Virus record (IMG/VR): IMGVR_UViG_3300045988_163836
DNA length: 60,226 nt
Direction: 5' to 3' (one strand)
Source of the DNA: a virus
Of the stretch, positions 1-60,226 are shown piece after piece. Made by a program: the position numbers and the translations under genes. The stretch's first letter is position 1. Every line of letters starts with the position of its first letter. The notes beneath the pieces are model-generated. The model was not told the origin of the DNA and ran no database searches. It saw nothing but the letters and a program-made list of their open reading frames with translations.

Positions 1-368
1 AGTAGTGAATTAGTTAAACGACAGTTGGAAATTTACAATAGTTATCTAGTGAGCATTAAGAATTGCAGACTTGCCCTTGCAGAAGTGTCTACGGCAAAGT
101 GGTGGTTGTATTTTGGTCATTAAATTAATGTTGACAATTATTCATTCTACATTAGACCCGCTATGGTTTCTCATTCCGGGTCTAATCCTATTAGGAGTAG
201 CTATTTATTTACGTTTACATTTAGAAGATTAAATTTTATATAGAACTATTTTCTAAATATATTATACAAAAAAATTTTAATTATGTCAAGCCATTTTGGG
301 CAAAGGAGGATAATATGGATAAAGATTATTTATACGAATTTTGGTCGCCAGAAGGCGATTATTAGAAA

Positions 369-752
369 GTGCGGGCCACTCCATCTGAAGCACGAAGGCA
401 TGATATCACTGGCAGCATGTTAATGAAAGTAGCTTGCGATTGTTATCATGAGCATTATATGGAATATCGTAATGTAGCTGATGTATTAAGTAAATGTTAT
501 TATAATAGGACTCTTATTACAGATGAAGCACGCGACAAGAAAGATGAAGATTGTTTTAGACTAATTGGTTATACACCTTATGGCGAATCTAATACCTGGA
601 TTGTAGCGAATGGGTCTGATAGTATAAAACAATTTGAACATGGGATGAAAACAGAATTAACAGTAGAATGGTGGCCGGAACATCGTGATGAATACGATAA
701 CAAAGAAGATTTCTATAATGCTTGTTATTGTAAGGTGGAACCTGTAAAATGA
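369..752 (+). CDS. hypothetical protein
   Basis: Intact ORF in the six-frame track with a non-ATG start at 369; compact early region. Confidence 0.4.
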   Translation: MRATPSEARRHDITGSMLMKVACDCYHEHYMEYRNVADVLSKCYYNRTLITDEARDKKDEDCFRLIGYTPYGESNTWIVANGSDSIKQFEHGMKTELTVEWWPEHRDEYDNKEDFYNACYCKVEPVK

Positions 753-1174
753 TGAATTATTATATTTTAAACTTCTATACACCAAAAGATGAAATGGTAA
801 AAGAAGTTTTTATAGATAAAGATACCATAACTCAATCATTTATTAATCGTATTCTATTGGATATTGCTGAAAATTTTTTTGGACATAAGTATGATAATTC
901 TGCGGCAATGGTTAATTATTTAGAGCATTGCTATTATACTAAAGAAAAAGTAAATCAAAACAGAAAAAAAGAATACTGGAATATTATCGTTGCCGACTAT
1001 CAAGGTAATACTGAAACAGAAAGTTATCTTGCTACTGAAGATTTTAATGTAGATAAAGCTATTGATCGGCTGAAACATTATTTAGCATTTATTCATAAAC
1101 CATCAGATATGAGTGAGCAAGAGTATGTTGATAAATATTGTTATTTAGTATCGGCAGAAAAAATTGAAAAATAA
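749..1174 (+). CDS. hypothetical protein
   Basis: 141-aa ORF with ATG at 749 overlapping the previous stop (ATGA). Confidence 0.5.
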   Translation: MMNYYILNFYTPKDEMVKEVFIDKDTITQSFINRILLDIAENFFGHKYDNSAAMVNYLEHCYYTKEKVNQNRKKEYWNIIVADYQGNTETESYLATEDFNVDKAIDRLKHYLAFIHKPSDMSEQEYVDKYCYLVSAEKIEK

Positions 1175-1220
1175 AAAATAATATTATATAATATTTATAT
1201 AATAAAGGAGGAAATATTAT

Positions 1221-2378
1221 ATGAGTTATTTATTTACCAGTGAGAGCGTTTTTGCCGGTCACCCTGATAAGGTTTGTGATTAGGTAAGTGATGCTATTCT
1301 GGATTATGTCCTCCAGCTTGACCCTGATGCACGAGTAGCTTGTGAATGTACTATTAGTCCAGGTCTTTTCCACATCATGGGAGAGATTACAGCTAAAACA
1401 GAACAATCTATTCCTTATCAGGAAATTGCAAGAGAGACTTTAAGATTTATTGGTTATGACAATGATGAAGCAGGATTTAACTGCGACACTTGTTCATATA
1501 TTATTAATGTAGTAAATCAATCCCCTGACATCGCTGCGGGTGTCGATAGGGATGGTGCTGGAGATCAAGGCATGATGTTTGGTTATGCAACTAACGAAAC
1601 AGAAAATTATATGCCTATTGCCCAGCAACTTGCTAACAATATCTCGGTCATTATGTTTAGTAAGTATAAAAATGATTTGCTACCTTGGGCATTACCTGAC
1701 GGCAAATGTCAGATAACTGTCCAATACGATGATGATGGCAACTTTGAAGGGGTAGATACAATTGTCGTATCGGCCCAACACAAAGACAAATATAGTATTA
1801 AGGAAATAACACCCGATATTACGAACATTTGTAATATTGCCCTTCAAGGTTATGCCATTAAGAAAGATTGTAAATTTTATATTAACCCAACAGGCAGATT
1901 CGTAATTGGTGGACCTGCGGCTGACATTGGATTAACCGGACGTAAAATCGTCGTAGATACATATGGTGGTTATGCTCCACATGGTGGGGGATGTTTTTCA
2001 GGGAAGTCGCCCTGTAAAGTAGATAGGTCTGGTGCTTATATGGCACGTTATGTAGCTAAAAATCTTGTAGCTTCTGGTGTTTGTGATAAATGTATGATTC
2101 AAGTTGCTTATATTATTGGGCAGACAGAACCTGTATCTATTAATATTAATTGTTTTGGTACAGAAAAGAAACCTATCGCTGAAATTCTTGAAGCAGTTAA
2201 TCAGACATTTGATTTTGCACCGCGTAGTATTATTCATAAATTTGATTTAAAACATACTCGCTATTTACCCTATGCTTGCTTCGGTCATTTTGGTCGTATT
2301 GAATGTAATAGTCCTTGGGAACAGCTTGATAAAGTAGAAGAATTAAAAACAATTTTTGATTTTAAAAAGGAGAACTAA
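1221..2378 (+). CDS. metK: S-adenosylmethionine synthetase (methionine adenosyltransferase), one in-frame TAG
   Basis: The N-terminus [30 protein letters not shown] aligns with E. coli MetK [29 protein letters not shown], with TAG at the Gln position. A GAGDQGMMFGYATNETE motif is present. SD aaaggagg is upstream. Confidence 0.85.
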
Positions 2379-2467
2379 TATGGACCCCGTAATTATTCTT
2401 GTTATTGCTATTGTCGTCCTTGGTGGATTGTATTTCTATAACTATAAGAAAGGAACCAAGTATTAAT

Positions 2468-2701
2468 ATGATTTATTGCCTTGTTCCAAAAGATGAACTA
2501 AAAGATTTGCTCTATGATAGTTTGCGACTTCAAGCATTAGACTGTGGTGGCGTTGACAATTGGGATTGGTATGGTGCATCTATTGGAGATTTTATTGATG
2601 CCGCCAAGGCAGACTATAATGTTTCAGAAGATGATGATGATTTCGACATTAGTGATATGGCTGATGTAGATGTTGAAGGTTACAGAACAATGGAGGAATA
2701 A
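2468..2701 (+). CDS. small acidic protein
   Basis: Short ORF with an Asp/Glu-rich C-terminus; start is inferred. Confidence 0.4.
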   Translation: MIYCLVPKDELKDLLYDSLRLQALDCGGVDNWDWYGASIGDFIDAAKADYNVSEDDDDFDISDMADVDVEGYRTMEE

Positions 2702-2703
2702 TT

Positions 2704-3114
2704 ATGTTATTGTATTTGTTGGCTATTGTTATCGGCGTAATTTGTTTTATCATTGCAAAATGTTTGAGTGATAATTTTAGTGATTGGGCTGCTCTTCCAT
2801 TTACTATTGGCTTTATACTTGCTCTTGTAGTATTATTTAGTACAATTGCTTTTATATGCCACAAAGCAACTGCATCTATTGACCGTGCTAATGTAGAAGC
2901 CGAACGAGATGTTATTGTTTATCAGATAGAACACCATGATAGTTTCCTTGAAACTTCAAGAGTTGGTGTAAATGAATTGTATTATACTCAAGTAAAAGAA
3001 TTCAATGAAAAAGTGCGTATTCATCAGTTCTATAGGAGTAATCCTTGGACAAGTTGGTATGAGCAGCCATTTTGGTCAGAAATTGAATTGATTGATTATA
3101 CAGAGGAGTCTTGA
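2704..3114 (+). CDS. membrane protein (2 TM helices)
   Basis: Hydrophobic N-terminal segments; followed by hairpin terminator 3098-3132. Confidence 0.5.
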   Translation: MLLYLLAIVIGVICFIIAKCLSDNFSDWAALPFTIGFILALVVLFSTIAFICHKATASIDRANVEAERDVIVYQIEHHDSFLETSRVGVNELYYTQVKEFNEKVRIHQFYRSNPWTSWYEQPFWSEIELIDYTEES

Positions 3115-3132
3115 TAAGAGACTCCTCTTTTA
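3098..3132 (+). terminator. rho-independent terminator
   Basis: Hairpin gaggagtctt..gagactcctc followed by a T-run. Confidence 0.6.
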
Positions 3133-3167
3133 TTTTTATAAAAAAATATTATAAAATATATATATAA
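3129..3167 (+). promoter_or_regulatory. conserved phage promoter cassette ttatttttataaaaaaatattataaaatatatatataa
   Basis: Almost the same 38-nt motif at 8667-8708 and 14689-14726 (tatatata there is tatttata here), each directly after a terminator. About 20 related AATATTATATAATAT-TATATA copies occur window-wide. Confidence 0.55.
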
Positions 3168-3207
3168 AGAAATGAGAGATATAAAGAATTTTAAAGGAGA
3201 CGATACT

Positions 3208-3366
3208 ATGGACAAGATTAGAAACGAAGAAGTTGTCAATGCTTATAATAAGGTCGTTGATCTCTGTGTAAGTAATTATGAGTATATTGACAATGCTGAA
3301 GCGGAAGAAATTGACATGGCTCTTGATATTCTTTATAAGCAGCTTTTTGAGGAGGGTGACAGATAA
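3208..3366 (+). CDS. small hypothetical protein
   Basis: ATG with SD aaaggagacgatact; the track ORF 3172-3366 shares this frame. Confidence 0.4.
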   Translation: MDKIRNEEVVNAYNKVVDLCVSNYEYIDNAEAEEIDMALDILYKQLFEEGDR

Positions 3367-4076
3367 TGGCTCTTGTTGCTAAATCTTATCAGGATTTGGA
3401 AATTGTCCGTGATACTTATATTGAAAATGGCAAGCGTTATTGTGATGTGCGGACCAAGGATGGCAAGGTCAAGAAGGTCAAGAGCTACACCCAGTCAGAG
3501 TATGACCGCTATTATCCTCCTGTAAAAATTATTAAACCTGGTAATCGTAAGCATATTCTTGGTTTTGATAATGGATATATTACCCTGTTTAAAGGTAATA
3601 CTTATGAAAATCTTGAATGGTTTGAACATTCTAATGCCCGTTTCCACACTACGTTCAAGTGGTATGTTGTTTCTACCGAAGAAGTTCCTGCCGATGTGCC
3701 GGAAGGTATTACGCCCGTGCAGCTGCCTTGGGAACTCGTAGGTAATGACGACGGCACTCTGAAAGATAATGCTGTTATTAATAAGGTAGTTGAAAATCTT
3801 ATTTATGATGAAGGCAATAGTCGTTATCAGGGTGAAGTTGGCGATAAGATTGAACGTGATGTAAAAGTAATTAAAAACATTGAAGCAGAAAATTACTATG
3901 GTGTTAATCATATTATGACGTTTATTGATGCCAATGAGAATCTGTACTGCTGGAGTACAGCCGCCAAGAATTGGGAAATTGGTAAGGAACTTACTATTAA
4001 GGGAACTATTAAGTCTCTTGGAACTTACCAGAAGCAGAAAATTACTTATTTGACGAGGTGTAGTGAAGTTGGATAA
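3366..4076 (+). CDS. hypothetical protein
   Basis: 236-aa ORF whose ATG overlaps the previous stop. Confidence 0.55.
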   Translation: MALVAKSYQDLEIVRDTYIENGKRYCDVRTKDGKVKKVKSYTQSEYDRYYPPVKIIKPGNRKHILGFDNGYITLFKGNTYENLEWFEHSNARFHTTFKWYVVSTEEVPADVPEGITPVQLPWELVGNDDGTLKDNAVINKVVENLIYDEGNSRYQGEVGDKIERDVKVIKNIEAENYYGVNHIMTFIDANENLYCWSTAAKNWEIGKELTIKGTIKSLGTYQKQKITYLTRCSEVG

Positions 4077-4344
4077 TTGGATGGATATATTTGATGCATA
4101 TGCTGAAGAAGTTTATCAACATATGGTTAATGAAAAGCATTCTAATGCTCTTAAATATGGTAAGATTGCTATTGATTTACAGAGTGAAGAGAATGGGAAT
4201 TATTATCGTTTGCGTATAATCCTTTGGGATGATATGGTTTATGCAGATTGGATGCGTAATGGAATAGTTATTTTTTGTGAGCCGATTTCTGACAAGAAAA
4301 GTTATAATGAGAGGATTGAATTGAGTAATTGGAATTTGACATGA
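4063..4344 (+). CDS. hypothetical protein
   Basis: Track ORF. Confidence 0.4.
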   Translation: MKLDNWMDIFDAYAEEVYQHMVNEKHSNALKYGKIAIDLQSEENGNYYRLRIILWDDMVYADWMRNGIVIFCEPISDKKSYNERIELSNWNLT

Positions 4345-4757
4345 GCAAGGTAATGTCTGGTCCAGGCAATCCTTTTGTATTTAATCAAATGGATTATTTA
4401 ATGGGTCGTATTAAAAAAGAAGACACATTACATAAATACCATGTTCTGCTTAAATCAGGTCAAGTTATTCTTGAAGACTATTGGTGTTGGCATGGTCATA
4501 AATGGTATAAAGCATTAATTAAATGCTTTGATGATTTTTATATTGTAATTACTACTGAAGAAGATGTAATTAGTATAGAAAAAATAGAAAATCCAACAGT
4601 AGATTCTATCTATATAGAATATATATTGGCAAGCAGACTGAGAGGAGATGAAGTTGATGGCGACTCTATATATGATGTGCGGCTTGAGTGCAAATGGAAA
4701 GACTACATTCGCGAAATCCTTCGCAAAGATGAATCACATCCGGTATGTAAACCCTGA
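4329..4757 (+). CDS. hypothetical protein
   Basis: Track ORF; its 3' end overlaps the next gene in another frame. Confidence 0.35.
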   Translation: MEFDMSKVMSGPGNPFVFNQMDYLMGRIKKEDTLHKYHVLLKSGQVILEDYWCWHGHKWYKALIKCFDDFYIVITTEEDVISIEKIENPTVDSIYIEYILASRLRGDEVDGDSIYDVRLECKWKDYIREILRKDESHPVCKP

Positions 4758-5193
4758 TGAATTGTATGCTGTCTTCAATGGTGATGAATGCAACCGCTGT
4801 CATAAGTTCGAAGTTTGGCAGACATTATATCAGATTGTACATTGTGCAGAGATGGATAAGGCAGATATTATCATTGATACTAATTGTTTGACTCTTGGAC
4901 AGAGAGAAGAAATCAGAAGCCGTTTTCCTCATTTTGATAACTACCAGCTTATGGTTATTATCGCTAGTGTAGAAAATTCAAAGGAATGGAACTCCAAGAG
5001 ACATAGAGTTGTGCCGCAGCAGGAGCTTGAACGGCAGGCACGTATTGTAGATTGGCCTGATTTGACTGATCATTATAATGGTTGGAATAGTATTAGATAT
5101 TATTATAATGATGGCTCTCTGTTTACTAAATATCGTGAAATTTATGATGGCGAAGACCATGATCTGCGACAGAAGAAGGAGGATAATAAGTAA
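4654..5193 (+). CDS. P-loop NTPase / kinase-like protein
   Basis: Walker A motif GLSANGKTT near the N-terminus; about 180 aa. Confidence 0.55.
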   Translation: MMATLYMMCGLSANGKTTFAKSFAKMNHIRYVNPDELYAVFNGDECNRCHKFEVWQTLYQIVHCAEMDKADIIIDTNCLTLGQREEIRSRFPHFDNYQLMVIIASVENSKEWNSKRHRVVPQQELERQARIVDWPDLTDHYNGWNSIRYYYNDGSLFTKYREIYDGEDHDLRQKKEDNK

Positions 5194-5750
5194 TGTTTTT
5201 AATTATTTTAGGTATTTTTATTGTATTTGCTATTATCTGTTTTATAGTATTTAGCTATTTTAAGAATTGGGAAGATTATCAGCGTTTTAAAAAGGAAGCC
5301 ATTGGATGGCATGATAAAACTGTTGAGCTTACCTTTGATGAAGTAATGAAATACTCTGCTATTAAGCCTGATAAATGGTGTATTAGTGATACTAGCATTT
5401 CTTATAAAATTGGTAAAAAAAATATTGTTGGTGAAAGTAAATTTTATGTGTATTTTAGTTCTTATAAGGAATACCGTAAATTTATCCAATGGTGGGAAAA
5501 TAAAAGAACTAAAGCAATGCAGGAAGCAGAACTGCTTAAGGGTCTTGAATTTTGTGACCTTATGAAAGCAGATTGTCAGACACTCAAAGAAGAAAGCCAA
5601 GAGGCAATTTGTAAGGCGGCAATTAGTAGTGCCCAGCTTATTAAGCAAACGGTTGAAAATGATGCTGAACTTAAACATATTTATAAGTGTGTAGTTAATG
5701 AGGATGGTATTGTTGAACTTGTTAAATATAATTATACTGCAACTGCATAA
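5193..5750 (+). CDS. membrane-anchored hypothetical protein
   Basis: Hydrophobic N-terminal helix; 185 aa. Confidence 0.5.
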   Translation: MFLIILGIFIVFAIICFIVFSYFKNWEDYQRFKKEAIGWHDKTVELTFDEVMKYSAIKPDKWCISDTSISYKIGKKNIVGESKFYVYFSSYKEYRKFIQWWENKRTKAMQEAELLKGLEFCDLMKADCQTLKEESQEAICKAAISSAQLIKQTVENDAELKHIYKCVVNEDGIVELVKYNYTATA

Positions 5751-5790
5751 TTGACTACCCGGAAGGTTCTATTTCTTGTTTGTAAATTTG

Positions 5791-5827
5791 AAAAAAATAA
5801 AAAAATATTATATAATTTATATATAAA
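5791..5827 (+). promoter_or_regulatory. promoter motif copy
   Basis: aaaaaaatattatataatttatatataaa followed by SD and ATG 5845. Confidence 0.45.
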
Positions 5828-5844
5828 GATAAGGAGTAATTAAT

Positions 5845-6069
5845 ATGTTTGGTTTTGATGATAGTTATTTTCTGTTCATGAATGAAGCAGAGGGTACTGG
5901 AATGGTAAACACTCGTACTGGATGTATTAATACTCTGGTACGTAAGATGCAAGAAAATCCTCGATGGTATGTTGAGGAAAATTTTAATATTATGTGTGAA
6001 GAGTGCGGGATTGAGGATATCACACCTGCCGAAGAAGATATGGTATGGGAGATGTATAGTCGAGGATGA
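5845..6069 (+). CDS. small hypothetical protein
   Basis: Track ORF. Confidence 0.4.
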   Translation: MFGFDDSYFLFMNEAEGTGMVNTRTGCINTLVRKMQENPRWYVEENFNIMCEECGIEDITPAEEDMVWEMYSRG

Positions 6070-7682
6070 AAGCTTATTTAAAAGACATATGGCCGATGGA
6101 CAAGAAAAGAACTTATAGTCCAGTCTATGATGCCAAAGTTTATAATAAAGAAGCCTGGGAAAAGCTACTAGATGATTTTAACAAAAATGTTAAAGCCGGA
6201 GCTTATAATAAACTGCTTTATACTGATTGGAAAGTTCTCCATTTAATGGATGGAGACTATAAGGTAGTATGGTTTGAGATTAATAATACCTGTCTTGCTC
6301 CTACTATAGTCCATATTCAGGAATTTAAGTATTTAAAAGATTCAGATAATTTTAGAATGGTAGGTACTGATAAGAAGTATAATACTTCTGAAGATGATTA
6401 TTCATTTGGTACATATTTGGCCGATATGTTGTTCTATGATTATTTTGATTGGGTAGAAGCTGATGAAAAGGTAGATGATTATAGGCTATTTGGCTTAACT
6501 AATTTAGGAGCTTATAGTTCAGAGGACGGCATCGGTTGGCGTGCTATTAATTGGGCACTTAATCCCGCGGTGGAGGGTACAACTGGTCAAGTGATTTTTA
6601 ATGATGTAAAAAAAGATATAAAGAAGCTCAATTGCGAATTTAATAAGACTACTGAGATTCTTAATAATTGTTATAATAAAATTAACGAAAATACTGAATG
6701 GCTTAATAAAGTATATGAAAATGTAGATAAAGTAAAAAATACCACATTTTCTGATACGGCAACTATTAATGTTAGCCCTATTGATCCAGCTAAATTGGAT
6801 ATTAAAGATGAAACAGCTTCTACTGCGTCTGTTAGTATAGATTGGGGATATCGTCCAACCGCTTCTACAGCTAGTTCTATTACTGGCGAAAGTGTTATAG
6901 GGAAAACTATTGAAGTTAATGGTGATTCTGGTATTACTTATAATCCATATACTACAGCTACTGTTTCAATCTGTAATAGTTTAACTAGCCGTATTGATAC
7001 AATGGAAGAAAGAATTAATAAACTTGAAACAAACAATGATGATGTGAAAGGTAAAGGAAATAATATGAAGATGTTTAATTTTGATTTTGGTCCGATTAAG
7101 GATAATGATGCTGTTCGTATGTCGCCGTATGGTCTGGCGGTTAAGAATGTTAATGGCACATATCAGGCTTATGATAAGAAGAATGGCGAGATTATGGATG
7201 TTGATATTTTCAACTTTAAGGCTGATAATATGTTCTTCAAGATGCCTGTTGGCATTGACGCCATTGAAGCTGGTGATGTGATTATTTTCAACAGACGTCC
7301 GTGTTTTGTCTTTGGTTTCTCCGAGCAGGGTGATGTAATTGCAATTGATATTGCAATGGGTGAAAAGAAGACTATTATGCCTACAAAGTCTCCTTTTGGT
7401 AATTTTAGTTTTATTACTAAAATTGTAAGCCTTTTTGATAATATGATGGCTCCTCCTTCTAAAGACAACCCTCTGGGCAATATGTGGATGTTTACTCTTC
7501 TTGATGACAATAATAAGTCCATGAAAGATATTCTTCCTATGATGCTGCTTATGAATGGTGCAAATGGTATGACCGGTTTTAATCCTATGATGCTCTATCT
7601 TATGTCGGATAAGGCTGATGGTGATAAAGATTGGCTTCTGCCGATGCTTATGATGAATAATTTTCCGGGTAAGACTAATTAA
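6066..7682 (+). CDS. hypothetical protein, Met-rich C-terminus
   Basis: 538-aa intact ORF. Confidence 0.55.
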   Translation: MKAYLKDIWPMDKKRTYSPVYDAKVYNKEAWEKLLDDFNKNVKAGAYNKLLYTDWKVLHLMDGDYKVVWFEINNTCLAPTIVHIQEFKYLKDSDNFRMVGTDKKYNTSEDDYSFGTYLADMLFYDYFDWVEADEKVDDYRLFGLTNLGAYSSEDGIGWRAINWALNPAVEGTTGQVIFNDVKKDIKKLNCEFNKTTEILNNCYNKINENTEWLNKVYENVDKVKNTTFSDTATINVSPIDPAKLDIKDETASTASVSIDWGYRPTASTASSITGESVIGKTIEVNGDSGITYNPYTTATVSICNSLTSRIDTMEERINKLETNNDDVKGKGNNMKMFNFDFGPIKDNDAVRMSPYGLAVKNVNGTYQAYDKKNGEIMDVDIFNFKADNMFFKMPVGIDAIEAGDVIIFNRRPCFVFGFSEQGDVIAIDIAMGEKKTIMPTKSPFGNFSFITKIVSLFDNMMAPPSKDNPLGNMWMFTLLDDNNKSMKDILPMMLLMNGANGMTGFNPMMLYLMSDKADGDKDWLLPMLMMNNFPGKTN

Positions 7683-7749
7683 TTAATTTATCTCCATAGT
7701 TAAAAAGTGTAGAAGATAATTTTACTTTTTAACTATGGAGGATTTTTAT

Positions 7750-8657
7750 ATGCCAGCAAAGAAAGATTTAACTGGAAAAAGATTTGGTAGATTGTTAGTA
7801 GAATATGATACGGGTAAAAAAAATAGTTATAATCGTATTCTATGGCATTGTAAATGCGATTGCGGTAATGAACTTGATATATCAAGTGCTTCTTTAAATA
7901 GAGCTAAACCTACATAGTCTTGTGGTTGTTTACAAAGAGAAAAAACAAGAGAGGCTAATCAATCTGAAGATTTAACTGGAAAAGTTTATGGATATTTAAC
8001 TGTTTTACGACGTATGCCTAATAGTGCCTTATGGGAATGTCAATGTAAATGTGGTAATAAAGTGATAGTAAATACAAATCATTTAAATACAGGTCATACT
8101 AAATCTTGCGGATGCTATTAAAAAGAAAGAACTTCTGAAACATCTACTGTTAATTTAGTAGGTAAAAGGTTTGGATTATTAACTGTTATAAAATTAGATA
8201 CAGAAAAATCAATTCCTAAAATTAAATATTGGATTTGTCAATGTGATTGTGGTAATATAGTTTCAGTGAGAGGAAGTCATTTAAGTAGCGGTGACACTCA
8301 ATCTTGTGGATGTTTAAAAATATCTCATGGAGAATTAAAAATACAATAGATATTAGAAGAATATCATATCCCTTATGTAAGAGAAAAGAGTTTTGATGAT
8401 TGTATTAATCCTAAAACTAATAAAAAATTAAGATTTGATTTTTTTGTTGATAATAAATATTTAATTGAATATGATGGAATATAGCATTCTATAGATGCTC
8501 CTACAAAAAATTGGGGAGAGTCAATAGATGATATGCAATATAGAGACAATATAAAAACTCAATGGTGTAGAGATAATAATATTCCATTAATTAGAATACC
8601 ATATACGAAATATAAAGATTTAACAATAGATGATTTACTTTTATAGGAGCCTTGTTA
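7750..8657 (+). CDS. Zn-ribbon repeat protein with C-terminal Vsr/DUF559-like endonuclease domain; in-frame TAG codons and one in-frame TAA
   Basis: Three tandem GK(R/V)(F/Y)G-LTV...C-C-CG...SCGC repeats. C-terminus LRFDFFVDNKYLIEYDGI-TAG-H matches the Vsr-like motif. TAG at 7915, 8347, 8482 and 8643; TAA at 8119 sits between repeats 2 and 3. Confidence 0.5.
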
Positions 8658-8668
8658 AAGGCTCCTTA
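8643..8668 (+). terminator. terminator hairpin
   Basis: ggagcc ttgttaaa ggctcc followed by a T-run. Confidence 0.6.
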
Positions 8669-8732
8669 TTTTATTTTTATAAAAAAATATTATAAAATAT
8701 ATATATAAATTAAAGGGAAAAGGTGAATTAAA

Positions 8733-10397
8733 ATGACAGATTTGAGGACACTCATTCCAGAAGAAGAAAAGAATCTGCTGCATGATTATATTAAAGAGTA
8801 CCTTCATTCTGATAATTACTGCACTGTAGATGAAATTAATCATCTTCTGCGGTTTTGGGCTGCTGAAAAGCCTGACCTGTATGAGTTGCTTGGTAATAAT
8901 TTGATGGTCGAAGACCATATTTCCTATCAGGCATCTGGAGATGATTTGATGGATAAATTCGGTGAAATGTATGAAGAAATTTATAATAATCCTGAATTAG
9001 CAAACGTCAAAAAATTCATTGATTCTTACGAGCAAATTACTAATATTTATTATTCTTGGATGGATACCACTCTTGATAAAGATGAACGTGTTAATTGTTG
9101 TAGCATGATTGACCATTGCCTTGATAGTGAATCTCTCGTAGCCAATAAAAATGTATATATGTTTGATTGGGGTCGCAAATCTGTTGTTATTCGCCGTGGT
9201 CCGCATGCAGATACTTCGAAGCCGCTTGAGTTGAAGAGTGATATGAAGCTGATGCGAATGATGGCTAAAATTGTCGATTGGTTTGAGCTGGATAAAGAAG
9301 CATTTGAGCAGTTTCGTATTCTTCATTCGCGTGTTTTGAATGATCGTATGATTAATGCTGATATTGTACTCTCTATTCATCCGCTTGATTATCTTACTAT
9401 GAGTGATAATGCTTGTGATTGGGAGAGTTGTATGAACTGGTATCAGGGCGGTGATTATCGTCTTGGCACTGTTGAAATGATGAATTCTCCTGTCATCCTT
9501 GAAGCATATGTTGAATCCGAGCATCCTTATTGTCCTATTGACCGTGACAAAAGAACTTGGAGTAATAAGCGTTGGCGGTGTCTTTATATTGTTAATAAGG
9601 ATATTATCACTGAAATTAAGCAGTATCCTTATAACAATATTTATCTGCGTGATTATGTGCTGAATAAAATTAAGCAGTTAGCTGAACAGAATATGGGCTG
9701 GCATTACGACGATAAGATGTATGAGGTTTGGCAGAATCAGAGCAATGATACTGATTTTGGTCAGGTTTATATCCGCATGAGAACTGGAGCTATGTATAAT
9801 GATTATTATGATAATCATTATGCTTATATCAATCCAGAAGTAAAAGAAGTAGAAGTTTACTATTCTGGTGTAGCTGAATGTATGTGCTGCGGTAAAGGCT
9901 ATGAAGCTGATCCGAGTGGAAATGTAGATGCATTTGTAGAATGTGATAAAGTCGTATGTGCAACCTGTGAAGGCAAAGTCCAGTGTGATGATTGTGGCTC
10001 TTGGATTGATAGTGAAGATGCTTGGTTCTGTGAAGGGGACGGTGCAACTTATTGTAGCTGGTGTGCAGATGGCCGCACTCAGACTTGTAGCTGTTGCGGA
10101 GAAACTAAATGGCTTGATTATGATTTCAAGAAGCAGGCTCTTCCCTATATGTTTGAAGTAAAAACTCCTAATGGTAAGCATCGTCGTGATGTTGGAAATC
10201 CCATTGATGTCTGTGATGATTGTTATGAAGATTATGATTTTGGTGATGCACCGAAGGAGCCAGACTTGTGGGGCGATTTTCAGTATATTGATGTTGACAA
10301 GGCAGATAAAAAGGTATGGGAGCCATTTCTGTCCCTTGAAAGAATTGCTGATGCCAAGATGCGGCTAAAGGCGACTTATCCTGATGATTATGTTTAG
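8733..10397 (+). CDS. paralog family protein 1 (SIHPLDY...CMNW core, C-terminal CxxC Zn-ribbon array)
   Basis: Shares SIHPLDYLTMSDNACDWESCMNW...GTVEMMNSP with the ORFs at 14749 and 18988. C-terminus is rich in CxxC pairs. Confidence 0.6.
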   Translation: MTDLRTLIPEEEKNLLHDYIKEYLHSDNYCTVDEINHLLRFWAAEKPDLYELLGNNLMVEDHISYQASGDDLMDKFGEMYEEIYNNPELANVKKFIDSYEQITNIYYSWMDTTLDKDERVNCCSMIDHCLDSESLVANKNVYMFDWGRKSVVIRRGPHADTSKPLELKSDMKLMRMMAKIVDWFELDKEAFEQFRILHSRVLNDRMINADIVLSIHPLDYLTMSDNACDWESCMNWYQGGDYRLGTVEMMNSPVILEAYVESEHPYCPIDRDKRTWSNKRWRCLYIVNKDIITEIKQYPYNNIYLRDYVLNKIKQLAEQNMGWHYDDKMYEVWQNQSNDTDFGQVYIRMRTGAMYNDYYDNHYAYINPEVKEVEVYYSGVAECMCCGKGYEADPSGNVDAFVECDKVVCATCEGKVQCDDCGSWIDSEDAWFCEGDGATYCSWCADGRTQTCSCCGETKWLDYDFKKQALPYMFEVKTPNGKHRRDVGNPIDVCDDCYEDYDFGDAPKEPDLWGDFQYIDVDKADKKVWEPFLSLERIADAKMRLKATYPDDYV

Positions 10398-10476
10398 TTT
10401 AAATTCTTGCCAAAATTGAATACTCGAAAATTTATAAAAAATTTGATATAATATATATAGAAAGGATGGGAGAGAT

Positions 10477-10932
10477 ATGGAACGCATTTATAGACTAACA
10501 TATGGTCCTTATTATGAAGAGCAGAAGCTTGGTTATCTTACTGAAGATAAGTTGAATGATTATCTTGAAGAGTTGTTTCATTCAACTCTAATGCAAAGTA
10601 GCATTCATAATCATTTTGAAACTCTCAAAGCTGAAAAAGCTCGATACGAAACTAAACGCCATGAAGCAATTCAGGACATGAATAAATATCTTCCCATCCT
10701 TCAGGTGGGTAAGGAAAATCCTGAATACAAAGACGCCAAGAAACAATATAAGAAATATGAACGTATTGTCATTGATTGTAACTGCCAAATGAAGAAAATA
10801 GATAAGTTAGTTGAAGAACATAATAAATGGACAGCAACTGATTGGCTTCACTGGGCTGATTACAATTGGGAACCTATTGAACTTAATGTAGTCAGACCGG
10901 TTAATGAAAGGGTAAGCGAGGATTGGATGTAA
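10477..10932 (+). CDS. hypothetical protein
   Basis: Track ORF after a promoter motif around 10425-10460. Confidence 0.5.
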   Translation: MERIYRLTYGPYYEEQKLGYLTEDKLNDYLEELFHSTLMQSSIHNHFETLKAEKARYETKRHEAIQDMNKYLPILQVGKENPEYKDAKKQYKKYERIVIDCNCQMKKIDKLVEEHNKWTATDWLHWADYNWEPIELNVVRPVNERVSEDWM

Positions 10933-11168
10933 TGGGAAAAAAAGAAATGGTAATTAAAATTCTTAAAGAAAGCGGCACTCTTACTGCAAAGCAAATTTCA
11001 GCGTTCGCAAAGCGTAAGTATGATTTTGATATTACATCACAAGGGGTTTCAGGTGTTATGCGTGGCCTCATCGGTCAGGGGCTAGCGGCGAGTTCTAAAG
11101 ATGGTAGTAATCAGACACGATACTGGCTTAATACTTGTACATGGAAGGATATGACTGCAAATGATTAA
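10923..11168 (+). CDS. hypothetical protein
   Basis: Track ORF. Confidence 0.4.
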   Translation: MDVMGKKEMVIKILKESGTLTAKQISAFAKRKYDFDITSQGVSGVMRGLIGQGLAASSKDGSNQTRYWLNTCTWKDMTAND

Positions 11169-11391
11169 AAAGTGTGTTATAACAATCCTATTGATTATAG
11201 CTGCCGGAATGATTCTTATTTCCTCTTGGAATTATACTTCTAATAGGATTCGTATTTTCCCTGATGCTATTGGTTCTCAAGGTGTTGAAATTCAAAAGCG
11301 AGATGGATATAAAATTGATCTTCATCATCCATATGAAATGGTTGAAACGGAAGAAGGTTATGATTTAATTATTCATTTTGTAGAGGAATAA
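11161..11391 (+). CDS. small membrane protein
   Basis: Track ORF with a hydrophobic N-terminus. Confidence 0.4.
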   Translation: MIKKCVITILLIIAAGMILISSWNYTSNRIRIFPDAIGSQGVEIQKRDGYKIDLHHPYEMVETEEGYDLIIHFVEE

Positions 11392-11393
11392 GT

Positions 11394-11639
11394 ATGACTG
11401 AATATAAATGTAAGGTGTATCTGATTGAACCACAGGTAGGGTGGCATGGATTTAGTCTAGTTGCTGCCCTTGATGCTGAACATGCCAATCAAATTATTCG
11501 CAAAGCCGCAGGAGAGAGTAGATATTATTGGGGCTATTCACACGTGCGAGAATACGATGCCATTGATAATGTTTATTCTGATACTATTGGATTTGTATAT
11601 GAAGGAATTTTTGAAGATGAACAGTTTTCAATGATTTAA
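11394..11639 (+). CDS. hypothetical protein
   Basis: Track ORF. Confidence 0.4.
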   Translation: MTEYKCKVYLIEPQVGWHGFSLVAALDAEHANQIIRKAAGESRYYWGYSHVREYDAIDNVYSDTIGFVYEGIFEDEQFSMI

Positions 11640-11652
11640 GGAGTTGATAATT

Positions 11653-12459
11653 ATGAATTACCATTTAGATAAATGGGTTATGGATAAAGTAGAAACTCAT
11701 TTAGAAGCAGTTAATGTCAGAGGAGAAAATTGGGTTAGCTTAATGGCTTATGGTAGCCAGAACTATGGTCTTGATACTCAATTGTCTGATGTAGATACCC
11801 GGCTTATTGTTCTTCCTTCATTTGAAGATATTGTATTGAATAAAAAGCCAGTGTCTTATACCAAGATTCTTCCTAATGATGAACACATTGATTTTAAAGA
11901 TATTCGTTTGTTCATTGATTGTTTGAAGAAACAGAATATGGCATATCTTGAATGTATCTTCACACCTTATAAAATGGCATCAAGCGTGTATTGGAATGAG
12001 TGGCAGGCACTGCTTAATGAGCGTGAAGCTATTGCACGTTATAATCCTTACAAGGCAGTTAAGACAATGAAGGGTATTGCTATGGAAAAATATCATGCAA
12101 TGGAGCATAGATATCCTACTAAAACTCATCTGATTGATACATATGGTTATGATAGTAAGCAGCTTATGCATTTGCTTCGTATCGAACAGTATCTTGGACG
12201 TTATATTGATGAGGTTAAGTATGCTGATTGTCTTCAGGCACCAAGGGGTGATTATCTTCTTGCTGTAAAAAATTATCACTATGATCTTGAAACTGCACGA
12301 ATTGTAGCAAATACTGCTATTAATAATATTACAAGAGTAGCTGATGATTATTGTTCTAAGACCAAGGATGAAGGTAATGAAGAACTTGAAGATTTTATGA
12401 ATAAGATTGTTTATCTTATTATGAAAAAAAGAATTGTAAAGGAAATGTTAAATGTCTGA
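11653..12459 (+). CDS. nucleotidyltransferase (Pol-beta superfamily)
   Basis: GSQNYGLDTQLSDVD matches the GS..G..SDxD minimal NTase motif. Confidence 0.55.
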   Translation: MNYHLDKWVMDKVETHLEAVNVRGENWVSLMAYGSQNYGLDTQLSDVDTRLIVLPSFEDIVLNKKPVSYTKILPNDEHIDFKDIRLFIDCLKKQNMAYLECIFTPYKMASSVYWNEWQALLNEREAIARYNPYKAVKTMKGIAMEKYHAMEHRYPTKTHLIDTYGYDSKQLMHLLRIEQYLGRYIDEVKYADCLQAPRGDYLLAVKNYHYDLETARIVANTAINNITRVADDYCSKTKDEGNEELEDFMNKIVYLIMKKRIVKEMLNV

Positions 12460-12643
12460 AGATAATATGACTATTGAAATTGATAGTCGAGATATTGAAG
12501 AAATTGAAAACAATTTTGATGATCTTGGTAAATGGTTGACTGAACATTTTACCAGATTTGGGGCTCAAGCTGTTGTGCTTAGTGCAGTTATAGAAAAAGT
12601 AGAAGAATTAAAGGAAGAGCTGGCTAAAGAAGAAAATACGTAA
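12452..12643 (+). CDS. small hypothetical protein
   Basis: Track ORF. Confidence 0.35.
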   Translation: MSEDNMTIEIDSRDIEEIENNFDDLGKWLTEHFTRFGAQAVVLSAVIEKVEELKEELAKEENT

Positions 12644-12656
12644 GGAGGGAACTTCA

Positions 12657-13436
12657 ATGTTCAAGGACTATCTGATTAGAGGCGATTGTCATGGTGATTT
12701 CACATGGCTTAATGCAAGAATGTTTAGAATTTTAAATCCAAAAGACTACGCAATTATTATCCTTGGAGACTGCGGTTTTAATACTGGTAGTGCATTCAGA
12801 GATAATATGAAGAAAGAATATGCAAGCCAGTTTGGATATTTTATTTATTGCGTGCATGGCAATCATGAAGTACGTCCTGAAAACGTTGAAGGTATGGAGC
12901 GTGTTTGGGATAGCAATGTTCAGGCTAATGTATGGTATGAGCCGACTCACCCTCTGATTAGATATTTTGATAATTACGGGATTTATTATCTTAAAACCGA
13001 AGATAGAGAATATCGTACATTAGTTATTGGTGGTGCTTATTCTGTTGATAAATATTATCGTCTTAAAAACAATTTGCTTTGGTGGGAAGATGAACAATTA
13101 AATAATAAAGAAAAAGTTGATGCTGAAATGCTTATTCGACAAACTAATAAGCATTTTGATCTTGTACTATCACACACCTGCCCTTATTCTCTTAGGCCAG
13201 TTGATAAATTCCTTTCAATAGTAGATCAATCTACCGTAGATACTTCTATGGAAGAATGGCTTGAAGAAATTAAGAATATGATTACATATGATGTATGGCT
13301 CTTTGGTCATTATCATTGTGATAGATTTATTAATAAGCATAATATTATCTTTTTTAATTGTATCGACCCTTTGGAAGATATTTTCCTCTGGCATGATAAA
13401 ATGGATGATGCTGTAAATAATATTGACCGCTTTTGA
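12657..13436 (+). CDS. calcineurin-like metallophosphoesterase
   Basis: Motifs RGDCHGD, ILGDCGFN and VHGNHE. Confidence 0.6.
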   Translation: MFKDYLIRGDCHGDFTWLNARMFRILNPKDYAIIILGDCGFNTGSAFRDNMKKEYASQFGYFIYCVHGNHEVRPENVEGMERVWDSNVQANVWYEPTHPLIRYFDNYGIYYLKTEDREYRTLVIGGAYSVDKYYRLKNNLLWWEDEQLNNKEKVDAEMLIRQTNKHFDLVLSHTCPYSLRPVDKFLSIVDQSTVDTSMEEWLEEIKNMITYDVWLFGHYHCDRFINKHNIIFFNCIDPLEDIFLWHDKMDDAVNNIDRF

Positions 13437-13529
13437 GTGGTCAATTCTTTTTAGCTATTAAATTTGACTTTTCATATGAAATATAGTATTATTTACTAGT
13501 TATTTATTTTATATTGAAGGAGAATTAAT

Positions 13530-14118
13530 ATGCGAAAATTCTTAAATGTCATTCTTGTAATCGCTATGGTTGCTTTAATGATGATGCCAGTAAATGCTTT
13601 TAACATAAAAAGTTATAGTGCTGATGGCGGAAGCAGGTCAGAAATCGAATACGGTCCTACAGAATATTGTAATTGCGGAATCGACCATACTAATAAACCC
13701 TTTGAATGGTGGACTGATATTATATCTACTGATAGTCCTCAATGGGATTTAATTCATAATTATTTAACCATTTAGGAGAACGGCACATTAGCTACTGATG
13801 ATGGCTATACTGCTTGTGCTCTTGGAAGGTATTTCGGTAAGATTGGTTCAAAATGGATTTTTATTTGTGAAGATGGTTCAGAGATTAAGGTCGTTAAAGC
13901 TGATGAAAAGCAAGACCGCCATACAAAAAACTGGGATTTAATTCACGGTATTATTTGTGATGAATTAATTGAGCTTGTTGTAGATAGTAAGATTAGTCAA
14001 ACTTGCCCAACTGGCAATTTCAAAGACCTTGAAGGTTTTGAAGGTAATATAATTGGGTGGAAAGAAGTTCTTAATAATGAATTACCCGATTTGTTAAAGG
14101 GAACAATTTATAAATAAA
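13530..14118 (+). CDS. secreted hypothetical protein (one TAG read-through)
   Basis: Signal-peptide-like N-terminus. ORF continues through TAG at 13773 to TAA 14116, with an internal WDLIH duplication. Confidence 0.45.
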
Positions 14119-14143
14119 ATAATATTAAATGAGGTAATATAAA

Positions 14144-14644
14144 ATGAGCGTAGTTGCCGCGAAGGTATATGATAATAATATTCAAATGTCTGCAGATAGT
14201 ATTTTAACTAATGGATGGGAAAAAGACCCCAATACTAACTTTACTAAAATTATTTCTTTAAATGATATGATTGTTGGTAGTGTTGGTAATGCAGATGAAT
14301 GTAGCCTTATGTGGCTATATATGGAAAATCATCAGCCGCTTAATGCTACAGAGAGAGAAATTCTTAATTATTTTGCTGAATTTGGTAAATGGAAAGGCGA
14401 TATTGCTAATACTCGTGATATTAAGAATAGTTATTTAATGGCTTTTGGAGGTCATCTTTTTCAGATTTGTGGATATTTGGTTAGAGAAATTAAAGATTAT
14501 TATGCCATCGGTGCTGGTGCTCCTTATGCTTTGACAGCCCTTCATCTTGGACATGATTCAGAAGAAGCTGTTAAAGTTTCTTGTGCTATGTGTTGCTTCG
14601 TTTGTGAACCTATTGTGACATATAATCAGACAAAAGATAATTAA
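14144..14644 (+). CDS. hypothetical protein
   Basis: Track ORF; terminator 14656-14689 follows. Confidence 0.5.
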   Translation: MSVVAAKVYDNNIQMSADSILTNGWEKDPNTNFTKIISLNDMIVGSVGNADECSLMWLYMENHQPLNATEREILNYFAEFGKWKGDIANTRDIKNSYLMAFGGHLFQICGYLVREIKDYYAIGAGAPYALTALHLGHDSEEAVKVSCAMCCFVCEPIVTYNQTKDN

Positions 14645-14748
14645 ACATAGATAAAAAAGGGATAAAGATTTGATTCTTTATCCCTTTTTTATTTTTATAA
14701 AAAAATATTATAAAATATTTATAGAAAAAATAAAGGGAGTAAATAATC

Positions 14749-16392
14749 ATGACACCTTATGAAGCATTAACGGCCCAAGATAAGAAATATATTACTGAAT
14801 ATATTGAAAAATGGGGTGGCATTAATTCCCCCGTTAAACTTAAAGCCCCTCTTGATTATATCCTTCGAGAATGGAATAAGAGTAAGCAAACTCTGTTTGA
14901 TATTTTTGGTGAAAAGTTAATGCTGGAGAAGGAAATCCAGGTTGAAGATGGAGATAATAAAAAAATAAGAGAAGTTAGTGAATATCTCTATAGTTTTAAT
15001 CCTGGTATTAATTTTATTAAGAATCTTCGTAAGTTATTTGAGCTTAATAATATTTATTTTGACGATAGTTATGCAACAAAACATGCAATATATAATTTAA
15101 TTCAAGCTTATCAACTTTTTACTAATAGAGTTGCTAAAGGATTTATTTATCATAATAAAGATGGTAAGGCAGTTAAAGTTCCAGAAGGAGCCAAGGTAAT
15201 GAAAGTTCTTCAAAAAATGGCTAAAGAATTTGATTTACCTGATTTTGAAATTTTCCGCAATCATATTTCACGTATTACCGAAGTACGCAAATCTAAAATC
15301 AAATTTACTCTATCTATTCATCCTTTGGATTATATGACTATGAGCGATAATGCAAATGGATGGGAAAGTTGTATGAACTGGACTCAAGGACCAGGAAGTT
15401 ATCGTGCTGGTACTATTGAGATGATGAATAGTCCATTAGTTGTTATAGCATATATTACTACTAAACCTTATTATCCAGCAAACACTTCTATTGAATGGAC
15501 TTCTAAAAGCTGGAGAGAATTAATTATTGTCCATCCGAATGCTATTTGTTCTGTAAAATCTTATCCTTATTATAATATTGCATTTGATAAAGCTCTTGTA
15601 AATTGGCTTGTTGATTTGGTTGAAGAAAAAACTGAATGGCGTTATAACAGAAAAAAGCCACAAGAGAGTTTGGAAAGTTGCTCTTATATTGGAGCTTGGC
15701 AAGATAAAGAAGATAAGAATAATCATTTTCTGTTGGATTTTGCAACAAATGAAATGTATAATGATTTTGGTAATACAGAGAATTATGGAATTTTTTCAAT
15801 TAATTCACCAAACAATAAATATCGTACATTTACAATTAATTATTCTGGTTTAATGACTTGTATGTGCTGCGGCGAGGATGCTTATTGGTCTGATGATACT
15901 GAAATGGTGGTTTGTGAAGACTGTGATCCACCCACTTATTGTTATTGCTGTGGCGAACGAGTTAATGCAAATGATGCAATTGAAGTAGATGGTGAATTGG
16001 TTTGCGAAGATTGTTATCATGATTTGCATAGATGCTTATGCTGTGAGGATGCTCATTTTGATGAAGATTTCACTACTGTATTTGTTGGACATATTGAAAA
16101 TCAAACTATTAATATTGATTATGATGAACATTATATTTGTAGTGAATGTCTTGCTAATAAAGAATATTTAAAGTATCTTGGAGATACTGATATTAGAGCT
16201 GAAACAATTCGATTGGATGGCGGTCCTTATTATGGTATGGTGGCTCTTTTAATTGAAGAAGATGATTTAAATGTAGAGGCTAAAAAGATAATTTCTAATG
16301 ATCCTTATTCTACTATAATTACTGATTATACTTATGCTATTCGTCGTTATCCTGAGCGTTTTTATAGTTACAATAGGTCAATCGCGATTTAA
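14749..16392 (+). CDS. paralog family protein 2
   Basis: SIHPLDYMTMSDNANGWESCMNW...GTIEMMNSP plus a C-terminal CxxC array. Confidence 0.6.
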   Translation: MTPYEALTAQDKKYITEYIEKWGGINSPVKLKAPLDYILREWNKSKQTLFDIFGEKLMLEKEIQVEDGDNKKIREVSEYLYSFNPGINFIKNLRKLFELNNIYFDDSYATKHAIYNLIQAYQLFTNRVAKGFIYHNKDGKAVKVPEGAKVMKVLQKMAKEFDLPDFEIFRNHISRITEVRKSKIKFTLSIHPLDYMTMSDNANGWESCMNWTQGPGSYRAGTIEMMNSPLVVIAYITTKPYYPANTSIEWTSKSWRELIIVHPNAICSVKSYPYYNIAFDKALVNWLVDLVEEKTEWRYNRKKPQESLESCSYIGAWQDKEDKNNHFLLDFATNEMYNDFGNTENYGIFSINSPNNKYRTFTINYSGLMTCMCCGEDAYWSDDTEMVVCEDCDPPTYCYCCGERVNANDAIEVDGELVCEDCYHDLHRCLCCEDAHFDEDFTTVFVGHIENQTINIDYDEHYICSECLANKEYLKYLGDTDIRAETIRLDGGPYYGMVALLIEEDDLNVEAKKIISNDPYSTIITDYTYAIRRYPERFYSYNRSIAI

Positions 16393-16463
16393 TTGAAATT
16401 TTTAAAATAAAATAATATAATATATACATAAAATAAAGGAAAAATAAAAGGAGTCATTAAATT

Positions 16464-16859
16464 ATGGAAAAGAAGTTTACGAAGCGTGAGCTGTATGATG
16501 CTCTGATTGGCAAGCTGTGCGGTGAAGAGGTCGAAGTTGATGCGCAGACTCTGGTTGATTTCTGTCAGACAGAAATTGACCGTATTGATCAGCGTAATGC
16601 CAAGGATCGCGAGAAGCGTGAAGCTAAGAAGGCTGAACCTGATATTGCACGCGAGAAGGTATTTGCTGCACTTGACGAGCAGTTCCGTACTGCTGATGTA
16701 ATTCATGATTTTATTGGTGATGAAGATATTACTCTGGGTAAGGTTCGTCATCGTCTTGCAGGTCTTGTCCGCGATGGTCTTGTAAAGAAGCAGGAAATGA
16801 AGATTCCTGGCGGCGAGGGCGAGAAGGCACGTCATGCCATGTGCTATGCAAAGGCTTAA
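16464..16859 (+). CDS. charged small protein, atypically GC-rich
   Basis: Intact ORF at about 50% GC against about 30% flanks; followed by terminator gggtcgggaaaccgaccctttt (16868-16892). Confidence 0.5.
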   Translation: MEKKFTKRELYDALIGKLCGEEVEVDAQTLVDFCQTEIDRIDQRNAKDREKREAKKAEPDIAREKVFAALDEQFRTADVIHDFIGDEDITLGKVRHRLAGLVRDGLVKKQEMKIPGGEGEKARHAMCYAKA

Positions 16860-17026
16860 TAAATGAAGGGTCGGGAAACCGACCCTTTTGTTTTGCCCTT
16901 TTAGGATGCTGCTCCGGCCAAGGTCAAGCGTCTATACCGAACATCCAAATTAAAAAGTGGTTTAAGAATTTTTTTGACTAAATATTAATAATATGATAAA
17001 ATAATATAAAAAAGGAGTAGATAAAA

Positions 17027-17854
17027 ATGAAAGTTTGTTTAAGACATAATCAAGAAGAACAATATCTCCAAAAGGCAGAATAGGTCGAGGTTAAGTGGGC
17101 ATATATTGACCAACTTCTTGATTTAGTAGAAAAATATCCTGATAAAGATTTTGTCATAGATGCTCCAAAAGGCAAACCAATGGATTGGAAAAGTATAGCT
17201 ACTTGTAAGGCCGGCCTACATTAGGGCCACACCTTCTATATTCGGTTGCATGATCTAAATCCTTTGCTTACATTACGCTGGATGGAGAAATACGATTTTA
17301 AATTTTTTTATAGTGAACCAGCAAAAACATATTATGAGCTGTATAATCTAAAAAAATTAGGTGTATCATATGCTTATATTGATGCTCCTATCTTCTTTGA
17401 TTTAAATGAAGTAAAAAAAATAGATATCCCGTTAAGGATTGTACCAAATCGGGCATATATCCAAGGGCATATTCCACAAATGAGTGGCTTACATGGCACT
17501 TGGGTTCGTCCAGAAAAACTTGATATTTATGAACCATATTTTGATGTTTGTGAATTTGAAAATGATGGGCCTACGCAAGAACGAGCCTTCTACCGCATTT
17601 ATTTTGAAGATAAGTCTTGGCCAAATGACATGAATTCATTGATTTTTGGACTTAATACTAATATTGATGATAGATTGGTGTATGAAGGTCTTGATGAAAT
17701 GCGTCTTAATTGTAAACAAGTATGTGAAACACCTAAGCCCTATTGTCAAATGTGTGATAAAGTATTATATTTCGAACGGGCTGGACGTCAATGGGCCAAG
17801 GAGTATATTGCCGAGCATGAGGGAGAAGACCAAGAACAGATAAGCCCTAATTGA
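17027..17854 (+). CDS. hypothetical protein (two TAG read-throughs)
   Basis: ATG 17027 is in frame with track ORF 17246-17854 through TAG codons near 17081 and 17222. Confidence 0.45.
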
Positions 17855-17908
17855 TTATTTAATAAAATTATTATATAATATTTATATAATAATAGAAGGG
17901 AATAAGAA

Positions 17909-18907
17909 ATGGGTAAAAAAGTTTTAGTTCCTGAGTTTACTGAAAATTGTAGAGGGCTTTTGGAAGGACTATTCAAGATTAGCGAAGTAGGTCTTTTGAA
18001 AGCTCTTGGTGATTTTGTATCTAATAAATATTCTAATGTAGAGATTACAGAAGATTATGTATATGCTGAAGGCAATATTCCTGTTATGCTTATCGCACAT
18101 GTAGATACTGTATTTAGACAGCCAATTCGTCAATTTACTTATAATGAGAAAAGAGCTGTTTATAAAGGCAAGGAAGGTCTTGGAGCAGATGATAGAGCAG
18201 GTGTTTTTGCGATTATTCAGATTTTACGCAAAAAGTATAGACCTTATGTTCTTTTTACAACAGATGAAGAAATGGGTGGCTATGGGGCACATATATTTGT
18301 TGAAGAACATCCAGTAGCTCCAAATATTAAGTACATGATTGAGCTTGATAGAGCTGGTGAAAGAGATTGTGTCTTCTATGAGTGTGAAAATTTTACGTTC
18401 ATGGATTATGTTGAAAGTTTCGGCTTTAAGCAAGCAATTGGATCATTTACAGATATTAGTATTATTATGCCTGAATGGGAAATTGCCGGAGTAAATTTAT
18501 CAGTTGGCTATCATCATGAACATACTCAAAATGAAGATTTGCATATTAGAACATTGTATAATACAATTAATAAAGTATGTAAAATGCTTGATGATATCGA
18601 AAATGCAGATAAATATAAATTTATTCCTAGCAAGGAATATCTTCAGTGGATTACATTAACTAATAAATATCATATGCCTTATGATTTTGATGATGATAAA
18701 CTTCTTAATTGTAGTTTTTGTAATCAGTTATATTATGAGTGGGAAGATTTTCCTCTTGATATTGATGGAGTAAAGGTCCATGTATGTCCTGAATGTTTAG
18801 CACTTGATCCTAATATTCATCAATGTGAAAGATGTTATAATTTATTTTATTCAAATAATATGAAAGAAAGAGTATGTAATAAATGTCGAGTCCCTATTGT
18901 AATTTAA
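17909..18907 (+). CDS. M20/M28/M42-family metallopeptidase-like protein with C-terminal Zn-ribbon
   Basis: Motifs IAHVDTVF, GADDRAG and FTTDEEMGGYGA; C-terminal CxxC...CxxC. Confidence 0.5.
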   Translation: MGKKVLVPEFTENCRGLLEGLFKISEVGLLKALGDFVSNKYSNVEITEDYVYAEGNIPVMLIAHVDTVFRQPIRQFTYNEKRAVYKGKEGLGADDRAGVFAIIQILRKKYRPYVLFTTDEEMGGYGAHIFVEEHPVAPNIKYMIELDRAGERDCVFYECENFTFMDYVESFGFKQAIGSFTDISIIMPEWEIAGVNLSVGYHHEHTQNEDLHIRTLYNTINKVCKMLDDIENADKYKFIPSKEYLQWITLTNKYHMPYDFDDDKLLNCSFCNQLYYEWEDFPLDIDGVKVHVCPECLALDPNIHQCERCYNLFYSNNMKERVCNKCRVPIVI

Positions 18908-18987
18908 ATGAAATTAAAGAACAAGTAAAGAAGGTTATTGCCTATTCATAGGGGCTGGATATTAACCTTTTAAATATTGATAAATTA

Positions 18988-20310
18988 ATGAATGATTGGG
19001 AAGAGAATAAATGCAAATTTTATAGCAGGCTTCCTGGTAATAAATTAATTTATCAAAGCCATGCACCTATTACAATGTCTATTTCAGAAGATGATAAAAA
19101 AGCTGAATTAGATTGTTTTATTGACAACATTCGTTGGCGTTATGGCTTATTTGAATTAAGAGATTTTGTTGAAAATAATAGAAAAGATTTTTATAATAAT
19201 ATTTTAAGCGAAGATTATCCAATGAATAATGGAACTATCATTCCAAAAGGAATGAAAATAATTAAAGCATTTAAATATTTTGTAGAAGATAAGGAAATTC
19301 TTACTGAAATACAAGATAAAGCCAGTATGCTCATTCAGAATACAAAAATTAGTGGATATTTTTGTATGTCAGTTCATCCATTGGATTATCTTAGTTTAAG
19401 TGAAAATACGCATAACTGGCGGTCATGCCATGCACTTGATGGAGAATATCGGGCTGGTAATTTATCTTATATGGCAGATAATTGTACAATTATATGTTAT
19501 ATTAAGAGTGAACATGACGCAGTTTTACCTAGATTTCCAGATGATGTGCCATGGGTGGATAAGAAGTGGCGTATGCTTCTTCATGTGTCTGATGATGATA
19601 CTATGGTTATTTCAGGTCGGCATTATCCTTATGAAAGTAAAGGATTACAAGATTTTGCTCTTGAACTGTATGAAACATTTTTCGGGCAAGGATACCGTTT
19701 TACTGATTGGTGTCATGAAAAATATAATACATTTACAATAAATGATAAAATTTTTTCTAATGAAGTTCGTTTATTGCCTACGGGATACGTAATGACCCCA
19801 GATATTAAGGTTATTGTTGACCCAAAAAATCCTTTGCATTACAATGACCCTCTTCATTCTACTGTATATGACTATTGGTTTAGTATTGCTTATAGTGAAC
19901 CTTATTGGCATGAAGAAGGTATTCCACAAGATAAGTTAATTCTTCCAAGAACTCGTACCACTACTAAAGTTAATATAGGACATGATGTAAAATGCTGTAT
20001 TTGTGGTAAAAATGATTGTGTTTTAACAGATACAATGCTTTGTATTGATTGCGAACTTAAATATGGTACAGAAGAAACAGAAGATTTTACTTTCTGTAGA
20101 GAGTGCGGTAGACGTATTTATATTCCTGAAGCAATATCATTAGATGATGATGATGGTTATGTATGCCGTAGTTGCGGAGACAATTATTAGATATGTGATA
20201 ATTGTAATATGTATTATGATAAAAAAGATTTAATTTATGATGAAGAAAACAATGCTTACTATTGTGAAGCTTGTTATGATGAAATTTTATTTGATAGGGA
20301 GAATGAATAA
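18988..20310 (+). CDS. paralog family protein 3 (TAG read-through at 20188)
   Basis: SVHPLDYLSLSENTHNWRSC core. Reading TAG as Gln extends the CxxC-rich C-terminus to TAA 20308. Confidence 0.55.
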
Positions 20311-20618
20311 TGGCAAAAGGTAGTATTGCTAAAGATGCTGTTGTAGAAAAAATTGCAGAAGCATTTGGTGAAGATTTCCTCGGATCTTATGATAAAAAGT
20401 ATTATGTGCGAGCTAAAGAAAATGGACAATATATTCAGATTGCAATTAGTTTAACTTGTCCGAAAACTCCTGTGGAAAATTTTGGTTCTATGGATTTTGG
20501 TAATAATGAACTTAATTTTGAAGATGGTGCAACAATTCAGTCTGTAAAGAAGGCTACAGAAATTAGTCCAGAAGAAGAAGAAAATTTAAAAGCTTTAATT
20601 GAAAAGCTTGGTTTATAA
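20310..20618 (+). CDS. hypothetical protein
   Basis: Track ORF; terminator hairpin 20620-20645. Confidence 0.45.
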   Translation: MAKGSIAKDAVVEKIAEAFGEDFLGSYDKKYYVRAKENGQYIQIAISLTCPKTPVENFGSMDFGNNELNFEDGATIQSVKKATEISPEEEENLKALIEKLGL

Positions 20619-20725
20619 GAGAAAGTCAAATTGACTTTCTCTTATTTTTATGTTATAATTATTTATATAGGGTATATTATATTAATTAAATAATTAAATT
20701 TCTTATATAAGAAAGGAATAAAAAT

Positions 20726-21007
20726 ATGAAGAAGATTATAATTCCTCAAGAAGAAGTAAATTATCTTTAGAAATTAAATTATGAAATTGAAGCTAGAAAA
20801 AATTTATGTCAATTTTTAATTAGACAAAATATTAGAAATAAAGCTTTTGATGATTATCATAATGAGTATATAGAATTATTTGCTGAATATGAATTAGCTA
20901 AATTAGAATTAGAAAATAATTATATCAAACCAGAAATTGGGAATCAAACTTGCAATTGGAATTTAGATTTTTATACAAATGAGGTAATTATTGATGTTAT
21001 TTCCTAA
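20726..21007 (+). CDS. small protein upstream of rSAM (RiPP accessory candidate)
   Basis: ORF with one TAG, overlapping the rSAM start. Confidence 0.4.
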
Positions 21008-22334
21008 AATAAGCCACATTCCTGAAGAATTTTCTGATTTTATAGGTCGTTTATATCCTGAAGATTGTTTAAATTCTTAGTCCGTATTTACATTAACATT
21101 TTAGGTTACAGATGATTGTTGTTTAAATTGTACTTATTGTTATCAAGGGCATAAAGGTAAACATAAATTATCTTTTGAAACAGCTAAACAGATGATTGAT
21201 TAGATATTAACCAGAGATAATAAAATTATTGGTTATATTGATTCTTATAAAATACCAGGAGTAATAATAGAATTTATAGGTGGAGAGCCATTTTTAGAAA
21301 TTGAATTAATTGATTAGATTACTGATTATTTTATTAATAAAATGATTGAATTGCGGCATCCTTGGGCTACTAAATATAAAATTTCAATTAGTTCTAATGG
21401 TATTTTATATTTTGAACAAAAAGTACAAGAGTATATTAAAAAAAATAATGAAAATTTAAGTTTATCAATTTCTATTGATGGAAATAAAAAATTACATGAC
21501 GCTTGTAGAGTTTTCCCTGATGGTAGTGGTAGTTATGATAAAGCATTGTCTGCCGCATTACATTATAGTCATAATTATAATAAATGGATTGGGAGTAAAA
21601 TGACTATCTCTCCATTTAATATAGATTATTTATATGACGCTGTTTTAGAAATGATAAACAATGGTTATAGTCAAATCAATCTAAATTGTGTGTATGAAAA
21701 AGGTTGGGAACTTAACCATGCCACTACATTATATTATTAGTTAAAAAAAATTGCTGATTATTTATTAAATAATGATTTGTGGGATAAAGTTTATTTATCT
21801 ATTTTTTATATTAATGATGGAAGTAAAAATTTATCTAATGATAATTGGTGTGGCGGGAATGGTCGTATGTTAGCCTTAAATTGGAAAGGTAAATATTATC
21901 CATGTTTACGTTATATGGAAGATAGCATAAGTAATCAGCCAGAATATTATATTGGAGATATTTATTAGGGAATAGGCCAAGATAATTTAACCATCAATAG
22001 ATTAAAAGATTTATCTGAAATAACAGTTATTAGTCAATCTCCTCAAGAATGTTTAGATTGTGAAATTTCTGGAGGATGCTCTTGGTGTACAGCTTATAAT
22101 TATCAAGAAACAGGTAATGTTAATAAAAGAGTTACTTATATTTGTGATATGCATTATGCTACAGTTCTAGCTTCTTTATATTATTTAAATTCTATTTTAA
22201 AAAAAATAAACTCGAATAAACGATTTAAATTTAATGGAGATAGGGAAAAAGCATTAAAAATTATCTCTTAGGATGAATATAATATAATAAAGGAGACAAT
22301 GACAAATGAAAATAGGAACGACAATAACTTCTGA
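20994..22334 (+). CDS. radical SAM / SPASM-domain peptide-modifying enzyme (8 in-frame TAG)
   Basis: CLNCTYC CX3CX2C cluster, GGEPFL, and a C-terminal SPASM-like CLDCEISGGCSWC...C..C. The track shows only a 132-aa fragment because of TAG codons. Confidence 0.7.
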
Positions 22335-22956
22335 TAGATTCAATGAATTAAAGAAAAAAATAAAGGCTGAATGTTTACGTCGTAAATATACCGGTAGTGT
22401 AAGTTCATATGGAGGGACTTCTTATGATTATACTACTTAGCCTGATAATGGAAAAGTTATTTCAAAAGAACACATAACAAAACTGGTAGAACCTATGGCG
22501 GCAATAAATATTGAAAATCAGAATGAAAATATAAATGTTATTAAAGATGATGATTTAAGTACATTAGAGGCAAAAATTACAGCTTATCAAGCTATGGGAT
22601 TAACTGATTCGAATACTGGATGTTCAGCTTATTGCACTGGATTATGTTCTACCAGTTGTAGCGAAAGTTGTGGAGTACAATGTTAGGGAACTTGTTTAGG
22701 TAGTTGTAAGAATACTTGCCAAGGAGGTTGTCAAAACACTTGCAGAGGCGGATGTCGAAGCAGTTGTAGTGGTAGCTGTAGCGGATGTAGTGGTTCTTGC
22801 TCAGGTGGATGCTATACAGGATGTAGTGGATGCAGTGGTAGCTGTACAAGACATTGTGCTAACGATTGTACTGGATTGTGTGGAGGAAGTTGTTCAGGTT
22901 TATGTAAAAGCTGTACTGGCACATGTAGTGGCACAGGTAGAAATGAACCATTATAA
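22306..22956 (+). CDS. Cys-rich repeat peptide/protein (candidate rSAM substrate), 2 TAG
   Basis: 216 aa with a Cys-poor N-terminal half, then about 40 Cys in G/S-C-x2-3-C repeats. Lies immediately downstream of the rSAM-SPASM gene with an SD. Confidence 0.55.
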
Positions 22957-23002
22957 TTTAAAAATATTTATCGAAAATACATATAACTGTAAGATATATT
23001 AT

Positions 23003-23644
23003 ATGTATCTTATACAAGATAATATTTTATTTTGTATAAGTAATTATAAGAATATAAATTTTCAAAAATATAATATGGATATTTAGATTTTATCTGTTTA
23101 TGAATATTTATGTCAAAAATATATTTTACATAAGGATATATTAAAACAATATAAAGGTATAGAATTATATAAAATTATGGAAATTCAAGATAAAATTTTT
23201 ATTAATAGATATAAATTATTATTGTAGATTATTAATAATAATTATAATTTTGATAATTAGTTAATATATACTGATTTTAATAATTTTAATTTTGAACAAA
23301 ATATTAGTTATATAAATTATTGTTTAAAATTGCTATTTAATAATTTTAAAAAAATAGATAAACAATTTTGGAAAATTTTAGATTAGATTTATTTTTTAAT
23401 TAATGGTAAAACTAATTTATTTTTATTGTTGGGAAATTTTTATTTGAATAAAAGTAATTTATAGCAATTTACTGAAGAAATAAAAAAAATTCCTGGAATT
23501 AAAGAATAGCTCTCTTTTAGTTATACAGCTTTAAATTTAGCTATTGAAATTGATAAAGTTGCAGAAAATAAAAATTATCTTAATGAATTAATTGAAATTA
23601 TTGATAATCATTCACAAGAAAAAATTTATAAATTTGATATTTAA
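23003..23644 (+). CDS. TAG-rich hypothetical protein
   Basis: 213-codon frame with no TAA or TGA but about 6 TAG, in sequence of about 80% AT; an uninterrupted frame this long is unlikely by chance. Confidence 0.35.
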
Positions 23645-23689
23645 TAAAAATTAATATATAATATATATACAAAATAAAGAAAATAAAGA

Positions 23690-23805
23690 CTTTAACAGCA
23701 AAAAATGGACAGTAAATCCGTCGCAAATGCTACGCAGGTTCGAATCCTGCCCTCCCCACCATTATATGGCGGAGGTAGGGAAGCGGTTAAACCCAGCGGA
23801 ACCAA
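23690..23805 (+). other. tRNA-like unit 1: T-arm/acceptor 3' half with CCA, followed by a tRNA 5'-half-like segment (possible permuted tRNA)
   Basis: tccgt-cgcaaatgctac-gcagg ttcgaat cctgc cctcccc a cca (to 23761), then gcggagg ta ggg aagcggttaaa ccc a gcgga. The gcgga/tccgt and gcggagg/cctcccc segments can pair. Confidence 0.3.
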
Positions 23806-23912
23806 ATCAAATAAGTCTTGTTTGAATAAAATAATTATTTGATTTTTAATAAAAAATATTATATAATATTTATATAAAAAGAGAAAGGCTTTTACAGCAA
23901 CTTAAACTTTTT

Positions 23913-23987
23913 TCCGTGGTCGAATAACTGGATAATTCATCAGAGTTAATTCTGAAAATAAGGATTCGAATTCCTTCCTTGGAGCCA
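23913..23987 (+). tRNA. tRNA-like unit 2, noncanonical 6-nt anticodon loop GUUAAU
   Basis: Acceptor tccgtgg/ccttgga, D gaat-aactggata-attc, anticodon tcaga-gttaat-tctga, T aagga-ttcgaat-tcctt, then g-cca. Leader and trailer are paralogous to unit 1. Confidence 0.4.
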
Positions 23988-24078
23988 AGTATAAAAAGTC
24001 TTGGGTAAATTTCTTAATTTGAAAAAATTAAAAAAATATAATATAATATATAAGTAATCAATAAGAAATTAAATAAAT

Positions 24079-24226
24079 GGGGTCGTGGCCAAGCGGTAAG
24101 GCCGGCAACTTATCCAAGATTAGTTTAAATGGTAAAATAGTCTATGCGCAAGAAAGATGTGAGTTCAAACCTAACATTTTGGGCCAAATTGCCAAATCGT
24201 TGGTTCGAATCCAACCGGCCCCACCA
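24079..24226 (+). tRNA. tRNA (Gln-like D-arm) with about 78-nt ORF-less intervening sequence in the anticodon loop
   Basis: Acceptor ggggtcg/cggcccc, D gcc-aagcggtaa-ggc, anticodon stem ggcaa...ttgcc, T gttgg-ttcgaat-ccaac, a-cca. Insert helix ccaagat/attttgg is adjacent to the anticodon stem. Anticodon is ambiguous (UAU, UCA or CCA depending on splice position). Confidence 0.55.
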
Positions 24227-24561
24227 TATTCCAATAGAAAGGAATCAAAATAATGAAGTTGACAAATATTAAGTAGGTTGAAGATTTTATCGCAGCAGTT
24301 AATCGGGCACATAGTAATGTATGGCTGGTTAGTCCGCAGGGTGATAGATATAATATGAAATCTGCACTTTCACAGTATATTGCACTTGGTGCATTGCTCG
24401 GCCAGCATGGTGATGAATTGGAACTTTTCTGTGATAGTAAGCAGGATGAAGGCTTGTTTATTGAATTTTTTGTTCGTCATCCTGAAGTTTAATTGAAAAA
24501 TTAAAAAAAATATTATAAAATATATATACAAAATAAATGAGAAATAAATTCTCATTTGTAT

Positions 24562-24638
24562 GGGACAGTAGCTTACGAGGTCGGAGCATTGGTCTGAAAA
24601 ACCAAAGGATGGAGGTTCGATACCTCTCTGTCCCACCA
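24562..24638 (+). tRNA. tRNA-Phe (GAA)
   Basis: Cloverleaf gggacag..gctt-acgaggtcg-gagc..ttggt-ctgaaaa-accaa..ggagg-ttcgata-cctct-ctgtccc-a-cca. Confidence 0.8.
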
Positions 24639-24891
24639 ATTGGTCTTATACATGGGGTTTCCGATTTGAACTAGGTAGATTAGTCACCTACCGTTGGCAA
24701 TAGACCAATTAAAAATAAACTGAGGCAAAGGGAAATCGGGTTTTAATATATATAGCTATAAAGAAATTTTATAGTTAGCTATGATGAACTTCATAGTAAA
24801 ATCCTCTTGTAATCAAGCTAATTGGGAGAGGGGTAGCGCGGGAACGGGGAGAAGCGCGCTATAAAAGGTGAAATACTTCTTTCCACCATAT

Positions 24892-24967
24892 GCCGGTGTA
24901 GCCGAATGGCATAGGCGAATGATTTAGGATCATTAATCTGAAGGTTCGAGTCCTTTCACCGGTACCA
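24892..24967 (+). tRNA. tRNA with anticodon UAG but short variable loop (type I body)
   Basis: gccggtg..gcc-gaatggcata-ggc..aatga-tttagga-tcatt-aatct-gaagg-ttcgagt-ccttt-caccggt-a-cca. Confidence 0.6.
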
Positions 24968-25575
24968 ATAGTGAAGTAGTAGCTATACTCACTATAATCA
25001 AGGCTCGGTGGTTGGTGGCTCCATCGTTATGTAAATAAGCCATATGTATATTACTTCTTGGTGTAATGGAAGCATGCTGCCTGAAAGAGGCGGAGGTATT
25101 GGTTCAATTCCAATAGAAGGATTAATTAAAGCTGGGAAATAATAGTCGCCCATAACTAATTATTTAATATAGGACTATTATTAAAGGTTATTTAAGTTAA
25201 AGAAATGCGGTTGAAGTTATTACTTACTTGATTATAAAATAACATGACCGCAAGACGAGTTTATAGTGTGCGTCTATAAATGATCTGCCTATATGTTATC
25301 TTTTTATACTTTCTCTTTGGTTGTTTCTTGACATATAAGTAAAAACGGAAAGGGAGTTAAAGGTTCAGCTAAAAAACTGGTTTGTTTTTTGATAAGGTTT
25401 TAAAAATTAGGTGACAAAATCTTATTTGAGTGACGCTGCTCAGGAGGGTCCGGAACCTCTGAAATGCGATATGCGGTTGTAGCTCAGTCGAAAAAAATAA
25501 ATTTGGACGAAGTGAGCTAATTAATTACTTTTATTTCCTAAATATAATAGAATAAAATAGAAAGAAGGTAATTAA

Positions 25576-26139
25576 TTGCCAAAAGCCTTAGATTTAACGA
25601 ATAAAGTATTTGGAAATTTAAAATGTATTTAGAAAGCTCCTACTAGAAATAAAAAGACTTATTGGGAATGTGAATGTTTATTATGCGGAACTCATAAAAT
25701 TATTTAGACTTGTCATTTAACAGATGGTAGAACTACAAGTTGCGGGTAGCATAATGAAAATAATCTTTTTAATATTAGCAAAGAAAAGCAATGCTTAATT
25801 TGTGGAGAAAAGTTTATAACTAATAATCCTAAAAGAAAATATTGTTTTAATTGTTCTCCAGACAATATATCAGCAGCTGACCGATTAAGACATATCAAAA
25901 GAATTATTAAACATAAATTAATAGTATATAAAGGCGGAAAATGTGAAATTTGTGGTTATGATAAATGTGAAGGAGCTTTATAGTTTCATCATTTAAATCC
26001 GCAAGAAAAAGAATTTACAATTTCTCAAGTAAATTTAAATGAAGGTGAATTTTCTTTTGAAAATTTATTAAAAGAAGTTGATAAATGTTAGTTATTATGT
26101 GCTAATTGTCATGCTGAACAACATTATAAAATTGAATGA
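25576..26139 (+). CDS. HNH homing endonuclease (TTG start, 5 in-frame TAG)
   Basis: CxxC...GAL-TAG-FHHLNP...DKC-TAG-LLCANCHAEQH. TAG aligns with Gln of NFQLLCPNCH in the 59479 HNH gene. The stop overlaps the start of tRNA-Lys. Confidence 0.65.
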
Positions 26140-26212
26140 TGGTGTGGCCTAGTGGTAAGGCACCTGCCTTTTAAGCAGGGTACCGAGGGTTCAAATCCCT
26201 CCACCATCACCA
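26138..26212 (+). tRNA. tRNA-Lys (UUU)
   Basis: gatggtg..gcc-tagtggtaa-ggc..cctgc-cttttaa-gcagg-gtacc-gaggg-ttcaaat-ccctc-caccatc-a-cca. Confidence 0.85.
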
Positions 26213-26745
26213 GGTCAAGTTTGAGAAATTTCATAAAGCATCGCTGACGTTAAATGGCACTTATATGAAAACGCGTAAGTAATATAAGATAGCAAAATTC
26301 TCGTAGTTCATCCTATTAGAGAATCTTAAAGAGTAATGGCAAGATCATATTGCGGGAGACCGTGCGTATGAGATACCAATAAAGGTAGCACATCTTGTGT
26401 TGAACAAGATAAAAGATGGAAAGGATACCTGCCATGTTTGGACAGCAAAAGAAGGCGTTGAATGTAATCGAAAAACATTCCGTTGGTTCTTAGGGGAGCG
26501 ACGTAACAGTGAAACCCGAGGTTTGAGTTACCTTGTCCAAACGCTATGTATAGTCAAAGTCTAGGCAACAAGGCTTTAATTAGAGTTAAAATTGTTTTAA
26601 TTAAACTCATACTTGTGGAAATCAAGCAGATCCACTTTACTGGGCCTACTGTAAAAGCCAGTTTGATATAGCCTCCATACCCAATGAGGAATTTTTATAA
26701 AAGTCTATTTAATTTTTCTTGGCAGTTTAATTAAGTAGACTATAT
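26213..26745 (+). ncRNA. ORF-free structured block, candidate large ncRNA
   Basis: About 530 nt with no ORF in any frame, locally GC-enriched with many complementary segments, between tRNA-Lys and tRNA-Val. Confidence 0.3.
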
Positions 26746-27302
26746 GCGGGATTAGCTCAGCTGGTTAGAGCGTTTGGTTTACTCGGCAAACTCTTTTAAT
26801 TTCTATTTTATGACACGAAATTCTAAAGAAGTCGGTAATTTAGCAGAATTACAATGTATTACTGGTCTTTATGAACTGGGATGTGATATTTCATTTCCTT
26901 TTGGAAATAGTCAAAAGTATGATTTAATTATGGATTATAAAGGTAAACTTTATAAAGTTCAAGTTAAACATGCTAAAGATGAATATACATTAGGAGAAAT
27001 TACACATTTTTCTTTTGCTACGAGATGGCAAAGTCATAATACGACTGGTTATAAAAAAACTCCATACACAAAAAATGATATTGATTTTTTCGCTACTTAT
27101 CACCAAGGAAAAGTTTATTTAATTCCTGTTGAAGAATGTAGCGGAGCTACTAAATCTATTCGTTATACCCCCCCTAAAAATGGACAACGAATTGGTATTA
27201 ATTTTGCTCAAGATTATTTGGCGGAGGAGGTGTTGAAGAAATTGTAAGAGCATTGCTAAGTAATCCAAGAGGTCATTGGTTCGAATCCAATATCCTGCAC
27301 CA
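26746..27302 (+). tRNA. tRNA-Val (UAC), anticodon loop interrupted by a 482-nt ORF-containing intervening sequence
   Basis: 5' exon gcgggat ta gctc-agctggtta-gagc g tttgg tttac (Val-like GAUUAGCUCAGCUGG). 3' exon from 27265: ccaag aggtc attgg-ttcgaat-ccaat atcctgc a cca. Junctions form an extended helix ttact/agtaa + ggcaa/ttgct. Confidence 0.7.
26810..27247 (+). CDS. intron-encoded Hjc/PD-(D/E)xK-like nuclease (paralog A)
   Basis: MTRNSKEVGNLAELQC...YDLIMDYKGKLYKVQVK matches Hjc-like ERExx...D-x-x-A...(E/Q)VK. Fills the tRNA-Val intervening sequence with about 27 nt 5' and about 17 nt 3' non-coding. Paralogs at 56076 and 57052. Confidence 0.65.
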   Translation: MTRNSKEVGNLAELQCITGLYELGCDISFPFGNSQKYDLIMDYKGKLYKVQVKHAKDEYTLGEITHFSFATRWQSHNTTGYKKTPYTKNDIDFFATYHQGKVYLIPVEECSGATKSIRYTPPKNGQRIGINFAQDYLAEEVLKKL

Positions 27303-27367
27303 ATAAATTTGAAAATTTAAAAAAAATATTATATAATATATATATAATAATAAAGGAGATATTTGAA

Positions 27368-27535
27368 ATGGCAACTACTAAAAAACCTGCAATTAAAATG
27401 GATAATACAGAGTTGAACGAGTATCTTCTGTTTCGTCGTCGTAGATCTATTGTGCCTGCCAAGAAAGGTAAGGGTATGGAATATGATAGGGCGAAAGAAA
27501 AAGAGAAATCTGAAAAAATGATTTCTGATGAATAA
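27368..27535 (+). CDS. small basic protein
   Basis: 56-codon ORF after promoter motif 27310-27350 and an SD. Confidence 0.3.
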   Translation: MATTKKPAIKMDNTELNEYLLFRRRRSIVPAKKGKGMEYDRAKEKEKSEKMISDE

Positions 27536-27537
27536 AT

Positions 27538-27614
27538 CGGCGCATAGACAAATAGGTATAGTCACTACCCTTTCAAGGTAGAATGTAGGGGTTCGATCCC
27601 CCTTGCGCTGACCA
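27538..27614 (+). tRNA. tRNA-Glu (UUC)
   Basis: cggcgca..gac-aaataggtata-gtc..ctacc-ctttcaa-ggtag-aatgt-agggg-ttcgatc-cccct-tgcgctg-a-cca. Confidence 0.75.
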
Positions 27615-27619
27615 TTTAT

Positions 27620-27695
27620 GGTGCTGTAGTTTAGTTGGAAGAATGCCAGCCTGTCACGCTGGAGGTCATGGGGTCAGGACCCATCAGCATCGCCA
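27620..27695 (+). tRNA. tRNA-Asp (GUC), unusual T-loop GUCAGGA
   Basis: ggtgctg..ccagc-ctgtcac-gctgg-aggtc-atggg-gtcagga-cccat-cagcatc-g-cca. Confidence 0.65.
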
Positions 27696-27725
27696 TTCGC
27701 TTTCCCGATATAAGCGATTTTGAAA

Positions 27726-27787
27726 CATAGAACTTGATAGAGCGTTCTATTAATCTGATTAGATTAAGTTTTATAACTATCATATTT
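27726..27787. repeat. about 62-nt structured leader element, copy 1
   Basis: catagaacttgatagagcgttctattaatctgattagattaagttttataactatcatatttgg has a second copy at 28813-28883 with a 7-nt insertion. It has two hairpins and immediately precedes a tRNA. Confidence 0.6.
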
Positions 27788-27863
27788 GGGGCACGGGACT
27801 GCATGGAGTGGTCGTCTCCCTTGCAAGGAGAAAAGCAGATGAGTTCGATTCTCATGTGTTCCA
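27788..27863 (+). tRNA. tRNA-Ala (UGC), no encoded CCA
   Basis: ggggcac..tctcc-cttgcaa-ggaga..atgag-ttcgatt-ctcat-gtgttcc-a; G3-U70 is present; 7-nt variable region. Confidence 0.6.
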
Positions 27864-27995
27864 GTCATCTAATATTCACAACCGCCACGAGGTAGATGAT
27901 GGGTAATGCTAATAGTGGATAAAACGAAAATCGGGCAAAGCAAGTTAAACTCCTTAAAGTTTTTATCAAATATAGTAGAAAAGGAGTTGAATTAA

Positions 27996-28628
27996 ATGCC
28001 TAAAAAATTAACTCAAGAAGAATTTGAGCAAAGAGTTTATGAATGCGTTGGAGATAAATATTCTGTTATAAGCGAATATAATGGAAAATCTAAACCAATA
28101 GATTTAAAGTGTAATATTCATAACATTATATTTCAAGTATCGGCAGAGTGTTTTATGCGAGGTCCAAAAGAAATAAGATGTTCTTGTCCTAAATGTTCAG
28201 AAGAAAAGAAAAATGAAAAATTTTCTATAAATAGAACAGAATTAGAATGTGCTTATTGCGGAAGAAAATTTATTCGTTCAAATTCTAAATTAAATAATTC
28301 AAAAAGTGGAATATATTTTTGTTGTAGAGAACATAAAGATTTGGCTCAAAGAATAGATTTCGGATTAAAAGAAATTCAGCCAAATCATTATGGAAATGCT
28401 GTTGAAAATATTCATAACTATCGTAAAAATGCTTTTCGATATTATTCTCATAAATGTGCAGTCTGTGATTGGAATGAAGATGAAGATATCTTAGAAGTTC
28501 ATCATATTGATGAAAATCGAGATCATAATGAACTATCTAATTTAATTATTCTTTGTCCTATATGTCATAGAAAACTTAGTTCACATAAATATAAATTGAT
28601 TGATAGAGAACAAATTGTTCTTTGTTAA
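27996..28628 (+). CDS. HNH homing endonuclease
   Basis: Zn-finger CxxC pairs plus EVHHIDENRDHN...LIILCPICH; no internal TAG. Confidence 0.75.
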   Translation: MPKKLTQEEFEQRVYECVGDKYSVISEYNGKSKPIDLKCNIHNIIFQVSAECFMRGPKEIRCSCPKCSEEKKNEKFSINRTELECAYCGRKFIRSNSKLNNSKSGIYFCCREHKDLAQRIDFGLKEIQPNHYGNAVENIHNYRKNAFRYYSHKCAVCDWNEDEDILEVHHIDENRDHNELSNLIILCPICHRKLSSHKYKLIDREQIVLC

Positions 28629-28702
28629 TAAATAGTGTGATATATTCCAAACACGTAGGGTGGTAAGCACACGGGTTTTCTAGAAGCCTTCCCTATGAAC
28701 AT

Positions 28703-28778
28703 GGATGCATAGCTCAGTTGGTAGAGCAATTGACTGTTAATCAATGGGTCGGAGGATCATACCCTTCTGCATCCGCCA
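28703..28778 (+). tRNA. tRNA-Asn (GUU)
   Basis: ggatgca ta gctc-agttggta-gagc a attga-ctgttaa-tcaat gggtc ggagg-atcatac-ccttc tgcatcc g cca. Confidence 0.7.
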
Positions 28779-28812
28779 CCGCACTTGCGGAAAACATACA
28801 ACTCAACTGGTG

Positions 28813-28883
28813 CATAGAACTTGATGGAGCGTTCTATTAGTCTGATGCCTGCATTAGATTAAGTTTTATAACCATCATACTTG
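28813..28883. repeat. structured leader element, copy 2
   Basis: catagaacttgatggagcgttctattagtctgatgcctgcattagattaagttttataaccatcatacttgg. Confidence 0.6.
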
Positions 28884-28957
28884 GGGACATAGTTTATGGT
28901 AGGAAAACGTTGAATTTAATTCAAAGTCGAGGGTGCGATTCCCTCTGGCTCCACCAT
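28884..28957 (+). tRNA. noncanonical tRNA, anticodon arm ttgaa-tttaa-ttcaa (possible anticodon UUA)
   Basis: ggggaca ta gttt-atggtagga-aaac g ... agtc gaggg-tgcgatt-ccctc tggctcc a cca. The loop is 5 nt, or 7 nt (atttaat) if the last stem pair opens. Confidence 0.45.
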
Positions 28958-29089
28958 TTATGAAAGACAATACAGCAATTATACATTTGCTTTGGGAGCC
29001 GTGTGTTATAGGTTCGAGTCCTATTGTTTGGTCGAAGACCGAATATAGCGTAATTGGTAGCGCAACGTATAAAATTGTCTTGTTAATAT

Positions 29090-29162
29090 TGCGGGATCGT
29101 CAAGTGGTTAAGACACCAGCCTCATAAACTGGTTATCGTGGGTTCGAATCCCACTCCCGCAA
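29090..29162 (+). tRNA. tRNA-Met (CAU)
   Basis: tgcggga tc gtc-aagtggttaa-gac a ccagc-ctcataa-actgg ttatc gtggg-ttcgaat-cccac tcccgca a; loop CUCAUAA. Confidence 0.6.
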
Positions 29163-29288
29163 GAGATACATTAATCAAGCCTCCACGGGGCGTATCTTGG
29201 GTAATGCTAATTGATTAAAAAATTTTTGGTCGCGGAAAATTAATTTTGCAACCAAAATTTCCATAATATTATGGAGGAGATAATAATT

Positions 29289-29939
29289 ATGGCTTATATT
29301 TATTAGATAACAAATAATATTAATGGAAAAATTTATGTTGGTAAAACATTAAAAAATAATATTTAGGAACGTTGGAAAGAACATTTAAGAGATTATAAAA
29401 AATCTAAATATGAAAAACGTCCTTTATATAACGCAATAAATAAATATGGTCCAGAAAATTTTTCTATTAAGGAATTAGAAGAATGTTCTGCTGAAGAAGC
29501 TAGCGAAAAAGAAATTTATTGGATTGAGAAATTAAACTCTTTTAAATATGGATATAATGCTACTAAAGGAGGAGATGGCAAGATAAAATATGACCATCAA
29601 AAAATTTTAGAAGCATTAAGAATAAATCCACGTCCAATTGAAATAGCTAAATTATTTAATTGTAGTTGTGATTTAGTTCAATAGATAGCTAAAGAACACC
29701 AAATTTAGATAATTAATCAAAGTAATGAATAGATGAAAAAAGAAAAATCCAAAAGTATTAGGCAATATAATAAAAATGGAATATTAATTAATACTTTTGA
29801 TTCTGTAGCAGAAGCTGGACAATGGTGTTTTGAAAATAAAAAATGTCTAAATTATAATTCTGGAGTTAGAAGTCATATTGCTGAATGTGCAAATGGAAAA
29901 CGTAAAACAGCATATGGTTATATCTGGAAATATATATGA
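29289..29939 (+). CDS. GIY-YIG homing endonuclease (6 in-frame TAG)
   Basis: MAYIY-TAG-ITNNINGKIYVGKT...YWIEKLNSFKYGYN is a GIY-YIG motif. A conserved leader (agcctccacggggcg) is shared with the 54788 paralog. Lies just downstream of tRNA-Met. Confidence 0.7.
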
Positions 29940-30066
29940 TTTATATGAAAAGCCCATACAGCAACTTTTAATAGGATAAATAAGAAATTCTGCAAAAATT
30001 TTTTAGAGTTGGTTCAAATCCAGCAAATGATTTTAGGGTTTTGTTAAAATTGTTAAGGAGAAAATA

Positions 30067-30252
30067 ATGAAGTTTAATCCAGGAGACAAGGTCTGGTGCA
30101 AGAGATATGGTAAGGGTAAGTGCCGCAAGGCTGATAATAAGGATAATTTTATGACTTATCTTTTCAGATTTTATGATGGCACTTTAATTTGGATGTCAAA
30201 ATATCAGGCTGAACATTTTGTAAAAGTTCGTTCCACCGAGGCCACGGTGTGA
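30067..30252 (+). CDS. small hypothetical protein
   Basis: Track ORF with SD aaggagaaaataatg. Confidence 0.35.
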   Translation: MKFNPGDKVWCKRYGKGKCRKADNKDNFMTYLFRFYDGTLIWMSKYQAEHFVKVRSTEATV

Positions 30253-30411
30253 ATATAAAGTCCGGTTATAGGAAATCCTGTCATTAGGCAGCAGGCTACC
30301 GGTAATCCTTTCTTATATATTTAAATATGTAAGGAACAAAAACTATACAATAGATAGAGTTTTTACGCCTTGGCGCAATGCTTGTTTTTTACTATCTATT
30401 TTTTTATATTT

Positions 30412-30498
30412 GGAGTCGTGGGATAATGGTATTCCAATGGATTGCTAATCCATCCTACCTCTTAGGTAGTCCGCGTTCGAGTCGCGGCGATTCCGCCA
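30412..30498 (+). tRNA. tRNA-Ser (GCU), type II
   Basis: ggagtcg..atgga-ttgctaa-tccat + long arm cctacctcttaggtagt + ccgcg-ttcgagt-cgcgg-cgattcc-g-cca. Confidence 0.85.
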
Positions 30499-30501
30499 TA
30501 T

Positions 30502-30595
30502 GTAGGAGTGCCAGAGTGGTCGATTGGGTTAGTCTCCAAAACTAATTGTAGCTACACATCCAGGGTTCGAATCCCTTGCTCCTATGCGGTATCAT
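30502..30595 (+). tRNA. type II (long variable arm) tRNA with anticodon CCA
   Basis: gtaggag tg ccag-agtggtcga-ttgg g ttagt-ctccaaa-actaa + arm ttgtagctacacatc + caggg-ttcgaat-ccctt..ctcctat. Confidence 0.45.
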
Positions 30596-30990
30596 ATAGA
30601 GAACCTTTCCGTGGTGATACTATTTAAACTAATCTCTATGAAACTTATTTCCACTTTTTTAAGTTTCTATGGTTAAACCCTGTTGAGGGCAAAGACTACA
30701 GGGTATTCCTTTCCATCCCTCATACATTAAGACTCATTTTCAGCAAACTTTTGCCTGCAAAGGTTCTACATACTTATTTATTACTAATAGATGAAAAAGT
30801 ATAATAAAGAAAATAAAGTATATTTTGAAAAGTTTTTTCTTTTTAGCTAGTTTAGTAAGCTAAATTCCGCGTTTTTATTTTGGCTTTTCAATGAGTCTTG
30901 TTTTTTAAAATAATTGGTATCGCTAAGCTTCATGGTAATTGTGGCGTATTTAAATCATAGATAGTTAAGGGTCTATAGCCAATTATAATA
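30596..30990 (+). ncRNA. ORF-free structured block
   Basis: About 390 nt without ORFs between two tRNAs; contains hairpins. Confidence 0.25.
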
Positions 30991-30991
30991 T

Positions 30992-31080
30992 GCGGAATTA
31001 ACTTGCCCGGCGGTAAGCCTTGTCTTGAAAACAAGTGGTCCTGTGACAGGGATGGGGATCGACACCTCAGTTCCGCGCCA
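30992..31080 (+). tRNA. tRNA-Ser (UGA), type II
   Basis: gcggaat..cttgt-cttgaaa-acaag + arm tggtcctgtgacagggat + gggg-atcgaca-cctca gttccgc g cca. Track ORF 31003-31227 overlaps it and is rejected. Confidence 0.7.
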
Positions 31081-31122
31081 CTCGTTTCAAATTCGTTCAT
31101 TGCATTTCATCCTTTCTGTAAA

Positions 31123-31165
31123 GATGGACTGATTAGATTAATCAGTCCATCTTTTTTTTTATATA
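31123..31165 (+). terminator. rho-independent terminator
   Basis: aaagatggactgattagattaatcagtccatcttttttttt. Confidence 0.7.
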
Positions 31166-31442
31166 TTTTAAAGACAGTAGGTTATAGGGGTTCGGGCCGA
31201 CTTGGACCATTAAAACCGAATGCTTGAATTAAAATTCCATTTAAGAAATTTTCGGTCCAACAGGTATAGAGCAATATAAAATAATTTTAAATATGAAAGG
31301 AGAAGAACAATATGAAAATGTTTATTCTTTCATATAAGGGCGGCAAAGATGGCGGCGACATTGATAAAGAAGATACTTCCAAGTCAACGGGCGGCTGGGA
31401 TGGCGGCTCTATAGATGATGATTAAAGAAAGGAGAACACGAG

Positions 31443-32516
31443 ATGGCTGAAATTATTAAATTAAGACGCGGTAAATCAACTAGCTGGTCTAAAAAGAATA
31501 TAATTCTTGCAGCTGGTGAAATCGGCGTAGAACTTGATACACATTAGATTAAAGTCGGCGATGGTTCAACCCCTTGGAATGAACTATCTTATGTAGGCGG
31601 AACTAAAGTTGTTAATGTTCAAGAATACACTGATAATCCTGCGGTTGTAGATGGTGTGCCTTATCAATCTATTGATGTGGCATTTATGAAAGCTCCAGCA
31701 GGAAGTACAATTCGTCTTAATGCTAACTTTGATAACAGTGTTTCTATTGATAAAGCATTGACTATTGAATTAAATGGTAATGATATTATTAATAATGAAA
31801 AAACGCCAATAGATATCAAAGCAAACGGCGATTTAACTATTAAGGGCCAAGGTACTATTGAATGTAATAAGAATGAAAATGCCGCAGTTTTTAATAATGG
31901 TAATATTACTATTAATAATGGTAAATTACAACGTACTACTGATGTAGCAGGTAATGGTTATTATACTGCTGTTAATCATGGCACTATGACAATCAATGGC
32001 GGCATGTTTATGAGTGGTGGCGAATTTTCTAGCATGATTGAAAATGGCTATTGGGATTATCACGCTGGTAATACTACTAATGGCTATGTTCAAGGCCAAA
32101 ATGCTGAAATGCCTACATTAACTATTAATGATGGTACATTCGCTGGCGGCTTATATGCTATAAAAAATGATGATAATGCTGTTTTAAATATTAATGGCGG
32201 CACATTCTATAATACTATTCTTGCTAATGGTAAGTCAATAACTATCACTGATGGGTATTTTGAAAATAGTAAGCCAAGTCAAGGCGAATATAATTTTTAT
32301 CTTCGTAAATTAAGTGAAGATTTAAATCCTCAAAATACATATATTAGCGGTGGTACATTTATTACTGCACAAGATAAGAATTTCAAGGTTGAGGGCGACC
32401 CTCGTATTGAAATTAGTGGTGGTCGTTTTAATAGAGAATTAGATCCTTCTTATCTAGCTCCTGGCTATAGACAAGTACTTGTCAATGGCTTCTATACTGT
32501 CTAGAAGGAGGAATAA
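31443..32516 (+). CDS. tail fibre protein with HylP-like N-terminal domain (TAG read-through)
   Basis: MAEIIKLRRGKSTSWSKKNIILAAGEIGVELDTH-TAG-IKVGDGSTPWNELSYVGG resembles the streptococcal phage HylP/tail-fibre N-terminus. The pectate-lyase-like G-rich body matches track ORF 31656-32504. Confidence 0.6.
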
Positions 32517-32519
32517 TCT

Positions 32520-33035
32520 ATGGCTGATATCATCAAGTTCAAAAGAGGTCGATCAATTACATGGCGCGAAAAAAACTTATTGCTTAAGGATGGCGAGCCT
32601 GGATTTGAATTAGACACTCATAAACTGAAAATTGGTGATGGTAAAACCTTATGGAATGATTTACCATATATTGGTGGCGAAAGTGGTACAATTGATCTTC
32701 CTGATAATGTAATGGAATTTTTAGGCACAGTTGATACACTTCCAGCTACCGCTGAGGATGGAGAAATGTGTATTTATAATGGTAAATTATATATTTACGA
32801 TGGTAAATGGACAACTACAGAAACTTCCTCTCCAGCACAAAATTCTTTCAATTCTTTAGTAGATGCAATTAACTATATTACCTAGCATAATTGTGTTGGT
32901 CAAATTGTATCTATTTTTTAGAATAATAAATGGTTGCCTTATATTGTAGATGTAAATAATGATCTTGTACCTATTCAATATGGAGAAGATAGTTATGATA
33001 TCCTCAATGGCGGTGACGCAAATACTCTTAATTAA
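32520..33035 (+). CDS. tail fibre-associated protein (2 TAG)
   Basis: The same N-terminal motif, IIKFKRGRSITWREKNLLLKDGEPGFELDTHKLKIGDG. Reading TAG through gives C-terminus ILNGGDANTLN-TAA, homologous to the 34302 gene C-terminus LDGGNANTL-TGA. Confidence 0.6.
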
Positions 33036-33057
33036 TTTTATAGGAGGAAAATGATTT

Positions 33058-34278
33058 ATGGCTGATAAAACTCTTAATACTCGTATTCAAGTATTAAATG
33101 ATACTACTGCCAATCTTGCGGCGAAGAAAGATAAAGTTCCCCTTCGTGGTGAAATTGTCTATGATAGTGATCTTCATAAAATGAAGATTGGTGATGGTGA
33201 ATCCACTCTTGAAAACTTAACCTTTGTTGGCGGTGATGAAGCTAAAAATTTCGAAGCTATTCCAGCAGGTGAGGAAACTGATGTTCAGGCTATTACTCGT
33301 GTTGTAGCTTCTGCAGAACTTCATAATGGCGATACTGCTATTGTAAAGCGTGTTATTACTGGCGATAAGATTTCTTATACTGCTTATGTATATGATGGTA
33401 CTTGGAAAGCTATGGATGGCAATTATCGCGCTGACAATGTTTATTTTGATGATGACATTACTTATACCGTTGCTATTGGTACTCTTTCTAAGCCTTCGGG
33501 TTCTGCTAAATTTGCGGCGAAAGGTAAGAATGTCGAACAGGTGCTTTCTAGCCTAATGGCTCAAGAGGCTAATCCCACTAAGTCCAATCCTGCTGTTAGC
33601 TTCAGCGCACAGGGCGGCTTTGGTACATTTGAGATTGGTACTAAAAAGAATCTAACATATACAGCAGCTCTATCTACTGGTAGTTATACCTATGGTCCAG
33701 CTACTGGTATTGCGGCTTAGACTTGGGAAGTTAGTTGCACTGGTGTAACCGAAAAGAAAACAACTGCAACAGGTACTTTTGAAAATGTTGTTGCTGAAGC
33801 TACTGCTAAGAAGATTACAGCTAAAGCAACTTATAATGAAGGATCTATTCCAGTAACCAATTTGGGCAATCCTTATCCTGCGGGTAAAATTGCAGCAGGC
33901 TCTGCTTCTAAGGATAGTAATATTCTTCAGGGTGTTCGTTATATGTTCTGGGGTCCTATGACTTCTGATGCTGGACTTAACTCTGCTAATGTTCGTGCTC
34001 TTGCTCATAAACAAGCTTAGGGCGCTGGTACATTAGGCGCATTTGGTGCTGGAGCTGGCGCAAAGAAAGTTATCGTTGCAGTTCCTGCTGGTTGTAAGAT
34101 TACGAAGGTTCTTATGCTAAGTGCTCTTAATGCTGATGTTACAGCTCTATTTGTTAAACAAGGCACTACTGTTAGTGTTGAAGGTGCTGAAAGCTATGCT
34201 GCAGCTCCTTATGATGTATATGTCTATCAACCTGCTTCTATTGACGCTGGTGAAACATATAGCGTTACGATTGGTTAA
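33058..34278 (+). CDS. tail fibre protein (2 TAG)
   Basis: N-terminal MADKTLNTRIQ...KMKIGDG; contiguous frame through TAG at 33718 and 34018. Confidence 0.55.
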
Positions 34279-34301
34279 TTTTGAAGGAGGAATAATATAA
34301 T

Positions 34302-36935
34302 ATGGCTACTATTTTAAATAATGCTGCTTATATGGGTTTCCCGCTGTCTATTAAGCGTGGTAATCCTGCTCCTGTTGATACTACCGCTGTATGGTATAAT
34401 AAAACAGAATTAGAAACTTATGCTAAATCTGGCGCTACAGCTTATGTCGGTCAGATTTTAACTTTAGTTGTAGATAATAAGTGCGAAGCTTACATGATCA
34501 GTAATGCAGCTGGCACTCTTGTTAAGCTTGCTTCTACTACTGCTTCTGGTGACCTTGCTTCTGATGTCTCTACATTACAAGGTAAAGTTGCTTCTCTTAT
34601 TGAGAAGGTCGGTGCAGCTAAGGAAGGCGAAACCGCAGCAACTGGTTTATATGCATTAATTGAAGCTGCCCAAAAGCAAGCAGATAAAGGCGTCACTAAT
34701 GCAAAGACTGCTGATGATAAAGCTGTTGCAGCACAGGCTGATGTAGATGCCCTTGAAACTGTTGTTGGTGCTGATGATACTACTGGTCTTCGTAAGCGTA
34801 TTAAGACTAATGAAGATGCTATTGGTGTTCTGAAAGGCACTGGTGAAGGTTCAGTCGCGAAGGCTGTTAATGATGCTATTGATGCATTTGCTACCAAGGC
34901 TACTGATAATGGCACTATTGATACCTTCAAAGAATTAGTTGACTGGGTCGCAAAGCATCCAGAAGTTGTTAATGGTTTAACTGGTGATATTAATAAATTA
35001 AAAGCTATCCTTAAAGGATTTGGTACTGCTGAAGGCGAATCTCCTGAAGTAAAGGCTTATATTGATGGCGCCATTAAGGCTCTCAAAATTGGCGATTATG
35101 CTAAGGCTGCTGATTTAACTACTCTCGCCGGACGTGTTAGCGTAGTTGAAAATCTTCCTGCGGCTGGTATTACTGCTGAAGATATCGCTAAGTGGAATGC
35201 AAAGCAAGATGCGGGTAATTTTGTTGATCAATCTGCTTATGATACTAAGATGACAGCTCTTGATCAAGCTGATAGCGATAATGCAACTGCTATTGCTGCT
35301 GTGAAAAAAACGGCTGATGCGGCTGTCGTTGCCAATAAAGATATTACCGCTGGTACTGCTACTAAAGTTACTTATGATGCTAAAGGTCTTGTAACTAAAG
35401 GTGAGAATCTTGCTGTTTCTGACATTCCTACTCTTGGTATTTCCAAGATTGATGGTCTTCAGGATGCTCTCGATGCTAAGCAGAATAATTTAACATTTGA
35501 GGGTACTTATAATGCTGGCACTAACAAAGTTGCTACTGAAAGCACTGTTAATACTGCTGTTGATAATTTAATCCATACTCTTGGCGGCAAAGATGGTAAG
35601 ACTGATATTGATACTAAGGATAGCAATACTATCCATGGCGCAAAGATGTATGCAGATGAAGTCGGTAAGACTACTCTTGCTTCTGCTAAAACTTATGCTG
35701 ATGGTTTAGTTGGCGATACTTCTGCCATTGGTAAAAAAGTTGCCGCTCTTGAAGGTAAGGTTGATGTTGATAGCGTAAGTGGTGCAATTGATACAGCTAA
35801 GACCGAAGCTATTAATACCGCAGGCACTAATGCTGATACTAAAATTGCAACTGCTAAGACTGCTATTCTTGGTGAAGAACATACTGGCACTGTAAAAGAA
35901 GCTTATGAACTTGCTGCTTCCAAGGCTACAATGAAAGAAGTCGAAGCTAAGGGCTATGCTGTTAAGACTGAAGTTGATACGGCTGTTGCTGATGCAAAGA
36001 AAGCGGGCACTGAGGCTCAGACTTCTGTTAATGCATTAAGCGATAAAGTTGGCACTGTTTCAGCAGACAAGACAATTGTTTAGATGATTGCTGATGCTCA
36101 AAAGGCTGCTACTTATGATGATAGCACTGTTAAGGCAAGTATCAAAGCTAATGCTGATGCTATTACTAAGTTAAATGGTGCTGATACTGTTGAAGGCTCT
36201 GTGGCTAAGACAGTTAAGGATGCTGTTGCTGTTGAACAGAAGCGTGCAGAAGGTAAAGAACAAGCAAATGCTACTGCAGTTGCTGATGTTAAATCTCGTG
36301 TTGACACCTTCCTTGCAGCTGCAGAAGTCGGCGATGCTGCTGTTGATACCTTAAAAGAAATTCAGACTTACATTAGCACGCATGGCTCTGCTGCTGATCA
36401 AATGGTTAAAGATATTGCAGCTAATAAGAAAGCAGTTGAAGATGAAGCTGCTCGTGCTAAGGCCGAAGAAACAAAACTTAATACTGCAATTACCGATGAA
36501 ACCAGTCGTGCGACAGGTATTGAAAGTGGTTTAGCTACTCGTCTTACTACTCTTGAAGGCGCTGACACTGTTGAAGGTTCTGTAGCGAAAACTGTTAAAG
36601 ATGCTATTGATACCCTTAATATTACTCAGTATGCAAAAGATGCTGATGTTGTCAAGAAAGAAACTGGTAAGAGCTTAATTGCTGATACCAAGATTACTAA
36701 ACTTGATGGTATTGCAGAAGGCGCTCAAGTTAACGTAATTGAAAAGATTACAGTTAATGGTACAGAACAGACTCCTACTAAGAAGACAATAGCTCTTGAA
36801 AGCTATAAGGGTGATGGCACTTCTATTGAGAATAATGCTAATCATACTCTTAGCGTGAAGGCAGTTTCTACTGATCTTCTTAAATAGGGTGCTGATACTC
36901 TTATCCTTGATGGTGGTAACGCTAATACGCTTTGA
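34302..36935 (+). CDS. long tail fibre, coiled-coil Ala/Thr/Lys-rich (2 TAG), 877 aa
   Basis: Track ORFs 34302-36083 and 36084-36887 share one frame, joined by TAG. Internal repeats GADTVEGSVAKTVKDA. Terminates at TGA, with terminator 36951-36970. Confidence 0.65.
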
Positions 36936-36988
36936 TTTAATAAATTATAAGGGGAGAGAAATCTCCCCTTTCCATTAGGAGGATTGGA

Positions 36989-37330
36989 ATGGCTGATAAA
37001 ACTTTAAATATTCGTATTAAGTCAAAATACGATACACTTGCTAATTGGACTGCAAACAAATCAAAAGTTTTACTTGCCGGTGAAGTGGGATTTTGTTATG
37101 TACCAGCACTTACATCTGGTACAACAACCACAGCTCCTACTGTATTATTTAAAGTTGGTGATGGTACGACCACATGGGAAAAACTACCTTGGGGAGCAGG
37201 GCTTGGAGCAGATGTCCCGGCATGGGCTAAGGCACCTACAAAGCCATCCTATACCCTTGATGAAATAGGCGCTAACCCTGATGCCAACTATGTAATTTTT
37301 GATTGCGGTTCTTCAACTGTAAATATATAA
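36989..37330 (+). CDS. tail fibre N-domain protein
   Basis: MADKTLNIRIKS...KVGDGTTTWEKLPWG; terminator 37335-37368. Confidence 0.55.
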   Translation: MADKTLNIRIKSKYDTLANWTANKSKVLLAGEVGFCYVPALTSGTTTTAPTVLFKVGDGTTTWEKLPWGAGLGADVPAWAKAPTKPSYTLDEIGANPDANYVIFDCGSSTVNI

Positions 37331-37448
37331 TAATAAAGACTCCATTTTGGAGTCTTTATTTTTTTTTATCTGGACTAATTTAAATAATTTGATATTTTTA
37401 TTTTTTATATAATTTTAGAATAAGAAACATTGAAAGGAGGAACTTTCA

Positions 37449-38587
37449 TTGGCAGATAAACAATTAAAATCATTATAGTTTCCTAATATAAGTGATAAAT
37501 ATGTCGTTAAATTAACAGTAGAAGAATTACAAAATTTATTATCTGATATTAGACTTAATGGCGGAATAGCTTATTAGAAAGATATAGTTACAAGCTACAA
37601 TGATTTAAATGATAAACCTAAGATTTTAACAGAAAAAAATTTATCTGAAGAAGTAAATAATAAATTTGTAGAACTAAAATGTGTAACATTAGATGATTTA
37701 AAAAATCATACTAAAATGTTAGAAGCAAAATTTAATGGTAATGAAGAAAATGATTTAAGTGAAACCTGGATTATTCATAAAGCCCCATCTTTCTATTTTA
37801 AAAGTAATATTGAATTTGTTTCTAATGGAATAACTTATTCTTCTATAGAATATAAAAAAAATACTTAGCCCAAGAAAGATGGTATTATTCTTGAAGATAT
37901 GTTATATTATGATACCACTTGTGTTGGTCATAGTCCTCAAGATAATTCTGCTATTAATTATAAAGAAATATCTTGGGAAAATTAGGCTTATAATATAATT
38001 AAATTTACCAAAGAAAAGCCAACAGGTGATTTATTAAGATGGTTACAAGAAGATGGAACAATTAAAGGACCTAATACATTTCAAGGATTATTTAATTATG
38101 TAAATAATTAGGATAATGAAACTTTAAAAAAGGCTAAAACGTATATAAATGATGTCATGAATAATTATCATGCTCCAATAGCTAGTGAAAATACATTAGG
38201 TATAGTTATGGGCGGCGGAACTGGTATCGGTATTGATGAAAATGGTAGATTATATGCAACAGGAGAAATTATAGCTGATGCAAATATCTTATGGTCTAAG
38301 ATAGTAGAAAAACCTACTACTTTAGAAGCAATCAGCAAAGATGCGATGTGTCGAGCTATTATAAATAGTTTACCATCTAGTAGCTAGTCAGGTAATTATG
38401 CTGATTTATTAAATAAACCAGATTTATCTAAATATGCTTTAAAAACAGACATATCTGAATACACATTACCAACTGCTTCAACCTCTACTCTTGGCGGTGT
38501 AAAAATAGATAATAGTACAATTGGTATTAGTGATGGATTTATTTATGTAAAAAATACTAATTCAGCTGTTTGGACTAAATGGACAGG
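37449..38587 (+). CDS. tail fibre/structural protein (TTG start, 6 TAG)
   Basis: M(TTG)ADKQLKSL-TAG-FPN..., continuous frame to TAA 38585; every internal stop is TAG. Confidence 0.5.
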
Positions 38588-38736
38588 ATAAGTTTGAAAT
38601 TGATAACTTATTTATTATAATCTTTACTCTTTTGAAAATAGATGATTGAGAAAGATATTTAATATAGGGAAATAAATATCTTGAACTATTTTCAAAATAT
38701 TTATTTCCCTATATTTTTGTTTAAGGAGGAAATATA

Positions 38737-39729
38737 ATGGCAAATAATACATTCCAAGGCCGTATGATTTAGAAGCATGATACAAAAGCTAATTGGGATA
38801 AAGCAACTAATTTTGTCCCCTTAAAAGGCGAAATTATTATATATGATGATTTAAAGAAAATAAAAATAGGTGATGGAGCTACTAAAGTAGGAAATCTGGT
38901 TTTTATTAATGACTTAGATACTATAAATGGAAAATATTTACCTCTTGCTGGTGGTACTATGACTGGTAATATTAATATTAATAATAAAACAATTACTAAT
39001 TTAAAAACTCCAACAGCCGATACAGAAGCCGCAAATAAAAAATATGTAGATGACTAGGTTGCCGCTAATGACCATATAGTAAATAGATTTACATTTACTG
39101 CAACAGCAGGTTAGTCTACATTTACTATTCCATTTGATTTTGAAGACAGTAGCGCACTTACTGTTTATTATAATGGTATAATGATGAGGGAGATAGATAA
39201 CTATACAGTATCTAGTAAAGTAATTACACTTGCTGGATTCACAGCCGAAGCTGGTGATTATCTTACTGTAATGGGTATAGAAGGAGCTGCAGCAATTGAT
39301 TTTGGTAAAGAAGCAGAAGATGCAATTAAACAAATACAAGCTATAAAAACTTCATCAATTAATGAAATAAATACTGTGAAAGAAAAGACTCTTAAAGAAA
39401 TTAATGATTTAGTTGCCACATTACCATCGGATACTTCCAATATTATGTTTTTAAATAAAACAAACACAATGGCTGCTGATAGTAAGATTACTATGTATAG
39501 TACTTATACTCCTTCAGCAAACGGAGATGTTGCTACAAAAAAATATGTAGATGATAGTAAACCTTCAATAGTTGGTACAGCTACTACTTTTCCAATCTAT
39601 ATTGGCTCATCTACTCCCGCGTCAGGCACAGCACCTTTATTATGGATTGACACATCTTCATCTGGTACTTTTAAATATCGTACATCTAAAACTGGAACTT
39701 GGACTATCGTACCTGTTGCTTGGAGTTAA
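38737..39729 (+). CDS. tail fibre protein (TAG-containing)
   Basis: MANNTFQGRMI-TAG-KHDTKANW...KIKIGDG; C-terminus PLLWIDTSSSGTFKYRTS..WTIVPVAWS. Confidence 0.6.
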
Positions 39730-39744
39730 TAAGGAGAATAATAG

Positions 39745-40731
39745 ATGGAAATAAAAAACAATGAAAAATTATTAGATTCTTTAGTTATAAATAAAGTTCC
39801 ATCTAGGAAAATTTATAATCAAATGGTGAAACAAGGAAAAGTAAATAATGATGAAATATACATTGTAAATAAAGAAGATGACCTTCCTTATAAATATTCT
39901 TTCATTGCACAAGAAGGAGATACAACATTTACTTTTCCTTTTACTGTTGAAAATCCTGAAGATTTAAATATATTTTTTAATGGTATATTAATGACTAAAA
40001 ATATAAACTATACAATTCAAGATAATAAAATTAAGTTATTAGATTTTGCGGCATCAGCTAATGATAGTATTATTGTTCTTAATATTCGAGGAATAGAACC
40101 AGAAGACTATTTATTAGATGTGATAAATGACTTATAGATTATAAAAAATGATACTATTTAGGCTATTGATAATAAAATAAATGAATTGCCAAAAGATATG
40201 AATGAAATGCTATTAACCTCAAAAAATAATATTATGACAACAGGCAAAATAACTATGAATAGTACTTATACACCATCTAATACTGGAGACTTAACCGATA
40301 AAAAATATGTTGATTAGTAGATATAGAATAACAAAATTTCTAAAGTAAGTCAATTAACTAATGATGCTGGATATCTTACATCTCATTTGGTTAGATCAGT
40401 AAATGGAATGACTGGCGATATAAGTATCAAAGGAGCTTATGTTGGAAGTTATATAGGAAATAATGCTTTAATAAAAACTCTTAATTTTAATTTTGAACCT
40501 GCTTATTTGATGCTATTTATGGTGCAAACTAACGCTGGTACTGCTCAAAATTATATGTGTGGCATACAAGGAATGAAATACCCATTTCCTAACAATAATG
40601 GCACTTATGTTAGCTTTACTTGGAATTCAAAATCAGTTATTATTACTGCTGCTAGTAGTTATTATACTAGTATATTCAATAATAACGGTTATACTTATTA
40701 TTATATAGCGATTCCTAAATTTAATAATTAA
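39745..40731 (+). CDS. tail fibre/structural protein (multiple TAG)
   Basis: Track ORFs 39745-40137 and 40387-40731 share a frame bridged by TAG codons. Confidence 0.5.
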
Positions 40732-40744
40732 AGGAGGTTTTTAA

Positions 40745-41185
40745 ATGTCTAAACCTAAACTTATAGAATAGATTGAAAATGCAGGTGGCGTATTTATCGC
40801 AACTAAAGATATTACCACTTATAAAGAAATTAAAGATGCTTGGGACAGTGGTAAAGATATTATTGTAGTATTTAATTCAGATATTTATATGCTAACTGAA
40901 ATCCCTACTGGTAGTAATACTATAAAATTTTATTATAGAGATTTCCGTAATAGAGGTTATTCTACTACGAGTACTAAATATCTAACCTTAACTTCTACTA
41001 ATACTTGGTCTCCGTCAGTAACAATCGAATAGCCAACAGGAATAACTACACCAATGACTTGGAATGGCACTACTCCAATTACTGCATCAGTAAAATATTT
41101 ACGCCCAATATTAATATCTACTGCAGAACCAACAGCATCAGATGGTAATATCGGCGATATTTGGATACAATATGATACAAATTAA
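40745..41185 (+). CDS. structural protein (TAG-containing)
   Basis: MSKPKLIE-TAG-IENAGG...; SD aaaggagg. Confidence 0.45.
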
Positions 41186-41198
41186 GGAGTTGATTTAA

Positions 41199-43928
41199 TT
41201 GGCAAAACAAACAATTACTTTAACTAATTTATTAACTAATCCAAGTTTTGAAAAGACAGGTTGGACTGCTAATTCAGCTTGCTCAGTTAGTTACGCCACC
41301 TCTCCTAAACATTCCGGCTCTTATAGCTTAAAAGTCACATCTACCTCAAGTTCTGAATCATTAATTGTAACCTCTGACACATATGCTATCAGAAAAAATC
41401 ATATATATTATATAAGTGTTTATTTTTATGAAACTGTTAATGTATGTTCTGAAATGCAATGTTATTGGCCAATAGCAGAACCATTAGTAGGTATTGCTAA
41501 AGTAGATAAAACTAAATTAAATCAATGGCAGCGATTAAGTTGGCATAATGTACGTGCTAACTGGAATGATAATTAGACAGCTCAATTTAGATTTGATTTT
41601 GAAGGCATGGTGGGAAATACAGTAGCATATATTGATGATGCTATGCTTATTGATTTAACTGCTGCATTCGGCACAGGTAATGAACCTACTCAGGAATGGT
41701 GCAATACTAATATTGAATATTTTACTGGTAATAAAACAATTCAATATGAAGCTCCTAATAAATATGATTTAACTGTTACAACTCCTACAAAAATATAGAC
41801 TGGTGATATATTAAATTGTCCTTATAGTGGGTCTATGAAATCAGTAATTCTTCCAAAAGGATAGTATCAATTAGAATGCTGGGGCGCCTAGGGAGGCAAT
41901 GGAACTAATAATACTTCCTAGCCTGGCGGTAAAGGCGGTTATAGTAAAGGAATTATAACTCTAAATAAGAAAACTAATTTATATTTATATACCGGTGGAT
42001 AGGGCCTTAATGGAACTACTTATAATTCAAATGGAGCAACCACTGCTGGAGGATTCAATGGAGGCGGTTCTGCTACCTCAGTTAATAGTCGAGGAAGCGG
42101 TGGCGGCGGCACAGATATTCGCATTGCTGTCGATTCTTTATATGCTAGAGTTTTAGTCGCTGGTGGTGGCAGTGGTTCTAGTGGCTATACTAGTTTGGCT
42201 GGTTTTGCTGGTGGAGGAATATCAGGCAAGACATATAATAATCAAGACTCATCTAGTGGTGGCAGCTGGTATGGTGGTGGTGGTAGCCAAACCTAGGGTG
42301 GTGCAGCAAATACTAGTTATTCTAATTATACTACTGCAGGAAGCTTCGGACAAGGTGGAAATTATAATAGTGGTTCAAACACTTATTATGGCTCAGGAGG
42401 GGGCGGCGGCTGGTATGGCGGCGGTGGTGCTATCGGTGTTGGAGGTGGTGGTTCTGGTTATATGTACACTTCCAGCTCAGCCTCTTATTATCCTTCTGGT
42501 TGTTTATTGAATTCATCTTATTATTTAACTAATGCTACTATATTAGCAGGAAATGCTGCATTTATTTCTCCAACAGGTACAAGTGAAACAGGCCATGCAG
42601 GTAATGGCTATATACGTATTACCGTTATAGAAGCTAGTTCTGGAAATACTTTAGTGAAAACTACTTCGAATAATTGGAAAGAACCAGTACAAATGTTCGT
42701 AAATACTGGAAGTAGTACTACTATTTCTAGTGGATTAGTTGAATTAGAATACATTGAAAGTACCGGTACACAATATATTGACACTGGCATTAAAGCTTCA
42801 AAAAACCTAAAGGTTGAAGCTGATATAGATGTATCTGCTGCGAGTGGATGGGTTATGATACTAGGTGATTATACTAGTGGTTCATATTTTTCTTGGTGGA
42901 GACAAAATACGACTATGTATGCTTATTATGGAAGTAATAATAAAACGCTTGCAGAATTAACTGGGAAAAGAAAATATATTTCAAATAATACTAATAATAT
43001 ATGGAGCATTGACACTAGCAAAATAACTGTTACTCCAAATTCTAGTGATTTCTCAAAGGATGGAAATAATTTATATTTATTTAGTGTAAATAATGGTGGC
43101 AATTATAATAAAGCTTCAATGAAATTATATTCTTGTAAAATATATGATAATGGTACATTAGTTCGTGATTTCATCCCAGCTAGAAGGATATCTGATGGGA
43201 AAGCTGGCTTATGGGATAAAGTTAATCTTAAATTTTATACTGATGAAAATGGTGGCAATTTTACAGCAGGCACAGAAAAATCTGCTATTGCAGCAATAGG
43301 AACACCGATTGAATATATATAGTCTAGTGGCACATAGTATATTGATAGTAATTTTATTCCCAAAGCTACAACTCGCACTATTATGAAAGCTGAACCAATG
43401 TCTTGGAGTACTTGGGGTGCATTTTTTGGCACAAGAAATGCTACTTCTCCTACTGCTTCTCAAGCTTATAATGCTGCAATTCCAGCCGCTACATTATATC
43501 GTAGTGATTATTTTGGTTCATCATTAACTGCTGAAACTCCTACTGTTATGCAAATAACAAATATTGATAAAAATAAAAATATATGTTCATTTAATAATAT
43601 TATGATTACCAATACTTCTAGCACAGTAAATGCTACAACTAATATGTTTTTATTGGCATTAAATGATGTTGGAACCGCTAAATACTTTTTAAGTGCAAAA
43701 TTATATTCTTGTCAAATTTATGATGGAAACACTTTAGTCCGCGATTTTATTCCAGTTAAAACTACAACTAATATTTATGGTCTATGGGATAAAATAAATA
43801 AAGTATTCTATAAAAACGCCGGAACAGGCACCTTCACTGGCGGACCTGCTGTTACCTTGACCGGCTGGCATAAAATAAAAGGTATATGGGCAAAAACTGC
43901 CGCAAACACATGGAGTTAGGCATTATAA
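41199..43928 (+). CDS. giant Gly-rich fibre/receptor-binding protein with duplicated C-terminal domain (TTG start, about 15 TAG), about 909 aa
   Basis: Track ORFs 41199, 41607, 42462 and 43383 are all in frame 0. The G-rich segment 41877-42460 holds TAGs and Gly runs. The duplicated C-terminal module has shared motifs such as GTQYIDTGI/GTQYIDSNF and KLYSC(K/Q)IYD(N)GTLVRDFIP, with GLWDK. Confidence 0.55.
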
Positions 43929-44011
43929 AATTTGATTTTTAAAAAATTATTTTATATAATATAAATGTAAATAAGAAATAAATTTTTTATTTACAGCATT
44001 TAACTCACCCC

Positions 44012-44050
44012 CTTTCTTGAATAGGACATAATAATTAAATTATTATGTCC
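44012..44050 (+). terminator. terminator
   Basis: aataggacataataatt aaattattatgtcctatttttt. Confidence 0.6.
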
Positions 44051-44097
44051 TATTTTTTATTTATATAAGAAAGAAAAAGTAAGAAGGAGGTATACAA

Positions 44098-44532
44098 ATG
44101 GCTTCAAAAACTAGTACAAATTTAAATACTCTTTCTATCAATCAAATCCCTACTAGAGCTTTATATAGACAATTAAAAGAGGATAATTAGTTAAATGAAG
44201 AACAATCATTAGTAATTATAGACGATGATTTTGAATAGCGTCTTTATAAAGATGAAGTAAATGTAATGAGCGCCAATGGTAAAATTTAGATGGCGAATAA
44301 CTATGTCCCAATATCTGGTAATGATATAGCTACTAAAAATTATGTGGATAATAGTAATCCAACTATAACTCCTACTGTTGGTTTTACGTCAAACAATTAG
44401 ATTTATATTGGGACTACTGCTCCTTCTTCTTCATCTGCTCTTATTTGGGTAGATATTTCTAGTAATGGAGTATTGAAATATCGTACATCATCAAGCGATT
44501 CATGGAAACCTATCCCAGTTGCTTGGGGCTAA
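44098..44532 (+). CDS. fibre-like protein (TAG-containing)
   Basis: C-terminus ALIWVDISSNGVLKYRTSSSDSWKPIPVAWG is homologous to the 38737 gene C-terminus. Confidence 0.5.
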
Positions 44533-44556
44533 TAAAAAATAAAAGGAGAAAGAAAA

Positions 44557-44880
44557 ATGAAAATTATAATTAATAATTTAGTTGATAAACCTATTGATAA
44601 TTTAAGTTTTGTTACAGAACGAGCTTACCATCCTGCTTCTGATGATTAGCCAAAAACAATGTTTTTATTAGAAGCAGCTAGAGGAAATGTGCCATCTAAT
44701 TATAATATAAAACAAATGTTAGGATGGCTTATGGAATTAGATAAAATTGAAAATATAAAAGTTTATAATGATAATGAAGAACTAATTTGGGAATATAATA
44801 ATTATAATAAAGTAGATGAAATTTTTATTATGAATGATAATGGAGTCCAAATTAATAATTTAATTATTCATTTTGTTTAA
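44557..44880 (+). CDS. hypothetical protein
   Basis: Track ORFs joined by TAG; terminator 44889-44927. Confidence 0.45.
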
Positions 44881-44953
44881 CATCAATGCTTGAAAAGCTT
44901 GTTCTTAAAATTTGCTTTTCAAGCATTTTTTTTATATAATAATAAAAAAAGAA

Positions 44954-46946
44954 GGTGAATAAAATAAATTAGTATAGAGATGGACCTACTAGAGCATTTT
45001 GGCCTACAGTTTTTGATGGATTTGAATTAGAAATTCATTTAGTAGACCATTGCAACTTACAATGTAATAATTGTAATCATTTTTCTCCTTTGGCTTCTCC
45101 ATTTTTTATTACTTACGAAGATTTTCAAAATTAGCTAAAATTAGTAAAAAAAACTTTGCCTTCTATTAAAGTTTTAATGCTATTAGGGGGAGAACCATTT
45201 TTACATCCTAATTTAATAGAATTATGTTAGATAGCTAGAAATATTCTCCCAGAGATAGAAATAAAGATATTAACTAATGGTATAATTTTAAATAATTATG
45301 ATACAAAAAAATTAAAAAAATTAGAAGAATTAAATATACATATAAGTATTTCTAAATATCCTAATCAAGACTACAAAGATTTTAGCAATAATAAAAATAT
45401 CTCATATTTAAATGATAGATTTTTCTTTGATTAGACATTGGTTGACCCTTTAGGTAAACAAGATAATAAAACTCGTATATATAGTTGTCCAAATAGGATT
45501 CCTTGCTTTACATTAAAAGATTTTAAAATATATTTTTGTCAGTTTGGGGCACACATAAATAATTTTTGTAATTATTTTTTTAAACAAATTCCATTAATAG
45601 AAAATAAAGATTTTATAAAACTAACAGAAAAAACAAATTTACAAGATTTATAGAATTTAAAATTATGTGAAAAAAATATATGTAAATATTGTCGGCCAGG
45701 AGATGTGGTTGATTGGGATCAATCGACTAAAACTTATGATGAATATACTAAAACAGAAAAAGAATTATTCTTAACAAATTATAATGAATATTATAAAAAA
45801 TTTGTTGATTTTTCTAATTTTTAGGATTTTTCAAAAAAGAAATCTTGGAATAACGTTGATTCTTGGTATGCTCCTGATAAAATGAGGACATTTAGAAAGC
45901 GCAACGAAGGAAAAATTGATATTATAATTCCTTTTTATACAATAAATAAAATATATTTTTAGAAATGTTTAGATTCTGTCTTTAAACAAAGTATTATTAA
46001 TGATTGTGTAATCTATTTAATTAGTGATAATTCTCCAGATAAAAAATATGTATATGAATTTTATAAAACTTATAATAATATATACAATATAATATTATTA
46101 GATACTTAGAAAACTAAATCAGGCCCTGCATCAGCTAGGACTCTAGGAATTAATAATAGCTTCAATAAGTATTTTTTCTGTTTAGATAGTGATGATTATT
46201 TTTATGATAATAAGGCTTTAGAAAATTTATATATATATGCTGAAAATAATAATTATGGAATTGTAAATGGATAGACCTATGATAAAAATGAATTTATCCA
46301 TGACGCTCATAGTTATTTATATAATAGAGAATTTTTTATAAAAAATAATTTTTCTTATGGCAAATTTATTTATAATGAAGATAGATTTTTATCATTATAG
46401 ATTTTTGATTTTTATAATGGTGCAATTCCCTTCTTAGAATAGCCTATTTACGTATATAATAGAAATAATGAAAGTATGGGTAAAGATATTAATTTTTTAT
46501 ATATGACAATAAATGAATTAATTGTTTTTACTTATTTTTATAGACAATATTTAACAAATAAAAAATATGAAAATAATCATTTTATTTTCGAACATATTTT
46601 TAATAAAATTATTGTAAATTTATCTATAATAGAAGAAGTAACTGATAAAGACAAAGAATATCTAAAAGATATAAAACAAGAAGAAGCAATTTGTTTAAGT
46701 CTTATTTGTTTAATTTTAATTAATGATAAAATTTTGTTTAATAAGTTATCATTGTTTTATAAAGATTTATTAAATAAAATAAAAAAAGAAGATTTTATTA
46801 AATTAAATAATACTGTATTATTTAATTTAAATAGTCTATTTAATAAAGGAAATCATATACTTGATAATAATAAACTAATTAAACAATTTATTAACAAAGA
46901 GTATATTGATTTTATAAAATACGAGGAGGAAAAATATGGCAATTAG
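44954..46946 (+). CDS. radical SAM domain fused to family-2 glycosyltransferase (about 12 TAG)
   Basis: HCNLQCNNCNH (CX3CX2C), LLGGEPFLHP; GT2 motifs ISDNSPDKKY and CLDSDDYFYD (DxD). Probable GTG start. Confidence 0.55.
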
Positions 46947-47451
46947 TTCAAACTCTAAAATAAATTGGAGTGATATTTAGACTATTTTTACTAATTTAAA
47001 TACCGCAAGAAAAAAATTTTTCCCTAGTTAGAGTGATTTTCAAGCGACTCCTGGAGGATAGTCAACACAAGCTATGGCTCAATTAGCTCAGAATTTAAAT
47101 AAGTATATAGAATCTTTTTCCAGTAGCAGTTATGTTGGTTCAAGAGCAAATATTAGTGAAAATCCTCCTTCGGCAGGAGATTTAATTAGTCCTATTATTT
47201 TTAATAGATTTACTACTACAATTAGAAGCATAAATGATACTTGCGCTCATGATGCGAGTTATAATGCTAGCCATAGAGGTAGTGGATATAATAGTAGTTG
47301 GGATAGTTCTGATTATGGAGCAGGATGGGATACTTCTTATAATTCTTCTCATGATGGTTCAGGTTATCATTCTTCCTATTGGTCAGGGGTTAATCAAACC
47401 TGGTGTTCATCTCATGGATGCTCTAGTCATTACGGTTCTAGGCACACTTAA
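46936..47451 (+). CDS. Ser/His/Tyr/Gly-rich small protein (candidate modification substrate)
   Basis: 171 aa with 3 TAG; C-terminal half is low-complexity: SYNASHRGSGYNSSWDSSDYGAGWDTSYNSSHDGSGYHSSYWSG. Confidence 0.45.
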
Positions 47452-47471
47452 CATTTAAAGGAGAAAAAGGA

Positions 47472-48905
47472 ATGAAATATATATCGGATTTTTCAATAGA
47501 AGAATTATCTATTATTGGAGCTTGTGGATGTAATTTAAATTGTAAATATTGTCATTCAGCTTAGGCTGTAAATGAATATAGTAAATAGTTACAAGAATAG
47601 ACTATAAAGGCTCTTAAAGATGGAAGTTATTTATAGAATATTAAAAATGTTATGAAAAAATTAGAAGTTGATCCATTAAATATCCATAAAATAAGTTTTT
47701 GGGGTCAAGAACCTACATTAGTATTAGAACATTTTACTAAAAATTTAAAAGATTTTTTTGAATTATGTCCCAATATTAATGAATTTTTTACTTCTACTAA
47801 TGGTATGGCTAATACTGATAAAATAATTGATTTTTTAAAAACTTTTGATAATTTAACTAAAAAACATTCATTTATTTGTATTTAGTTTTCTTATGATGGA
47901 GATTATAGTACTGATAATGTAAGAAGAGCTAATTCTAAAGTAGTATATAATAATTTAAAATATTTAATAGAAACTTTAAATACAATTCGTTTTAATAATA
48001 TTACTATTGCTCTTAATACTCATGGAGTTATTAGTAATGAACTCATAAATCATTTTAATAATAATTACAAAGAAATAGAATAGTATTTTATTTAGGCTAA
48101 TGAAAAAATTCAATATTTAACTAATTTAAATCTAAATAAATCTGTTTTTATCAAAAATACTATAAATTTCTCTAGCGAATTACCTATTAATACTTCTAGC
48201 ATTGATGGTATTAATTGGAGTAATTTTATAAAAATTTGTAAATCAATTGGAGAACATTATCCAGAAATTAATAATCCAGATAAAGACTCTATTGAAGGAT
48301 TATTGTGTTTACCTCGAAAAGCAAAAAAATTTTTATTAAAAAATTTGGAATGTTCTAATTTAGATGAAGCTCTTGATAAAGTTTTAGCATTCTCTAATAA
48401 AGAATTAAAGAATTATAATAGAAACTTAACTCCATTCTTATATTGCGGAGAAAAAACAGGAAGCTTAAAACTTTTATATGATGGAACATTAGTAAATTGT
48501 TAGAGTTCTCTTTATGATACTAATCCAGAATATATTAATACTAATGATAAAATTGGGATTATTAAGCAATTTGCCGCAAATCATCATAATTATATAAATC
48601 CATTGAAAGATAAAGATGAAGATATAAAAAATTGTTGTTTTTTATTTGAAACTTTATCTGTATCTAGTTTTTTTTATGTATATAATTAGATTGTTTCTTT
48701 ATTATGTAATTTACGAGAAGTGCATTAGATAAGTCAAAAATTTAATGATGATAAATTTTTAATGAAAGCAGCATTATTATTAGTACCTATACATTCTTGC
48801 TTTTTTAACAGTTTAATCAGTACTGGTTCTTATTTCTTTAGAGATAGTGGATTTTTAAGAAGATATTGTAATGGAATTATTGAAGAAGTTTTGGAGGAAA
48901 AATAA
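47472..48905 (+). CDS. radical SAM / SPASM-like enzyme (multiple TAG)
   Basis: GACGCNLNCKYCH, GQEPTL; Cys-rich C-terminus. Confidence 0.55.
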
Positions 48906-50275
48906 TGATAACAACGTCTATTGATTTCCAATAGGAAGAAAATATTCTATTTTAGAATTTTATTTTTAATCATGAATTAAAAAAGATGGAAAATGAAATA
49001 TTAGAATTAATTATAAGACAAGACTGTAATCAAAAATGTGATTATTGTTATATAACTAATTATGGCAAAGAATTATATCCAGAACATTTTTCTAATTCTT
49101 AGATATTAGATAATTTAAAATTATTATTAGATTATTTTGATAAAAAACAAATAAAACCTTTAGAATGGTCATTATTCGCCGGAGATTTATTTTATGATGG
49201 ATTAATTTTTGAAATACTAGATGTATTTTTTCCGTATTTAAAAAAATGGTATGAATTTGCTTATAAAATAAAAGAAAAAGGTAAACTAGTAATACCTACT
49301 AATGGTAGTTTTATTTCTGATAATGAAAAAGTAATAAAAATAAAAAAATATATCCAAAAGATGAAAGATATAAATGTAGAAATTCATTTTTCATTTTCTA
49401 CTGATGGGCCGTATAGCACTGAATTTAGAGAACATAAAGATTTAAATGATGAATATTTTAATAAATTATTTGAATTTGCTACAGAAAATAATGATGGCTT
49501 CCATCCTATGATTTCTAGCCAAAATGTTGATAAAGCCATTAAAACTTATGATTGGTTTAAAAAGAAATTAAAAGAATACAATTCATGGTAGAAAACTCCT
49601 TATATGTTAGAAGTTCGAAATAATAATTGGACTCAAGAATCTATAGAGAATTATAAAAAATTCTTAAAACATATCTTTGAAGATAGATTGAATGATTGCA
49701 ATAATGATATTAATACTATGGCTTATGCAATGTTTAAAGGGGATGGGGCTAATAATACTCCTACATTTAATGAGCACAATGGAGATCCTATACGATTAAT
49801 GAATTTATCAGATAAAGAAGACAGACATAACCGAATAAGCTGTGCATTGTAGTCTACTGTCCATATAAGGGTTGGAGATTTAGCTATCGTTCCTTGTCAT
49901 CGTACTTGTTATAATCATTTAATTGGTGGACATTTTAAAATAAATGATGAAAAAACAGAGATAATTGATTTAATAAGTGATAATGCCACAGCTTATATAG
50001 GAATGAAATCTTTTAACCCTGTTTATGCTCCAAGATGTTTAGAATGCTGGTGTAGAGATGTCTGTATTAAAGGATGTTTGGGAGCTTAGATAGAAACTTA
50101 TGGTGATTTTTCTATCCCTTGTTTATCAGTTTGTAATTTATTTCAAGAAAAATATAATTATTTATTTAAATTATATTTTGAAACTGGAGTTTTGAAAAGT
50201 GCGAAAGATCAAAAAATATTACCAAAAGTAATAGAAAACATAGCTATAGAATTGGGGTATGATTTAAATGGATAA
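48905..50275 (+). CDS. radical SAM / SPASM-domain enzyme (multiple TAG)
   Basis: RQDCNQKCDYCY; C-terminal CHRTCYNH...CLECWCRDVCIKGC. An alternative start is ATG 48986. Confidence 0.55.
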
Positions 50276-50527
50276 TTTAGATAATATTTTAAAAGAAATT
50301 ACAAATAATATTATAAAAGAAAATAAGGGATATATGGATTTATTATTTGTTATATACAATAATATGGTTACTTTAGAAGAACCAAATCCAGAAGTCAATA
50401 AAAAAATAATTTATACCTTAGCAAATTTATTATAGAATTAGGATTTACGACTAAAAGATTTAAATATAGATTATTCAAAAGAATTAAATAAATTAACAAA
50501 TTAGCTATATTCTATAGGAGAATAAAA

Positions 50528-51376
50528 TTGATTAAATTTACCTTACCTGATTTTTACTATTTTCATACTGTAAATGATAAATTTATTAATTTATCAAGAA
50601 GCCATACTAATTGGCTTCTTGATAAAAACATAGTTTTTTCCTATATTAGAGGGACATTCCCTTATAATATTTGGAATGGAGGATTAAATAACATGGTTGG
50701 TGATACTTTATTGTATCCTAATATAGAATTAATAATTAAGCAAAGTAATTTACCTTTGTGGTTAGATTTTTCTAATATTTTATTAGAAAAATCAGATTTC
50801 TATGATGTAATGAGTAATGTAATTTTAAAATTATTACCAAATAATTGCATTTTTGAAATTAGTAATTTAGATTTATTAAATTATATAAATAACAAATTTC
50901 CTAATTTGAAATATGTTATTTCTAAAAATGCTAATATCTTATATCCTCTTACTCCCGATATTATAAATAATTTTCATCAAAATTTAAATCCATTATATAT
51001 AATAATCCCTAACGAGTTTAAAACTTCACAGCAATATTTAAATGAAATTAATAATAAAGAAAATATTATAATTCCAGTTAATAATCTTTGTAATCCAAAA
51101 TGTAAAAATTATTTTCAATGTCCAATAGTAGAAAATAATAATATATTAAATTATACATTTGAACCTACATTTTGTAATTGTAAAAATTCTATAAATAATA
51201 AACAATATATAACGATTAAAGAAATTAAAGATATTTATATCCCTATGGGTATCACTAATTTTTTAATAGATTATTTCTCTAACAATGAAAATGAATACGG
51301 TCTATTTTTAATTAATTATTTTATTAAACCAGAATTTAAAGAATATGCCTTTCAAGAATTATTTATAAGGAGATAA
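50528..51376 (+). CDS. paralog triad member A (unknown function)
   Basis: MIKFTLPDFYYF...WNGGLNN; paralogous to 51387 and 53695. Confidence 0.5.
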   Translation: MIKFTLPDFYYFHTVNDKFINLSRSHTNWLLDKNIVFSYIRGTFPYNIWNGGLNNMVGDTLLYPNIELIIKQSNLPLWLDFSNILLEKSDFYDVMSNVILKLLPNNCIFEISNLDLLNYINNKFPNLKYVISKNANILYPLTPDIINNFHQNLNPLYIIIPNEFKTSQQYLNEINNKENIIIPVNNLCNPKCKNYFQCPIVENNNILNYTFEPTFCNCKNSINNKQYITIKEIKDIYIPMGITNFLIDYFSNNENEYGLFLINYFIKPEFKEYAFQELFIRR

Positions 51377-51386
51377 AATATAAGTA

Positions 51387-52319
51387 ATGATTAATTTTAA
51401 TTTACCAGGTATGTATGAAACATACCAATTAAATAAATTAACAATTGAACAACTTAATAAATAGCCAGAAATTTTTAATAAAAATATTACAATTCATGCT
51501 TGTTATGGAAATTTCCAATTTTGTTCTTGGGAAGGCGGCAGAACTTTTACTAATTTTAAAACTCATTAGGCTTTAAAGAAAGATATTGAGGAAATTTTTA
51601 ATTTTTATAATTCTTATAATATTGCGGTCAGATTAGTTTTTACAAATTAGTTATTAACTAAAGAAAATTATAATAATCGTTTTGAAAATCTCATTTTAGC
51701 TATTGGAAATAATGGATTGAATGAAATTGTAATTAATAATGAAGGGTTAGAAGAATATATTAGAAATAAATATAATAAGTATAATTTTATTTCTTCAACC
51801 ACTAAAAGAATTACAAATTTAGAACAAAGTTTAAATGAAATTAAGAAAGCTCAATATAAATTTATTTGTTTAGATTATGATTTAAATTCTAATATAGATT
51901 TTTTAAAACAAATTCCTTTAAATTTAAAAAATAAAATTGAATTATTATGTAATGCAATTTGTATTCCTAATTGTCCAAATCGTATTAATCATTATAAAAT
52001 CAATAGTGAATATGCTTTATCTTATGGAAAACCTTATACATTAAATTGTAAAGCAGTTAAAAGTGTTAATAGCCCAGAAGTTATTGCTTATAAGAATACA
52101 GTAACATTAGATAATATTTATAATTTGTATTATCCTCTTGGTATTGAATAGTATAAATTAGAGGGACGTTCTTTAAATTATATTGATAATATATGTACTT
52201 ATGCTCGATATTTATTATTACCAGAATACCAATATGATTTTATTGAACATTGTGTAACAGATATTTTAGGAGTCACTGATGAACGACAAATACTGCTTTG
52301 TAACACTTGCAACAACTGA
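51387..52319 (+). CDS. paralog triad member B (4 TAG)
   Basis: MINFNLPGMYETYQ...; in frame with track ORF 51717-52151 through TAGs. Confidence 0.5.
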
Positions 52320-52914
52320 TAAATATATTAAATGTGCTTGTGCCTTATATTTTTCATTAAAAAAAGTTAATAGTAAATATCCATTTTTACTATTAACTAC
52401 TAATAATGTATCAGATATTTATTTTAAAATTTTAAAAAAAAATAATATAAATTATAAAATAATAGAATAGCCAATTTATTTTTGTGGAGATTCTAATTTT
52501 TATAAAGATACCGCTAATAAATTTTTTATTTATACTTTAACTTAGTACAAAAAAATTTGTTTTATAGATGCTGATATTTTAATTGCTGAAAATATTGATA
52601 ATATTTTTGATTATCCAGATGGTAGTTTTTATGAAGTATATGATAACTAGGAATCTAAAGGACGATTAAGTGGCGGAATAGCTATAATAAAGCCAAATAA
52701 AAATTTATATAAATCAATATTATAGTTTTATATAAATTTTCAAACAGATGAAGAAATATTTAATATCTTATATCCTAAATATTATCATTTACCAAAATTT
52801 TATTATAAACATGATACTGACCATTATCCTGATAAATGGGCTTTTCATTTAACAATATTTAAAATAAAAAAATTAATTGAACATACAAAAAATTTAACTA
52901 TACTATTGAGGTAA
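52279..52914 (+). CDS. family-8 glycosyltransferase (4 TAG)
   Basis: CFVTLATTDKY...FIDADILI matches the LgtC/glycogenin-like GT8 N-terminal motif. Confidence 0.55.
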
Positions 52915-52916
52915 CT

Positions 52917-53663
52917 ATGGATTATTTTTTATATGGATTGATCGATGGTTCTTACCAGCATGGAATAAATAATAACACAAGTGATATAGATATTATTGAA
53001 ATCTATTCTTCTTTTATAAATATGGAAAAAGAATTAAAAAAAATTTCAAATTTTGATTTAAATTTAATTCCATAGGAATAGTCTAATAATTTTATGAAAA
53101 AATTTAATATTATAAATTGGAATCCTTCAAGGCGGATTTATACAGGAGAACATTTTATTTATAATTTATTTTATAATAATAACTATAGTTATTATAGATG
53201 GTTATTCCCTTATCATTATTTAAGTGATAATGAATTTACTTTAGAAATAAAAAAAATTAATGAAGATATAGTTAAAGAAAATTTACCAGTCATTTATTCT
53301 CAATTAATTAATGAAAGTAATAGATTATTTTAGACTGGATTACGAGAAAATTATTATAAATTAAAAAATTATTATAAATTAATTTATAAATCTTTTATTG
53401 ATCTAATAATAATAATTGAATATTATAAAACAAAAAGTTATAAACAAAGTTTATAGCTAGGAATGTATAAACCATATATTTTAGATATAAAAAATAATTT
53501 TAATAATTACAGTAATTTTGATTTTATAGTAAAAAGAAATGAACTTTTAAATAAAATTTCAGAAATAAAAAATTTTTATTTAAATGCTCCTACTAACACA
53601 AAATATCAAAATTAGTTAATTCAAAAAATGGAGAATACAAATTATTCAAAATTTTATATTTGA
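52917..53663 (+). CDS. nucleotidyltransferase-like protein (TAG-containing)
   Basis: GSYQHGINNNTSDIDII minimal NTase motif. Confidence 0.45.
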
Positions 53664-53694
53664 TAAAAAGTAAAAAATATTATATAATTTAAAT

Positions 53695-54570
53695 ATGAAA
53701 AAAATAAATTTAAATTGTCCGGGATTTTATACTGGATTTAATATATATAAAACTCTTTTAGAATTACAATAGACAGCTCCAGAATGTTTCAATTTTAATG
53801 TAGCTATAGAGAGTATATTCGATACATTCCCAAATATGATTTGGAATGGAGGAACTGTCAATCAAGGCTATCAACCTTCATTAGAAAAAATAAAAGAAAT
53901 TATTGATTTTTATTATGGAAATAATATAGAAATTGCTTTAACCTTAACAAATCCATTATTAACAAAAGAAGACTTGTATGATAGATATTGTAATAAAATC
54001 GTTTCCTTATGTGAAAATGAAAATAATTCAATTTTAGTTTCTTCCTCTATTTTAGAAGAATATATAAGAAATAAATATCCTAAATTTAAAATTAAAAGAA
54101 GTATAATAGCTTCAAATAAAAATACAGATTATTTGTCTCTTTTAAATAAATATGATAAAATTGTTTTACCTCGAAGACAAATAAAAGATTTTAAGTTTTT
54201 AGAATCAATTCCAATAGAAGTAAGAAATAGATTTGAACTTTTATGCAATGACCCTTGCCCGATTATTTGTCCATATTTATATAAACATTATAATGGATTT
54301 GCTAAAATAACTTTATATGAAGAAGTAACTTCAAAAGATATTTTAAAATGTAAAACATTAAAAAGTGATGATCCTTTAAAGAATTTTCATTATAAGAATG
54401 ATCAAATTACTTATAATGAAATATGTGAAAAATATTTACCATTATTTTATAACAGCTTTAAATTAAGCGGTCGAAATGATGTATTCACTATAATTTTTTC
54501 AATAGTTCCTTTTTTCTTTAAGCAAGAATATCAATTAGAATTAGCACATTATTTATGTTGTATAATTTGA
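53695..54570 (+). CDS. paralog triad member C
   Basis: MKKINLNCPGFYTGFNIYK...MIWNGGTVNQGYQP. Confidence 0.5.
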
Positions 54571-54635
54571 AAATTTAAAAAAAATTTTATATAATATATA
54601 TAGAAATTGAGGGAAAAATAAATTCTCTCTTAAAT

Positions 54636-54708
54636 GCCGGCATAGCACAGTTGGTAGTGCAATTGATTTGTAATCAATAGGTCGGGGGTTCGAATCCGTC
54701 TGCCGGCT
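54636..54708 (+). tRNA. tRNA-Thr (UGU), no encoded CCA
   Basis: gccggca ta gcac-agttggta-gtgc a attga-tttgtaa-tcaat aggtc ggggg-ttcgaat-ccgtc tgccggc t. Confidence 0.7.
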
Positions 54709-54787
54709 CGCTATCATGTGAAAGCCTTCTCGTGGCGATAGTGTTTTAACTAATTTCACAATTATTTATTAAAGGAGTCATTTAGAT

Positions 54788-55423
54788 ATGGCATACATTT
54801 ATTAGATAATAAATAATATTAATGGAAAAATTTATGTTGGTAAAACAGTAAAAAATAATATTTAGGAACGTTGGAAAGAACATCTTAAAGATTATAAAAA
54901 ACCTAGATGTGAAAAACGTCCTTTATATGACGCAATGAATAAATATGGTTCAGAAAATTTTTCTATTAAAGAGTTAGAGGAATGTCCATTAGAAGAACTT
55001 AATGATAAAGAAGTTTATTGGATTGAAAAATTAGGTTCTTTTAAATATGGATATAACGCTACAATTGGCGGAGATGGCAAACAATATATTGACTATGATT
55101 TAGTATGCGAAACATATAAGAATTTACAATGTATTGTAGATACTGCTAAACAATTAAATATTAGTGAAGATTCAGTTTCTAAAATTTTAAAATTATATAA
55201 AATTGATATTATTCCTAATGCTAAAATAGTTCAAAATAAGTATGGGAAAATAATTAATATGTATGATTTAAATGATAATTATTTAAGGACTTTTCCATCA
55301 ACAACTGAAGCAGCTAAATTTATGGTAGAAAATAAATTAACTAATTGTAAAATGACTACTATAAAACAACATATTTCTGAAGTATGCAAATGTAAACGAA
55401 ATACAGCTGCTAAGTTTAAATGA
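54788..55423 (+). CDS. GIY-YIG homing endonuclease 2 (in-frame TAG)
   Basis: MAYIY-TAG-IINNINGKIYVGKT; paralog of the 29289 gene. A long hairpin lies downstream around 55463-55545. Confidence 0.7.
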
Positions 55424-55629
55424 AAATATGCTTAATTATTATACCATTAGCCAAGATTGGATAGTTAATAAAACCGTTTCTAGTTAATAGATTCTAGATG
55501 GCCGGGACTCAAAACTGCTGGCAATTCTAATCTTGGCTATTTTCTTTTATTTGAAAAAATTAAAAAAATAGTATATAATATATATACAAAATAAAGAAAA
55601 AAATAAATGAGAAAAAGGTGTTAAAAGTT

Positions 55630-55983
55630 ATGGAATATTCTCTGGATAAGTACAAGTATTTTATTCCCACTAAGGCAGATGGTACGCCGTATAAGGTTGT
55701 TGCAGTTTCTACTTATGCTGGTAGGACTGTGCGTGGTGTAGCCAAGTGTGATCCGAAGGATACATTTGATACTGAAAAGGGTAAGCAGCTTGCCGCAGCA
55801 CGTTGCCAGGCGAAGGTCAGTTCTCAGCGTCTGAAGCGTGCTACTAAGAAGCTTGATGAAGCTGCTAAGGCACTTGAGAAGGCACAGAAGTATTATGATG
55901 ATATGACTGTGTATTTCAATGATAGTGCAAGAGATAAGGAAATGTATGATAGCGTAGTTGAAAGACTCGCTAAGGAAATGTAA
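55630..55983 (+). CDS. Lys/Ala-rich small protein, atypically GC-rich
   Basis: Intact ORF with higher GC than the genome; followed by terminator gggtaattaattaccc (55991-56008). Confidence 0.5.
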   Translation: MEYSLDKYKYFIPTKADGTPYKVVAVSTYAGRTVRGVAKCDPKDTFDTEKGKQLAAARCQAKVSSQRLKRATKKLDEAAKALEKAQKYYDDMTVYFNDSARDKEMYDSVVERLAKEM

Positions 55984-56013
55984 TAAATAAGGGTAATTAA
56001 TTACCCTTTATAT

Positions 56014-56569
56014 CCGGGTGTAGTTCAGTTTGGTAGAACGCTTGATTTGGGAAAAGAGATTTTTGTCTAAAAAATATGTTAGATATTACTCAACAGAAAG
56101 GAACTGTAACAGAGTTAAGATGTATTCTTGATTTAACTAATCTTGGATATAGATGTTTAAAATCTGTTGATGAAAGTTCTAAATATGATGTAGTAGCTGA
56201 TATGGGGATGGGTAAATTTATCCGTATTCAATGTAAAACATCTTCTTGGGTTACTGATACAAAAGAACCTAATGTAGCTTTTGCAATTGCTACAAGTTGT
56301 ATTACCACTAATACAAAATCTACTACTCGTCATAAGTATTCAAAAGATGATATTGATTATTTTTATACTTGGTTTGAAGGCCAAGGATATTTAGTTTCCA
56401 TTGAAGAAGCTACTGGTGCAACTTTTAGATGGCGGTATGAATATCCTTCATCTGGTCAAAAACAGGGTATTCATATCGCTAATGATTACAAAATTGAGGA
56501 GGTCTTAAAGACAATCTAAGATTTTCCTGGATCAAGAGGCCGTGAGTTCAAGTCTCGCCACTCGGACCA
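56014..56569 (+). tRNA. tRNA-Pro (UGG) interrupted by about 480-nt ORF-containing intervening sequence
   Basis: 5' exon ccgggtg ta gttc-agtttggtag-aac g cttga tttggg. 3' exon from 56532: tcaag aggcc gtgag-ttcaagt-ctcgc cactcgg a cca. Junction helix tttgggaaaa/ttttcctgga plus ttgtct/agacaa. Confidence 0.7.
56076..56519 (+). CDS. intron-encoded Hjc/PD-(D/E)xK-like nuclease (paralog B)
   Basis: TELRCILDLTNLGYRCLKSV...YDVVADMGMGKFIRIQCK; fills the tRNA-Pro intervening sequence. Confidence 0.65.
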   Translation: MLDITQQKGTVTELRCILDLTNLGYRCLKSVDESSKYDVVADMGMGKFIRIQCKTSSWVTDTKEPNVAFAIATSCITTNTKSTTRHKYSKDDIDYFYTWFEGQGYLVSIEEATGATFRWRYEYPSSGQKQGIHIANDYKIEEVLKTI

Positions 56570-56918
56570 TCAGGGTTCTGTTAAAGATACATAATTGAAA
56601 AGGATTGATCTCCCTAAGTAGATTTGTATTGGAATGAAAAAATGAGGTCTAGATGACACAGATAACCTCCCCTGAACCATCCCTTTTGTTAGTAGGTTGT
56701 CGGGGTTAAATAACTAACAGTAAAGACACACGCAGCAAATATTAGATAAAATCTATGTGTTATTGGTTCAAGTCCAATATTATCTCTGTTAAGATAATTC
56801 ATCCAAAGGGTAGGATAATAGTTAATTTATTTAATGTGTCTTGTAAATTTGAATTTTAAAAAAAAATATTATATAATATATAAGTAATCAATAAGAAATT
56901 ATTAATTACTTATAATTT

Positions 56919-56993
56919 ACTGGTGTCGCCAAGCGGTAAGGCACAGGACTTTGACTCCTGTATTCGTTGGTTCAAATCCAGCCACCAGTGCCA
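56919..56993 (+). tRNA. tRNA-Gln (UUG)
   Basis: actggtg tc gcc-aagcggtaa-ggc a cagga-ctttgac-tcctg tattc gttgg-ttcaaat-ccagc caccagt g cca; leader is shared with the tRNA at 24079. Confidence 0.8.
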
Positions 56994-56997
56994 ATAT

Positions 56998-57525
56998 AGG
57001 TCAGTACAGTGTAATTGGTATCACCCCTGACTGGTTTGAAGGAGGTTCATTTTGTAGTCAAAAAGTAACAAAGATAAAGGACGTTTTGGATTAGCTATGG
57101 CTATTGCCTATTTCACTGACAAAGGCTATACAGTCTCAACTCCTTTAAATGATACTCAGTGGTATGATTTAATTATAGAACGAAATGGTAAATTTTAGAC
57201 AGTTCAATGTAAATGTACTGGAAGTTAGGATAATGTTATAATGTTAAGATCTTGCGGTGGTACTAAAGGAACTGTTTATGATAATGTTTTAAATCATTCT
57301 GAGCTTGATTTATTATTTTGTATAGATGTTCAAGGTAATATGTATGTAATTCCATTAAAAGAAATTTTAAAATCAGGAAATACAAAATAGATTACTTTAC
57401 GAACAGCTCCAACAAGCAATAATCAAGGCTTTTAGACTTATAAATTTCGAGTTCGATTCTCGTTTCAAACACCATAAATCAGGTGCTTAATGCGGTTGTT
57501 GGTTCAAGTCCAACCTGGCCTACCA
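56998..57525 (+). tRNA. tRNA-Tyr (GUA, type II) interrupted by about 440-nt ORF-containing intervening sequence
   Basis: 5' exon aggtcag ta c agtg-taattggta-tcac c cctga ctg (to 57033). 3' exon from 57475: taaa tcagg + arm tgcttaatgcggtt + gttgg-ttcaagt-ccaac ctggcct a cca. The spliced loop CUGUAAA matches the Tyr consensus. Confidence 0.6.
57052..57477 (+). CDS. intron-encoded Hjc/PD-(D/E)xK-like nuclease (paralog C, TTG start, 6 TAG)
   Basis: KGRFGLAMAIAYFTDKGYTV...YDLIIERNGKF-TAG-TVQCK; SD aaggagg; the TAA stop overlaps the first nt of the 3' exon. Confidence 0.55.
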
Positions 57526-57584
57526 TTTAAAATAAAATTTGAAAATTTAAAAAAAATATTATATAATATATATATAATAAATGA

Positions 57585-58925
57585 ACTTTAAAAATTAAAT
57601 AATAATTTAATTACGGTTATAGTACAACTCAGTGCAGACTTAACACCATAAGGCTGAGAAATCGATCCACTCTGGCGGAGATTGTAGAATGGAATATTCA
57701 AAGGATACTTTGAAATTATTTCTAAATCTTTTGTAGTGATACATTAGATTCACGCATCGAAGGATGCGGCTACGGGGAGATTGTGCTGGGATAATCGCAT
57801 TTAAGGTCCTGTTCTTCTCGCTTCCATAATAGACAGCATTGTTAACAGCAATGCCGAATCCTTGTTAGGGTAAGGCTGGTAACCTTGCCAAACCAAGGAA
57901 ATACCAATAAGGAAGTTGGCAATTGATGTGGCGTAATCTACTATAAGAGAAGGTCAAGGGTCAAGTAGCCGAAATTTGCCAAGACAGTATGATATTAATT
58001 TAGTAAAAATTATTGGTAATACTATTCTGAATGGTCGGTGAAAGATAGAGGTAGTCAGTCCTCTGTGAGATTTGGCTTAGGCCGGGGCAAGAAGTTATGA
58101 AGTCGCTATTCATAGCTCAGACTTGTTTCCTTACTTACCTAATAAAATGAAGATTATTAACCAGTAGGGCGAAGGTCCGTAGTATAATTGTAATTAAGTT
58201 ATTATTTAATAACTTACGATTTCCTTTCCTGTTAAAAATAAATCATTAAATGATTTATTTGAAATGAATTATGTAGATGCTAATATAGGCGGTGGCTTGC
58301 ACATTAACCTCATTGGGTAGCCAATCCCACATCGTTAGAGGCCTCTGCGGAACCTGCTCCTATGGCTGTAGGGTTCTTACATAATCTAATCAAATAAGGT
58401 TGACTCGCCTGTTGTCCGGTGAAATGATATATCTGGAAACCGTACTGATACGTATCAGATATTTGATTAGCGTCCTAATCTTGGTTAATTAGGTAGTGGA
58501 ACAATACGCTAAACCAGCCAGCTCTCCACTATAAATAAGCTGAATAGGGATGTTTGTGGCTCACATACCAAAAAGCCATTACCAAGTGCGGAAATAAGAT
58601 CCTTGGTAGTCTCTCATATAAAGGCGTGGAAAATGAGACGTAATGGACTACGAAAAAGACATATAATAGGTAGAGTTATTATTTATTGTGTTAGATTATA
58701 GAATGAAAATCCTATTATTAAAAACTGTATATTCTACTTCCTATTGGTAGGTATTATAAGTTTAATGGTAGGTCAAAAATTTAATATATTCCAATAGCTA
58801 ATGAATGAGGTAGGCTGAAGTACTTAGTGGCGTGGGCAGGCATAGAGGCGACCTATAAATGGTTAGTGGCTATGGTGTAGTTTATTCCTATTGGATATAT
58901 TAATTTTTGTAAATATATTCTACTG
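57585..58925 (+). ncRNA. large ORF-free structured RNA candidate (GOLLD/ROOL-like by size and context)
   Basis: About 1.3 kb with no ORF of 60 aa or more on either strand, locally GC-enriched and rich in complementary stretches. Preceded by promoter motif 57545-57580 and flanked by tRNAs. Confidence 0.45.
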
Positions 58926-59087
58926 AATAATTTGATTTTAAAAAAATTATTTAGTATAATATATTTACAAGATAAAGAGAAGTTAGGATAATTTCTCTAA
59001 GACAGTTTCAGTAAATTTTTATTAAAGATAATCATATGTTTTTTGGTTCATAAGAAGATACTTTATTAAACTGTCTTGTATATATAT

Positions 59088-59162
59088 TCCGGCTTTGGGT
59101 AACGGTTAGCTCAGCTGACTCTAAATCAGCAAGTCTCAGTTCGACTCTGAGAGCCGGTGCCA
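59088..59162 (+). tRNA. amber suppressor tRNA (anticodon CUA), glutamine-type identity
   Basis: tccggct tt gggt-aacggtta-gctc a gctga-ctctaaa-tcagc aagt ctcag-ttcgact-ctgag agccggt g cca. Loop CUCUAAA; weak 1-72 pair (U-U) and G73, as in tRNA-Gln. Confidence 0.8.
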
Positions 59163-59261
59163 GGCGTAAGGCTCACGCAGCAAATTTACTTTTGAAAGTT
59201 CACCTAAAATGAATTGCTATTTTTCAAAATTGAGTCTTGATTTAATTAATATAGTTTATTT

Positions 59262-60085
59262 GCCGGTGTGGTGGAATGGTAGACACAAGGGACTTTTGAC
59301 TTAGCAAACGTTAAAATGGAGTGCCTAAGAGGAAACTCTTAGAGCAGAAGTTGGCTAAAACGGTGAATGGCTAAGAGAACGCCGTGCTAAGTTTTGGAAC
59401 ACATTCTAAAAAATTGGACGACACTCATTAAAATACCTTTTTTAATTTTTAAGTAATAATGAAAGAGAGGTAATATAAATGAGAACTGATATTTTAGAAC
59501 GCAAAGAAGAAATTGAGCAATGGATTACTGAAGGTAAAACTAAAGCTCAAATGGCAAGAGAATTGGGTTGTAATCCTAAAACAATTAATCCAGTATTAAA
59601 AAAGCTTGGTCTTGAATATGCTGGAAATCAAGGTTGTAAAGGATTGTCAAAACCCAATGGACATGAATTATCTTTGTTAGAATACTTAGAAAAAAGTATT
59701 GATATACAGAGTAATAAAGTAAGAAAAAAACTTCTTGATGAAGGTTATAAAGAGTACAAATGTGAATGTTGTGGATTAACCGAATGGTTAGGAGAACCAA
59801 TTCCTTTAGAACTTCATCATAAAGATGGAAATCATTTTAATAATGAATTAGATAATTTCCAATTATTATGCCCAAATTGTCATGCAAAAACATCTTCTTA
59901 TCGTGGAAAAAATTGTTCCAAATAAATGTGTAGAGAGTATATACCAACTATCTAAGTGCAAGTCGTGCATATGATAAAGACGTATTCCAGACTACAACAC
60001 AAAAATGTGGCTATGGTGACATAGAGTAGTAAGAAAATCCCTCGGTGGCAACACCATGCGGGTTCGAGTCCCGCCACCGGCACCA
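59262..60085 (+). tRNA. tRNA-Leu (UAA, type II) with about 738-nt group-I-like intron carrying an HNH ORF
   Basis: 5' exon gccggtg tg gtg-gaatggtaga-cac a aggga ctt (to 59295). 3' exon from 60034: aaaa tccct + arm cggtggcaacaccat + gcggg-ttcgagt-cccgc caccggc a cca. Insertion lies between 34 and 35, the classic tRNA-Leu(UAA) intron site; about 290 nt of non-coding intron sequence flanks the ORF. Confidence 0.65.
59479..59925 (+). CDS. HNH homing endonuclease (intron-encoded)
   Basis: CxxC...ELHHKDGNHFNNELDNFQLLCPNCH; intact, with no TAG. Confidence 0.75.
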   Translation: MRTDILERKEEIEQWITEGKTKAQMARELGCNPKTINPVLKKLGLEYAGNQGCKGLSKPNGHELSLLEYLEKSIDIQSNKVRKKLLDEGYKEYKCECCGLTEWLGEPIPLELHHKDGNHFNNELDNFQLLCPNCHAKTSSYRGKNCSK

Positions 60086-60226
60086 TTAAACAATAGTAGC
60101 TAACGGCAGTTGAACAGACGGGTCGGGGCTAACATAGAAAGGTTAGCAGGTAGTACGGCGGTAGGTAACAAATCCGCAAGTCGAAATGAGTCGGGAAATC
60201 CGAATGATACGGCTTAGATGTTTTCC

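Follow-up and report, generated by a model that had tools for sequence, protein, structure and literature searches.

The window analysed here is a 60,226-nt stretch of viral DNA (IMG/VR record IMGVR_UViG_3300045988_163836) with a GC content of 31%, in which several ORFs match phage protein families. Toward its end lies a tRNA-Leu(UAA) gene that is split in the anticodon loop by 738 nt, and the inserted segment carries an intact HNH endonuclease ORF. The window also holds tRNA arrays, a ROOL RNA (57604-58197), and a RAGATH-33 RNA directly 3′ of the tRNA-Leu gene. The contigs related to the window are IMG/VR viral genomes. The features of the interrupted gene are as follows.

59262-59295, + strand: tRNA-Leu(UAA) 5′ exon, nt 1-34 with U34 last (ARAGORN on joined exons; identical to the uninterrupted gene at locus L008)
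59296-60033, + strand: group I intron of IC3-like architecture, 738 nt (exact gap in L008, family covariation, relatives matching Rfam Intron_gpI)
59479-59925, + strand: HNH homing-endonuclease ORF in the P6 loop, 148 aa, N-terminal helix-turn-helix and C-terminal HNH
60033, + strand: omega-G, the final intron nucleotide and the sole G giving a 7-nt loop consistent with the L008 empty site
60034-60085, + strand: tRNA-Leu(UAA) 3′ exon, from A35 to the encoded CCA, discriminator A73 (ARAGORN, L008)

Exon boundaries and splice junction

When the two exons are joined, ARAGORN reports an 86-nt type II tRNA-Leu(taa) in which the D stem is gtg/cac, the T stem is gcggg/cccgc, and the variable arm is long; A73 is present and the CCA is encoded. 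This is the type II tRNA that the original prediction had reconstructed from the exons. U59295 is immediately 5′ of the 5′ splice site, and G60033 is immediately 5′ of the 3′ splice site. The predicted intron of about 738 nt, with 183 nt upstream and 108 nt downstream of an intact ORF of 148 aa, was likewise confirmed in the sequence. In scans of the window, the tRNA-Leu gene was missed by default ARAGORN and by the Rfam tRNA model, and ARAGORN in intron mode (-i) calls it 'tRNA-Stop (tta)', a join that would put 9 nt in the anticodon loop.

The window alone permits other joins with a 7-nt loop, which would give the anticodons UUA (stop-reading), UUU, or GAA. We used the 5′ exon to scan viral contigs and found an empty-site allele, L008 (IMGVR_UViG_3300029858_000001, a 157-kb contig), in which the identical tRNA-Leu gene is uninterrupted and reads GGGACTT/AAAATCCCT, where the slash marks the insertion site. 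L008 and the window are collinear and 98% identical across 58241-59295 and 60034-60226 with exactly 738 nt skipped, and the exons are 100% conserved between the intron-plus and intron-minus alleles. Because L008 carries the empty site, we conclude that the junction is CUU/AAAA with the insertion between U34 and A35, which gives the anticodon UAA as originally proposed. The anticodons UUA, UUU, GAA, and UGA from alternative exon joins are ruled out by the same allele. The junction predicted for the spliced RNA is GGGACUU/AAAAUCCCU (likewise GGGACUU/AAAAUCCCUCGGUGGC). The same interrupted gene, with the same intron and ORF at 98% identity, is found at L006 and L014, and at least 22 metagenomic contigs of up to 191 kb, drawn from several ENA and Logan samples, encode the identical HNH protein, so the interrupted gene is not an artefact of a single assembly.

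Fold and family of the intron

A segment of the intron, CUAAAACGGUG...CGCCGUGCUAAG, resembled J3/4-P4...P4′-J4/6 of known group I cores and was therefore chosen as a search motif. Scanning viral contigs for TAAAACGG-N14-26-CCGTGCTAA gave 69 matching loci, and at 30 of them a homologous intron of 218-896 nt lies between U34 and A35 of a tRNA with a CUU/AAAA loop. Each of these 30 viral members has U at -1, a terminal G, and the anticodon UAA, and two of them (L077 and L081) have short class-I-type tRNA bodies. Many family members have no ORF, and the ORF-less introns at this site are 218-350 nt long. L040 (227 nt) is an ORF-less twin of the window intron, identical to it in the first 21 nt and with a 7-bp hairpin in P6 in place of the ORF, and L075 (263 nt, also ORF-less) is 71% identical to the ORF-deleted core of the window. 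A scan of GTDB genomes with the same motif yielded at least 22 loci with the family intron in tRNA-Leu(UAA). The bacterial loci among the matches listed include those of Ruminococcus albus 8, R. flavefaciens FD-1, and Oscillospiraceae or Clostridiales MAGs. L125 (317 nt) lies within a phage-like tRNA array; the other loci have no ORF, are 231-244 nt long, and are 68-74% identical to the phage cores. The notion that this intron is rare outside cyanobacteria and plastids, which the original prediction stated, is outdated, since the same family is present in the chromosomal tRNA-Leu(UAA) genes of R. albus 8 and R. flavefaciens FD-1.

The structure was drawn on the sequence of the window itself, and the ORF-less relatives guided the assignment of its helices.

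59292-59322, + strand: P1, ACUU/U (59292-59296) paired with the internal guide GGAGU (59318-59322)
59325-59342, + strand: P2 hairpin CUAAGAG-GAAA-CUCUUAG, 59325-59331 with 59336-59342, GNRA tetraloop (GAAA); also in the MFE fold
59349-59354, + strand: P3 5′ strand AGUUGG, paired with 59944-59949
59360-59385, + strand: P4, ACGGUG with CGCCGU (59360-59365 with 59380-59385), enclosing a reduced 14-nt P5 region (59366-59379)
59393-59401, + strand: P6 5′ strand UUUGGAACA, paired with 59914-59922 in nine perfect pairs
59914-59922, + strand: P6 3′ strand UGUUCCAAA, doubling as the last three sense codons of the ORF (C S K)
59933-59939, + strand: P7 5′ strand GAGAGUA, with A59934 bulged and G59935 paired with C59987
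59944-59949, + strand: P3 3′ strand CCAACU, forming the P3/P7 pseudoknot
59951-59974, + strand: P8 hairpin GUGCA-AGUCG-UGCAU, 59956-59960 with 59966-59970, plus basal 59951-59952 with 59973-59974; also in the MFE fold
59983-59988, + strand: P7 3′ strand UAUUCC (family covariation, pairs checked in the window)
59991-60030, + strand: P9 domain, stem ACUAC with GUAGU (59991-59995 with 60026-60030) around hairpins 59998-60009 and 60011-60024; also in the MFE fold

To examine covariation, we aligned 26 distinct family members with MAFFT (alignment A1), where the long P6 loops were trimmed by hand to 13+13 nt and the ORF of L067 was removed. The window structure is paired in 96.3% of cells on A1, a percentage that is favored over that of controls with slid partners by having been built from the window sequence. 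Compensatory changes on both sides of a pair occur at 31 of the 55 pairs (168 cells), and all 55 pairs form in the window itself. The covariation score is 0.366 on A1 versus 0.05-0.07 when the partners are slid by 1-3 columns, and none of 500 shuffles reached it. Compensatory changes are present in P2 (7 of 7 pairs), P3 (4 of 6 pairs, e.g., U:A in 13 sequences versus C:G in 11), P6 (all five outer pairs), P7, P8 (with basal UC/GA versus CC/GG among them), and P9 (all three helices of the domain, in which hairpin 60011-60024 is capped by a GUGA tetraloop). Conservation in P4 is uninformative because the motif used to collect the family fixed this helix. When the intron without its ORF was folded independently by MFE (z = -4.2), the anticodon stem, P2, P4, P6, P8, and the P9 domain appeared again.

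Within P1, the wobble pair U59295.G59319 lies at the 5′ splice site, and all 26 family members have this U.G pair. The P7 pairs G:C, G:C, and A:U are invariant across the same 26, and the inner P7 pairs covary, with G.U, C:G, or G:C at one and U:A or C:G at the other. One P7 pair in the window is G.U where its relatives have G:C or C:G. The pair G59935:C59987, which is next to the bulged A59934 and unchanged in all 26 members, is the putative guanosine-binding site. The two elements that the original prediction named for the check, a P1 between exon CUU and an internal guide and a G-binding site in P7, can both be located in the window, the latter as a candidate. The helix ACUAC with GUAGU (59991-59995 with 60026-60030) was also considered as P7 and rejected: it leaves no G:C binding pair, and the ORF-less relatives show that this helix is P9 and that P7 is GAGAGUA with UAUUCC. 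In the window, neither a convincing P5 helix in the 14-nt stretch 59366-59379 nor a convincing P10 pairing was found, and the intron has no P5abc and no P7.1 or P7.2. It does have the group I hallmarks of a P3-P9 core with a P3/P7 pseudoknot, a P1 U.G pair, an omega-G, and a P7 G:C pair beside a bulge. This is a compact, tRNA-type architecture, and from the architecture we would label it IC3-like.

The absence of a group I covariance match had been named in advance as a result that would speak against a group I intron, and RF00028 (Intron_gpI) does give no match on the window at its gathering threshold, nor at E <= 10 on 59200-60226, nor with each ribozyme half run by itself, a setting that permits truncated matches. 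The group I assignment stands nonetheless, and it does so through the family. L075 passes the RF00028 threshold of 50 with 52.4 bits; L040 scores 26.7 bits (E = 5e-5), and none of the bacterial copies (Ruminococcus and others) among the matches listed reaches the threshold. The RF00028 seed sequences include none from bacteria (Williams, 10.1101/2020.01.27.920355). From the score of L040, the subthreshold Ruminococcus copies, and the lack of bacterial seeds, we conclude that RF00028 is weak on this subfamily. The window holds an insertion of ~512 nt in P6, where the ORF-less relatives have a short hairpin. In view of the seeds and this insertion, we read the absent match on the window as a false negative that reflects a limit of the model. 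A blastn search of 59000-60226 against 50,697 GenBank phage records matched the HNH domain only and returned no relative of the ribozyme, and a megablast search of 40000-60226 returned tRNA fragments only.

Endonuclease, mobility, and proposed mechanism

The ORF at 59479-59925 has a Shine-Dalgarno sequence, GAGAGG, upstream of its AUG and is presumably expressed. The final three sense codons, UGU UCC AAA, double as the P6 3′ strand, and J6/7 starts with the stop codon (59923-59925). The protein has the motifs CECCG...HHKDGN...N...CPNCH, which comprise the catalytic motif and zinc-binding cysteines. It matches PHROG HNH endonuclease families (E = 1.6e-27) and phage T5 HegA (F-TflIV; 51% identity over the full length, E = 9e-51). 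The Pfam HTH_38 and HNH matches are below the curated cutoffs (HNH, 18.3 bits versus 21.4), and nothing informative was returned when the protein was searched against PDB sequences. The PHROG and HegA matches, taken with the family covariation and the relatives that reach the Rfam threshold, bear out the original prediction of a group I intron with an HNH endonuclease. The family carries at least three different endonuclease ORFs: the HNH in P6, another type of HNH that has no ATG start (L039 and L046), and a LAGLIDADG-like ORF between P7 and P3′ (L067). The HNH ORFs of L026 and L074 are intact if TAG is read as Gln.

The intron and ORF of L024 and L060 are ~96.6% identical to those of the window and sit in exons that are only 68-74% identical. 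In addition, L063, L067, L074, and L024 share one exon backbone (GCGGGCGTGGCGGAACTGGCAGACGCCTGGGACTT...), and each of the four has a different intron or ORF variant in it. L008 is a near-identical phage with the intron-less allele, a presence/absence polymorphism. Because a near-identical intron sits in diverged exons and L008 lacks it, these sequence comparisons indicate that the intron is mobile between diverged tRNA-Leu exon backgrounds. A broader scheme is that endonuclease-armed copies move among diverged phage tRNA-Leu genes and also between phages and Ruminococcus/Oscillospiraceae hosts, whose chromosomal tRNA-Leu(UAA) copies are ORF-less; we offer this scheme tentatively and regard it as somewhat doubtful. 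If it is true, it would supply a mechanism for the lateral spread of an intron that is usually deemed vertically inherited and immobile. One intron family in the tRNA-Leu(UAA) genes of 30 viral-contig loci, with signs of lateral movement, is a testable counter-example.

The reading that we prefer, at a probability of roughly 0.88, is that the insert in this phage tRNA-Leu(UAA) gene is a group I intron with compact bacterial tRNA-type (IC3-like) architecture that carries a homing-endonuclease gene in its P6 loop and is capable of splicing and homing. In the pre-tRNA, exon ACUU and the first intron U would pair with GGAGU as P1, and U34.G59319 would mark the 5′ splice site. The P3/P7 pseudoknot, together with the P3-P8 and P4-P6 domains, would form the active site. 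Once bound at G59935:C59987 in P7, free guanosine would attack after U34, G60033 (omega-G) would then occupy the same site, and the 3′ OH of U34 would attack after G60033, which would join U34 to A35 and give a functional tRNA-Leu(UAA) able to read UUA and UUG. Of the Leu codons in the window's seven ORFs of at least 300 aa, 41% are UUA or UUG, so a working tRNA-Leu(UAA) should benefit the phage. The HTH-HNH protein, which probably recognizes a tRNA gene, would nick or cut tRNA-Leu(UAA) alleles lacking the intron in co-infected cells, and repair from the intron-bearing copy would spread the intron and ORF together.

The alternative that survives best, although we consider it unlikely, is that the ribozyme core is present but does not splice unaided, in which case the tRNA-Leu(UAA) gene would be a disabled relic kept only by endonuclease drive, or splicing would need a protein helper. 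Folding could be hindered by the minimal P5, by the G.U pair in P7, and by the ~512-nt P6 loop, but the same reduced P5 is found in the chromosomal, presumably essential, tRNA-Leu(UAA) genes of Ruminococcus. Decay is also at odds with the 55 of 55 core pairs that are intact, the invariant catalytic positions that are kept, the exons that do not differ between the intron-plus and intron-minus alleles, and the end of the ORF, which is fitted into P6 rather than disrupting it.

Considerably less probable is that there is no intron and that a free-standing HNH cassette has inactivated the tRNA gene. ORF-only inserts do occur in tRNA-Val, tRNA-Pro, and tRNA-Tyr of the same genome, and such a cassette would account for the missing Rfam match on the window. 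However, ~230 nt of non-coding flanks around the ORF fold as P1-P9 with strong covariation, and they are homologous to ORF-less introns of 218-350 nt at the same site, one of which passes the Rfam threshold. A ribozyme core would not fit in the Val, Pro, or Tyr inserts, and those in tRNA-Val and tRNA-Pro encode PD-(D/E)XK (PF11645) endonucleases. The original prediction had further proposed that two mechanistically different types of tRNA intron lie side by side in this genome. The Leu insert is a group I intron and the other three lack space for one, which establishes half of that proposal and leaves the whole plausible.

Finally, the exons might join one base off to give the anticodon UUA, hence an ochre-suppressor tRNA suited to a stop-codon-recoding phage, and the 'tRNA-Stop (tta)' call, the signs of TAG recoding in the window, and the neighboring tRNA(CUA) would fit, but we give this almost no weight in view of the 9-nt anticodon loop that it needs, the CUUAAAA of the intron-less L008 allele, the group I rules (U at -1 paired with G, omega-G) that fit CUU/AAAA alone, and the UAA anticodon in 30 of 30 viral relatives. 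For annotation, the point is that the automated call could pass for an ochre suppressor in a phage that apparently recodes TAG, when the gene is an ordinary tRNA-Leu(UAA).

Comparison with known systems

Cyanobacteria and plastids are the classic setting of group I introns at position 34/35 of tRNA-Leu(UAA), which are now described across bacterial phyla (10.1101/2020.01.27.920355; PMC13011429). We added the tRNA-Leu gene and intron sequence of Nostoc PCC 7120, from the supplementary table of PMC13011429, to A1. The window intron shares with the Nostoc/Anabaena PCC 7120 (IC3) intron the host gene, the insertion site between U34 and A35, U at -1, the omega-G, a compact core with a GAAA-capped P2, and the junctions GUGYAGAGA before P7 and CCUAA...GGUAAAGA around P8. 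Where columns are homologous, the Nostoc intron forms 4 of 5 pairs of P1 (including the U.G), 7 of 7 of P2, 5 of 6 of P3, 6 of 6 of P4, 6 of 6 of P7, and 2 of 2 at the base of P8, and many of these pairs differ from those of the window in a compensatory manner. The shared architecture and the Nostoc pairs agree with the original observation that the site and the U and G at the splice sites match the cyanobacterial intron. Identity between the two introns is 53% over the aligned core columns, with P6, P8, and P9 differing in length and unaligned. The Nostoc intron, at 249 nt, is too short for an ORF, whereas the window copy carries an HNH ORF in P6, has P5 cut to ~14 nt and a P9 with two small hairpins, and resides in a phage genome. 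The Anabaena tRNA-Leu ribozyme is used for RNA circularisation, and the family provides many natural compact relatives of it (218-260 nt). It also offers as a tool an HNH enzyme, the target of which is probably a tRNA gene.

The introns of R. albus 8 and R. flavefaciens FD-1 share with the window intron the site, the family, the internal guide, and the P2, P3, P7, and P8 signatures. The Ruminococcus/Oscillospiraceae introns differ in having no ORF, and most of those among the matches listed are in lone tRNA genes outside tRNA arrays. Homing endonucleases are uncommon in bacterial tRNA group I introns (12 of 333 in PMC13011429), and these include an HNH in tRNA-Leu(UAA) of Bacteroidota. Both that HNH intron and the tRNA-fMet intron with I-Ssp6803I are likewise anticodon-loop group I introns with a homing endonuclease, but they are in cellular genomes. 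By description, the window intron is set apart from the Bacteroidota HNH intron by its phage tRNA array and its T5 HegA-type HNH.

Among phage group I introns, those of T4 td (I-TevI), SPO1 (I-HmuI), and Twort likewise have an endonuclease ORF looped from a peripheral helix, and in the T4 td intron the ORF is also in P6. They are in protein-coding genes and belong to subgroup IA2 with P7.1/P7.2, whereas the window intron is in a tRNA gene and lacks these extensions. According to a 2014 review, every phage intron known at that time lay in a protein-coding gene, even though phages have many tRNA genes (PMC3984707). The original statement that this intron is not typical of phages agrees with that review, but 30 IMG/VR loci carry the family. 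A preprint on Lak megaphages describes 'enigmatic' tRNA introns of unknown class (10.1101/356790), and in our search, which covered the literature incompletely, no publication described a group I intron within a tRNA gene of a phage.

The endonuclease itself resembles T5 HegA, which PMC2330249, citing Akulenko et al. 2004, gives as a free-standing endonuclease among the T5 tRNA genes. HegA has the same HTH plus HNH layout as the window protein, and both are encoded among phage tRNA genes. HegA is 227 aa long and free-standing between tRNA genes, whereas the window protein is encoded within the intron. The intron is ordinary in mechanism and new in its host and its cargo.

ORF-type inserts in three tRNA genes

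Beyond the tRNA-Leu gene with its group I intron, three tRNA genes of the window are interrupted in the anticodon loop:

26746-27302, split tRNA-Val(UAC) gene
56014-56569, split tRNA-Pro(UGG) gene
57034-57474, split tRNA-Tyr(GUA) gene

The inserts are 440-480 nt long and consist almost entirely of ORF, so there is no room in them for a group I core. The ORFs of the Val and Pro inserts are PD-(D/E)XK endonucleases of PF11645, and that of the Pro insert also matches PDB 2OST (E = 4e-4), which is I-Ssp6803I. Empty sites for two of the inserts are found in L006, a relative with the same interrupted tRNA-Leu, where tRNA-Pro and tRNA-Tyr are uninterrupted. The tRNA-Pro insert is present in 8 further viral contigs (L213-L220) with conserved ends, GGGAAAAGAGAUUU...UAAGAUUUUCCUGGA, and in these contigs it retains a stem with covariation by which the ORF is closed, as well as a GGAAAA/UUUUCC helix in which L215 shows a single compensatory change.

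Other endonuclease-like cassettes and candidate interrupted tRNAs

Two further loci carry endonuclease-like genes at or within tRNA genes:

54710-55443 of the window, a 734-nt segment at the 3′ end of tRNA-Thr (54636-54709), missing from L006
13199-14094 of L067 (IMGVR_UViG_3300045988_117464), a tRNA-Leu intron with a LAGLIDADG-like ORF of 201 aa

The product of the window segment is 162 aa long and has a NUMOD1 domain together with motifs resembling GIY-YIG; the segment looks like another endonuclease cassette adjoining a tRNA gene. In L067, a viral contig with the same intron family, the LAGLIDADG-like ORF (motif ...GIAWWYMDDGS...) is inserted between P7 and P3′, in place of an HNH ORF in P6, which indicates that the same ribozyme was independently invaded by a different endonuclease.

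Members of the intron family also split tRNA bodies in two other viral contigs, L077 and L081, with the insertion site in the CUU|AAAA loop unchanged. These bodies are short (76-77 nt) and of class I type, lacking the long variable arm, and their Leu(taa) label from ARAGORN is by anticodon only. Window 24079-24226 is a further candidate for an interrupted or aberrant tRNA: the Rfam tRNA model match is stretched over 145 nt, and in its intron mode ARAGORN predicts a tRNA-Trp(cca) gene containing an insert of 73 nt.

Possible recoding of TAG

There are signs of TAG-to-Gln recoding in window 31000-54000 and in the intron ORFs of L074 and L026, two viral contigs with a tRNA-Leu intron of the same family. 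When TAG is read as sense, long-ORF coverage of window 31-54 kb more than doubles, from 9.3 to 22.4 kb; no such doubling is seen there when TGA is read as sense. The intron HNH ORFs of L074 and L026 are intact only with readthrough of in-frame TAG, and each has one TAG where the window protein has Gln (GNqSG versus GNQGC for L074, NYqLLCPNCH versus NFQLLCPNCH for L026). A tRNA with the corresponding anticodon is encoded in the window:

59088-59162, tRNA(CUA), labeled 'Pyl' by ARAGORN

It has G73 and a U1-U72 mismatch, which are Gln-like identity features.

Structured RNAs beside the tRNA genes

Two structured RNAs lie among or next to the tRNA genes of the window:

60099-60211, RAGATH-33 RNA, 139 bits, starting 14 nt past the CCA end of tRNA-Leu
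57604-58197, full-length ROOL RNA, 323 bits, within the tRNA array

RAGATH-33 RNA is likewise located 3′ of the intron-bearing tRNA-Leu in viral contig L063 (1029-1157). BLAST also places it there in L024 and L060, whose exon backbones differ. ROOL is present as well in four relatives (L040, L051, L036, and L028). ROOL has been reported to be associated with tRNAs and prophages (PMC5737381), and its position in the tRNA array of the window fits this association.
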